Shown piece by piece: positions 1 to 64,000 of a DNA stretch of 64,000 nt (positions are counted from its first letter, which is position 1; each line of letters opens with the position of its first letter). Under the pieces are notes generated by a model. The model saw only the letters and a list, made by a program, of their open reading frames with translations, searched no databases and was not told the origin of the DNA. This DNA is from Squalus acanthias. Its lineage: Eukaryota. The position numbers and the translations under genes are program-made. The stretch lies in assembly GCA_030390025.1 (NCBI GenBank), contig CM059432.1, forward strand, positions 92,506,001 to 92,570,000, written 5' to 3'.

Positions 1-129
1 AGATTGGACCTCAGACGAGGACTAATATGACCAGCACCAGCAGCAGCCTGCTCATCAGAGACCTGTAGCTGGACAGCAGAGAGGGGAGCTGCAGAGAGGG
101 GAGCAGCAGAGGGGTGCAGCTTGCAGGAG

Positions 130-665
130 GCACTACCCGCAAAATAGGGTCTACATTCAGAGGCTGAGCTTGCTTGACATGTCTGACCAGCAGTGTCTCA
201 GGAGGCTCAGGTTGTTGCATCAGGTGGTGGCAGACATCTGCAGCCTCCTAGAAGAGGACCTGCTCCCTGCTGGACCTGATGGCCATGCGTTACCAGTGGC
301 TGTCAAATTCACCACCACCCTCTAACATTTTGCCACCGGATACTTCCAGGGCTCTGCTGGAGACATATCCAGGATCTCCCAGTCAGCGGCCCACAAATGC
401 ATAAGACAGGTGGCTGATGGGTTGTTTGCCAGGACCGGGAATTATGTCAACTTTACCTGCGATGACGCCAGTCAGAATGAGTGGGCGCTCGGATTTGTGG
501 CTCTGGCTGGCGTTCCACAGGTGCACGGCGTCATTGACTGTACACAAGTGGCAATCTGGGCACCCCCCAGATCACCCAGGAGTATTCATCAACCGCAAGG
601 GCTTCCACTCCATCAATGTGCAGCTGTTGTGCAACCACAAAAAGATATTTCTGCAGTTTTCACCG
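130..665 (+). mobile_element. PIF/Harbinger transposase remnant (HARBI1-like DDE), disrupted
   Basis: Translates across stops and frameshifts as ...FATGYFQGSAGDISRISQSAAHKCIRQVADGL...GVPQVHGVIDCTQVAI...FINRKGFHSINVQLLCNH, matching the Harbinger GxIDCTH and NRKGFHSINVQ motifs. Confidence 0.85.
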
Positions 666-790
666 TCTTTTTCTGGTGCTAATCCGTAACTATGAGTTTT
701 TTTTAAGTTCAATTCCACAACTTGCCATGGTGGGTTTTAAACTCATGACCTCTGAGTTGCTAGCCCAGTACCATACCCACAAGGCAACCA
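665..790 (-). mobile_element. 5' head fragment of the tRNA-headed SINE/LINE family
   Basis: Similar to 6620-6740 and 54700-54830 (plus-strand ...ccatggtgggttttaaactcatgacctctgagttgctagcccagtaccat). Confidence 0.65.
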
Positions 791-1129
791 TGTGAGGATC
801 TGCATTCAAAAGGAGCAAGGAAGATAGGGGTAGCAGTTGGTTCGTGCCCGTTTTCAGGCACCGAATCAGCGTTCCACATGCAGCCCCATGCCTGAACACG
901 TTGGCGCCGTTAAGTAGAGAAATTGGTACCTGTGCCTCATTAACATAGAACAGGCAGGCTGCCAGCACTACTCATGCTGTTCATTGGCTGCTCGCCTAAA
1001 CAGGGCCCAAAAATGATGTCTCCATGACACTATTTAAAGACAGCCTGCACCTGTTAAAGGGGAGGTGCTCTTTGGCTGCTGAACACTGGAACCTGCCGTG
1101 GACATTTCAGACTTGCCTGAAACAGGTGC

Positions 1130-1380
1130 TGTGAGGGCCTCCAGGTTCTCAGATGCTGGACTGGGGGTCCCAGTGGAAGTGGTCCACCGAAGGATTGAGG
1201 TGCTGTTCCCGCCCGGGGTGGGGGGTGGGGGGAGAGAGGTGGTGGTCAAAGAACATATAGACAAGTGACCAGGGCAGTAGTGGCAAGAGGTGCCAGAGGA
1301 GGTTAATGCCAGGAGCATTGCATCTAGGACCTAGCTGTAATGCCGCAAGAGGTTCAATGATCTCAGCAGGGTTGCTAAGT
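1130..1380 (+). mobile_element. Harbinger Myb/SANT (trihelix) accessory ORF remnant
   Basis: Translates RASRFSDAGLGVPVEVVHRRIEVLFP...WQEVPEEVNARSIASRT*L*CRKRFNDLSRVAK, typical of Harbinger Myb-like proteins. Confidence 0.7.
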
Positions 1381-1731
1381 TGGATTCCTAACTCAGATTT
1401 CGCATGATTCGCTCCTCAGCTTAGCACGATCTGTAGCCCAACTACTCACTGGCCTTCGCTCCCCTACTTCCCTTCACTCTCCTGCATTCACTGCACCACA
1501 CTTCACTCCACCTCCTTCTGCTACTACTCACATACACCACAGCTGCTTATCTCCTCGCTATTTCTTCCTGCACTTCCCCACAGTTCTACCACCGTGGAGG
1601 CAGAAGCAAGTAGCTGCATAATTAAGGGAATTTAGAGAGATGTAGATACAGAACAAACAGGAGGAAATTGGTAAACGGTACCTCCATATTTTATTGCTTT
1701 ACAATCTTTGACTGAGGTTTAAGGACTTGAA

Positions 1732-2160
1732 AAGGACTTGCATTTATATAGCACATTTCACAACCTTAGGATGTTCCAAAGCAGTTTGTAGCCAATGAAG
1801 TACTCTTGGAGTGTAGTATCTGTTGTAATGTATAGAATTGCAGCAATCAATTTGCACACAGGAAGCTGCCACAAACTGCAATGAGATACGTGACCAGATA
1901 ATTGTGTTTTTAGTGATGTTGATTGAGGGATAAATACTGGTTAGGACACCGGGGAGAACTTCCCTGCTCTTCTTCAAATAGTGCCATGGGGCCTTTTACA
2001 GTCACCTGAGAGATCAGATGGGGCCTCGGTTTAACATCTCTGAAAGAGATGTATCTCCGACATTGCAGCACTCCCTCAGAACTGCACTGGAGTGTCAGCT
2101 TGGATTGTGAGCTCAACTCTGGAGTGGGGCTTGAACTCACAACCTTCTGACTCAGAGGCA
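1732..2160 (-). mobile_element. SacSINE1-like DeuSINE
   Basis: Reverse complement of the 12282-12728 copy: tRNA-like head, central domain, tail gtgctatataaatgcaagt. Confidence 0.8.
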
Positions 2161-2202
2161 CTTTGTGCTAAACCAATCCATACAAAGTAGCTGCTAAATA
2201 TT

Positions 2203-2946
2203 GGCCCAGAAATTGATCTCGCTCTGTTCCCGCGGGGGTAAGGAGCAGGCGCGATCTCTCACTCCGCGTTGGCTTTTTCAGATCCAGCTCGCACGAACTT
2301 GATGTTCTAGACATCAGCTGGGCAGTGCTTGCGTATCCCACCGGCGTAGTGAATTCGTGCGACCTGTGGGATCACGTGACTCAGTTAGAGCCAATGGCAG
2401 CACACCATCTTCCATTCATAAGTTTCACATACGTGCTGTGAAAGCTATGAATCTTACACACCCCCAAAATAACAGCTAAACCTCAATTAAATTTTTTTTA
2501 AAAACCATCACATTAATAAAATAAGTATAGTTAAATAAATTAACCATTTTAAATAAAAAATGAAATTTTTGAAAAAATTTAAAATCTTTTAAAAAGTTAT
2601 AAAAATAAACTTACCTGTCTTTAAAGACTCTAAAAAAGATATACCTGTTAAAAAAAATTCAAAATAATACTTAATTCACTACTTACCTTGTTAAAAGTGG
2701 GTCTTACTCCTCCTTTTTTCATTTCTAAAATCTTCCGTCCTTACCTGCGCGTCCAAAGCACTAAGTGCACAGCGTGCGCGCAGCCTGTAGCGCGCACGCG
2801 GTGCACCGAGGACCCGCCCCCTTTTCCAAAGACCAAGTGCCGGTTTTCAGCGCATGCGCAGTGCATGCAGAAAACCGGCAATTGGAGAGAGAATACGCGA
2901 GAGTACACAGTGCGTACTCTCGCGTAGCGGGATCAATTTTTGGCCC
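2203..2946. mobile_element. Non-autonomous DNA transposon (MITE, Harbinger-type ends)
   Basis: TIRs ggcccagaaattgatctcgct / agcgggatcaatttttggccc; flanks att / aat; AT-rich core and internal hairpins. Confidence 0.75.
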
Positions 2947-3019
2947 AATATTTTATGTTTGCCTACATAACAGTTACTACACTCCAGAAGTAATTCACTA
3001 TGTTTCGTGCTTTAGGAAC

Positions 3020-3545
3020 AGGAATAGGCAATTCAGCTCTTCAAGCCTGTTCTGCCATTCAGTTCGATAATGGCTGATGTGTACCTCAACCTCATTTACC
3101 CACATTTGATCTATATCCCTTAATTCCTTTACCCAACAAAAATCTACTGATCACAATCTTGGTTTGACCAAGGCTCTATACAACTGAAGTATCACTTCCT
3201 CACTTTTGTATTCCAGCCCCACTGAGGTAAATTCCAACATTTCATTAACCTTTTTTGATTACTTTTTGTACTTGTGAACTAGCTTTTAGTGATTTCTGTA
3301 CCTGAACACCTAAATCCCTTTGCACCTCCATAGCTCCTAGTCTCTCACCATTAAGAAAATAACTTCCCCACATTGAACTCCATCTGCCATAGTTTTGCCC
3401 ACTCACTCAGTCTGTCTATGTCCCTATGTAACTTCCTGCTCCCATCTTTACAATTTACTGTGCCTCCTAACTTAATGCCATCTGCAAAATTGGATATAAA
3501 AACTATTCGTTCATCCAAATCATTAATATATATTTTAAACATGAA
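3020..3545 (-). mobile_element. CR1 LINE fragment (RT and 3' tail, internally deleted)
   Basis: ORF 3351-3551 YINDLD...FADGIKLGG...WQMEFNV; CR1 3' tail near 3020-3140. Confidence 0.8.
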
Positions 3546-4204
3546 AACCAAGTATCATCATTATTTTCATACCTCTGTACATGCACAAGTACCCAGATGT
3601 GAAACATGTCACAAGGATTTTTCACATCCCTCGCACTGCTTGTCATCTCTCATCAGTGGTGAATGAGCTAGCAAGTGAATACAATAGAGAATAAACTAGT
3701 GATAATGTAAGCTGGTAAACCAGGTTGCAGGAATTTGTCCTGATATTCAGTTTGTGTTTATTGGCAATCTAGGGGTGACTTATACACTGAACTGGATGAG
3801 TGGGATTGGTGTTGAGCTTTTTTGATCACATGCAAGTTTGAGAGCCCATTCTCACCTCCCCCTCGCCCAGCCAATCGCTCGCCCATACATATGGCACAAA
3901 AGTTCCCACCCACAGTTGTCAAGTTCTGTAATACAATTTCAGTGAGGTTATTGGGCAAGATGGACCAATCAACAGGATATGACAGAAAGTCCTCATACGA
4001 ACTTTAAAATTGCTGTTCACCTGTATTATTGTGACTTCTGCAGTGAACCTGCTGAATTGGGTATCTTTTACAAATACAATCAAATAGGAAATAAAAAGAT
4101 ACAACCCAAAGATGCACATTCAATCACAAATAGGTAGAGATGCTATTAGCTGATCTTTGCCAGAGGAACAGTAGGGGAATTACATTTGATTTCAATATGT
4201 TTAG

Positions 4205-4470
4205 GTTAGAGAGGAGAAAATCAGCCAGGATTGTTGCTGTTGTTTGATACCCAGCTATTCGACTGGAAGTGCACAAGTGTGGATATCGGGTAAAGACAAG
4301 ATCAGGCTCAACTTCAATGCCCTGTGGTCATATAGCTGGACAACGCTCACTGCCTGGGATCAGACATAAAGAATGGCTACATGGACAAAGCACTGGAGAA
4401 CCATCCACATCTATAGAAGCACACCACAGGCAAGGCCATCAATGCCATTTGGAGAAGAGTAAGGGGGAAG
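4205..4470 (+). mobile_element. Ancient SINE body (MER131-like family)
   Basis: aaaatcagccagg...ctggaagtgc...gtgtggatatcgggt...gaatggctac shared with many diverged copies in the window. Confidence 0.55.
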
Positions 4471-6004
4471 GGAGAGAGGGAAATAGTTTCAAGACTGAAT
4501 TGAAAGAATATAATTAAAAAGTGAAATGTGGTATATGAATACAAGGAGAGATTTTGGCCCCCATCCCAAAACCCTGGTTCCCTTTCTCTCTTGCTCCAGG
4601 TTTCTTCTGCTCTGAAAATGCTGCTTCTATTTGCAGCCGAACTAGGCAAAATCATAATTCAAGCAATGCTTGACCTGGATGACTCAATAGCTAAACCTGA
4701 ATAAAGAGACAAGAAGAAGTTCAGCTTTACATTAAAATCCTAATGCAAAATATCAATATTTAATCCACTAGCCTTTTAAAGTATACGAGCAGTAATGTTT
4801 CAGCAGCCTATAGTAATAAGGTTTTATGAAGTCTAAAGTACTCGACTCCAAATTGATTTTACACAATATTAAGAAAAATAGCTCCTTCTGCTAGATGCTC
4901 TGCGTGACTGGCTTTAACTGTGCCATTGCTGTGCAATGCACAGTAGTACCATGTTTCTATTACTTGCGTGTGTTTTTGTAAGACTTTATTGTAACAAATT
5001 TTATATTGCTGAAAAGAGACCTTTTTCTTATGGAATGTTGAGCACTATAGCAGTTGTTGAAAGATCAAAAACTCACCAAAATCCACTTGCCTGACATCCC
5101 TGCATACCACTACCAATTAAACAGCAACAGATAATCATTTAAAAAGGGGGATAATTTTTGTCCAAGATCATCTTGAATCCTCTTGGACTGCAGTGGGTGC
5201 TTTTTCCTCTTTGAAGACTGCGAGCATTGACAGCTTCTACATCTGCAATGAATGTGTTTAATCCTCTCCAGTGAGTATCCATTACTGCCCAGGATCCCGT
5301 GATCCCTGCTGGATAAAGTGTCCACTTCATGCCGAACAATGGGCTGAGGTCGAGTCACTTTGGTTTGTCATGGAGACAGGAGATCGTAAATATAAGAAAA
5401 GCTGCTCGCCCGGACAGCATGGGGCATCTGGTTGCGAGATGTCGCAGGGGCCGTTGTTATTGTCTCGTTTCGCAAGAGTCGCATGACCTGCTCGACCTGC
5501 ACTCCCCAAACATATTTTCTGTCAAAACACAGCGGAGACTCAACAAACAGAAAGCCTTTTCTTATTTAATGGAGTGAAAATGGCTGGACTCGATGGTCAA
5601 CTGCTTCTGATCACCATCACAAATGCGGCTTTAGTCTTTCTCAGGGTGGCAGGCCTGGAGCTGGGTCTTTGCTTTGTTGTTTTCCTGTGTGTGTATTTTT
5701 GTTTGTGTTTGGCCTGGGACAGGAGGAGATCGCCGGCTTTCCCACGCTTGGCCTTGCAACTCCTTGCTTTTTTTGTTATCATTCACATCACTTCTTGTAA
5801 TGAACTCAGGCTCTTATCAGGCCAGGATACGGGTGTCCTCACAGTATTAGATTAGCAATCCTGTTAAAGTCATTCAAAAAGAAAACGGGGAAAAGTCAAG
5901 TCATCTAAAAAAAATTGATTGAAAGCGCTGTTTCCCTGCTCCTCCCAACTACCACCACCACCCATTCCTGCTCAAGACAGTCCATGCCAGACAGGCACTG
6001 ACTT

Positions 6005-6740
6005 TAAAAAAAATTGTTCTCAGGATGTCTTCTTCTTCTTAGGCAGTCCCTCGGAACTGAGAATGACTTGCTTCCACACTAAAAATGAGTTCTCAAGTGA
6101 CTGATGAGTCCAATGCAGGACCTACAGTCTCTGTCACAGGTGGGGCAGACGGTGGTTGAAGGGGCGGGTGGGTGGGGTGCTTGGGTTGACGTGCGCTCCT
6201 TCCGCTTGGCTTCCGCTTGCTCCCGGCGAAGAGACTCGAGGTGTTCGCCGCCTTCCCGGAGGCTTCTCCTCCACTTTGTGTGGTCTTGGGCCAGGGATTC
6301 CCAGGTGTCGGTGGGGATGTTGTACTTTTTCAAGGAGGCTTTGAGGGTGTCCTTGAAGCGTTTCTTCTGCCCACCTGGGGCTCTCTTGCCGTGTCGGAGC
6401 TCCGAGTGGAGCGCTTGTTTTGGGCGTCTCAGGATGCGGGTGAAGCTGGAAAGGCAGCATTTATTTCCCATCCCTGGCTGCTCTGAGGCATTAAAAGTCA
6501 ACCGCATAGTCTGGGGTCACATGTAGCACAGACTGTATAGAGGTGGGCAGCTTTCATTCCCTGAAGGACATTACTGAACCAGTGGGTTTTTATGACAATC
6601 CGGCAACTTTCAGGTCATTTTTTTGGTGCCAGTCCACAAATTGCCAGATTTTTTTTTAGTTCAATTTCACAACTTGCCCTGGTGGGAATTGAACTCATGA
6701 CCTCTGGGTTACTAGCCCAATATCATAAGCACTAGGCTAC
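6005..6740 (-). mobile_element. Short tRNA-headed SINE (head and tail of the 51749-54830 LINE), tail interrupted by an RTE
   Basis: 6485-6740 matches the LINE head 54540-54830; 6005-6027 plus 6437-6485 match the LINE tail 51749-51825. Confidence 0.75.
6028..6426 (-). mobile_element. RTE-clade LINE, 5'-truncated
   Basis: C-terminal RRPKQALHSEL...GGQKKRFKDTLK...CPTCDRDCRSCIGLISHLRTH; (AAG)n tail; 10-bp TSD tctcaggatg at 6018-6027 and 6427-6436. Confidence 0.9.
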
Positions 6741-6999
6741 TGTGTGAAGATTTGCATTCAAAAAAAGCAAGAAACAGATTCTTAATAGTAATTCTAATTC
6801 TTTCCAGACCTAGAACTTGGTATCTATTATTCAAATAGCAGCAACTGTTTCCTGTAAATTTTAATAATTTCTCTAATGGGATTTGAAGTCTCAAAGAAAG
6901 AGACTTTAAAATATATATTTCTATACAGTCAAACTCACACCATAGAATAGTTACATTTCCTGATGTTCATGTTTTATGAAGTTTTGGGCCCTATATTGT

Positions 7000-7830
7000 T
7001 CTAAATAACATTAACAACTTGAATTCAGGAGCTCAATACAAATTGGTCAAAATATGTAGATTATGAAAAATTAGAAGGATCGGTTGAATCTGAGGATACA
7101 GCTCAGGAAATATAAAATGAATCAGACAAAATGTGTAAGTGGGTGAACAATGGCAGGTGAAATTTAATATGGACAACTGTAAAGTACTGCACATATGGAA
7201 AGAAATAGACAATACATGAACTCTATGAATGGTGTCAAATAGCCAAGGAAGAAACTGGAAGAGATTTGAGGGTTATAGTAGACTTGGCACTTAACATGGC
7301 TAATCACTGCAGAGCAGCAATCAACATAGCTAATAGAATGAGCTATATAGCCAAAATAATAGATTACAAAATCAGAGGAAGGCATGCTCAAATGGTATTG
7401 TGCTGTGGTCAGACCATTGCTTGTGTACTTTGTGTAGTTTAGTCAAACTCTGGAGATGGTTCTGTAAATAGCCAGGACACTGATCCTTATTGTCAAATGA
7501 CTAAGTTATGGAGACGCTTCAAGTTTTCAGCCTTGAAAGGAGGTTAATGATTGGCGATCTTCTAGAGGTGTAAGAGATAGTAAGTAGCATTGAAAAGCTA
7601 GATCCAGAACACTACTTCAAACTAAATCACTCAGTAGAACAATGGTTAAAACTAGGAAAAAGCAAATTTGGGACAATTGTAAGGAAGTTCTTCACACGAG
7701 AAAGGATCAACACGTGGAATGGATTTTCAGGGGTAGTGGAGGCAAAAACATTTAAGAAACAGTATCAGGATAGAGGGAGTGTAGGATCATTCTGGATGGA
7801 TTGGCTGATGATCATCCTTCTACCTATCTC
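7000..7830 (+). mobile_element. Old degenerate CR1 LINE 3' portion
   Basis: Degenerate WQVKFN...KCKVLH, LVRP.LEY-like segments and CR1 tail. Confidence 0.6.
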
Positions 7831-8719
7831 ATAATCCATACACTAGCTTCAAGCAAGGACATCCAAATCACCTTGTTCCTTACCATTTAGAAAATACTCC
7901 AATTAGTCTTATATTCTTGGAGGGGAGATAACGCGGTTGGGGGTGTAGGGGGGAAATTGTCTACTAAAAAGAATAAGCTATTTATTGTTAGGCACCAGTA
8001 GGATTTATCCAAAGTCATCTTAATTCTTTCTGGTCCCTTACACACAGTAAAAAGTGCATATCATAATCTGTAAACTACTCCACCCTCTCTTTTAACACCT
8101 TTCTTTCAATTACACAACAGAAGGTTTATTTTAATTGATCCATAAAGAACAATGAAAACATCTTACCCAGTGGGAAACATTTGAACATGTTGACTTTCTA
8201 TTGAATTTAGGTATTCATCAAATCTTTTTCAATTTATGTTTTGTGGTTTTAACATCTCAACATTTTGAAGGTCGACGCACTGCTTGCACAACAGAAATGA
8301 TCACGTCCTTTTCATAAATAAATGCTGAAAATTGAGCGGAGAGCAGTAAACGGGTTTCTGAAATGCTTTGGGAAGATTCCATGTGGGAATATCATTGCCA
8401 GCAGTGCATAGAGGTCATACAAGGAAACACAGTTTTGGAAAGACATTTCTACACTAGGCATCATTTATATAAAATTAATCACAATTATATCCTTTACCTT
8501 TTAACTTCATTCTTTTTAGTCAAAGTACAAAACATGCAACATTCCCAAAATGTTCAATTACTGTAGTTATGTTCCTCTGTCAGTAAGTTGTTCAGACCCA
8601 AAAATATTGTCCCGAGGTGCATTCACATTTTTATAATGGTTTCACTTGATTTGGCATCTTAGCTATTCGAAATTTTTCACCTTTATTTATTATTACAAAT
8701 GTATGATCGCTTAAAGGGT

Positions 8720-9100
8720 CACTCCTGTGCATCAGTGGGTAAATGCACTGTGTGATCTGGCACTAAGTATACAAGTTCCGAGTTTGATAACTGGCATCTG
8801 CTGAGTTAGTTCATTTCAGCTCAGGAGATGGAATCATTGCAATTAGCCTTAGGCATGGACAGAGGAAAACGAGACAGCTCTTGCTCTTGATTGCTATCCA
8901 GTAATCCCTATTAGAACATACATGAACACAAACATTCACAAGGATAGGATTAGCTTCACTGTGATGTCTTCATGATTGGATAGCCCGCCAACATTCACTG
9001 TCTAGGCACACGAGGTACCGGAGGACAGCCAGTGCCCATGAAATTGTACCCCACTATGAGTCAGTGCCATCAGGACAGTGGGTGAGAATCTAGATGGGGG
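8720..9100 (+). mobile_element. Ancient SINE (MER131-like family)
   Basis: tRNA-like head plus the body shared with 21795-22145 and 49715-50105. Confidence 0.55.
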
Positions 9101-9279
9101 AAAACGTATGGAACATATTTTAAATAAGCACAAGTAAAACCATTTGGAAATATAAAAATGACATGTCTTGCGAGATTCAATTAAATTAACTTTGTTCTTA
9201 GTTTTAGATTTATATTAATTCCCCCGATGGCTCAATAGGTGAATGTACTGCACGAAATAAATGTTACAAATGAGGAATA

Positions 9280-9722
9280 GAAAGAAGGAAAGAACTTGCC
9301 TCTTTATAGTTCCGTTTACAACCTCAGGACATCTCAAAAGTGTTTTACAGCCAATTAAGTACTTTTGAAAAGGTGACGATATAATCTGTATTAAATGAGT
9401 TGGTTAAGGGATAAATGTTGACCAAGACATCAGAAGAACTCCCTTTTTTTTCCAAATAGTGCCATAGAACATTTGATGTCCACCTGAGCAGGCAAATGGG
9501 GCCTTACTTTAACATTTTATCCAAAGGATGGCACCTCTGACAATGCAACACTCCCTCAGTACTGCACTGAAGTATCAGCCTAGATTACAACTCACATTGA
9601 TACAGCATCTTTAACATAGAAAAACATTCCAAGGTGCTTCACAGAATTGTAAATCAGACAAAAATATGCTCAAGTCTGGGGAGTGGGGCTTGGACCCATG
9701 ACCATCTGACTAAGAGAGCTAC
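9280..9722 (-). mobile_element. SacSINE1-like DeuSINE, degenerate, with a short internal L2-tail insert
   Basis: Similarity to 1732-2160; foreign segment at ~9590-9665. Confidence 0.65.
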
Positions 9723-9754
9723 CCGAGTCAATTTGAAACTATGACCAATGTTTA

Positions 9755-10020
9755 ATCTCTGGTGTGTGCCGAGTTGGATGGTATCAGCCAAAATGATGAT
9801 GTTGGTTATACAATTGTGTTAGAGAAGGGGAAATTTAGCCTGGATTCCCACTCTATCCAGTGATCCCTGGTGAAAAGTGTGCCTGTGAGGACAGCTGGTG
9901 AGGATAGAGACAGGCTTCAATGCAATGCCTTCCTTTGTAAACTCACACATGAATAGTCACTTGGTGAGTTATTGAAGGGCTAAAGGTGTGGACCTATATC
10001 CCAGCCTGAGTAGGAAGAGT
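9755..10020 (+). mobile_element. Ancient SINE (MER131-like family)
   Basis: ...tatccagtgatccctggtgaaaagtgtg...gaggatag...cacatgaatagtcacttgg family motifs. Confidence 0.5.
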
Positions 10021-10789
10021 GATAAAGAGAAGATTTTTTTTAAATGTAGTTTGAGCGAAGACAGCTTTCATAAAATCTCTGAATTCCTATTGCTGTATTA
10101 TATCAGTGTACACTGCTATGAATACAGTATAATACAAGTGTAATTTTGTAAGAAAGCTAATTATTTTTTAAATTGGACCATAAGAAGTATCATTTGTTTT
10201 TAGAGTTGCATTTATATTGAGCCATAGCATGTCTTTCAGAAACACCTCAACACATTTAACATACAGAAAATCACTTTAAAGTGTAAAACTTATGTAACAA
10301 CACATATTCCAACAAACATCCATGAGATTCAGGCAAAATCTTAGATACAAAATACATAAATCTTTGGTGATGAAGCCCCGATCATCTTATTGCTGGGTTT
10401 GTGTAATTCAATGGAACACTTAATACTTCTGTACAGATAGAATCATTTGAAGCTTTCCCATGGCCACTCAGGCTTAGAGCTTTGTAACGTTCTCACTGTG
10501 ACTCCGGTTAAGAGATGCAGTTCTGTCAGCAGCTGGGAGCTTCCTGTTCGAGCAGCACGTTAGTGCTGACAGAAACTGCATGAGCTGCTGCACTTTTTCC
10601 AGACTAAACACAAATACATCTGTCACATCTCAGAATCTTTGGGCATTTAGCCACAAAAGGAGTTTGGTATAATTTATATTAAAATAATGATATTAAGTCA
10701 AATTTAGCTCACAAGTGTTTTAAATCCCCACAACAACCAAAGGCTTGGTGGGGGGTGGGTGATGTGGGGGGAATGTTGCTCATCACATA

Positions 10790-11400
10790 TCATTTTGACT
10801 TGAGAATTTTTCTAACAAGCCTCTTGTGAGGCACCTTATCAAATGCCTTCTGAAAATTCACGTACACTACATCTATTGGCATTCCCGTTATCTATGCACT
10901 TCTTCAAAACATTATTACATTTGTCAAACATGACTTGCATAAGAACATAAGAAATAGGAGCAGGAGTAGGCCATTCGGCCCTTCGAGCCTGCTCCGCCAT
11001 TCAATGAGATCATGGCTGATCTTCTGCCTCAACTCCATTCACCGGCCCTATCGCCATATCCCTTGATGCCTTTACTAGTCAGAAATCTATCGACTTCTGT
11101 TTTGAATATACCCAATGACTGAGCCTCCACAGCCCTCTGGGGTAGAGAATTCCAAAGATTCACCACCTTGTGTGTGAAGAAATTTCTTCTCATCTCAGTC
11201 CTGAATGGCCTACCCTTTATCCTGAGGCTGTGGCCCCTGGTTCTAGACTCCCCAGCCAAGGGAAACATTCTCCCAGCATCCACCCTATCAAGCCCTGCTT
11301 CAATGAGATCCCCTCTCATTCTTCTGAATTCAAGAAAATACAGGCCTAGTTTACTCAATCTCTTCTTTTAAAAAATCCGCCCTAGCTGTCCTTGATTACA
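10790..11400 (-). mobile_element. CR1 LINE 3' end (10940-11368) nested in an older CR1 fragment
   Basis: ORF 11029-11358 LGLYFLEFRRMRGDLIE...TRGHSLRI...VVNLWNSLP; tail repeat cataagaacataagaa; older RT sequence (DFQKAFDKVPH) at 10790-10935. Confidence 0.85.
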
Positions 11401-11759
11401 CCATGCATTTCTAAATGTGCAATAATTTTATCTTGAATTATAGATTCTAAGATTTTGCCTGCTTTCTGCATTCACATACATACTACTCAATCCTGATTCC
11501 AGTTTTTTGGAATGTTGACCCTTGTTCTTTTACCTGGTTTTCTTTATATTCCTTACCCCTTCTCCAACAGTGTTTTTATCTCTCACAACCACATTGTCTC
11601 TTTCCCTTTCTCCTCTGCTAATATTTTCTCACCATTTATTTCATCTAAGCCTTCTGCTTCTATTTCAATAGTTTTAATAATCCTGCTCTCTCTCTAGTGT
11701 AGTAATAGACTTTCTCCACCCCCTGCCATATTAGTTTCAATCCTCCCCCATTGCTCTAC

Positions 11760-12200
11760 ATATCCTCTTCGTAAGGACATCGGTTCAGGTGAAGGCAGAC
11801 CTTTCAGTATAGCATTCCCTTGTTGCAGAAATCACTCCAATATCTCAAGAACGTGAACGCTTCCCTCCTGCACAAGCCTTGCAGCTATGCATTGGCTTTC
11901 CTAACCTTCCTCTTCTTAACCTGTCTATTGACTGGCCCAGGAAGCAATCCAGAGATTACCACCCTTGACGTCTTCTTTTTCAATCTAGTGCCTAATTCCT
12001 TAAACCCCCTCTGCAACACTTCAAATGTACTTCTATCTATGTCATTGTCTATAACATAGACCACAACCTTTGGCTACTCTTCCTCCCTTTCCAGAAATGT
12101 TTCCACATGTTCCATTATGCCCTTCACTCTGGCACCAGGGAGGCAACAGAACATTTGGAACTTTTGGTCATGATTGCAAAAAAGACTATCTATACCCGAC
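11760..12200 (-). mobile_element. CR1 ORF1 SGNH-esterase remnant
   Basis: Translates ...CCLPGARVKGI...VVVYVIDNDI...ELGTRLKKKTSRVVISGLLP..., typical of the CR1 ORF1 esterase. Confidence 0.7.
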
Positions 12201-12281
12201 TTAGGTAGTCCCTAGCTCCACTGTGCTATAATGTTCTTCAGGATCATCTTACTCTGTGTTACTGTTAACCTCATACTTATC

Positions 12282-12728
12282 CAGCTGTGGCTCAGTTGGT
12301 AGCACCCTCCCCTCTGAGTCGAAGGCTGTGGGTTCAAGTTCCACTCCAGAGACTTGAGCACAAAATCTAGGCTGACACTCCAGTGTAGTACTGAGAGAGT
12401 ATTGCACTGTCAGGTTAGACATTAAACCGTGGCCCTGTCGGCTCTCTCAGATGGACGTAAAGATCCTATGGCACTATTTTGAAGAGGAGCAGGGAAGTTA
12501 TCCCCGGTGTCCTGGCCAATATTTATCCCTCAATCAACAGCACTAAAAACAGATTATCTGCTCATTATCACATTGCTGTTTGTGGGAGCTTGCTGTACGC
12601 AAATTGGCTGCTGCGTTTCCTACATTACAACAGTGACTACACTTCAAAAAGTACTTCATTGGCTGTAAACCGCTTTGGGACGTCCGGTGGTCATGAAAGG
12701 TGCTATATAAATGCAAGTCTTTCTTTTT
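12282..12728 (+). mobile_element. SacSINE1-like DeuSINE, full length
   Basis: A-box tggctcagttgg, B-box ggttcaagttcc, central domain, tail gctatataaatgcaagtctttcttt. Confidence 0.85.
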
Positions 12729-13679
12729 GCTTTTTTAACTATCTATCGGACAGTTCCAGTAACTCAGGGGTTCCCTGCACTTGTGAGTCCTGTCTCTCTC
12801 TGCTGCTCCTTCTCTCTTTCAACATTATCCATGTGTAGCACTGCCTCTTAGGTGACCACATTCTTTAGACTATGATCCAGAAACCACTCATCTTCTCTGA
12901 TGCTGCAGGATGTGACCAATTGTTATTCAGGTACAGACATCACCTGCTCCAGAGACTAAATTTTCCAAAACAATGCAAATGTGCTGCCATGGACACACTG
13001 AGGAGCGATGATAGCCCACCTATCACACACACATCACCAGGGTTTCCTCTGTGTATAATATATATATAGGGTTAGTCTGAACTCTCACTAGCACCAAACT
13101 CTCACAAGAATCAAACTCCTCTTACTCACCTCACACAAGTATTAATTTTGGGGGAAAAATCCTGTAAAACTGCACCTCAAGGCTGAACTCCCAGAGGAAA
13201 ATCGCCACACTTTTCTGGTCTCTCACACTGCACTGTCCTCTTGCAGCTTGTGATTGAGGTCTTACTACTCAGCTCTTAATATACCCAAATAGCCCAAATA
13301 CCACAGGAGAAAAACAACCAACCAGAGATCAGATAATTACACCTCTTCCGTAACCTACTAATTACCTACCATCTCACCCAGCTCCTAGCTAAGGCACCAA
13401 ATAGACAACTTTAAATAGTTCCTAGTATTGAACAAATAAAATGAAGTAAATTAAAATCAATTTTACTCAAAATACAGTAAAATACATTAATGAAAATGTC
13501 AACCTTTATATCTCCATCACTCCCACTAAGGATAAACTCCACACTCATCTGACCTTTCACACTTCACTGGCCTCTAGTGCATTTAATGGAAAAAAAAGTC
13601 TCAAGGCTATTTTTGGAGGGAAGGGGATACTAAGCAATGGTGGGAGAGGTGACTAAAAGCTTGGTCAAAAAGATTCTCA

Positions 13680-13910
13680 ACAGATATTGGTCAGGCTCCC
13701 TTTTAAAGATGTTAATTGATAGTGAATCAACTATCTTCTCTGGGATTCTGTTCCACTTATCTACTATCCTGTCGGAAAATAGTTTATTTTCTAATCTCCG
13801 AATATGGTAGAAGCTTGAGAGGTTTGTATTTGTACCCACTAGTGCTATGTCCCAATAGTTTGCTTACTTCAACCTTATCTATATATTTCGTTATTTTAAA
13901 GACCTTTAAA
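13680..13910 (-). mobile_element. Old CR1 3' fragment
   Basis: ORF 13630-13839 FSDRIVDKWNRIPEKIVD...IFKRE. Confidence 0.55.
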
Positions 13911-14009
13911 TAACACATTGTACAGACCCAATGTTTGGGGAGGTTGATGAAAGACAATTATTTGCTCAGATTTTCTTCATGCATTGTGAACAGACCTATA
14001 ATTGATAGT

Positions 14010-14126
14010 GTTTACATTACAACAGTGACTATGCTTCAAAGTACTTTTCATTGCATTGGCTGTAAAGCACTTTGGGACGTCCTGAGGTTGTGAAAGACGC
14101 TATATAAATGCAAGTCTTTCTTCTTT
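14010..14126 (+). mobile_element. SacSINE1-like 3' tail fragment
   Basis: acattacaacagtgact...gacgctatataaatgcaagtcttt. Confidence 0.7.
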
Positions 14127-14710
14127 ATAATGGCAAACAGGCAGGGACACCTACAAGCCAGAACAGGAAAACCTGGCCCAAGATATCCTGGAGCCCTCTT
14201 AGGCTCATCATTTGGTAATGACACTATAATCCCAATAATCAAGCATACAAGCCTCAAATTAGAGCTTCCACTGTTACAATATTTTAAATAATTTTTAGAA
14301 AAGTAATATTGAAGGAATCCTCAAGATGAGTGTTTTGGTTTGGGTTTTCTCCCAATACTTCCATCTTCTGTTTAAATTGTTCGATGCTGACAATTTCCTC
14401 GGACTTCTCCCACTCTGCCGCCATAACTTTTGCATTAGTTCAGTGGAAACCCTGTTTACACATAAACAGAAGTTATGGTGGCAGAGCGGGAGAAACCCAG
14501 AGGAAATTCCTGGCGTGAGTCTCCCATGAACCGAAATCTGTGCTCTTATACATGGCATGAGTGGGGTAACATGCCACTGGATTAACAATTATTCCCTAAT
14601 TATGGGTATCAAGTGGAGATCATGTGGAATGACCACCACACTCTCCTCTCTCCTTGGAAAGGCAGTAAAGTACCATGCTGTCGGACAAATGCATACAGGC
14701 TTAAACTAAT

Positions 14711-15421
14711 GGGCCGGAATTTGCAGTGGGTAATAACGGCAAACTAACAGCGTTCGCCATTATTACCCCTTTGAAACTGACCGCAATTTCAGGATGTAGT
14801 GCATGCGCATCTAAACACGGATATTCTGAAGTTGCGGTCAATCATTCACTGCTCCGACACTGGCTGTGCTGTATCCCCCCCACCCCTCCAAATAGCCGGC
14901 AATCAGTGTAATCAGTGAAATCAGTGAAACTGATGGAAACTTGGACGGTAATATCACTGATAAATACCGTATTAAAAGTTAGGCATTGTTGGATTAGGGG
15001 TTTTAACAGCATATTGACTGCTAAACAAACGTTATGGCCCTGAAAAACTAATTTTGTGGTGTGTCAAATTTCTCCATTATGATAAAAATTACAATTTTTA
15101 AGAAACTCCAAAAAATGTTTATATTTTTTTAAAGTTCGTTCATATTTATTTCAGGTTTACTTTTCCCTATGTGAGAGCCCCAAATTTTGTTTTGCTCTCT
15201 GTAATATTTAAAAAAAGACCGAATAAAAGCAGCTTCTTCACTTCCTAGTTTCCTGTCTATTACAATTCTGCATTGTGATTCGCTGCTTAGACAACTTGTT
15301 GACATCATAGCAGAACACTCTAGGGGATCCCCATTATATTACACTGAAATCACGTAAGCGTAGAAAAACGCAAACTTCTCGCCACAGAGATCACTTCGCC
15401 ACTGACCACAAATGCCGCCCG
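14711..15421. mobile_element. Non-autonomous DNA transposon (MITE), degenerate TIRs
   Basis: Starts gggccggaatttgcag, ends accacaaatgccgccc; same GC-rich ends and AT-rich core as 2203-2946. Confidence 0.55.
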
Positions 15422-17779
15422 CAAATAGATTTATTTGTGGGTAAAAATACACAGATTCAGTGAGACACAGCAAGATAAGAGACTACAGTACTTAGAAAAC
15501 GAAGGCAGAAAGAATGCACAAGGTTAAAATATGCTTTTTAGAATGTACTCACACAGTTTGATAACCAGCAAGACTTGTAGATGAAACAGTCTTTCATATA
15601 ATTTCAAGATTCACTATTGTACATGGGTGATTGACACATGGGACTAGAAATTGGTTTGTGCCGGCCTGCCATCGCAAGCTTAGTGCAGGGAGCAATCTCT
15701 GCATTGGAACAAGTAGGCCCAAGGCCCACCTGATATTGAGTCTTAGGCCTCATTTACATCAGACCAACAAGCTGGGCATCCCCAGGCAGCTCACCGATGA
15801 AGACAATTTGAATTTCGGGCCAATGCGTCGCCGGCAGTGGCCCTCAGGTAGGTCTTGCAAGAGTGGGGTAAGGGATAGAGAGGTTGGGGGGACCGGGAAG
15901 GGGAGGAGCAGGCAGCGACCGAGAGAGACAAAGCAGTAGCCGGCAGCGGCCCGTGGTTTTAATGTGGATCTGAGGGTGGGGGAACACTCCACATTCAGGT
16001 AACCGCTGGTTTGTTCCCTGGCCTGTGTTGAGTTATATGATCTCAGCCAGGCAACGGTGGGGAGAGACTACAACTGGCTTTGATGTCACTGGACTCACCA
16101 GTGCTGCCGTTCTTGATTGCTATCTAATAAATCCTGCTGGAAAGTGGACATGCATGGACACTGGTTGGAATGTGGTTAAGGCCAACTGTAATGCTCCCCA
16201 CAGCCAAATAGCCTGCAAACACACAATTTCCCATTCCACATGAAGAACGGCCAATCTGTCAAGGGCTGCAAGTAGCTGTAGAATCACACCCCGGCATAAG
16301 TCAACTTCAAGGCAGAAAAAGTAAGCGTCAAAAAATTGGGGGGGGGAGGGGGGGAGAGGGGTGGAATTATTATTAGCATTAACACCCCCCAACACACACA
16401 TCCACACCTGAAATATTGCTGGGAGTTGAAGTTGTATTCAGACTTTTAAACTAAATTTTGATTAAACTGTTCACTGCAGCACCTCCAGTAGTTCCAACAG
16501 CTGCAGATTTAATATAAGCATGACCTGTCTTCATCTAACTAGTGTGAATTGCCTGAGCAGCCAAATTCTGAATGCCTTAAGGAGTCCCAGCCGTGAGTTC
16601 AAATTGTTTCATTGCCTGCCAATTTCAACCACAGGGCCACAAACTCTGCACGCCTTAAGCAATGGAGCAATTTTCTGTGGAGTTCACGGTCATATTGAAA
16701 GGCAGGGAAATGTGCTGTGCAATGGAACGGTTCATCATGGGCAGTGTAAATGGTGGCGGCCAAACTACAGATTGCTTCCTGCTGCTCCCAGTGCCCTTCC
16801 TCCCCTCCACCCACCCCCAAGTTAAGGCACCGTGCGGCAGTATAATCTGCATAGCCCCAAGGGTCAAGCCTGCCTGGCAGTGACAGCAGAAGAAACTAAC
16901 CAGACTGGCAAAAAGGAATGTTACACAGACTGTAGGAAAACCATAGCTGGCTTGTGTAGTGTGCTCTGAAAGCTCAGGGGACCTTAGCTTAATAAGTTGC
17001 TCAAGCGATGTTCTTGTGGTTTATAAATTTATCTGAATCTCATGATCAAGCTACAGCCATGTAATACAATAGAAACACAGCTATTATTCTGTAGCTTGTA
17101 TAAACTTAGTATAGCATGATTACACGCTACTATATTTCTGTATCATTTGCGTGAGATGTGCTGCGACTGAAGGATCACAAAGTTGATTATATTTCTTTCT
17201 CCTCCCTCACCTAATGCACAAACTGACACTTTCTTTAAGAATCTAGCATATTGGTCAACAAAACAGATCAAATTGAAAAATGATGAATTCATTTTACAAA
17301 ACAGCAATCAGACTGGGAAGTTGTGGGCTGCAATACACTCTTGGGGTTCTCCCTCCAACTAAACTTGGCCAAGAATAAAGTCAATTCTGACCAGGCACTC
17401 TATACCCTAATCCTTGAATTTTTATACTCTAGATAGTTCCTTCTAAGTAATCTTATAAACATATAATTGAATTACAATGAAATAAAATTTAGTCATAACA
17501 GAATGCATTGTCACTGAGGCTAGGAACAATGCTGTGTGTGTGTGCGTGCACATATCATTCAGGTAGTGGAAAATATAAATTAACAAAAAATACAAGAGGC
17601 CAACATTTAATATGTAGATATTATAAGATCCACCAGATCCAGACCCTAATGGTTATACTTTAGAGTAATTAGTCCTTAAAACTGTTTCATGAATTGAATT
17701 CATGTTCAAAACTCAAGTTGGGAGTTATACAGAGGGGAGGCAGTGTGGAACCTGACAGCACTGTTTACTTAAAGACATA

Positions 17780-18477
17780 AGGCTAGAAATTCAGTGCCTT
17801 AGCGCCTCCTGTTATCGGGGGGTGATAACGGGGTGCTGAGGTCTTACTGCCCGGGCGCGGCGATTTTACCGCCGCCCGTAAAATTCACCTGCCAGTTTGC
17901 GGCGGCGGCGGTAACCCCTGTCGCCACGCCCGCCTGCGGCCAGAGATCGTGACGTCATCCGGCCGCGCATCGCCCCGGTAGCGCCCCGAACCCAAAATTA
18001 ATTTCCGCGCCCTGAAGCATCGCCGGGCGAAAACAACGGCAGCTTCAGGGGACGTGCATCGGGCAACTGGCCGCTTCGGGGGCGATGCTTAAAGGCGAGG
18101 TGGCCGAGGTAAGTAAAAAAAAAACTCACCTTTTTTGATCTGGTTTTTTTCGCGGGTTTCTGCCTGCGATCGATCGGCCCAGCACTCTGAGTGAGTGCCG
18201 TGCTGATCGTGCGGGTTCGCCGTTCCCTTGGTGGTCCAGGTAGGTGCCCTTTCTTTTGCAGAGCCTTTAAGGGAGGGAAGGATTCTTCCAATGCGGCAGC
18301 GCTGCACAGCCCAGTGTGCAGCACTGCAGAGCTCACCGGCCCGCGTACTGCCGATCGCGCTCCAGGAGGGAAGTGGAACGCTTGATTTAGCGCTCCACCT
18401 CCCTCTTGGAGTGAGAAAACCAAATTTTTTAAAAGTTAGAAAAACATAGCGCCTGGCGATACCCAATTTCACCCCCA
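17780..18477. mobile_element. CpG-rich non-autonomous DNA transposon (MITE)
   Basis: Ends aggctagaaattcagtg... and ...acccaatttcacccc; abrupt GC/CpG-rich block in AT-rich flanks. Confidence 0.6.
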
Positions 18478-19061
18478 TAGTCTTTATGAAGAAGTCACTC
18501 ACCACTAAAATAAATTACATTTAAATACTGCTTTTATGAGCATCTTTTATTTTTTTTTATAAACATAGCTTTTTAAAAAAAAATGTATTTACCCTCATTT
18601 TCCTAAAGGCTATTTTAAAAAAGAAAGGTTTTTCAATTATATAATTTAACAAAGGATTAAGTGCTGTTCCCTCAAAATAACATTGGCCCACTTCAGTCTA
18701 TCCTGTCTCAGTATCACCAAAGTAACAGATGTGACAGTGAGTCTGTCCTGTCTGTCCCTGTCCCGTGTGCTGCCTGGGAAACAAGGTCAGACTGCAGGTG
18801 GCTGGGATTGTGCAGCTGTAGTTCCTTCTTAATTCAGTAAATACTCACTTCCTGTCGTGGCTCTGATGCAAGACATGTCCAACAGCACCATAAATTATAT
18901 TAAAGCCTATTTCCTGTCACATGCCAAGAATAAACTCCCATCAGCTTCAAAGATACATTAAAAATGGTGGCCTTGGTGGAAACACTAGTCACTAAATTGA
19001 GAATGTCTCTTTTTCCCAAATCTCTGCCTGCTACCTCCCAGTTTTATATTCATGCACTTCA

Positions 19062-21305
19062 TTTTTTTTTGCTCTTGGGATGTGGCTGACACTGGCAAGG
19101 CAGTAATTGCTGCCTATCCTTGATTGCCCTGAGAGCATTAAGAGTCAACCACTGGAGTCACATGTAGGCCAGATCAGGTCAGAGTGGCAGGTTCCCCTCC
19201 CCGAAGGACACTAGTGAACCAGTTGGGTTTATACAACACCACAACAACTTGTATTTATATAGCGCCTTTAACAAAGTAAAACATCCCAAGGCAAATTTTG
19301 ACACCGAGCCACATAAGGTGATATTAGGGCAGGTGACCAAAAGCTTGGCCAAAGAGGTAGGTTTTAAGGAGTGTCTTATTGGAGGAAAGAGGTAGAGAGG
19401 CGGAGAGGTTTAGGCAGGGAATTCCAGAGCTTAGGGCCTTGGTAGCTGAAGGCACGGACACCAATGGTGAAGCAATTAAAATCGGGGATGCTCAAGAGGC
19501 CAGAAATAGAGGAGCACAGATATCTTGGGGGTTGTGGGGCTGGAGGAGATTACAGAGATAGGGAGGGGGGCGAGGCCATGGGGGGATTTGAAAACAAGGA
19601 TGAAAATTTTAAAATCAAGGCATTGCTTAACCGGGAGTCAATGTAGGTCAGCGAGCACAGGGGTAATGGGTAAATGGGACGGTGCGAGTTAGGATACGGG
19701 AAGTAGAGTTTTGGATGACCTCAAGTTTACGGAGGGTAGAAGGTGGGAGGCCAGCCAGTGGTGCGTTGGAATAGTCAAGTCTAGAGGTAACAAAGGCATG
19801 AATGAGAGTTTCAGCAGCAGATGAGCTGAGGCAAGGCCTGAAACGGGCAATGTTCCAGAGGTGGAAATAGGCGGTCTTAGTGATGGAGCAGATAAGTGAT
19901 CAGAAGCTCATTTCAGGGTCAAATATGACACAAAGGTTGCGAACAGTCTGGTTCAACCTAAGATAGTTGCCAGGGAGAGGGATAGAGTTTGTGGCAGGGA
20001 CCGAAGACAATGGCCTCGGTCTTCCCAATATTTAGTTGGAGGAAATTTCTGCTCATCCAGTACTGGATGTCAGACAAGCAGTCTGACAATTTAGAGACTG
20101 TGGAGGAGTTGAGAGAGGTGGTGGTGAGGTCTAGCTGGGTGTCGTCAGCGTACATGTGGAAACTGACGCTGCGTTTTCAGATGATGTCGCAGAGGGTCAG
20201 CAAGTAGATGAGAAATAGAGGGGGCCAAGGATAAATCCTTGGGGGACACCAGAAGTAACAGTGTGGAAACAGGAAGAGAAGCCGTTGCAGGTGATTCTCT
20301 GGCTACGATTAGATAGATTAAGAATGGAACCAGGCGAGTGCAGTCCCACCCAGCTGGACGACAGTGGAGAGGCGTTGGAGAAGGATGGAGTGGTCAACAG
20401 TGTCAAAGGCTGCAGACAGGTCAAGAAGGACGAGGAGGGATAGTTTACCTTTGTCACAGTCACATAGGATGTCATTTGTGACTTTGATAAGAGCCGTTTT
20501 GGTACTGTGGCAGGGGCGGAAACCTGATTGGAGGGATTCAATCATGGAGTTCCGGGAAAGATGGGCACAGATTTGGGAGGCGACAATACGTTCAAGGACT
20601 TTGGAGAGGAAAGGGAGGTTCGAGATGGGGCGGTAGTTTGCAATGTTCCCATTATTTTTTTTTGAGTGCATTGGCCCTTCAAGGGGCTGTGTGGCCCATT
20701 CAAAATACCGCATATGCATGGTTTTTCCCATTTAAAAGCCAGTGAGCGGGCATGAGGGGAGATTGGAGAGAAACTGGAGAAAGATGCGGGTTCAGGGCAA
20801 GGGCAGGGGGAACCTTAGAGGAAGTTTGGCCTTGGGGAAGGGAGGGAAGTGGCAGAGGCAGCTAATGAGCTTCTCGCACTTCTTGTTGGAGGTGAGGGTG
20901 AAGGAGACAGGGGAGAGGGGTTTAAGAAGACGGTTTGCAGTAGAGAAAAGAAGCAGAGGTTATCTTTGCATTCCAGAATGATCCTGGAATAGTGAACAAT
21001 TTTGGCAGACGACAGCAGGACTCGATCGTGCTTTATGTGGTCCAGCCAGATCTGGCGGTGAATGACTAAACCAGTTGTCTGCCATATCCGTTCAAGTCTG
21101 CATCCTTTGGACTTAAGGGAGCGGAGATGAGGGCCGTACCAGGGATTATACAGCAATCTTTAATGATTATTTTTCTGGTGCTAGCCCACAAATTACCAGA
21201 TTTATTGAATTCAATTTCACAATTGCCATGGTGGGACTTAAAGTAATGGAGGCTTGAGGATTTGAAGTTGCATCCTTTGGGTTGCTAGTCCAGTACCATA
21301 ATCAC
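19062..21305 (-). mobile_element. Short tRNA-headed SINE split by an L2 insertion (parts 19062-19231 and ~21148-21305)
   Basis: Tail-head junction attgccctgagagcattaagagtcaacc at ~19123-19150; the head resumes after the L2. Confidence 0.7.
19232..21147 (-). mobile_element. L2 LINE, 5'-truncated RT region
   Basis: NYRPISNLPFLSKVLER, QSGFR, LLDLSAAFDTVDH, GVPQG, YADDTQL, LQLNIGKTE; tail ggcgctatataaatacaagttgttg. Confidence 0.9.
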
Positions 21306-21307
21306 TA

Positions 21308-21541
21308 GCAGGGAAGTTATCCCCGGTGTCCTGGCCAACATTTATCCCTCAATCAACATAAAAAAAGAGTATCTCGTCATTATCTCATTGCTGTTTGTGG
21401 GAACTTGCTGTGTGCAAATTGGCTGCCGCGTTTCCTACATTACAACAGTAACAACACTTCAAAAGTACTTCATTGGCTGTAAAGCGCTTTGGGACATCCG
21501 GTGGTCATGAAAGGCGCTATATAAATGGAAGTCTTTCTTTC
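21308..21541 (+). mobile_element. SacSINE1-like 3' half
   Basis: Matches 12488-12728. Confidence 0.8.
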
Positions 21542-21794
21542 TAGGCTACAGTACCCAATCAATTTTAGTTAGCAATCTCTTGTGCAGAACTTATCAAATT
21601 TCTTATGAAAATCCACGTATATGACATCCACTGAATCTCTGCCAAAGAACTTTATACGGATTAGTTAGATATGGCCTACCTTTCACAAAAACAACCATTC
21701 ACATATTATAAGTCTCACTGTTTTTGTTGATTAATTGCTAGTTTTGGGCTGTTTCATTGTCACTGAAGATATTCACAATCTCATCAACAATGCC

Positions 21795-22145
21795 ACCCTG
21801 ATGATACAGTGAGTTTATCCAGTGAGTAGCTTAACAAGAAGCTCCCAGTTCGATTGTCGATCTGCGCTGAATTAACTGGTCTTGGCTGGAGGCTGACGGG
21901 GGCACAACTATTGGCCTCAGTGCCCTTGGATTAGGGAATGAAAACCAGGCAGAGACTGCATGGTTAAGGATGCTGGCTGAGAACAGGACTGGCCTACCCT
22001 GCAATGCTGCCTTGCGGTCAAGTAGTTTCGCTGTCAAGACTCACACAAATAATGGCTACTTGGGTTAAGTACCAGAAGCACGAGGCACGTGTGGGAACTG
22101 TCTCTCAGTGAGGAGTCAAAGCCTTCAAGAGGGGGGGGGGGGAAG
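21795..22145 (+). mobile_element. Ancient SINE (MER131-like family)
   Basis: attggcctcagtgcccttggattaggg...aatggctacttgg...gagtcaaagccttca. Confidence 0.55.
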
Positions 22146-22369
22146 GGAATAAAATAGGCAGAGAATTTTTTTCTGTGCAAAATATGTGCATGTGGATAGG
22201 CAGCTTTGACTCTCAACATAACAGTCATTGAACATCAAAAATAGTTTGTTCATGTGACATGCTTTGAAACATTTCTGGGAGAGATAAGGCACTAAATAAA
22301 TGCAAGTGTTTCTTTCTTCCTTTGAGCCGTCTCGTTATACTTTCTATACTAGATACAGAAAGGTAGGAA

Positions 22370-22700
22370 ATTGTTATTTTTCTCTGACTATTTTGTCCAT
22401 ATACCCTCCTTTAATCAAGGCAATGACTCATACTGGGTACGATTAGATGCTGGTGGCTCTCCAGTACCAAGTGGCCATTCTATACAGGCCTCGACGGTGA
22501 ATATCAGCAGGCTGTCAACTGTGGTACTCAACACAACTGAGGCTGATCCTGTCCTCCCTTGATGTCCACACAGGCATTTCCCAACAGGGAGTGACTGGGT
22601 GGTAACCAGGAGTGGGAACTGCGATCGAGTTTTCTTCTTCCAAGCCCAGGTATGTTGAACAATTATAGTACCTGCCCCCCCACCGCCCCGCTGAGATCTG
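22370..22700 (-). mobile_element. Ancient SINE (MER131-like family), opposite orientation
   Basis: Reverse-complement family motifs (ccaagtggccattc, atcctgtcctc). Confidence 0.5.
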
Positions 22701-23924
22701 CTAAAGCCACTTTTAAATTGATGTTCTTGTAAGTCAGATTCTGAGCACCCGGCATCTGGCAGCTAGTTTCCAGCTTTTAGCTATTAAATCGGGTTTCCGT
22801 AGACTGGTAGCAGACTTGTAGACCCAGTCTGCTAGCCTACAGAAACCAGATTTGGAAACAAATGCTAGAAGCAATCATGGATGCTGGGCTCTCAGAATCT
22901 ACCTTAAAATCTCTTAATTGACCACAAACAGGGATCACGGGATCTCCCTGGCATCTGTGGCACAGTAAGTCTAACACACATTTACCCAATCAGCCATTGC
23001 AGGAGCTTGAACATTTGCAATTCCATTGATGCTATCACTCACAAACCTCATGAGCACAGAATTGTGAAGTGAAGATCAGGGTTTGTCCACTTTTCCTATC
23101 AAAACAAACTCATTTTTGAAATTTAGGAAGGTGCTGGTTAAAAGAGCTCTATTCTGACCCAGTGATTTAAAAGACTCTGTCCTTCCCTGCCTCAGTGCCA
23201 CTCTTACACCAATGCCTGACTCCAGTGTAATTCGATCCCTGTATGAAGGCCGCTACTCACCAGTCCAGGCTTCCAATTATCATGTGAATACTCCAGAGTC
23301 TGTGTGCTTCTAGTGCTACGTCGCCGTGTGTCAGAGCCAAGCTGATGACCTATGTTTCTGTGTTTTGCCTCTGCCTTGCCCACAGGAGCTGGCTGGCACC
23401 TCATGTTCCAAGGTGTCAAACACTTTGCCACCCGGAAAGTCTAGCACCCAGCCTGGGAATGAGGAGAAGGAGGGGGAGGGGTAGGAAGGATGAAAGGGGA
23501 GCAATTACTCTTGTCTCTGCATGGTTAAGCAGTTTCGCAGCACTTTAAAAGTCATCTGCAGGCATTTTGCCCTGTGTCTATACAAACTGATGAATTATCA
23601 AAGAACGGAGGCATAGAGAAACTTGTGGCTTAAATTAAAATAGCTCAAAGGCTATTTGAGTTAGCACAACCTAGTTAATATATTTAAATATAATCAGGCA
23701 CGAAGACTTTTCATAATGATGGCATCTTAGAACATTTTTCAAATATATACTGTAAATCAGATAGTTTTAAAATGTGTTTACACTGCCAGTAAGTTATGTG
23801 TGTACACTTCCATCTTATATAAATAAAATGGAAAATCAAATTAAACATAAAAGAACCTAAATTAATCACTACCTTACCTAAAGTAAGCTGTTTATGCATT
23901 TTACTGATGAGTATGTTACTAATT

Positions 23925-24570
23925 ACAACATCTTGCATTTATATGCCTTTAACATAGAGAAATGTCCCAAGGCGCTTCACAGAGGCATAATCAGACAAAA
24001 ATGGGATGCTGAGCCAAAGGAGGAGGGATAAGCAGAGGGTTTTAAGGAGGGTATTAAGGAAGAAGAGGGTCGTAGAGAGTAAGAGGGCTTTAGGGAGGGA
24101 CTAGATGGCTGAAGATCCAGCTGTGTGGTAGGCCTAAAGGAGGGGGGTGGCTGCTGGAGTCAGAGGAACAGGGAGATTAGGGGATAGCAAAATACTGCAG
24201 ATGCTGGAAAACTGAAATAACAACAGAAAGCGCTGGAAAAACTCAGCAGGCCAGGCAACATCCGTGGAGAGAGAAACAGAGTTAACGTTTCAGAAGGGTC
24301 TCCGACCTGAAACGTTAACTCTGTTTCTCTCTCCACGGATGTTGCCTGGCCTGCTGAGTTTTTCCAACGTTTTCTGTTGTTATTATAGAGATTAGGGGGT
24401 TGTTGGGCTGAAGGAGATTACAGATAGGTAGGGGAAAGGCCATGAAGGAATTTAATAATGAGGATGAGAATTTTAAATTGGAGGCGTTGGGGATCAGGAG
24501 TCAATGTAATTCAGCAAGGATCACAAGGTCAGCAAGTGATGGGTGAGCAGGACGTGGTATGGGATAAATT
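23925..24570 (-). mobile_element. Old L2 3' fragment containing a Penelope insertion
   Basis: Similar to 19240-19700. Confidence 0.7.
24184..24387. mobile_element. Penelope-like fold-back remnant
   Basis: 78-bp inverted arms 24216-24293 / 24307-24384 (2 mismatches); flanking direct repeat gagattagggg at 24173-24183 and 24388-24398. Confidence 0.75.
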
Positions 24571-24634
24571 CTACACATTTGCTCCCATTCCAAGAAAAAA
24601 ATGAAGTCACAATTTGCAAATGTATACAGTTTAC

Positions 24635-24856
24635 TGTGGCGGATCGCCACCTAAACGGGCATTATCCACTCTTCCGTCCGTGGACAAATATCCAGCACCT
24701 TCCCTTTAAGGCAGGAGTGGGCGGGGCCTCAGGGTTTGCCCAGAGAATTCTGGGAGCTTTTCTGTTCAGCCATTTTGTGCCATGCAGTGATTAAAAAGTC
24801 TCTTGTTTAACACACATGGATTCAGCCTTAATTCGTGTTTCGCGGCAGCCTCAACA
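24635..24856 (+). repeat. 5' LTR
   Basis: Direct repeat of 28709-28930 with 2 differences. Confidence 0.95.
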
Positions 24857-24857
24857 T

Positions 24858-24871
24858 TGGTGACCCCGACG
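24858..24871 (+). other. Primer-binding site complementary to tRNA-Trp
   Basis: TGGTGACCCCGACG is the complement of the tRNA-Trp 3' end (CGUCGGGGUCACCA), as in avian sarcoma-leukosis viruses. Confidence 0.9.
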
Positions 24872-24896
24872 CTCAGAACGTATTCCGAGCACTGCA

Positions 24897-27800
24897 ATGG
24901 CAGACACGAACGCAGTTTCCGTGGAACTGCCGGAGTTTGGGGAAAACCAGCCCGAAGCCTGGTTTCTCCAAGCTGAATCTCGCTTCCGGCTGCGAAAGAT
25001 CACCACAGATCGGACGCAGTACGACTACCTCGTCACATCACTCGGTAGCACCACAGTTTCCAAGGTTTGGACAGCGCTGCAGAACCCACCAGAGGAAGGC
25101 AAGTACGCACATCTCAAGACAGCGCTCCTTAAAAAATTTACGGCCTCGGCATATCAGCGAAACTGCCACCTCCTCGACCTTCCAGGCCTCGGTGATGCCT
25201 CACCGTCAGACCTCCTCTCCCACATGCTGTCTCTCACCAACGAGAGCCCACCCGGATCCCTCTTCCGCACGCTGTTCATCCGCCAGCTCCCTCTCAGCAT
25301 CCGCCCAGCGATCGTGGCGTCCGGCCTCATGAACCTGGAAGCTCTGGCCGATGAGGCCGACAAGCTGCTGTCCGCTCACTCCAGCTGCGACGTCACTCCG
25401 GACCTGGCAGCCAATGCCTGGGCACGCCCCTCACCGGCCACCACACGGCCACAAGGGCCTGCCACCAGGCCCACGGGGCCTTCACGCCCCACTAACCCGG
25501 GCCACTGTTACTACCACGCACGGTTCGGCGCCAGGGCACAACGGTGCACACCTCCCTGCTCTTTCAAGTCTGCCCCCGTACCAGCCCCCGCGATGGCCGT
25601 GGGCCACGCGGGCTCCCTGCTGTTCGTCACGGATGACAAAACCGGCCGCCGGTTCCTGTGCGACACTGGGGCTCAGCACAGCATCATCCCGGCCTCCTCC
25701 CTCGACATCCAAAAGGGCAAACGAGGACCGGCGCTGGCTGCTGCTAACGGCTCGGAAATCTGGACGTATGGCACCCGGACAGTCACCCTCGACCTCGCTG
25801 GTCACCGCTACCGATGGGAGTTCATCACTGCCAAGGTGCTCTCCCCCCTCATCGGCGCAGATTTCTTGTGCGCCCACGGCCTACTGGTAGACATCCCCCG
25901 TCACCGCCTCGTGGACATGAACACCATGTCCCCCATCTTGGGCGCCATGGCCCCCCGTCAACCCGCCGACATGGCATCACAGTGCCACGGATGACTACTC
26001 GGCACTCCTGGCCGAATTCCCGGCCCTTACCAATCCGACCTTCTCCGCGGAGGCCGCCAAACACGGGGTGGAACACTTCATCCCCACCACAGGCCCCCCA
26101 GTGTACGCCCACGCCCGTAGGCTGGACCCGGCCAAACTGGAGATCGCGCGGACCGAGTTTGCCACCATGGAACAGCTCGGCATCATCCGCCTATCCAACA
26201 GTCCCTGGGCCTCCCCACTCCACATCGCCCCCAAACCAGGCGGAGGTTGGCGCCCCTGCGGGGATTACCGCCGCCTCAATGACGCCACCACCCCTGATCG
26301 GTACCCCGTGCTGCACATTCAGGACTTCTCGGCTAGACTGGCTGGCCGCTCAGTCTTTTCCAAGGTCGACCTGGTGCGCGGCTACCCCCAAGTCCCCGTC
26401 CACCCCGCGGACGTCCCCAAGACGGCCGTAATCACCCCCTTCGGCCTGTTCGAGTTCCTGCGGATGCCCTTCGCCTCAAAAACGCGGCCCAGGCATTCCA
26501 ACGGCTCATGGACTCGGTCCTTCGGGACCTGAAGTTCCTGTTCGTCTACCTGGACGTCATCCTGGTAGCCAGTTCCTCCAAGCAGGAACACCTCGAACAC
26601 CTTCGCATCCTGTTCGGGCGCCTCAGCGACCACGGGCTCATCCTCAGCCCAGCCAAATGCCAGTTCGGCCTGGACAAGATCGACTTCCTCAGCCACCACA
26701 TCACCCATGCTGGGGCCATTCCCCTGCCCACCAAGGTGCAGGCCGTCCAACAATTTCCCCGCCCCACCACCATCAAAGGTCTCCAGGAGTTCCTCGGGAT
26801 GGTGAATTTCTATAACCGCTTCATCCCCAAAGCGGCGTCCCTCATGAGGCCCCTGTATGAAGCCCTCCGGGGCAGGAGCGGCAAGATGGCGGTCGAATGG
26901 ACAGCAGACGCGTCCGTTGCCTTCGATTCCACCAAGACCGCGCTCGCCAACGCCACCCTGCTCGCGCACCCATGGCCCAATGCCAGGGTAGCGCTCATCA
27001 CGGACGCCTCCGACCACGCGGTCGGCGCTGTGTATGAGCAGTGGGTCGACGGCGCCTGGCAACCACTTGCCTTCTTCAGCCGCCAACTACGCCCCCCAGA
27101 GGTCAAGTACAGCACCTTCGACCGCGAGCTCCTCGCGCTGTTCCTGGCGGTCCGCCATTTCCGGTTTTTGTTTGAGGGCCACCCCTTCACTGCGTTTGTC
27201 GACCACAAGCCCCTGACATTCGCAATGGCAAAGACAACCGACCCCTGGTCCACCAGGCAGCAGCGCCAGCTCGCGGCAGTGTCTGAGTTCACCACGGACA
27301 TCCAACACGTCTCCGGCCGAGACAATGTGGTAGCCGACTGCCTCTCCCGCCCCGCCATCCACCTAGCAGTCGACTACGCTCAACTCGCAGCAGACCAGAT
27401 CACCGACCCTGATCTGCTCTCCGCACCCACCAACCTACCAGGGCTACGCCTGGCTGACATCGCCTGTGGCCCGACCGCAGTCACGGTCAAGTGCGACATA
27501 TCCCTATGTCAACCTCGGCCCGTCGTCCCAGCATCCTGGCGCCGCCGGGTATTCGACATTCTCCACAACCTCTCCCACCCCGGCGCCCACGCATCCATCA
27601 AATTGGTAGCCAACCGCTTCGTCTGGCGCGGCCTTCGCAAGGATGTGCGTACTTGGGCCAACTCCTGCCTAGCCTGCCAACGGGCCAAGGTACAGCAACA
27701 CATGAAAGCACCCCTCGAGGAGTTTACCGTCCCCTCGCGGAGATTCGACCACATCAACGTGGACATCGTCGGGCCCCTGCCGCCGTCGCAAGGCCACACA

Positions 27801-28688
27801 CACTTGCTGATCATCGTTGACCGCACCACACGCTGGCCTGAGGCAATTCCACTGACCTCTACCACCACCGCCGACATCGCTAGAGCCTTCGTCAGCACCT
27901 GGGTCGCATGGTTCGGCGTCCCCTCCGACATGACGTCGGACAGAGGTCCGCAATTTACCTCTGAACTCTGGACCGCCGTCGCACGCAATCTCGGGGTGAC
28001 CATTCACCGCACCACAGCATACCACCCCCAAGCCAACGGACTGTGTAAGCGGTTCCACAGATCCTTGAAGGCATTTCTACGAGCCAGCCTGCAAGACGGC
28101 GCCTGGACCGACCGACTTCCGTGGGTCCTCCTCGGCCTGCGCACCGCGGTTAAAGAAGACCTCTACGCATCGGCAGCAGAGCTCGTGTACGGTCAGCCGC
28201 TGCGCATACCCGGCGAATTCCTGCCCACCGCCACGACACCCTGGTCAGCCGACCAGCAACGCCACGACTTCGCCTCACCAGCGCTGCAGTTCGCCCTGGT
28301 GCCCATTGCCCGACACGGCAAATCCACCTCACACGTCCCACTAAGCCTGCACCAGGCACGGTTTGTTTTCGTCCGGCACGACGCCCACCGCGGACCCCTT
28401 CAACCCCCGTACGACGGGCCCTACAAGGTGCTACAGGCTGGGGACAAATTTTTCACCCTGCAAGTGGGCGACAGGACCGAAAAAGTGTCGGTTGACCGAC
28501 TCAAGCCAGCACACTCGGAGCCCGGTGAGCAGGTCCCTGTAGCTCATCCACCTCCACGCGGCCGACCTGCCCTCAAGCCGGTTCACCCGGCTGCTCCACA
28601 CCCGGCCGTTCCACGTCCACCGGCGTCCTACAAGAGCTGCTCCGGCTGGCCCATCAGACCGCCGCACCGTCTCGTCCACACCTCCTAA
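24897..28688 (+). pseudogene. Gypsy gag-pol polyprotein, broken by two frameshifts (~25975 and ~26473)
   Basis: Gag CYYHARFGARAQRCTPPC; protease FLCDTGA; RT SPWASPL, CGDYRRLN, YLDV; RNase H TDASD, DRELLA; integrase HHCC, DIVGP, SDRGPQF and GPY motif. Confidence 0.92.
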
Positions 28689-28697
28689 GCGGATTCT

Positions 28698-28705
28698 GGG
28701 GGGAG
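28698..28705 (+). other. Polypurine tract
   Basis: GGGGGGAG just upstream of the 3' LTR. Confidence 0.8.
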
Positions 28706-28708
28706 CTG

Positions 28709-28930
28709 TGTGGCGGATCGCCACCTAAACGGGCATTATCCACTCTTCCGTCTGTGGACAAATATCCAGCACCTTCCCTTTAAGGCAGGAGTGGGCGGGG
28801 CCTCAGGGTTTGCCCAGAGAATTCTGGGAGCTTTTCTGTTCAGCCATTTTGTGCCATGCAGTGATTAAAAAGTCTCTTGTTTAACACACATGGATTCAGC
28901 CTTAATTCGTGTTTTGCGGCAGCCTCAACA
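28709..28930 (+). repeat. 3' LTR
   Basis: Direct repeat of 24635-24856. Confidence 0.95.
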
Positions 28931-30914
28931 CTACTCTTGATAATTCAAAGTAGTTTTCTTGCGCACAATAAATTGAATAATGCAATAATTTGAATTAAGT
29001 GACAAATAATACAGGAATTTAGTGCTAAAAGAATCTGAATTTTCAGGTAATTTGAATTAAGCAATTTTGGTAAAAGGTGAAAGATTTGCATGATCTGAAG
29101 AGGAATAGATTGTACTGTTCAATTTCTGTGTATAACGTACACGGTTGATGGCATATATTTCCACCCATAGTTGATAGGCAGAAAATCTACATAACACAAT
29201 CAAGACCTTCTAACAATGATATTGTGGAGGACTTGAACCCCAAAGAAGGAAGCTTTAAAATTCATGTAATGGTCAGATCCCCAAGATTATATTATACGGG
29301 TAATTACCCAACACCTTGCCTCTGGTTGGGCACCTAGCCCGGTGACAGCCCATATCGGAAATCTGGGCTTGTGCTGCACCCAATTTTCCAACCCTTAATG
29401 CATAGTGCACACGAATTTCTAATCTGGGTTTCCGGTGAACAATTACCTTGTACATCTTTGATCAGAGAGATGATTTCACTTCTGTACTCAGCACATAGTA
29501 ACAGATATCCCACACAAGTCTCATGTTTTTAGTCTCAGATATCTAGCATCACTCATGTGAAGCTGATCTCTTGCTGCATAACTGCCTTTGAAGTTGATGG
29601 GATTATATTTGCATACTGCGACAGAAAAACAAGGTTTACAGGAATTATGCCAGTGTCATGTGACAGGAAGTATATCCTGAACTACTCTTTTAGTAATTCA
29701 ACAACAGCAGTTGATTGAGATCATGTAATGAATCTGGAAAACACTCAAGGGGTTTCATTAAAAGTGACACTGGAGCACAAATGGTTCATAAAGTAATCAA
29801 AACTCTGAGAATGTTACAATTTTACAATTAAAATTGCCTCAAAAAGTTACATGTTGCTGTGCAAATATATGGTTGCAACATGTAATGAATTAAAAGGGTA
29901 AATTAAGGGTTTGGTGTGAAGTGATTTTGCTTTGCACCAACTCTGCAGTTATAGTGCACTAGAGCGAAGTGCAGTGAGAATTCTGGAGTAGGTAGTGTCA
30001 CTCCGCTTCACTTTGGAGTCAGTTCAGGCCTTGATACCTGATTTACACTCCATCACTTTAGCACCAGCGTGAAACTGAAACTGCATCTCACCGATGTTAA
30101 ATGCACCATAAGCTTAACCTTAGGACATATCATTTTTCTACCCATCTGCATATGTGAAACTCCACAGTAATGGTAAGATTGCGAGAGACTGTGGTGGGCA
30201 GGGCAAAATCCATCACATTTTTTGGTCATTCCCAAAGATAAAATTACAGGCAAATGGTCCTGTACAAAACCCAAAAGATTTGCATGTAATTGAACCACAT
30301 GTGGGCACCCTCCTTCTCAGATCTCCTCATAGTGACTCCTCTGCAATACAACATAGGTAAGATGGGGTTCTGCCTAACTGCATGTCAGTTGGATTCTAGG
30401 AAGACGGTGGCAGGAGGATGATCTCATATGGTCAATGAGGGTTTTTTCAATAAAATCATGAATCAGGAGATATTCTTTGAAAACTGGTCTCCTTCTCGGT
30501 CCATTTCCAGATGATGTTTGGCTGATCACCAACACTGCCCACATAGCTAAACCACCAAGCATATGGAGCACGCTCCATTTCAGCTGAAGATTAATGCCAA
30601 AAGCTCTGGTGGCACAACCAAAACCCACCAGGTACAACGCAGCAGGCAAGCATGGCATCACACACTAATACCACTGCCACTCTCTGGAATCAGTCTCCAG
30701 GGCCATCCACAAGCCAAATTACACAGTAAAGCTCATTCACTCCCACAACGTACCATCAACACTACACAATGAATGCAATGCATGTCAACATATAACTTTT
30801 GCAATTATGAAAAGGTGTATTTTTTAAAATAAACATTTTAATTATCATCCTAAGACAGTGTGAGCAGACTGAACAACTGACTTTTCTTAGTCATTAGCAT
30901 TGCATCATCAATAC

Positions 30915-31520
30915 CATGATCAATAAATCGTTGAAGGTGGCAAGGGAGGTTGAGAAAGCGGTTAAAAAAGCATATGGGATCCTGGGCTTCATAAATAGAG
31001 GCATAGAGTACAAAAGCAAGGAAGTTATGATGAACCTTTATAAAACACTGGTTCGGCCTCAACTGGAGTATTGTGTCCAATTCTGGGCACCGCACTTTAG
31101 GAAAGATGTGAAGAGGGTGCAGAAAAGATTTACAAGAATAGTTCCAGGGAAGAGGGACTTCAGTTACGTGGATAGACTGGAGAAGCTGGGGTTGTTCTCC
31201 TTAGAGCAGAGAAGGTTGAGAGGAGATTTGATTGAGGTGTTCAAAATCATGAGGGGTCTAAACATAGTAGAGAGAAACTGTTCCCATTGGCGGAAGGGTC
31301 GAGAACCAGAGGACACAGATTTAAGGTGATTGGCAAAAGAACCAAAAGCAACATAAGGAAAAACTTTTTTACGCAGCGAGTGGTTATGATCTGGAATGTA
31401 CTGCCTGAAAGGGTGATGGAGGCAGATTCAATCGGGAATTGGATAAGTACCTGAAGGAAAAAAATTTGCAAGGCTACAGGGAAAGAGCAGGGGAGTGGGA
31501 CTAGCTGAAGTGCTCGTTAG
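30915..31520 (+). mobile_element. CR1 LINE 3' end
   Basis: LYKTLVRPQLEYCVQFWAP...LGLFSLEQRRLRGDLIEVFKI. Confidence 0.9.
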
Positions 31521-34500
31521 ATGAAGCAGACTGCTTTCTTGGAGTTTTCACAGCAGCAGTGCGAGTATTTGTAAGATGCGCTCCGACTGTGCCTATGGCT
31601 TGAGTGTGATCTACACTGCAGATGACCTGAACCCAGAAAAGCAGGTCATGGTCATGTCAGGTGGAGCAGCCGCTGCAAGTCATGCACCTGCTATGCTTTC
31701 TTGGGCTGTTCTCTTCTGCTGTTGTGACACCCCCTCCACTGGCTGCTACACCTATGCTATCGGGCAGAGAAACCATCTGCTTATGAAAATTTCTCACTAC
31801 AATGATGACACTTCAAAATCTTCCCCTTCCTTAAAAGTTTTGAGCTGGAATAAAGTACTTGCTTTTCAATGATCCTTTACAGCTGCACAAGCTTTTCATG
31901 ATGCCTTTAACATAGTAAAATTGGCCTTTTAAAAAAAATATATATTTTTGCTAATGTGCACAAATCTATTTGAGGGATAGTAATGCTTAAAGCAGCAATA
32001 AAAGGAGTTTCTTTTGTTGCTGCCTTCGGCTGCCATTACACCAGTTATTTTTCCATTAAACTTATCAACCAAAGGATTGCCAAGCTCTAAGAGTCCCATA
32101 AAATATTTTTAAATCTCTGCATTGACAAGTGAATGTTTACAGATGGATGGTCAGACAGAAGCCTCTGTTTAAACTCTTTATTAAAATTAGAGATATATCT
32201 CAGTGATAGTCATCAGGGTTACTATGCTTCCACAGAATATCTGACACTAATAGATAAATGACTGAATTCTACCGCAATATTTGGCAGATTCCCCACTGTC
32301 AGTATGTTTTCTTTTTATTCTCTAATGTTGACTAGATTATCTGTCAGATAAAATAGCTCGAGGCACAGTAAATGTCTTTATTTGCAGGGAAGCAATTACA
32401 AAACATGGCATCTTTCCTCCCTCCCCACCAAAAATAGTTTTAATCCTGTTCTTGACTCAAATATTCTCACCATTCTTTCTATTCTGGTAACAAGGCTGGC
32501 TATTACACTGGAGAACTTTATTTCTATTACACAATTATATTGCTCTTCGTCTTCATGAAGCCTAAATAGGGAAAAATGTAAACACTTTTATGGCAGATTT
32601 GATGTGTGTGAGAGTAAAAGCAATTTTTTAAATTAAAATAAAACTAGAGATTCTAACAACGTCCTATGAACACAGAGCTGGCACAAGTTAGGAGGGGAAA
32701 ACATGCAAGTTTTGCTGTTTGTTCTTTAATTTATGAACTGTCACCAGTTTACCACCAGATTTATCACATGGAACTGTCCGTCTCTCATTCAGCAGACCAC
32801 TTTCCCAGTGGACACTCCATGCCAGCTGTCTAGGCAGCAGTAAAGTCTTTTCCCAAGCCCCAACCTGTGGGAAAATCTTGACTGGCCAGTAATTGATTCC
32901 GCCCTGCCAGCTCCATTACCGACTGTGCAATGAAACTGCCAGAAAGCTGCAGACTCCTCCAGCTCGATTATTTACCCTGCACTGTGTAACTGTCATAAAA
33001 TATGCTGTTGGGCCGCAGGCTTGATCCTCAACCTGCGCTGAAATGATTGGTACTCTCAGTACTGCATGAAGCACCTAAGTACATAGGTCAAAGAAAAATA
33101 AGAGCAATTGTAGGGTTTTTTAAACTACAGTTAATAGGGTTAGCAGAATTGCACCATATAATCCAATAGCTGGGATAACTGGCCAATATACTGCATATTC
33201 AATCTTTGAAATGATATTAAACATACAGGTTATCACATTATGTGGGAAAAGTGTAATTGGAGTTATCTATTATGTTGAAGAAATAACTTTTATACAAGCA
33301 GTGTTTAACAACTGCTTCTTTATGTCTGACATGTCACTCCTCTATATAATTATGATGAATAAACATGACAATTTGTTTTTGGAATAATTCTAATATAAAT
33401 TATTAACTACTGGTGGCCCACCATTTCTCCATTAAATATTTACAACTCATCTGTTCTGCTCAGTTAAGTGGGGCTAAGATCTACCGCTCACCACATGCTT
33501 AACTACAGGTGTGCACACTTACAGATTTTAGCCAATTCAAACAGATCTCAATCAATTTTAACATGAATGGTCTGCAGCTGAGCCAGAATTCATTTCAAAC
33601 TAAACATATTAGGGCAGATTTGAACTTCCGGCAGGAAGCCAGCGGGAGCAGACGACCATCCCACATGGAAGTGTGAGTTGGAAGCCCAGCAGATTTCAAC
33701 TACTGGTCAGCTGTTTCCATTTATTAATGAGGCTCCGGCGGGAGCTTCATCTGCTGCCAAAAGCAGCAGAGCGGTGGGAACGGAGCATTTTAACCACGAT
33801 CGGGGAAGAGTGAAAATCGCCCTGATTATACTGGGCTTGCTCATGGGCAGCTTGGCAATATGGCTGCGTGTTACTGCCAGCTTTCCACAGGGGAAATTCC
33901 TGATTTTGGCTGAGTTGACAACATGTTGAGGAAGTAAATAAATAAGTAGAATAGTACCCGACTCTCCTGTTGCATCTCCTAGCAGGTGATTAAAGAGAAG
34001 CATTGGTAGTTGCCTAATAGAGGTTTCATGGCTATGCTTTATATTATGGAATAGTCCACGAGTGCCCTTGGGTAAATCCAAATACCAATGTAAACAGCAT
34101 CAAGAAGCATTTTTAGTTGTCCTGGTATATTCCCTCCTTGTGGAGAAGTGGCTTGATCCTGCATGGCTGCACACTCTCCGTCTTCAACAGTGCAGCTGAG
34201 TTTGGAATCTATCTTGGAACTCCTACTAGGTCTGTGTTTTTCTCTAGTTGTTTAGATGTGCAGTGTAAATAATAGTCTTTAAGTATGAAAGTCATGCAAC
34301 ACCTCTGGCCAAGAAGGCTAGTTGGAGTCCTGCTCCGAGACCACTTTGACTGTCTCTCTGTGGCCAGCTGCTAGGTGGTGTGCAAGAGCAGCCAAAGGTG
34401 ACAGGGGCTTCCAATTACACTCCTTCCCCTTTGGGAACGTGCTGAGCTTCCCCATCCACAGGAACATGACTAGAATGACAATCGGTGCATTGAAAATCAT

Positions 34501-37500
34501 GGATACAATTTGACTGAAATCAAGATTCATTGAACTGTCTCCTGTTCTAATTTGTTCTTTCCCAGGAGCTTAAAACTATGGAACAACTTAGCTTGCCCAG
34601 CTTTCCCTTCTCCTACAAATTGAAGGCTTTTAAAATAGAAGTTTAGTGTCATCTAATTATTACTTCTTCATTTACTTAGTCTCCTCGTTTATTCTTTTTA
34701 ACCTTGGTGGACTGGCTCCTTCACTTAGGTGTCTCAATTTAAAAACTCCCACCATTCTGTGGTTGTAGCATACTGTATTCTCTAATGAGCTGTTCTCTGT
34801 TGCATCGTGCAGGGACATTTTTTAAGTAGTTCTATATTAACTTTCCGTTTCAAAGCCTTAAATAATAAATTAATACAAACATCTTTCAGCAATAACTGCT
34901 GTCTTTGTTGGCATCAATTATTTTCTAAAATTATAGTTTTGATAATGCACATTTATTTTTACAGTCACTACAAAAGGATTGGAATGAAACAAAAATTTGT
35001 ACTGCAACCATTATTCTTCAGGAGATCTCAGAACTTTGTAGAGGTTTCAGCAAACATGCAGTCATTTAAAAAAAGAGTTAAAATTACATATTACAAATCT
35101 TAAACACATCAACATACCACAACAATCAACATTGCAAAAAAATTCTCTGGACTTAAACAATTTAAAATGATAGGATAAAGATGTGGCAAATTGCTTATTT
35201 TCTTTGAAAACAATAAATGGCCACAATAATTTTGCACTATGCTTAATTACAGCAAACACACCCAGAAAAGCATTTTCCAATTAGGCAGCTCGCTAGACCA
35301 GCTGACATAGAGGGTAGGAGGAGAGATGTTAAACTGCATTTTTTATCAACATTTCTCATGACTGCAACAGCCTTTATATAACTAACAGCTGAGGAGTGCA
35401 CTTTCCCATGCCGTCAGGGGTGAGGAGGTTAGGATTTAAGTATTGTGGCAGTTGTTTTTCACACAAGAATCAAACCCACTGTAGCTGAACTGAAAGAACC
35501 CAGCACCATGAAAGAGCAGAACCTCTTCCTTTTATGAAACGGTACGCCCACCACTTGAGTGGGCAGCTCAGTTTAACCCACCATTGATCTGTACAACTTG
35601 CAACACTAATTGGGAACAGGGACTTTTTTCAAAGTCGCTGAATCGGTAAATGAAACCGCTGCTCCCCTGTGATCTAGCGTGTGCATAGATGCTCCAGACC
35701 AGAGACCAAAGGGCAAGGCAGAAATATTCCAAACAATTGCTGCTCTTTAACAGCTCACTTTACTTTTTCTGCTTATTTCCTCCTGCATTCAACACAGTAT
35801 CCCCTCTATTTAATGCAAAACAAACAATTTAGGCGAACAGAGGCGTAAATGAAAAAAAGTGAACAAATTAATGGCCATAGTTGGGAAATAGCACTGTACA
35901 CAGTGCAATGGGCGAAAGCAGATTAATCAAAAATTCCATGAAAATGTAAAAATTTCAAAAGGAACAAATCTTGCGTTCCTATAATGGAAGAACATATTAC
36001 ATTGTATACAGAACCCAACTGTGATGCATTATCTACAAGAATATTATTTATTAGTCAACAGACGATGGAATGCAAAGTTGCCTATTGTAATTCTGTATTA
36101 ATAACTATGATATGTGAAATCTATTAACTCATCATTTTGAACTGCACCAATGATAAATATAAAGAGATAATATTTCAGTATACATAAAAGTACTGTAGCA
36201 TTCCCCTTGTTTTAATTCCCCCTGATTAAATCATGAACACATTTGATATTTATTTCATTTACCTCCTATTATAGTTGTTTTCAACTATTTTCTTCAGCTT
36301 ATTCAGAAATTATTAAAGAAAGCAAGAAGACTGCTTCCTTAGCCAAGACAATAGCAGGGATGCAACATTTGGTTGTGATGTCCCCACAGTCAAATAGCTT
36401 GCTAATATTCACTGTCCAGACATTTGCATGAAGAATGGCCACTTGGGTGAGGTACTTCAGGGTGACTGACATGCTTTGAATCATACCTCAAACAAGGGAT
36501 TAATAAAAAATTGTTTAGTTTTGGTTTGATGCTTGTCCTTTTAAATCCAGTTCCATTATACGAGTTTAAAATCCAGCTGCAATTAAAATCCACGTCCCAC
36601 AGCCTAGATTGATACAAATGTTGCAAGGACAGTTCGTAGTGCTTTATTTTCAAACTGTAGACTTGAAGGGAGGAGTCAAATCACATTTAAACAAACACAA
36701 ACTGTATGATTTGTTCAGTTACGTGTATGACAGCCAATTATTTTTGAATGCTACTCAAATTCACAACTGTTGGGGGAAAATGTTCGCGCTTAAGCTGAAT
36801 GAATATACTTGAAATGTTGAAGAGTTAAACCAAGCTAGTTCCGCTTTCGAAGTGATGAGAAATATGAGATAAGAATCACTCTGTAGATAAAATGTTAATT
36901 CAAAAGAACAGTAATTTAATAAAGGAATTGAGGAGCTATAATCCTATTTAAATATATATTACTGTTATTTGTTCATTTTTTGTTCAATAAATTGACTTAA
37001 AAGCTTAAACCTACAACAAGGTCGAATCCAGTGGAGGTATAAAATAATCAAAGGTCTTTCTGTTCATTATTCTGGGCATATTACCAAAAGCTTTCCTAGA
37101 TACCAAGGCTCGGAAGTTGGGACTCATCTGTGAGAGTAATCTAAAATACAGAATTGTAAAATTATAGAATTTTATAGTACAGAGGATAGCCAGTCATCGC
37201 GCCTATGCTGACTCTTAGTCCCATTCCTCTCCCCTTTCCCCCATTAAATGTTTCTTTTACAAGTATTTATCCTTATCCCTTTTAACAGCTATTATGGATT
37301 TTGCTTTCATCATTGTTTTGGTAGGGCATTCCATGCCCTTGCAGCAACCCTCTGTGTAAAGTAATTTCTCTAGAGTAAATAGGGTAGTAAAGATGGAAAA
37401 ATCTAGCAGTTTGTATCTCAATTGATTCAATGCTTCTTTGCATCTTACAGTAATTTCATAATAGATTTTTTTTTCTACCATGATTTTCATTCTGCAACTA

Positions 37501-38472
37501 ATTCTTAGAATGAAATTAAGAAGCCTGAAATCAGAACAAAGTGCTGACCAAAGCTTTAAGCTTTTGCAGTCCCATCTGTATCTCTGGTAACAGAAAGGCC
37601 CATGTCACAACCCCATTTAGTTCAACAACATGTGTGATGATAATCAGAAATGTAAAGCAAGCAGTGCAAAGTGAAACCAACTTACCTAAACAGAAATGTA
37701 AACAAACTGAGTAAGCTACCAACACACTGAGCGGTACAATGACACTTTCACATACAGTAACAAATTCATCACTGTTTCTAGATGCAGTTTTGGAAAGTAG
37801 ATTGCACATTCAATAAGATGTTTGTTATTATCCCAGCCAATTTGAGGCACGGAAAAGTACTGGATAAATGCAACTCGATCAGTTGCATTAGCGACAAAGA
37901 ATAATTTGATCAAATGCCTAACTTGATAATATGAATAGAAACAGAAAAATTGCACAAATTCATAAACATTTTAGATTGTCTTCATACCCGTTAAAGTAAA
38001 ATGCTAATTTACTGAAAAGAAAAAAGGGCAAATTTTAGTAATTTATTCGACAGTGCTAATCCTCAGACTACTTAATAAGAACATTTCTGAGCAGTGGCTC
38101 CGCTGGAAAGTGCATGTGTATGGACACTGGTTGAGGGTACGATTAGATGCCACTGTGATGACCCCATAGTTGAATAGCCTCATAACACTAATTTTAAGGT
38201 TCACCTAAGAACAGCAACTTGGGAAAGTTTGCCTCTGCAGGGACCAGCACCTTTGGGAGAGATGGGGAGAAAATTGGGAATTTTGTTTTAATAAAAGTGG
38301 CAGCAGTGTGTACATAATAGAGGCTTGTGCTTGAGTAAGCAAGAAAAAATTACTATTCCTGAAAAGCGATGTATTGCTTCAGCTTAGCTGTTCTGAAGTT
38401 GTATCAATGAAAATGTGCGTGTATAACTTTTTGAATTTTGACAAACACATAAAAAGTGCACGTTATAAAATG

Positions 38473-38478
38473 TTTATT
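38473..38478 (-). terminator. Putative MRPS28 polyadenylation signal AATAAA
   Basis: tttatt on plus strand ~75 nt past the stop codon. Confidence 0.6.
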
Positions 38479-38552
38479 TTTTAAAATAGTAAAGCAAGAA
38501 ATACATATTTTTGTATTGAAACAAAATTATACCAGGTCACTATTTATAACTT

Positions 38553-38706
38553 TCACTCTCTCTGCTTTGAATCCTTGCTTTCCAGCAATCCCAGGAGTGC
38601 AGCTTCTGCCTCGAGCAGAGTTGTGTCTGTCTTGGCCCCAAGAAAGCGCGATGTCAGCTCTAGATCAACAAGTTTCAAACGCACCCTCACGTCCCTCTGA
38701 TACTTC
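38553..38706 (-). CDS. MRPS28: Mitochondrial ribosomal protein S28 (bS1m), terminal coding exon
   Basis: Acceptor gttttgtttttgtctAG (AG at 38708-38707), then [50 protein letters not shown], closely matching the human C-terminus [46 protein letters not shown]; earlier exons not seen in the window. Confidence 0.93.
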
Positions 38707-39440
38707 CTAGACAAAAACAAAACATATAATTTGTATGATTTTTTAACAGGCTTCATAGAACTGCTAAAGTTTACACACAAAACATAAACAAGAGGATACT
38801 AGACATGTGTATAAGTCCTCATAAATTCTTCTATTTTTTTAGGGTGGAACATATAACAAATGTGATCAACAATCCTTACCTTGATACCAGAATCTAATTT
38901 TGTACCCTTTCATATTAGAATTACTAAACAGTGATTTTTATATTTGGAACAATTTAATGTTTTGGAGGTAAACTGACATTTTTACACCAGCAATCACTAT
39001 ACATACTGTTACTATATTCACTTTACAGCATCCACCACAAAGATTAGAAAGTAACCATCACGACTACCTGGGGTATAATCCAGATAACATCAATAAGGTA
39101 TCATGAGATTTTACATGCAAAAAGGAACAAACGTACCATCTTTGTGGCTTTGTCCACAAAGCAGTGGCAAGTGCCCTAATGATATATTCTTCAGAACTCT
39201 GTCATACAAGTATAATAGGAAATTATGCTCATCATGAGATTTTGATTTCATCAGTTAGGGAGGATACTTGGGTTTTTGTCAGATTTTCAATGTACCTTTT
39301 GACTGCACTGTTTGCTGCACAGGTCAGTCTCATTACAAAACGGCAGCCTCTCACAGCTGATAATATCACACTATCACTCCATTTCTGTGTGGTGTGCTAC
39401 CACTAATGTGAAACTGTTAAACCACAAAAGTGACTGCTGT

Positions 39441-39759
39441 ATCACAGAATCCCCACAGTGCAGATAGAGGCCATTTCGGCCCATCGAGCCTGCACCGACA
39501 CATATCCCACCCTATCCCCATAACCCGTAACCCCACGTATTTAATCCCCCTAACACTAAGGGTCAATTTATCATAGCCAAATCAACCTAACCCGCACATC
39601 TTTGGACTGTGGGAGGAAACCGGAGCACCCGGAGGAAACCCACGCAGACATGGGGAGAATGTGCAAACTCCACACAGACAGTCACCCGAGGCCGGATTCG
39701 AATCCGGGTCCCTGGCGCTGTGAGGCAACAGTGCTAACCACTATGCCACCGTGTTCCCC
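39441..39759 (-). mobile_element. HE1-like V-SINE, full length
   Basis: tRNA head, V-domain gtggagtttgcacattctcccc...gtgggtttcctccgggtgctccggtttcctccca, CR1-derived tail gggccgaaatggcct. Confidence 0.9.
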
Positions 39760-39994
39760 AAGTGTAGTGTCTGTGCCCATAATTACCGGGTGGTTCCAGT
39801 GCAGAGAGGTTTGAGTAAGCTCATGCAGGATGGACATGGGGAGCACAGAACTATAAATAGATCTATGATAATCCGGTACATAATCATGTGAGTTTTGTTT
39901 TACGGGTGTCAATGACATAAAAATTTCATTTGACACTACGTCAAATAAATACTTTGCACGAACACTATATTTACAAACGATGACATTTAGCATA

Positions 39995-40300
39995 CTAGTT
40001 TCCAGTAGCCACTGCTGCTCTAGTGGCACTACAGTTAACCTCAATGTCCCTAGGCTTGAGATGGGGGTTGGGGGTAAATCAGCCAGGTTCCTATTCCTGA
40101 TCACGGCCTCTGCTGAACGTGTGCCTGTAGACTTAAGGCGCAGACAAAAATCGGGCTTCATTCTGATACCCCTTCAAAGCCATGCAGCCGACCAACAAAT
40201 ATTACACAAGCTTACAGCTGACAGATGGCCTTGGGCAAGGCTGCTAGTGCCTCTGGAACCATACAACAGCAACTGTCACCACCTTTAGGAATGTGGGAGA
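39995..40300 (+). mobile_element. Ancient SINE body (MER131-like family)
   Basis: aaatcagccaggttcctattcctgatc...gatggccttgggcaagg...ggaaccatac. Confidence 0.5.
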
Positions 40301-40329
40301 GAGAAGAATCAAAAGCTCCTTGTTGTGTC

Positions 40330-40615
40330 TCTCCGAAACATCTCAATGTGCTTCACACAGAATGAATTATTTTGAAGTGTTTACCCAACTGTTTTTGGTG
40401 ATGTTGGTTGAAGGGGGTCTGGACACCAGCCATCACGCTGTTCTTCAAATAACATTCACCTGAACCATCAGATCAGGAAATGGGGCATTGCTGTAACACA
40501 GGACAGCATGTCCTATAATGTAGTTCTCCCTCGGTATTACAATGTAATGTTAACCTAGATTACATGCTCCAGTCCTGGAGTAGGATTGAATCCTCAACCT
40601 TCTGACTTAGAGGTG
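40330..40615 (-). mobile_element. Degenerate SacSINE1-like copy
   Basis: Similarity to 1732-2160 (caaccttctgactt head). Confidence 0.55.
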
Positions 40616-41699
40616 ATGTTTTTTGACTTAGTTGGTAACACTAAGTCAAAAAACAAGTGAGATGGTTTTGCCAGAAATTGATTCCATGGCAGATGACAGT
40701 TTTACTGTATCATTAATGCACAGATGAAAGAAAGCTGGAAAGAAATACAAGTATGCACTATAGCTGTATAGATATTGAATAAAGTAAACCCTTTGCAGAG
40801 AAATAGGAACAACTGCCGTCACTGACCAAATGTAAAGATTTGGCAAGTGTTTTCTTGGTATCCTATGATTAAGATCTGAATTATTATGGCTTAACATTGG
40901 ATGTCATATCATTTGGAGTCATTGCAGGCCTCCATTTAGTTGCCCTTATGGTTACACCAATGGTATTGTACATTTCATTTGCCAGCTAAATATCCTCATC
41001 CAGTTACAGGCACTTTGGTTCAAAACAACCTGCACAGTTCATGTGGTTTGACACCAATATTTTGTTAACCTGATTACTAACCTTTTTATTTAGCCAAGCA
41101 TTCCTAGACAAAATTAACTTTGGAGACACTAACATTTTTTTAAATAGACATAGTTAATTTCCCATGGCAATGCTCAGAGACAATTTTACAAAAAACATAT
41201 TTATATAGATTACTAGAGGACCTTCTGTGGCTTGCTCTCGGTTACACTGTGCCACATACAATGCATTAGCAGGATCACTGACTTACAGTGACTGATGTCA
41301 AATTGAGTTTTTATTTCATAGCATTCTAGGGCTTTTGCCTCTGTTCTGAGCACCAAATTCCATGACTGTCCATTTCTTCTTTGAAAATAAGAAATTAGTG
41401 ACTTGGATTATAAGTTCCTTTATTTTCTTTTTCAAAACTCTGGGTAGACAGAAGATGGTAGGGCAAAATGCAGCACATTGGTAGATATGTAGAGTTTAGT
41501 AGTGGTGTGCAGGGTGAGGTGGTGGTTTTTAAGAATAGTTATGGGTGGTGCTGAGTTTGGGTAGCATTGGGGAACGGTTTTGGCAAATGGTAGCATTGTG
41601 GAGGGAGAATACTGGGGGTTAGAAGCACTGGGGTATTTGGTTTTACTGAGTGATGCCTGGGGTCTGACAATAGTGGAGAGGGGATGTCAGCGTCTGAGT

Positions 41700-42310
41700 A
41701 GAGACTTGGGCTTTTCAGGCTGGAACAGAGGTGTCTCAGAGATGATTTTATAAGATATATAAGATTGTAAATGGCATGTAAAAGGTTAATTAGGAACACT
41801 ACTTTAAATTAAACTGTGGAAGTAGGACAAGGGACACAGATTCAAACGAGTAAAAGGTATGGTATCAGGAGGTTCTTCACTCAGTGATCAGTCTTTAAAA
41901 GAACCAAAGGCGACATGAGGAAAAACTTTTTTACGCAGCGAGCGGTTAGGATCTGGAATGCACTGCCTGAAACGGTGGTGGAGACAGACTCAATTGTGGC
42001 TTTCAAAAGGGAATTGGATAAGTACTTGAAGGAAAAAAATTTGCAGGGCTACGGGGAAAGGACGGGGGAGTGGGACTAGCTGAAGTGCTCTTGCAGAGAG
42101 CCGGCACGGACTCGACGGGCCGAATGGCCTCCTTCTGTGCTGTAACCATTCTATGATCAATGCTTGGAATGGATTTCCGAGCAAAGTGGTAGAAGCAAAA
42201 ACCATGGAATCATTTAAGAAACAACTAGATGGGGGGGGGGGGGAGGGAAGTGTAGGGTTGTTCTGGATGGAGGAATTAAGATGGGCCAAATGGCCTTCCT
42301 CATCTGTAAG
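41700..42310 (+). mobile_element. Younger CR1 3' end (41895-42157) nested in an older CR1 tail
   Basis: Matches 31340-31515; tail aaccattctatgat; older CR1 on both sides. Confidence 0.75.
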
Positions 42311-43360
42311 TATCTTGTGAGATGCAGCTGGGAGGTCTCAGATATAAGTAAACAACTACATCACCTGCTTGGGATCACTCAGAGAGCCATAGACGTTTAC
42401 AGCACTGAAACTTCAGTCTATCATATTTGTCTGTTCTTATTCCCGTTGTTATTGTACGTGAAAGAGAGAAAACAATAAAAAAGCAGAGCCTCACTTCAAA
42501 TTGACAGACTGTAATGACTACACCCCTGTGGTAACTTTTATGTTCAAATTAGAAACAATACAGAATTGAAGTTAGATTGTGCTGTGCATATTTCTGTTTG
42601 TGCCTTTTTGAAAATGTATTCAAATTGGATGGTGAATTTGAATCGGCTTTCAACTAAACTTTTAAATAAAAGCTATTAACTTTATTTTTTAATTTCAGAA
42701 AAGGAGTCAAGCTGAGAGACAGAGACAATGTCCCATTGTTTACATTTAAACACTACTTACATGAGATTTGTTAATCCAGCTGCTAATTAGTTCCTGCTAA
42801 GTGGAAAATAGCAGCTGTGCAAGGTCATTTTTTTGGATACAAAAATTGCTGACTGAATTTTACTGTTTGAAAACAAAAATTAACTTTATTAAAATAGCCA
42901 TGTTGCTTATTTACTGTTCCAGTGAGGCAGAGACACATCTCTATATTTATTTATGCAGTTGTGATATTTATCTAAAGAAAATAGTATTTTTCTGGTAACT
43001 AATCACGAAACAATGAATTCAATGCCACTGTCAAACCCAGGAACCCCCCCTTCAACAATGGTGTCAGACCTTTACCCGCCCCACTATTGTCAATTCCTGG
43101 GAACCAAACCCCACATTCGACCCACCAAGTTCTACCAAAGCACAAGTTTCCCCGCTAATGAGCTGCTAAATCACAGAACTCCCAAATCCGGGATCCTCAC
43201 TCTAGTGCTGTCTCCAAATCAAGATCTGTCCCCCCGCAAACCATTGCTGCTAAATCCTATGACGCCATCTCCCTCCTTGGCACGGCTAAACAAAAGGTAC
43301 CTACCTACCTCATACAATCTTACTGTATTTTTGGCTTTAAAAAAGGTAAGGAATAAAAAT

Positions 43361-43382
43361 TATATATATATATATATATATA
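43361..43382. repeat. (TA)n microsatellite
   Basis: Direct reading. Confidence 0.9.
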
Positions 43383-43639
43383 AATTAAGGACATCAATTG
43401 AATGGATCTAACATAATCAAGGCCACTGATTTAGTTTTCAGCCCCCAAAACGCTAATAAAACTCCCAGAATACCATGAAATAAGGTAGAATTTGACTAAT
43501 TCAGTCATCATAAATCAGTGACCATGATAATACATGTATGTTACATAGCATAACACCCCACATGTTATAAAACAACATATTCTCTGACTCACCTTAACCA
43601 TCACCACAGGAGATCAATTAGTGTAATATATATATTTTT

Positions 43640-44610
43640 TTAATTTATTCATTCACGGGGCATGGGCGTCACAAAGCCAGCATTTATTGCCCATCCCTAA
43701 TAGCCCTTGAGAAGGTGGTGGTGAGCCGCCTTCTTCAACCGCTGCAGTCCATGTGGTGAAGGTACTCCCACAGTGCTGTTAGGGAATTCCAGGATTTTGA
43801 CCCAGTGATGATGAAGGAACAGCGATATATTTTCAAGTCAGAATGGTGTGTGACTTGGAGGTGGTGGTGTTCCCATGCGCCTGCTGCCCTTGTCCTTCTA
43901 GGTGGTAAAGGTCACGGGTTTGGGAAGTGCTGTCGAAAAAGCCTTGGCGAGTTGCTGCAGGGCATCTTGTAGATGGTAGACACTGCAGCCACGGTGCGCC
44001 AGTGATGGAGTTAGTGAATATTTAAGATGGTGGATGGGATGCCAATCAAGTGGGCTGCTTTGTCCTGATTGGTGTCGAGCTTCTTGAGTGTTGCTGGAGC
44101 TGCACTCATCCAAGCAAGTGGAGAGTAGTCCATCACACTCCTGACTTATGACTTGTAGATGGTGGAGAGGCTCTGGGGAGTCAGGAGGTGAGTCACTCGC
44201 CTCAGAATATCAAGCCTCTGACCTGCTCTTGCAGCCACAGTATTTATGTGGCTGGTCTAGTTAAGTTTCTGGTCAATGGTGACACTGCCCAGGATGTTGA
44301 TGGTGGGGGAATTCGACGATGGCAATGCCACTGAATGTTAATGGGAGGTGGTTAGACTCTCTCTTGTTGGAAATGGTCATTGCCTTGCACAAATGTTACT
44401 TTCCACTTACTAGCCCAAGCCTGAATGTTGTCCAGGTCTTGCTGGATGCGGGCACGGACTGCTTCATTATCTGAGGAGTTACGAATGGAACTGAACTTTG
44501 CGCAATCAGCGAACATCCCCACTTCTGACCTTGTAATAGAGGGAAGGTCATTGATGAAGCAGCTGAAGAGAAGGTTGGGCCGAGTTACTGCCCTAGGAAC
44601 TCCTGCAGCA
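43640..44610 (-). mobile_element. 5'-truncated copy of the tRNA-headed LINE family (RT C-terminus and tail)
   Basis: Colinear with 51749-52550, and includes a segment missing from that copy. Confidence 0.85.
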
Positions 44611-44909
44611 ATATATATTGTTTTAGCTAGTGCTGCAATTTAGATTACACAGTGAACAGCCCTAAATGAAAAAAGGAATGGTTTGTTATTGGTCACTAAA
44701 AATACGATTTGGCTACTTTGATTGACAACCAATAATTCCAATTGGAAGCCAGTGGCCACAGTTTGAAAATGAAGCATTGGGTCACCATCTTGAAGCACTG
44801 GGGGTGGGATGCTGTTGAAAATAAGTACTGATCTTGTAATGTGGACAAAGACAAGCCACTAATGCAGGAGACAGATATTCAGAATTGAAATCTGAGGCCT
44901 TTTCTACCA

Positions 44910-45040
44910 TTCTGAAAAAGAGTCTGCACCTGAAACATAAACCTGTCTGCTCTTTCCACAAATGCTGACTGATATACTGTGTTTCCAGCACTTCCTGTTT
45001 TTGTTTTACATTTCCACCATCTGCAGTATTTTTCTTTATA
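44910..45040 (+). mobile_element. Degenerate Penelope terminal fragment (family of 24184-24387)
   Basis: ctgaaac...ccacaaatgctg...tttccagca...catctgcagtattt. Confidence 0.55.
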
Positions 45041-46401
45041 CTTTTTCTAGCATATTGCATGACTTTCCTTACACAACTAAGTTACACCTCTTCACACTAT
45101 AAATGTATAAAACAATAGTGGCATGCGTAACAAAATAAGCAGTTTAAGTCCCAGGAATGCCTGTCATTTAAACTTATATCAATCAAGTGAGTTTCATTTA
45201 ATCGGTTTTTAGCCAAATTTAGAGGAAGCAACAAAAAAAAGATTGTTGGCAGTTGGCTTTTTTGAATTTCTCCAGCCAGTTGTGGACGGTCATCATCACC
45301 AACTGAAGAGCAGTTTGCATCCCTGCCCTCTTGCTTAGATGCGGCAGTGGTGCACTGCCTACACAGAGACTAAATATGGGGAGAATATTTTACATTAGTT
45401 TTATTTAAAGAACTGCAACTTTATCACAGTAACTGAAAATAGAAACGATCATTCCAGAACATTATTTAAAGCAAATAACATGATAATCAGTGGGCCCAAC
45501 CCAGCACTTTTTCTGGCACCAGAAGGATATCCCATATATATTAGGATCAACACTCTGAAACATAGATGAAGTTTTGTTTCTTCCCATCGGCAGGATTTAT
45601 AGGGAGAGGCAAATGATAGGTTGCTGAAGGCATAGTAATCTTATCTAACTCCCCATCATTACAGTCAGGCACCAAATCCTTAATCTCCCAAACAACCAGG
45701 GCTCCCTATGTTTAAGTGTTAAACAGTCGAGCACCTCCCAGCCAAACATACACGGGATTAAACTGTCGACTGTGTCTGGCGTTTGATTCAAACTTCAAGT
45801 ACTTTGCTTTTGAACAATTCCTCTGAACTCTAAACCAAACACATCGAGGCCAAGCCCTTATCTTGACTGCACTTCTGCTGTACTTTCTCATAGTACCCGC
45901 TGCATAAAACTAGCCTGCTGTCTGAGCTCTTAGGATGCTTTCAGGCATCAAGCAAAGGGCAATTAGATCTGTTTCCACAACTGAGAGTTAGGATGCACAA
46001 TAAAGGTTTTTCTTTTAAGGGGGCTTAACATCTCTTCCAGACATTCTCTAAACATTTCCAGAGTGTTCAGTGGTACTGCAGTGGAAAGAAACCATAGCAA
46101 GTTATTTAAAACAAATGGATAAAAATATGCTTGGAAGTGAGTTATTTAAAAATCACTCCTAAGCATATTTTTATTCATTTGTTCTATATGTGAGCTTTTA
46201 TTTGTAACCAGTACAGCTGCACTCTTTATTCTATTGCCAATTTCAATACTATTTCAAGAGGTTCAGCAGTATTCCAACCGTTGTCTGTAACACAGCTATG
46301 TTACACCACTTCACAATATAAATTTATAAGAGATGCATAGAAAAAAAATAGGAGCAGGAGTAGGCCATTCGGCCCTTCGAGCCTGCTCTGCCATTCAATA
46401 T

Positions 46402-46585
46402 CATGATGCGGAGATGCCAGGTGTTGGACTGGGGTGGACAAAAATGAGAAGTTGCACAACACCAGGTTATAGTCCAACAGATTTATTTGTACCTTTACCT
46501 GACGAAGGGGCAACAGCTCCGAAAGCTTGTAACTTTAAATAATTCTGTTGGACTATAACCTGGTGTTGTGCGACTTCTCATTTTT
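46402..46585. mobile_element. Penelope-like fold-back mini-element
   Basis: 42-bp inverted arms 46440-46481 / 46544-46585; flanking direct repeat attcaatat at 46393-46401 and 46586-46594. Confidence 0.8.
46495..46532 (+). ncRNA. Minimal type I hammerhead ribozyme motif
   Basis: ttac-CTGACGA-a-ggggc(aaca)gctcc-GAAA-gc-TT-gtaa: stem I ttac/gtaa, stem II, palindromic AAGCTT stem III. Confidence 0.65.
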
Positions 46586-49500
46586 ATTCAATATAATCAT
46601 GGCTGATCCTCTATCTCAATACCATATTCCCGCTCTCACCCCATACCCCTTGATGCCTTTTGTGTCTAGAAATCTATCGATCTCCTTCTTAAATATATTC
46701 AGTGACTTGGCCTCCACAACCTTCTGTGGTAGAGAATTCCACAGGTTCACCACCCTCAGTGAAGAAATTTTTCCTCATCTCAGTCCTAAATGTCCTACCC
46801 CGTATCCTGAGACTGTGACCCCTCGTTCTAGACCCCCCAGCCAGGGGAAACATCCTCCCTGCATCCAGTCTGTTTAGCCCTGTCAGAATTTTATACGTTT
46901 CAATGAGATCTCCTCTCATTCTTCTAAACTCTAGTGAATACAGGCCTAGTCGACCCAATCTCTCCTCATACGACATTCCTGCCTTCCCAGGAATCAGTCT
47001 GGTGAACCTTCGCTGCACTCCCTCTATGGCAAGTATATCTTTTCTTCGGTAAGGAGACCAAAACTGCACACAGTACTCCAGGTGTGGTCTCACCAAGGCC
47101 CTGTATAACTGTAGTAAGACATCCTTGCTCCTGTACTCAAATCCTCTTGCAATGAAGGCCAACATACCATTTGCCTTCCTAACTGCTTGCTATGTTTGCT
47201 TTCAGTGACTGGTGTACAAGGACACCTAGGTCCCTTTGTACATCAACATTTCCCAATCTATCACCATTTAAATAATACTCTGCCTTTCTGTTTTTCCTAC
47301 CGAAGTGGATAGCTTCACATTTATCCACGTTATACTGCATCTGCCATGTATTTGCCCACTCACTCAACTTGTCTAAATCGCCTTGAAGCCTCTTTGCATC
47401 CTCCTCACAACTCACAATCACACCTAGTTTCATGTCGTCAGCAAACTTGGAAATATTACATTTGGTTCCCTCATCCAAATCATTGATAGAAATTGTCAAT
47501 AGCTGGGGCCCAAGCACTGATCCCTGCGGTACCCTACTAGTCACCGCCTGCCACCCCAAAAAAGACTCATTTATTCCTACTCTCTGTTTCCTGTCTGTTA
47601 ACCAATTTTCAATCCATGCCAGTATATTACCCCCAATCCCAAGATGCATAATTATATTTGCACAAGATATGTAAACAAAATTTACCAATATAAAATATAT
47701 TATCCAAAAACCTTGCCCAAACTAACGCAGCACACCTACAATGCTCAAAACGGGTACTGTAACATTTTAAATTTGGAATATGACAAGAGTAATTAAAAAG
47801 ATCTATCACCAACTTCTAATTGCCAGAAAATTCATAAATAAAATTTATTTCATTTCCACAAGAAATTTGCAACCTATATAAGTAACAAGGCAGTTATTCT
47901 TGTATGGGAATAGTTTATAGCTGGTTTAATCAAGATTTTAAGGGAAAAATCTGGAGAAAAATAAAATTCTGACAGCAACAACTAATAGGCAAAGGATATT
48001 CGATTTACTTTAATTGCCACATGCACACATATTGTTTTGCATTTTCCTCCCTTCTATGCCACACTCCTGACTGCCTTAGCGATTCTTTGAATATTTCTTT
48101 TTAAAACATTCGCTGATGTCATTGTAAAGTGAGTCAGAGAGGATATAAAGGAAATGGAAAGTGGAAAACAAACAGAAAAACAGAGGGGCAAACAGAATCA
48201 GAGTGGAAGAAAAGCAAAGACATTTATAGGAAGGGAGCGAGACAGATCAATTTACAAATTCCAATTCCAATAATGTAAATTTTTATAACGAACACTAAAA
48301 CCTGGGCAGGTTAGATTAATAAGCAGAAGTGTGTTATTTAACCAGGTCCTGTAGAGAAGTTCAAGACAAGGTGCAAAGAACCTTCAGCTAGGGAAAAAAA
48401 TTGAACTGGCACAAGTCTTGGAGCTTTATACAATGGAAGAGACCATATATCACTGTTTAACTGCAATGGCATCATGACATTTTAGTGTGTATGCTCAGCA
48501 CATGGCTTCCCCAGAATCTATTATGCGAGGCTGTACAACTAGGGCTTGGGGAAGATTCAGAATGAGAAAAATAATTTAATTTTCAGCCTTGCAGCCACTC
48601 AGAGGGTGGTGACCCTGTGGAATTCTCTACTGCAGAAGGTTGGAATGACAAAGTTTTTAAACTTTTACATATGTTTATATGCTTGCTATAGTTCTGCTTA
48701 GTCATTGTTCCCTTCATTTAATTTCTGATAAATGCCTAGTGCGCACTTTTAATCATCGCAGCTAGGCCTACGACATGGCAATTAGAGTCAAACTAAGATC
48801 ACTGCTGCGCCGTATAACAAATTTTGCACATTTCTTCAATTTAGACTGCCCTCAACTCATGTTGAAGTATCAGTGCTAGTCCATGAGCTCTTGTATTCTG
48901 CTAGTATAACCTCTTGTATTAAAGGAATGGCATTTTTCAGCCAGCAGCAGGGTAGCTGCTTCAAGATTCATGATCAGAGTGAACTTGAACAGAGCTCTCC
49001 AAGTAGAGTTTAGGTAACAACGACTGTAACATCACCTATACAGTGATCAAATATGGTCAGAACAAACTGTTCTTTCCTTTTGTTGTAGTACTCCAAATTA
49101 GGTCTCGCATCTGATTTCTTCATGATGAAGGGTCACAAAGGGGTCATCTTTTGTTGGCTTTATTGTGGGGGCCTACTTCTTGTATCAGTGGAAAGTAGTA
49201 TTAGATTTAAAAATTCAATGCACAAAATCAGTCAGCAGAATACAACAACAAAGAGTTGCATTACTTAACCCGAGGAGAACTGCAGTAGCATTTAAAGCAT
49301 ACGGTCAACGGATAAATACGTTTTGGCTCCATACAGGATTCCAATTCTACTGCATAATTTTAAAACTAGAAAATCATTCCTGCAGATTTTGAATGTTATT
49401 TTTACTTAAGCATTTTACAGCTGACCACCAAAAGGCCAGCGAGGGCCTATATCTAGTGCTTCTCGTGTGGGAGGAGCGTCTGGCTTCCCCCTCAGCATTT

Positions 49501-49714
49501 CCCACAGTGATGCAGGTAAAACTGGGAAATGACTACGTGGAGATAGTGCAGATCTGCATCAATGAGATTAACGTGCTAAGTCACTATGTCCTCTCATAGA
49601 AGCCCTATGTAAAAACAGTTGTGCTTTGATAAAGCTACAGTTTATTCAGCATAAAGAATTAAACAGTAATAATGATACAAACCATTAAGATAAATTTGCA
49701 TACAGCAGTTAAAG

Positions 49715-50105
49715 ATTGCTGCCTCAGTGGCTCAGTTGATAAGTGCGACTGCCAAATGAGCAGTGGACTTGATCCCCAGCATGTGCTGAATTAGCTGATC
49801 TCTGCTGGGGGGGGGGGGCAGTGGTAGAACTGCTACCAAAGTTCTCTGCATATCCTGGCGAGGGAAGAGTTTCCTCTCCGACCCAGTTACTCTTGCTGGA
49901 AAGTGTGGCGTGTGGACGTCCAGTAAGGACAGGGTTTGGCTCAGTTGTGATGGCCCCACCATGGTTAATGAGTACACGCACTGTCTAGATTCACAGATGA
50001 AGAATGGATGGTTCATTGAGACACTAGAGGTACCCAGTGTCCTTGAGACTGTACCTCGGCATGAGTCAGCACCTTCAGGACAGAAATCAAGAAAAGTGGA
50101 GGGGA
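49715..50105 (+). mobile_element. Ancient SINE (MER131-like family), near full length
   Basis: Head tggctcagttga; body gctggaaagtgtg...gtggacgtc...aggacagg...atgaagaatgg...gagtcagcaccttcagga. Confidence 0.6.
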
Positions 50106-50969
50106 AAAAATGCCCCTTGGTAAGATGGCATTCTTCACTTTCACAACTTTACAACATTGCCATAAAAACCAATTGCAACAAATAATCAGAAAATCATAGA
50201 ATTTTAAAGCATAACAACAGATCTCTTGGACCATCAACTCTGTACCAGTGTCTTTCTCCACATAAGCCACTTAGTCTAATTCCACTCTCCTACTTGCTTT
50301 ACATACCCTTTAATATTCCGAAATAAACAGTCCAAAATGTGCCTCAATATAAAATAGAGTATCTAGTGGCAACTGCACCACCTTAGGTGTGTTCTGTAGG
50401 GTTTGTGTGTTTCTTGAAAGAGCATCTCTTCTGTCTCAAGATACCCAATTTGGGTAACATAACCTTTTTCCACCATGTTAAACTGCACTAGAAACTGTCC
50501 AGCTGGTTGGGTGCACAGCTGGAAATAACAAGGATTGTTCATTTCACCTCTTGTCTGGCAAATCAAATAGACTACGAAAAGGTTCTTCATTAAATATATG
50601 ACATGAATTCAGTGAAGAAGTAACAACCTATGCGACTGTCAGTACATATAAAGCTCAACAAAAGACGATGTTGCAATGGGTCAAATGACTGAATCAAATA
50701 TGGCCACGGATTCCTAGTAACCTGTTGCCATATGAAAGAATGCTCTAATGCTAACAAGCTCTTCAAAAAATGGTGTTTTTATGGATTACCTTATTTCCCC
50801 CCTAAAAAGAGTTGGGTCATTTGCATTGTAGAGTTTGCTGCAGATCAGTAATAGCAGGGGTGGGGAAGGAAGGGGAAGCTGTGCATTACTACAAGTAAAA
50901 CTATACACTACATAGGGAATATTGGGGACAGGAATGCATTAAAGAGAACAAATATGAGTTGAAGAGTTA

Positions 50970-51075
50970 TCAGAGATAGAGCAGGGGAATGGGACTGACT
51001 GGATTGCTCTACAGAGAGCCGGCACAGACTCGATAGGCCGAATGGCCTCCTTCTGTGCCGTTATGACTCTATGAC
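50970..51075 (+). mobile_element. CR1 3' tail fragment
   Basis: gggactgactggattgctct...ggccgaatggcctccttctgtg...tctatg. Confidence 0.7.
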
Positions 51076-51748
51076 TCGAAACATTTAACAAGGCAAATAT
51101 TACCAGTCGAGCAATACTGATCTTCCTATGAGCTGGTGTTGCCACCAACACTTGGGTTTGCTGGGATGTGAACAGGGATGTAGGTCAAATTGGAGAACAA
51201 ACCATGCGGCACTGCAGTACCACAGTATTTGATTCTTAATGATTCAGATGGTAGTTTACAGTTTTCCCAGAGTATAGGATTACTGGTGCACAATGTCCAG
51301 GTGATAATTTACTTAAATATAAACTACCCTGTACTACTTTTACAAACTTTTCAAAACATCGCTTTATGTGCCTTTAGATACCTAATGAAATTCCATCCAC
51401 CTCTAGAATAAAAAGACAACAAAGCATATTTGTTTTGATTGAAAGATTTCAGCACATGAAACTAAAATACACAAGAGAAAAGGAATGCAATCTAACATGC
51501 CAAACGTGCCTGTTAGACCCTTTCCCCCAGGTTAGGCTCCGCTACAAATCAAGCAGCAAGGGGACAAGCCTTAGCAGAGAGTGAAGAATTCCTAGATAAA
51601 TCAAGTTAATATTTGCTTAATATAGAAGTTGCCCAGTTGCTAAGTTAAATACGTAGCAAGTTTGAATTAAACAGAGCAGCTCCCCTGATGGGTAAATGCA
51701 ACTCATGCTGTGATACGAAGACATACAGCCCAGAATAGCAAGGGAGCT

Positions 51749-54700
51749 TTATTTTTCTTCGTTCATGGGGTGTGGGCGTCGCTGGTAAGGCCAGCATTTA
51801 TTGCCGAACCCTAGTTGCCCTTGACAAGGTGGTGGTGAGCCGCCTTCTTGAACCGCTGCAGTCCGTGTGGTGAAGGTGCTCCCCACAGTGCTGTTAGGGA
51901 GGGAGTTCCAGGATTTTGACCCAGCGACGATGAAGGAACGGCGATATACTTCCAAGTCAAGATGGTGTGTGACTTGGAGGTGATGGTGTTCCCTTACCTG
52001 GATGGTGTTGAGCTTCTTGAGTGTTGTTGCAGCTGCACTCATCCAGGCAAATGGAGAGTATTCCATCATAATCCTGACTTGTGCCTTGTAGATGGTGGAA
52101 AGGCTTTGGGGAGTCAGAAGGTGAGAAGCTCGCCGCAGAATACCCAGCCTCTGACCTGCTCTTGTTGCCACAGTATTTATGTGGCTGGTCCAGTTAAGTT
52201 TCTGGTCAATGGTGACCCCCAGGATATTGATGGTGAGGGATTCAGTGATGGTAATGCTGTTGAATGTCAAGGGGCGGTGGTTGGACCCTCGCTTGTTGGA
52301 GATAGTCATTGCCTGGCACTTAAGTGGCAGGTAACATTCGCGCCACACATCAGCCCAAGCCTGAATGTCGTCCAGGTCTTGCTGCATGCAGGCATGGACT
52401 GCTTCATTATCTGAGGAGTTGCGAATGGCACTGAACACTGTGCAGTCATCAGCGAAGATCCACACTTCTGACCTTATGATGGAGGGAAGGTCATTGGTGA
52501 AGCAGCTGAAGATGGTTGGGCCTAGGACACTGCCCTGAGGAACTCCTGCAGCGATGTCCTGGGGTTGTAATGATTGACCTCCAACCACCATAACCATCTT
52601 CCTTTATACTATGTATGACTCCAGCCAGTGGCGAGTTTCCCCCCCGATTCCCATTGACTTCAGTTTTACTAGGGCTCCTTGATGCCACACTCGGTCAAAT
52701 GCTGCCTTGATGTCAAGGGCAGTCACTCTCACCTCACCTCTGGAATTCAGCTCCTTTGTTCACGTTTGGACCAAGGCTGTAATGAGGTCGGGAGCCGAGT
52801 GGTCTTGGCGGAACCCAAACTGGGCATTAGTGAGCAGGTTATTGGTAAGGGCCGCTTGATAGCACTGTCGATGACACCTTCCATCACTTTGCTGATGATT
52901 GAGAGTCGACTGATGGGGATTGGATTTGTCCTGCTTTTTGTGGAGAGGACATACCTGGGCAGTTTTCCACATTGTCGGATAGATGCCAGTGTTGTAGCTG
53001 TGCTGGAACAGCTTGGCTAGAGGCGCGGCTGGTTCTGGAGCACAAGTCTTCAGCACGATAGCCGGGATGTTGTCGGGGCCCATAGCCTTTGCTGTATCCA
53101 GTGCGCTCAGCCGTTTCTTGATATCACGTGGACTGAATTCAATTCGCTGAAGACTGGCTTCTGTGATGGTGGGGACCTCAGGAGGAGGCCAATATGGATC
53201 ATCCACTCGGCACTTCTGGCTGAAGATGGTTGCAAACGCTTCAGCCTTGTCTTTTGCACTCATGTGCTGGGCTCCACCATCATTGAGGATGGGGATATTC
53301 ATGGAGCCTCCTCCTCCCGTTAGTTGTTTAATGGTCCACCACCATTCACGACTGGATGTGGCAGGACTGCAGAGCTTTGATCTGATCCGTTGATTGTGCG
53401 ATCGCTTAGCCTTGTCTATAGCATGCTGCTTCCGCTTTTTAGCACGCATGTAGTCCTGTGTTGCAGCTTCCCCAGGTTGGCAACGCATATTTAGGTACGC
53501 CTGGTGCTGCTCCTGGCATGCTCTTCTACACTCCTTATTGAACCAGGGTTGGTCCCCTGGCTTGATGGTAATGGTAGAGTGAGGGATATGCCGGGCCATG
53601 AGGTTACGGATTGTGGTGGAATACAATTCTGCTGCTGCAGCTGATGGCGCACAGCGCCTCATGGATGCCCAGTTTTGAGCTGCTAGATCTGTTCTGAATC
53701 TATTCCATTTAGCACGGTGGTAGTGCCACACAACACGATGGAGGGTGTCCTCAGTGTGAAGACGGGACTTCGTCTCCAGAATGTCTGTGCGGTGGTCACT
53801 GTCATGGACAGATGCATCTGCGACAGGTAGATTGGTGAGGACGAGGTCAAGTAGGTTTTCCCTCGTGTTGGTTCTCTCACCACCTGTCGCAGGCCCAGTC
53901 TGGCAGCTATGTCCTTCAGGACTTGGCCAGCTTAGTCAGAAGTGGTGCTACCGAGCCACTCTTGGTGATGGACATTGAGGTCCCCCACCCAGAGTACATT
54001 CTGTGCCCTTGCAACTCTCAGTGCTTCTTCCAAGTGGTGTTCAACATGGAGGAGTACTGATTCATCAGCTGAGGGAGGGCGGTATGAGGTAATCAGTAGG
54101 AGGTTTCCTTGCCCATGCTTGACCTGAAGCCATGAGACTTCATGGGGTCCAGAGTCAATGTTGAGGACCCAGGGCCACTCCTTCCCGACTGTATACCACT
54201 GTGCCGTCACCCCTGGTGGGTCTTTCCTGCCGGTGGGACAGGACATACCCAGGGATGATGATGGAGGGGTCTGGGACATTGGCTGAAAGGTATGATTCTG
54301 TGAGTATGACTATGTCAGGCTGTTGCTTGACTAGTCTGTGGGACAGCTCTCCCAATTTTGGCACAAGTCCCCAGATGTTGGTGAGGAGGACTTTGCAGGG
54401 TCGACTGGGCTGGGTGTGCCGTTGTCGTGTCCATAGCCGGTGCCGAGGTCAATGCCGGGTGGTCCATCCGTTTTTTTTCTTATTATTGTGTTTCGTAGCA
54501 GTTTGTTACAACTGAGTGGCTTGCTAGGCCATTTCAGAGGGCAGTTAAGAGTCAACCACATTGCTGTGGGTCTGGAGTCACATGTAGGCCAGATCAGGTA
54601 AGGACGGCAGATTTCCTTCCCTGAAGGACATTAGTGAACCAGATGGGGTTTTATGACAATCCGATAGTTTCATGGTCACCATTACTGATACTAGCTTTTT

Positions 54701-54830
54701 ATTCCAGATTTATTTAATTAACTGAATTGAAATTCCCCAGCTGTCGTGGTGGGATTTGAACTCATGCCTCCGGATCATTAGTCCAGGCCTCTGGATTACT
54801 AGCCCAGTAACATAACCGCTAGCTTTACCA
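51749..54830 (-). mobile_element. Apparently full-length LINE (CR1/L2 supergroup) with a tRNA-derived 5' head and a single APE-RT ORF
   Basis: Head 54540-54830 with B-box GAGTTCAAATCC; EN motifs NIWGL, TES, YRPP, GDLN; RT motifs GPDNIP, QFGFR, GVPQGSVLGP, FADD; tail caataaatgctggcc...aaaaataaa; several frameshifts. Confidence 0.88.
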
Positions 54831-55877
54831 TCTGAGATATTGGCGAGGGAGGAGGAGAAATGGAGGGAAAAACACACCTAGGGTTTTCACTTGTGATTGC
54901 TATACAGTGACCCTGGCTGGAATAATGCCTGTGTGGATGTTGAGCAAGGACAGAATTAAGGACATTAAGGGATGGGAATAAACAGCAAGAAAAGTGAAAC
55001 AAAAGTTGAAGGCTTGGGCTTTTGAATTAATTTAGTCTTAGAAATATTGCTAAGTCCCTTCCAGCACAGAGCAAACATAAGAGTTTGGTACAAAAGGGAG
55101 AAAACAAGGTCAGTGCAAAGCAACCTCCTAATAAAATCAATAGTCTTACAAAATGACACGTAGTAAAACAGTAAACTCCAGAATATAAAGCAAACATATG
55201 AAAAACACATGAACCAAAAGGTTAGTAAAATGAACAGCTTCCCAGATGTAACTTACTATATCTGAGAGTTTCGGATGACTAGAATGCTGGTACAATGTGC
55301 TGATTTTCTTCAAGCAGAAACATTTTGTGGGCTGAATACTCCAAGGTTTTAAAACAAAATATGTTCCAGGTGATTCTCAAATTTGTTGCAACTTCAACCT
55401 TTAGTATACGGGATATCAGGCCACTAAATATTCCTCATATTTCACAAAGATGTTGCCACACATTTAAATAATTGGAATTTGGGTTTTTGAAAATTCAGTT
55501 GGAAAATTTTCAAAATATAAATCTTCTAAAGCTGCATCGCATGAATGTTTAACAAACTTCGAAAATGCTCAAAGTTTAAACATAACAATCTATACCACAC
55601 AATAATAGACTTACACAACTGCCTCAGCAGTACTGAACCAAGACACAAGGGAATACAGCATAGAATTTGATCCATCTCTATCTATTAACATTACCAACTT
55701 CTTTACCCAATTCATACTTGAACAGAATATGTCCTCTCACGGCACACACCATAATTCAATCATGAATTCAAACCATTTATGGGATTTAAATGATAGTTTT
55801 GAATCTTATTGATATGCATTAAAAAAAAAATAAGCAGAAAAAAGCAAGTCCAAAACAATTAATTTTTTTTACACAAT

Positions 55878-56553
55878 GGCCCGTAATTTCCAATAGGAGG
55901 CTTCCTGCGTGCAGATGCCTCCTATCGGGAAAAAATCTACGCCCTTACCCGAGGGCTCCGAGGTCCGGCCATTTCCGATCCTGGGTCTCTCCACGACAAA
56001 ATGCGCAAGGCCCACGTATCCCAGGGGCGCATGCGGTTCGCATGGGCCATGGGGAGCCAATGGGAGAAGGGAATCCCCCTTCATACTTTTGACAGATAGA
56101 CCTGTCAAAAGTATGAATGGGGATCACTGAAAAAAGACACTACAACATTAAATAAATTTTTAAAAACTATCATGTTTTTAAAATGAGTTAAAATTACATT
56201 AAATTAAATTAAAAAAAAAAAATAATTAAAGTTTTTTATGGGGCTAAAAATAAACTTACCTTTTTTAAAAAAGTATTTTAAAATTATAAATGAGTGAAAA
56301 TTAAAAAAAAAACTTTTAAAAACTCTTATGCTGGTAAAAGCAGGCCTTACACCTGCTTTTACCAGACGTAAGATTTTTAAAGGATTTCAGCGGAACATTC
56401 CACCCACGGAGGCCCTTTTCCAGGATTCTTGACAGATCGGATATGCCAGTTTTTAAGCGCATGCGCTTCGCATGCCTGAAATCGGCACTTCCGAGGTCCT
56501 TACGGGGGTGTACACAGCTCATACACACTCATAGGGATCGGAAATTATGGGCC
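55878..56553. mobile_element. Non-autonomous DNA transposon (MITE, Harbinger-type) with 3-bp TSD AAT
   Basis: TIRs ggcccgtaatttccaat / atcggaaattatgggcc; aat at 55875-55877 and 56554-56556. Confidence 0.8.
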
Positions 56554-58384
56554 AATATGTTTTCTGGAGGCTAAAGAAAAACGTTTGAGAGAGCATTGAA
56601 GCCACAATTAAATATAGAGCGACTGTGGATTGAAGTTAATGGAAAGGTGTATAATGTGCCGCCGTTTGGCTATTGCCCGTTTTGTAAACCCCCCCCCCCA
56701 CCACCGAAGTTGAATTTCACCACGATGTGCCCAGAATGGCCTAAACTGTTACTTATCCTTGTTGGTAGTTTTATACCACATCAGTCTATGTCTACTGATT
56801 TTCTTTCGTTTTCTATTTTCAAACAAATGGAAAAGACTTACTATAAATTGGATAAATGGCTCAGCACTGGAGGGTCTTAGGCTCATGGAATCTTGCATCA
56901 GTCAGTGCTCATCATAGTTCATGGTTCAATACAATGCATGAAACATGACAGGTGATCTGGAATTTATTACATCTATTCTGACGGTGCATTGGAACAATCA
57001 GCATCAAGAACTGCAACAAAAAGAGTGCAGACATTTTTGAAGCTGCTTTCTGGAATGGCCTTCCTGGCAAATAATCACATATTATTTTGGAAATTAACAT
57101 CAATTTATCCATATTTTCAGCATTTACTTTATGCTTTGTATGGTGGTTTTCAAAGTCCCGGCAAATAGTGACATAGTTTAGGGAGTCCCCTCTCCTAACT
57201 TCCAGAACATTGTCAGCCGCCCAAAGGAAAGTGATATTGCAGAAATTTTTTACTAGCATAGGTCAACAAAACAAAAAAAAACACAGCAACTGCTGAATTT
57301 GGGAACTTGCTGGGATTCTCTTGCAGTCCCTTTAAGATCCAGGGACTCCAGCCTGAAAACCCAAGGTCTTGCATATGTGGCCTCATGTCTCAAAATGAAA
57401 CAGCTAGTACAACCCACTAGATTCTGCCCACACAAATATTGTAGCAGCAAAAGAAAACCCATCTCATTAATTTCCACATGAATGTTAGCTATAATGTTGA
57501 TGTAGAAATTAACACTGACGTGCAACGTCATTTTTGTTCTTACTATTTATTACAAAATGCCATCCCCTGTTCATAAGAAATGATCTTGTTTAGGTTGAAC
57601 TATACTGAAAGAGTACTCTTCCCCCACACAAGCTACTGTTGGAATACATACTGAAATAAGCAGAATGGCTGTTAAAAGATTAAAAAATAAATTCATCTTT
57701 GTCATACAATTTCAAGTTTAAATTTCATCTGGCAATTAGTAAGGCTCACAAATACAATTTTTGGGAGCCGTTCTTTGACATGTTTCTTTGTTGCCGCTTA
57801 TTCAGACAGTCAGAACATATAGTAAAGTAGCAACCCCAGCCCAGCTACTCCTGTTAGCTAAAATTGAGGCAGGGAAAATTAGATGCCAGCAAGTCTAGTA
57901 ATCACTCAACATTTAACCTCAAGATTTTTTTTCAGAAATAGCCATTGAAAGCATCCTTATTGAAATGGCTGTTTACTGCAAATGTCAAAAATCAGAATTG
58001 GTTATATTACATTCAGGAGCCTCATTGCCACATATTGGTGTTTTTGATGTGATCTGAAAAGTTTTGGACTATCTGGGGTACAAGAAACATGATATAGTCT
58101 TGTCTAACGATGCATGAAGGAAGGCTGGTTTTATTTTAAATACTTTGATCTTTTAAAAAAAATGAAAACTCTACCGTCTTCAAGGGCATTGTGAGCCATC
58201 TAATACTTGGTCAAAGTGACCACGTGTGAACCTACACAGTGAAACTTCATGGGAACTCCCTGCCTCCACCTTCAAATCTGTACAAGTCCATCACCTGTGG
58301 CAGTGCACATGGGGAGTCAAGACCAAGGGCAGTATACAGTTCACAAGCAAGGTTAGAGGGTGGGCTAATAACTAGATCAGAATG

Positions 58385-58470
58385 GGCAGAGGGCAGGGAG
58401 GGAGGGGGGGGGGGGGGCGGGGGAGCAGGAGCAGGCGAGGGGGAGAGGGAGAGGGAGAGGGAGCGAGGGT
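58385..58470 (+). repeat. G-rich low-complexity tract with (GAGAGG)n
   Basis: Direct reading. Confidence 0.7.
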
Positions 58471-60349
58471 TAGAGTTTTATTTCCTCAAATACCAAAGTG
58501 TTCTGTCCAACTGAGACTCAAATACAAAAAGTAGCAGTCTCATCAAGTGCATGAACATATCACTGAAGTTTGAGCCACAGAGTGATGGACATTAAGTAGT
58601 AAAAAGGCAAGTTGTAAAGGAAAATAAGTAACTTTTTGAACATTTAAATGAAAAGATGTGGGCTCATTACTACATTTTGCTTCTTCATTGAACTAACTCA
58701 AGGTCTAAATGGCTTAAAAGTTCAGCTTAATGTCACACAGAACTGATGCACAGTCTGGAAGTTATGCATCCCACTTTGAGGCTTTGAAGTAATCCTTTTC
58801 TTCTCTGTTCTAAACCCTACGACAGCCTGGCAACCAACATGAAGAAACCAGTGATGGATAAAGCTTCCCAAATAGGTTCATGTGTTAGTTGCAACTGTCA
58901 AGGGCTAATTTTAATGCAGTTCAGCTATTCTCATCCTGCTTTTAAGAACAAAAAATGATATCTGTTCAAAAGAAAGCTGTTTAGTTATAGTGGAACCAGA
59001 TGAAAAATTGGAACATGATTAAAACATTTTTCTTGTGGTTCCATTACCATCAATAAAATTATACAAGTTGCTCTTCCATGGACTGGTTCATGGGCAAAAT
59101 TTTTTTAAAAGTCTCTCTTAATGTCTTCCTACTTGTCCTTCATTTTCTAAAGCTTTGCTTCCTCTGCTTTAGTTACATCCGTCCATAGTTTCTCTGCGTT
59201 AAATCTTCCTATGTTTTATCTTCTTGCTGTTTGTATGTGTAACCTACTCTTTTTCTTGCCCTTTCTTCACTTTTAAATCTTTACTTTCGTCTGTCTCCTC
59301 TCTCTTCCTACAGTACAACAGTGACTACACTGCAAAAGTACTTCATTGGCGTTGGCTTGTCTTGAAGTCGTGAAAGGCACTTTATAAATGCAAGTCTTGA
59401 TTTAGGTTTGCCATTCCCGCTGTGTGTCTTTGACATGTTCATTAAAGCCCAGGGAATGTAGCAAGATGACTGCCATCATGCACAGATTATTAAATAGCCC
59501 TTTTCCAGTTCAGAGTTGAAATCTGCTCATCACGAATTTGGAAAAAGTGAGCCTCAAGTGGAGGACAGCAAGAGAAAAGTATGGAGACAAGAGCTGGCCA
59601 GTCTAGAGTAAGGACAAGACAGGACCTGGGGCCAAAAGCAAGGCTTGAAGCTGGGGAGTGGTGGCAGTGGGCACTGGGCTGGGCAGAGGTTCAGTGAAGA
59701 AGGAATAGAGAACTACCATGGCTGTTATATGCCATAGAATTTGTTTTGGTAGAATACAATCACAAAAACAACCAAGCAGAAATGGCACTAGACTAGGCAT
59801 GATTGCAGGAATGGGAAGGTAAGTGTAAGGTAGAGAGCACTAGGGAGATCACTGGGCTGTGGGAACATTGGGAGGGTGAAGTGAGGGCTTAAGGTGTGGG
59901 TGCACTGGATGGCAGTGGTAGATGGTGGATGCATTGGGAAATTGTCTTGCTGAGAGTGGGAGTACTGGGAGGTGCATGCAGGGGGTGGGGACAGTAGGAA
60001 GGAGTTGTAGGGGGTCACTGACAAAAGCATAGTCATAGGGGTGTGTATGCACTGGAAATAGGGAGAAAAGTATGGGTGTCCAGCATGGGGGCAGGGACCA
60101 TCAAAAGGGAGGGGGCAGTACAGTGCTCAGGATGGGGGCAGACTTTGTGAATGGCAATGGGAGGGAGGGGTGGCAAATGGGAGGGGAAGGTCAGGGTCCT
60201 CAGGCAGATGGGAGGGAAGGATGGAGGAGAATTAACTCCAAAAGGGCTTTCCAAGGACTATTTTATTTAAAATAGTTACTGCTCAGTATGTGTTTTAAAT
60301 ATTAGAGGTAAACATTAATCTCTGAGCTTTAAACCCCACATCCTATGAA

Positions 60350-61035
60350 TTACCAAGACGGTCTATTTTCACCTGCACAACATTGCCCGGCCATGCTCTG
60401 ACCTCAGCCCTTCCAGCACTGAAACCTTTAGCCATGCTTTTGTCATCCCTAGACTTGATTATTTCATTGCCCTCCTTTCACATCCTCCAAAAACTCAAAC
60501 TTATCCAAACGCAGCCTGTCCAACACAAAGTCCCACTTACCCCTCCCAGTCTTTGCTGACTTACACTGGTTCCTTGACCTCAATGTACCGGAAGTTAAAC
60601 TCCTCATACTGATCTTAAAATACCTTCACTCCTTTGTCCCAGCCTACATCTGCAAAAATCTTCCAACCTTGTATTCCAGCCACGCCCCCACTAGGTACTT
60701 GGGAACATTTTTTGCATCCCTCTTCCTTTGTCCAACCAATGGTGGCACAGTTTTCAATTGCCTTGGCACCACCCTCTGGCACGCCCTCAGTAAACCCCTG
60801 CACCTCTCTCTCCCCTTTTAAACATCTTCTCAAAACCCATCTTTTTGACCTGACTAGGCTTTTGGTCATCTCCACTCCACTCTCCCCATCCCCCCCTCCG
60901 AAATCTCCATGAGTTGGCAGTATTACATAGTATTTACAGCACAGAAACACGCCATTCGGCCCTAGTTTGATTGTGCGGAGTAACCATGGGATGTTTTGAT
61001 GTTGAAGGCGCTATATAAATGCAATTCTTGTTGGA
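60350..61035 (+). mobile_element. Old L2 3' fragment
   Basis: HAFVIPRLDY-like segment, LADLHW, tail ggcgctatataaatgcaattcttgttg. Confidence 0.7.
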
Positions 61036-61239
61036 ATAAAAAAATCAGTTCAGGATGTAACAACAATACATCTTGTGACTTGAACTGGATATTCGTGTCA
61101 CTTGCACGTTTACTTCTACAATCTCTCCAAAGGTGGACCGAGCAAACACTTGGTGAGGTAGGCTTAAAACCAATTGTTAAGTTGCTTTATTTCACAGCAT
61201 GTGAACATACGCAGCAACAGTTATGATTGGATTCACTTA

Positions 61240-61612
61240 GAATCATAGAATGGTTACAGCATGGAAGAAGGTCATTCGACCCGTTGAGCCTGTGCCGACT
61301 CTCAACTAGTCCCACCCCCCTGCCCTTTCCCCGTAGCCCTGCAAATTATTTTCCTTCAGGTACTTATCCAACTCCTTTTTGAAAGTCAAGATTGAGTCTG
61401 CCTCCACCACCACCCTTTCAGGCAGTGCATTCCAGATCTTAACCACTTGCTGCGTAAAAAGGTTTTTTCTTACATCGCCTTTGGTTCTTTTGCCAATCAC
61501 CTTAAATCGGTGTCCTCTGGTTCTCCACCCTTCTGCCAATGGGAACAGTTTCTCTCTATCTACTCTGTCCATACCCCTCATGATTTTGAGCACCTCTATC
61601 AAATCTCCACTT
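61240..61612 (-). mobile_element. CR1 LINE 3' end
   Basis: GDLIEVLKIMRGMDRVDREKLFP...TRGHRFKV...WNALPERVV. Confidence 0.88.
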
Positions 61613-62835
61613 CGTTCAATCAACATGATTTGACTTCAGATAATAATACAAAATAATTAGGATACTATGCTTCCCATCAGTGAATCATCTTATTTGACTT
61701 AAAACAGAAGTAATTTGTCTGCATTCAGCCATTTAGTCCAGGGCAGAACATCCTCTCCCTGTGATCTCCTGTCTTTTTTTCCCTCTCAGCCTAACTCGAG
61801 TGTCAGCTTTCAGTCAAACTACCGAGCCACATCCAAAAATAGAATCCACCAGCCTAACGTGGCAATGGCCCCTGCTGAATTCAAATTAATAGAGTTGTCG
61901 CAGCAGCAAGAGTCTGAAGATCACAAACATAAAACTACCTTCCATTGTCGACACCATGCTGGTCCAGATGCCCAATCTGAAATCTAATTTATACCTGCTA
62001 GTGTTTCTGTCCCATGAACTTAAATCAGAGAGCCTCGTTTCCCTCAATAGTAGCAGTTTTAATATATATTGCACAAAGCACCGCCCCCCCCCCCCCCCCC
62101 CCCCCCATGATGGCATAGTCAGAAATGATGAAATGTAACATGCTCATGTTCAAAATGCACAATGTGGTTGGAAACTTAACCAACTCTTGTTAGAAAAAAT
62201 ATCCAGTCAAAGCCCAGGCTTTTTTTATTTTGTTTAAAACCTTTTTAGAAATTCCCTACTGAGGAAAAAGGTAGCTGACACTTTTTTTTCCCAAAAGAGC
62301 ATTTTGAGTGATTCATGTTGTTCGTCAACCAAGTGCGACTTTTCCATTATAACATGCTGGCACATGGTTTTTTCATTATAAATGTTGGCATAAAAAGTGT
62401 GACGAAGAAATAATGACACAGGAAGTAAGGTTAATGTGGACAGGAAGTGAGTGCCATACTAAAAGCCTTGCACTACAGGAACTGTGCACAGATGCAACAT
62501 GTACTTCCTGTAACAGTTTACTGTTTTTTTTTCCTGTCAGTCACACTTGTTATATAACCTACTGCTCTTAATTCAAAGTTGCTCAATTTGAATTCTGTGG
62601 TAGTTCAAATATTTTACTACTAAATTTCTACTTTTTGTGTTATCTACATTGCTTAATGCAAATTATTGGATAATTCAGATTTTTTTTACGCACAAATAAT
62701 GACTTTGTATAATCCAAAATAGATGGTATTACTGAATAATGGATATTCAAGAACAAATTTATCTGAACTCATTATAGTGTACACACAAAGGTTAGATGCT
62801 GCGCTTTATACATGAAGAGTAAAATAAACTAAGTG

Positions 62836-63163
62836 TCAACCGTGGCTCAGTGTGTAGCACTCTCGCATCTGAGTCAGAAGGTTGTGGGTTCAAGTCTCAC
62901 TCCAGAGACTTGAGCACAGAAACCTACACTGACACTCCAGTGCAGTGCTGAGGGAGTGCTGCACTGTCAGAGGTACCGTCTTTCAGATGAGACGTTAAAC
63001 CGAGGCCCCGTCTGCCCTCTCAGGTGGATGTAAAAGATCCCATGGCACTATTTCGAAGAGTAGGGGAGTTCTCCCTGGTGTCCTGGCCAATATTTATGTC
63101 CCAATCAACATCACCAGAACAGATTATCTGGTCATTATCACATTGCTGTTTGTGGGAGCTTGC
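62836..63163 (+). mobile_element. SacSINE1-like DeuSINE, 3'-truncated
   Basis: Matches 12282-12590. Confidence 0.85.
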
Positions 63164-63754
63164 TTCCAACTATCAGTTCATACTAAGTTGCTCACAGAAC
63201 AATCTCCCTGCAGCAGCATTTATTTATGATATGCAGCGCACTGAAACAACCCGACTAGCTGGGATAAAGCAGTTTCACTGGCGTTACAGATCAATGATAG
63301 GCTCTTCCAACACAGGGGAAGCATTCCAGGAATAACTAAATGGCAATTACTCCTGGAAGCATCTCTTATGGAAGAAGCATGCTGCTAATCCTCACTATGT
63401 AGCACCTCTAAAATGTACAAATAGCAACTGCCATTGGAAAAATCCTCCTTAATTAACTAGGTGTTTTTCAAATTTTTGAATAGCTGTGCTAAATTCTGCA
63501 ATTCAAGCCAGATAAAACCCAAGGCTGGCAGCAAGTTTTGTACGTGTTCTTTAGACACTGAGTGGCAAAAATCATTACCAGACTATGTGGGTAAACCCAT
63601 TTTATGTTGGCCCATTAGAGTTATATTTCTTGCATGTCCAGCACTCATCAAAACAAAAGTCTCTCCTGCAACTCAGCCCTTTTTGTTTTTATTTTATCTT
63701 CTACACTGTCTTCACCTCTATTAACTTCTAGTCATTCTTCAGTTGCAGGATTGT

Positions 63755-63940
63755 ATCTCATTACCAATGCTATTCTGTGATTTAGTGGACAAGAGGCACA
63801 CATGCTGAAGACGTTGATCAAATGTCAGTCCTATCCCTGGGATGGGTGTGCCCAAGACATTCCCATCAAATAGCCCTGCTGAGAACTGACAAAACCCCTC
63901 AGACATCAGACACATCAACTCAAGTGTCTGCCACCACCCA
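63755..63940 (-). mobile_element. Ancient SINE fragment (MER131-like family)
   Basis: Degenerate reverse-complement similarity to family copies. Confidence 0.35.
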
Positions 63941-64000
63941 CTCAGGACAGTGCTGTGAAGCTTGCACCTTAACCTTTACACCACAGGGTCTTTTCAACCA

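Follow-up and report, generated by a model that had tools for sequence, protein, structure and literature searches.

Can RNA polymerase III (Pol III) transcribe a protein-coding LINE from a tRNA-like head belonging to that LINE? The question is raised by a near-full-length element on the minus strand of the window, as we call the whole 64-kb stretch of Squalus acanthias DNA analysed here. A preliminary description of this stretch had proposed such an element, with terminators purged from its coding sequence.

The copy in the window and its family

Pfam matched pieces of an endonuclease (Exo_endo_phos) and of RVT_1 in the window copy, while ARAGORN and Rfam detected no tRNA in it; because of its frameshifts, stops and a ~210-nt deletion, the copy is dead and cannot be active (table 1). 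The B box and the anticodon-like hairpin first described are both there, the hairpin as one of two anticodon arms in tandem instead of a single one, and the A box of the tRNA-like head proves degraded in this copy and clean in others. The head had been placed ~150 nt upstream of the endonuclease start. In fact the B box lies ~370 nt upstream of the NIWG motif (54368-54379), a distance that still leaves no space for an ORF1. The unit had also been thought to sit inside an older SINE: the right flank does have an old-repeat match in 11/11 other loci, but the left flank scores above shuffles at just 2/11, so the claim is confirmed only in part. The host-SINE argument is in any case unnecessary, because copies elsewhere already show the head.

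Table 1. Features of the LINE copy and its flank, in window coordinates.
Feature	Position	Strand	Remarks
LINE copy, near-full-length, decayed, tRNA-headed, single-ORF	51749..54835	(-)	~4% substituted vs 3312-nt family consensus
A-box position	54816..54827	(-)	degraded here; most other full-length copies have it in canonical form
Anticodon arm 1, AGT, Thr-like	54791..54807	(-)	
Anticodon arm 2, AAT, 21-nt tandem duplicate of arm 1, at the variable-arm position	54770..54786	(-)	
B box, canonical	54752..54763	(-)	no variant at 12% or more in ~52 aligned copies
Remaining 5' UTR, SINE-body-like, retained in head+tail deletion forms	54506..54751	(-)	
Putative start at a non-AUG codon, ACG, the fourth in the stop-to-stop frame	54494..54496	(-)	
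APE-type endonuclease domain, limits approximate	53700..54400	(-)	frameshifts ~54167, ~53855
Reverse transcriptase domain, limits approximate	52200..53100	(-)	FADD 52445-52456; lesions ~52916, ~52844; stops
3' tail: predicted stem-loop, AATAAA near 51794-51804, short A tail	51749..51825	(-)	
Flanking old SINE-like repeat, host sequence outside the element	54859..54965	(+)	

The family consensus, 3312 nt long, was built from 29 copies, and many copies in the genome lie ~4-7% from it. The family makes up 4.2% of an abundance sample of 56 evenly spaced 10-kb pieces (560 kb) of the 3.7-Gb genome, with 25 3' ends and 7 heads; its copy number is roughly 1.7 x 10^5 if the sample is typical. Dispersed 5'-truncated copies share a fixed 3' tail, coverage in the sample climbs toward the 3' end, and A tails are present in most of 85 3' ends. 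No consistent target-site duplications were found in 10 copies with both ends. The window itself holds an older second copy, 5'-truncated and ~9% substituted, at 43644-44612 (-).

That the head travelled with the LINE, as had been suggested, is borne out by the other copies. Of twenty-nine that were selected by their heads only, 25 read on into the ORF and in 4 the tail follows the head directly; in the even 560-kb sample the head is found on 3/3 copies having the ORF start. The 5' ends of full-length copies consistently fall on the same handful of bases, those of tRNA +1, and their flanks are unrelated. An alternative 5' end was also looked for; none was found, nor is one common to 21 truncated copies. 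The head is thereby confirmed as the integral 5' end of the family. An apparent common upstream sequence of loci L014, L028 and L016 was rejected, being a duplicated locus and other repeats. At L016:3245-3644 an abundant younger SINE with a CR1-type tail, which we take to be V-SINE-like, is inserted in a copy of the LINE.

ARAGORN calls a tRNA in 6/25 heads (2 Thr-AGT, 4 Ile-AAT), and the Rfam tRNA model aligns full-length to the head with 26.6 bits, just below the cut-off of 29. The alignment contains a 21-24-nt insert, which is the anticodon-arm duplicate, and shows several mismatches in the acceptor stem; the D, anticodon and T arms are predicted to be still able to pair. Judged by sequence, the head derives from a tRNA and is tRNA-Thr-like. 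Common variants spare the fixed box positions, an observation of little power. The UTR body was also considered as a Meta domain (66-nt, MetaSINE) and rejected, since by eye it has no resemblance to the consensus in the supplement of PMC7245038; nor, by eye only, does it resemble the part of the Deu alignment taken from the same supplement.

The head+tail forms are ~420 nt long and have several different junctions, two of them common to more than one copy, and are therefore what repeated internal deletion should produce. A small number of head+tail forms diverge further (15-20%), which makes an older SINE a possible donor of the head. Two SINE-like pieces of the window, at 19062-19238 (-) and 6487-6602 (-), are 15-20% diverged and contain the UTR body of the LINE, joined in the former to the LINE's tail at a different junction; they could belong to an older SINE related to the head donor.

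Mis-annotated proteins from Heptranchias, Heterodontus and Pristiophorus contain fragments 69-88% identical to the element, and its sequence occurs in 22 public runs from 8 organisms and 7 studies; because of these matches we regard it as a widespread shark family. In the proteins P0001, P0004, P0005, P0007 and P0099, annotated exons of unrelated shark genes are pieces of its ORF, probably through gene-model errors. No relatives were found among viral contigs.

The reading frame, its start and its relatives

The consensus ORF (29 copies) is one 973-codon frame from nt 330 that holds the APE endonuclease and the reverse transcriptase (RT) together, behind a 5' UTR of 329 nt with 8 upstream ATGs and 2 AATAAA. 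Where shared means present in at least 5 copies and 10%, the shared non-CpG variants comprise 47 synonymous, 34 non-synonymous and 0 stop changes, against 806, 2248 and 123 among rare ones, which gives a relative non-synonymous/synonymous ratio of ~0.26. For the endonuclease alone the synonymous:non-synonymous counts are 9:5 among shared and 214:580 among rare variants. Purifying selection on both endonuclease and RT is thus supported, as are an ORF functional in the source elements and the autonomous family that had been postulated.

The first in-frame AUG is codon 287, past the endonuclease, whereas 76/78 control ORFs have an earlier Met. In-frame codon 4 is ACG in 18/36 copies and a CpG decay product of ACG in 15/36, and appears to be the best candidate start. 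The frame is kept downstream of it in 32/36 copies, a weak sign, since slippage at AAT can produce the 12/15-nt classes. The Phe content of the ORF is low (1.8%). Three single-ORF LINE relatives (P0021, P0023 and P0024) likewise have the lowest Phe (1.6-1.8%) of 98 related proteins, a sharing that weighs against the Pol III account given below.

The element is an ORF1-less, APE-type LINE of the CR1 group, autonomous when active. The clade into which it falls in RT trees (support 0.997) has 101 members, mostly unnamed and including elements of sponges and crustaceans, and the element lies apart from the CR1-like and L2-like families of this genome; its nearest sister differed between two trees. 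The label CR1-Zenon would probably fit it. Over 107 aa it is 45% identical to a fragment of a butterfly protein. The bivalve-derived loci L244-L277 were rejected as close Zenon-like relatives, since they fall outside the clade in the larger tree and serve as distant controls only. The one full-length relative within the clade that has DNA, L163, shows a 1-kb T-rich leader, 20 TTTT runs and a frame whose AUG comes 20 codons in, with no tRNA head and no ORF1 (no upstream ORF of at least 150 aa). Because L163 also lacks ORF1 and most related proteins lie on 3-5 kb contigs, the lack of ORF1 probably goes back to an ancestor of this lineage. The preliminary description had taken that absence as a sign; the absence is real, but being probably inherited it is uninformative about the polymerase.

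A tRNA head at the 5' end was found at 0/127 foreign loci, six relaxed-threshold matches being internal or antisense, and Rfam matched no self-cleaving ribozyme at the 5' end of L163 or of the RTE-like control described below. In the RT region of the window copy, at 52312-52445 (-), Rfam gives a weak match to RMST conserved region 8 (E 1, 21 bits, cut-off 80); that lncRNA region may be the relic of a related LINE, or the match may be due to chance.

T clusters on the sense strand

The plus strand is without AAAA over 3387 nt (51481-54868), the longest such gap in the window, and there is therefore no TTTT on the sense strand of the window copy, just as first described (0 vs 4.2 expected from the shuffled copy, P 0.011). 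The next longest gap, 1998 nt, lies in a C-rich stretch (25001-28500, C ~0.39) with few A4/T4 runs. The neighbouring repeats at 46335-47645 and 19232-21147, which had been said to contain such runs, do contain them: whichever strand is counted, there are 4 T4 runs or more.

The sense strand of the element is T-poor (0.19), which makes a count of TTTT only a weak test: the ORF has 0 against 1.8-3.1 expected (P 0.04-0.14 under three nulls), and the whole element 0 against 4.0 (P 0.016). Nor is its absence diagnostic, because two control consensuses show it over part of their length. The RTE-like control (T 0.175, no tRNA head), a single-ORF, partial consensus from L122:2100-5500 (-) with a fragment at 6028-6430 of the window, contains a single TTTT, at the 3' end, and none internally in 3.2 kb. 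One CR1-like control, covered there by 2-5 copies, has 0 TTTT in its first 1.8 kb (4.1 expected, 557-codon frame, P 0.003), with TVTTT signals present.

TTTT and TVTTT are the shortest working Pol III terminators according to excerpts of PMC8466645. Counting both, a motif set chosen after the T-cluster depletion had been seen, the element has 0 vs 7.0 expected (P 0.0005), and 0 vs 3.5 with protein and codon usage held (P 0.012). The observed/expected values in the control consensuses, which are partial, rest at their 5' ends on 1-5 copies and were labelled by recognition and tree, are 7/4.7 (RTE-like), 9/11.3, 16/8.5 and 10/8.0 (CR1-like) and 14/13.0 (L2-like). The element also has only 7 T3 runs where 19.8 are expected and 1 window with four T in five where 9.7 are expected, deficits that none of the five control consensuses shows. 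Its observed/expected ratios of 0.44 for T3 and 0.22 for four-in-five windows compare with minima of 0.75 and 0.78 among 78 foreign LINE ORFs, although these are T-richer (0.22-0.37) and mostly outside its clade, only 2 being within it. (The 78 are those of 126 loci, L163-L288, that passed a 550-aa, no-N filter; L289 was dropped because its longest ORF is not an RT.) The depletion is strand-specific, with 21 TTTT/TVTTT signals on the antisense strand, and T-specific, pyrimidine tracts having no deficit.

These results support a depletion of terminator-like T clusters beyond composition and beyond the LINEs of the same genome. To that extent the terminator purge first proposed holds up, although the absence of TTTT on which it had been based does not suffice by itself. 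Shared to-T changes creating TTTT number 0/31 against 0.6 expected, which has no power to show avoidance. Tails of the form T(n)A(m), which Pol III termination together with polyadenylation might leave behind, were considered too and rejected as evidence: 16/72 parsed tails (of 86) have at least 3 T, equal to the background (120/466).

How the element may be transcribed and translated

Pol III transcription with a non-canonical start offers the simplest account, because an A/B-box head at +1, strand-specific loss of terminators over 3.3 kb and the lack of an AUG occur together. On balance we favour, with modest confidence, an ORF1-less CR1-group LINE with a tRNA-Thr-derived head that would be transcribed by Pol III, translated from the uncapped RNA without AUG, and reverse transcribed; here we infer the polymerase, the cap state, the start codon and translation in cis. 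The LINE would have gained a SINE-type head as its 5' end, whose internal A and B boxes would drive transcription. Selection on source copies would have stripped TTTT/TVTTT from the sense strand, so that Pol III could read 3.3 kb and stop where it first meets a run of T in the flanking DNA. This one uncapped RNA would serve both for translation without AUG, probably beginning at the ACG a little upstream of the endonuclease, and as the template for target-primed reverse transcription, which would use its 3' stem-loop and A tail and put the copy into the genome, internal deletions repeatedly yielding the head+tail SINEs. Against Pol III stand published views, as excerpted here, that it is not processive enough for such elements to be longer than ~1.3 kb (Kojima 2024, PMC10886601) and that SINEs cannot encode a protein (Kojima 2018, PMC5786205). 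Translation of an uncapped RNA is an unexplained difficulty.

In an alternative scenario, the captured SINE head acts as a Pol II promoter or 5' boundary, or host Pol II reads through, and U clusters are avoided for some other reason, for example RNA stability or innate-immune sensing. LINEs are as a rule Pol II transcripts (excerpts of PMC10886601), the RTE-like control is T-poor on its sense strand without any head, and the tail carries an AATAAA ~45 nt ahead of the A tail. However, LINEs of the same genome, under the same cellular pressures, show no T-cluster depletion, the boxes are canonical with full-length copies beginning at tRNA +1, and the 8 upstream ATGs together with the lack of an early in-frame AUG fit cap-dependent scanning poorly. 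We consider this scenario rather unlikely, though a serious contender.

Labour might instead be split, with Pol III making the 3.3-kb template and the protein supplied in trans by capped transcripts that Pol II makes on reading through a few source loci. This would account for head and terminator purge without translation of uncapped RNA, and the deletion forms, two with one junction in common, show that mobilisation in trans is possible. But the ORF is kept whole in 25/29 heads and shared variants are mostly synonymous, which suggests that the copied RNA supplies the protein; a non-AUG start would still be required, and we find such a division improbable. Cleavage by RNase P of a Pol II read-through RNA at tRNA +1 could give the exact 5' end at which copies begin, and the three arms can pair, but the mismatched acceptor stem and a terminator depletion over 3 kb that it leaves unexplained make it very improbable.

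Returning to the Pol III account, its precedents are partial. For the whale shark, a class of CR1-Zenon-like elements has been annotated (bioRxiv 10.1101/443036, in part). As described in excerpts of PMC6740152, CR1-Zenon has, like our element, one ORF with APE endonuclease and RT and an A tail, and its internally deleted head+tail derivatives, Persaeus, recall ours; in contrast to the tRNA-headed element, the same excerpts describe the 5' ends of Persaeus/Zenon as lacking both homology to tRNA and a Pol III promoter. RTE-1_DAn and relatives are mentioned in part of Kojima 2018 (PMC5786205) as autonomous LINEs containing tRNA-like sequence. They belong to the RTE clade and not the CR1 group; they are the nearest precedent found, and may reduce the novelty of the element. 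SINE2 elements, including Bov-tA and SINE2-1_ACar, share with it a 5' tRNA-derived head with A and B boxes, a LINE-type tail and no internal terminators (same excerpts). They are short and non-coding, with the head added to a deleted LINE, whereas here the head sits on the autonomous LINE itself, which at 3.3 kb with a selected ORF is short and non-coding only in its 420-nt deletion forms; these arise by one deletion, unlike bipartite SINEs. Among LTR elements, a Pol III promoter from a small RNA is shown for Cassandra and proposed for Helenus and Ajax (TRIMp3; parts of PMC10886601), but these are non-autonomous, 0.3-1.3 kb long and without protein, and not protein-coding LINEs. In the RT tree our element and the L2-like consensus of this genome do not fall together. 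ORF1-less L2 LINEs of the ZfL2-2/UnaL2 type have a single ORF and a stem-loop tail in common with a SINE; we know of no tRNA head in them.

A literature search, with Repbase and Dfam outside its scope, returned no description of the element or of a Pol III-driven autonomous LINE. The available portions of PMC5753468, PMC3747384, PMC11481361, PMC10294476, PMC3894237, PMC4824008 and PMC5499810 do not describe it, and its sequence motifs have no match in paper full texts or in the available supplements of PMC4824008, PMC7245038 and PMC6740152. It may well be catalogued somewhere already.

LINEs are conventionally set apart from SINEs as Pol II-transcribed and protein-coding, as opposed to Pol III-transcribed and without protein. 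A family of ~10^5 copies here unites a Pol III-type head with a selected ORF, terminators having been removed over 3.3 kb. A bolder reading, tentative and less likely than not, is that the 3.3-kb Pol III transcript might be the autonomous retrotransposon's own mRNA, uncapped, terminator-free and with a non-AUG start, the tRNA-like head with its doubled anticodon arm serving as ribosome-entry element. If so, this would be a LINE and a SINE in one, among the most successful repeats of shark genomes. The family makes it possible to test whether Pol III can produce a long natural mRNA in a vertebrate and how uncapped, AUG-less RNA is translated, and its internal deletions show that a LINE can become a SINE in a single step. 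Should Pol II turn out to be the polymerase, the architecture is still unusual among CR1-group elements: it is real and integral, and on the evidence of sequence the case for Pol III appears well motivated.
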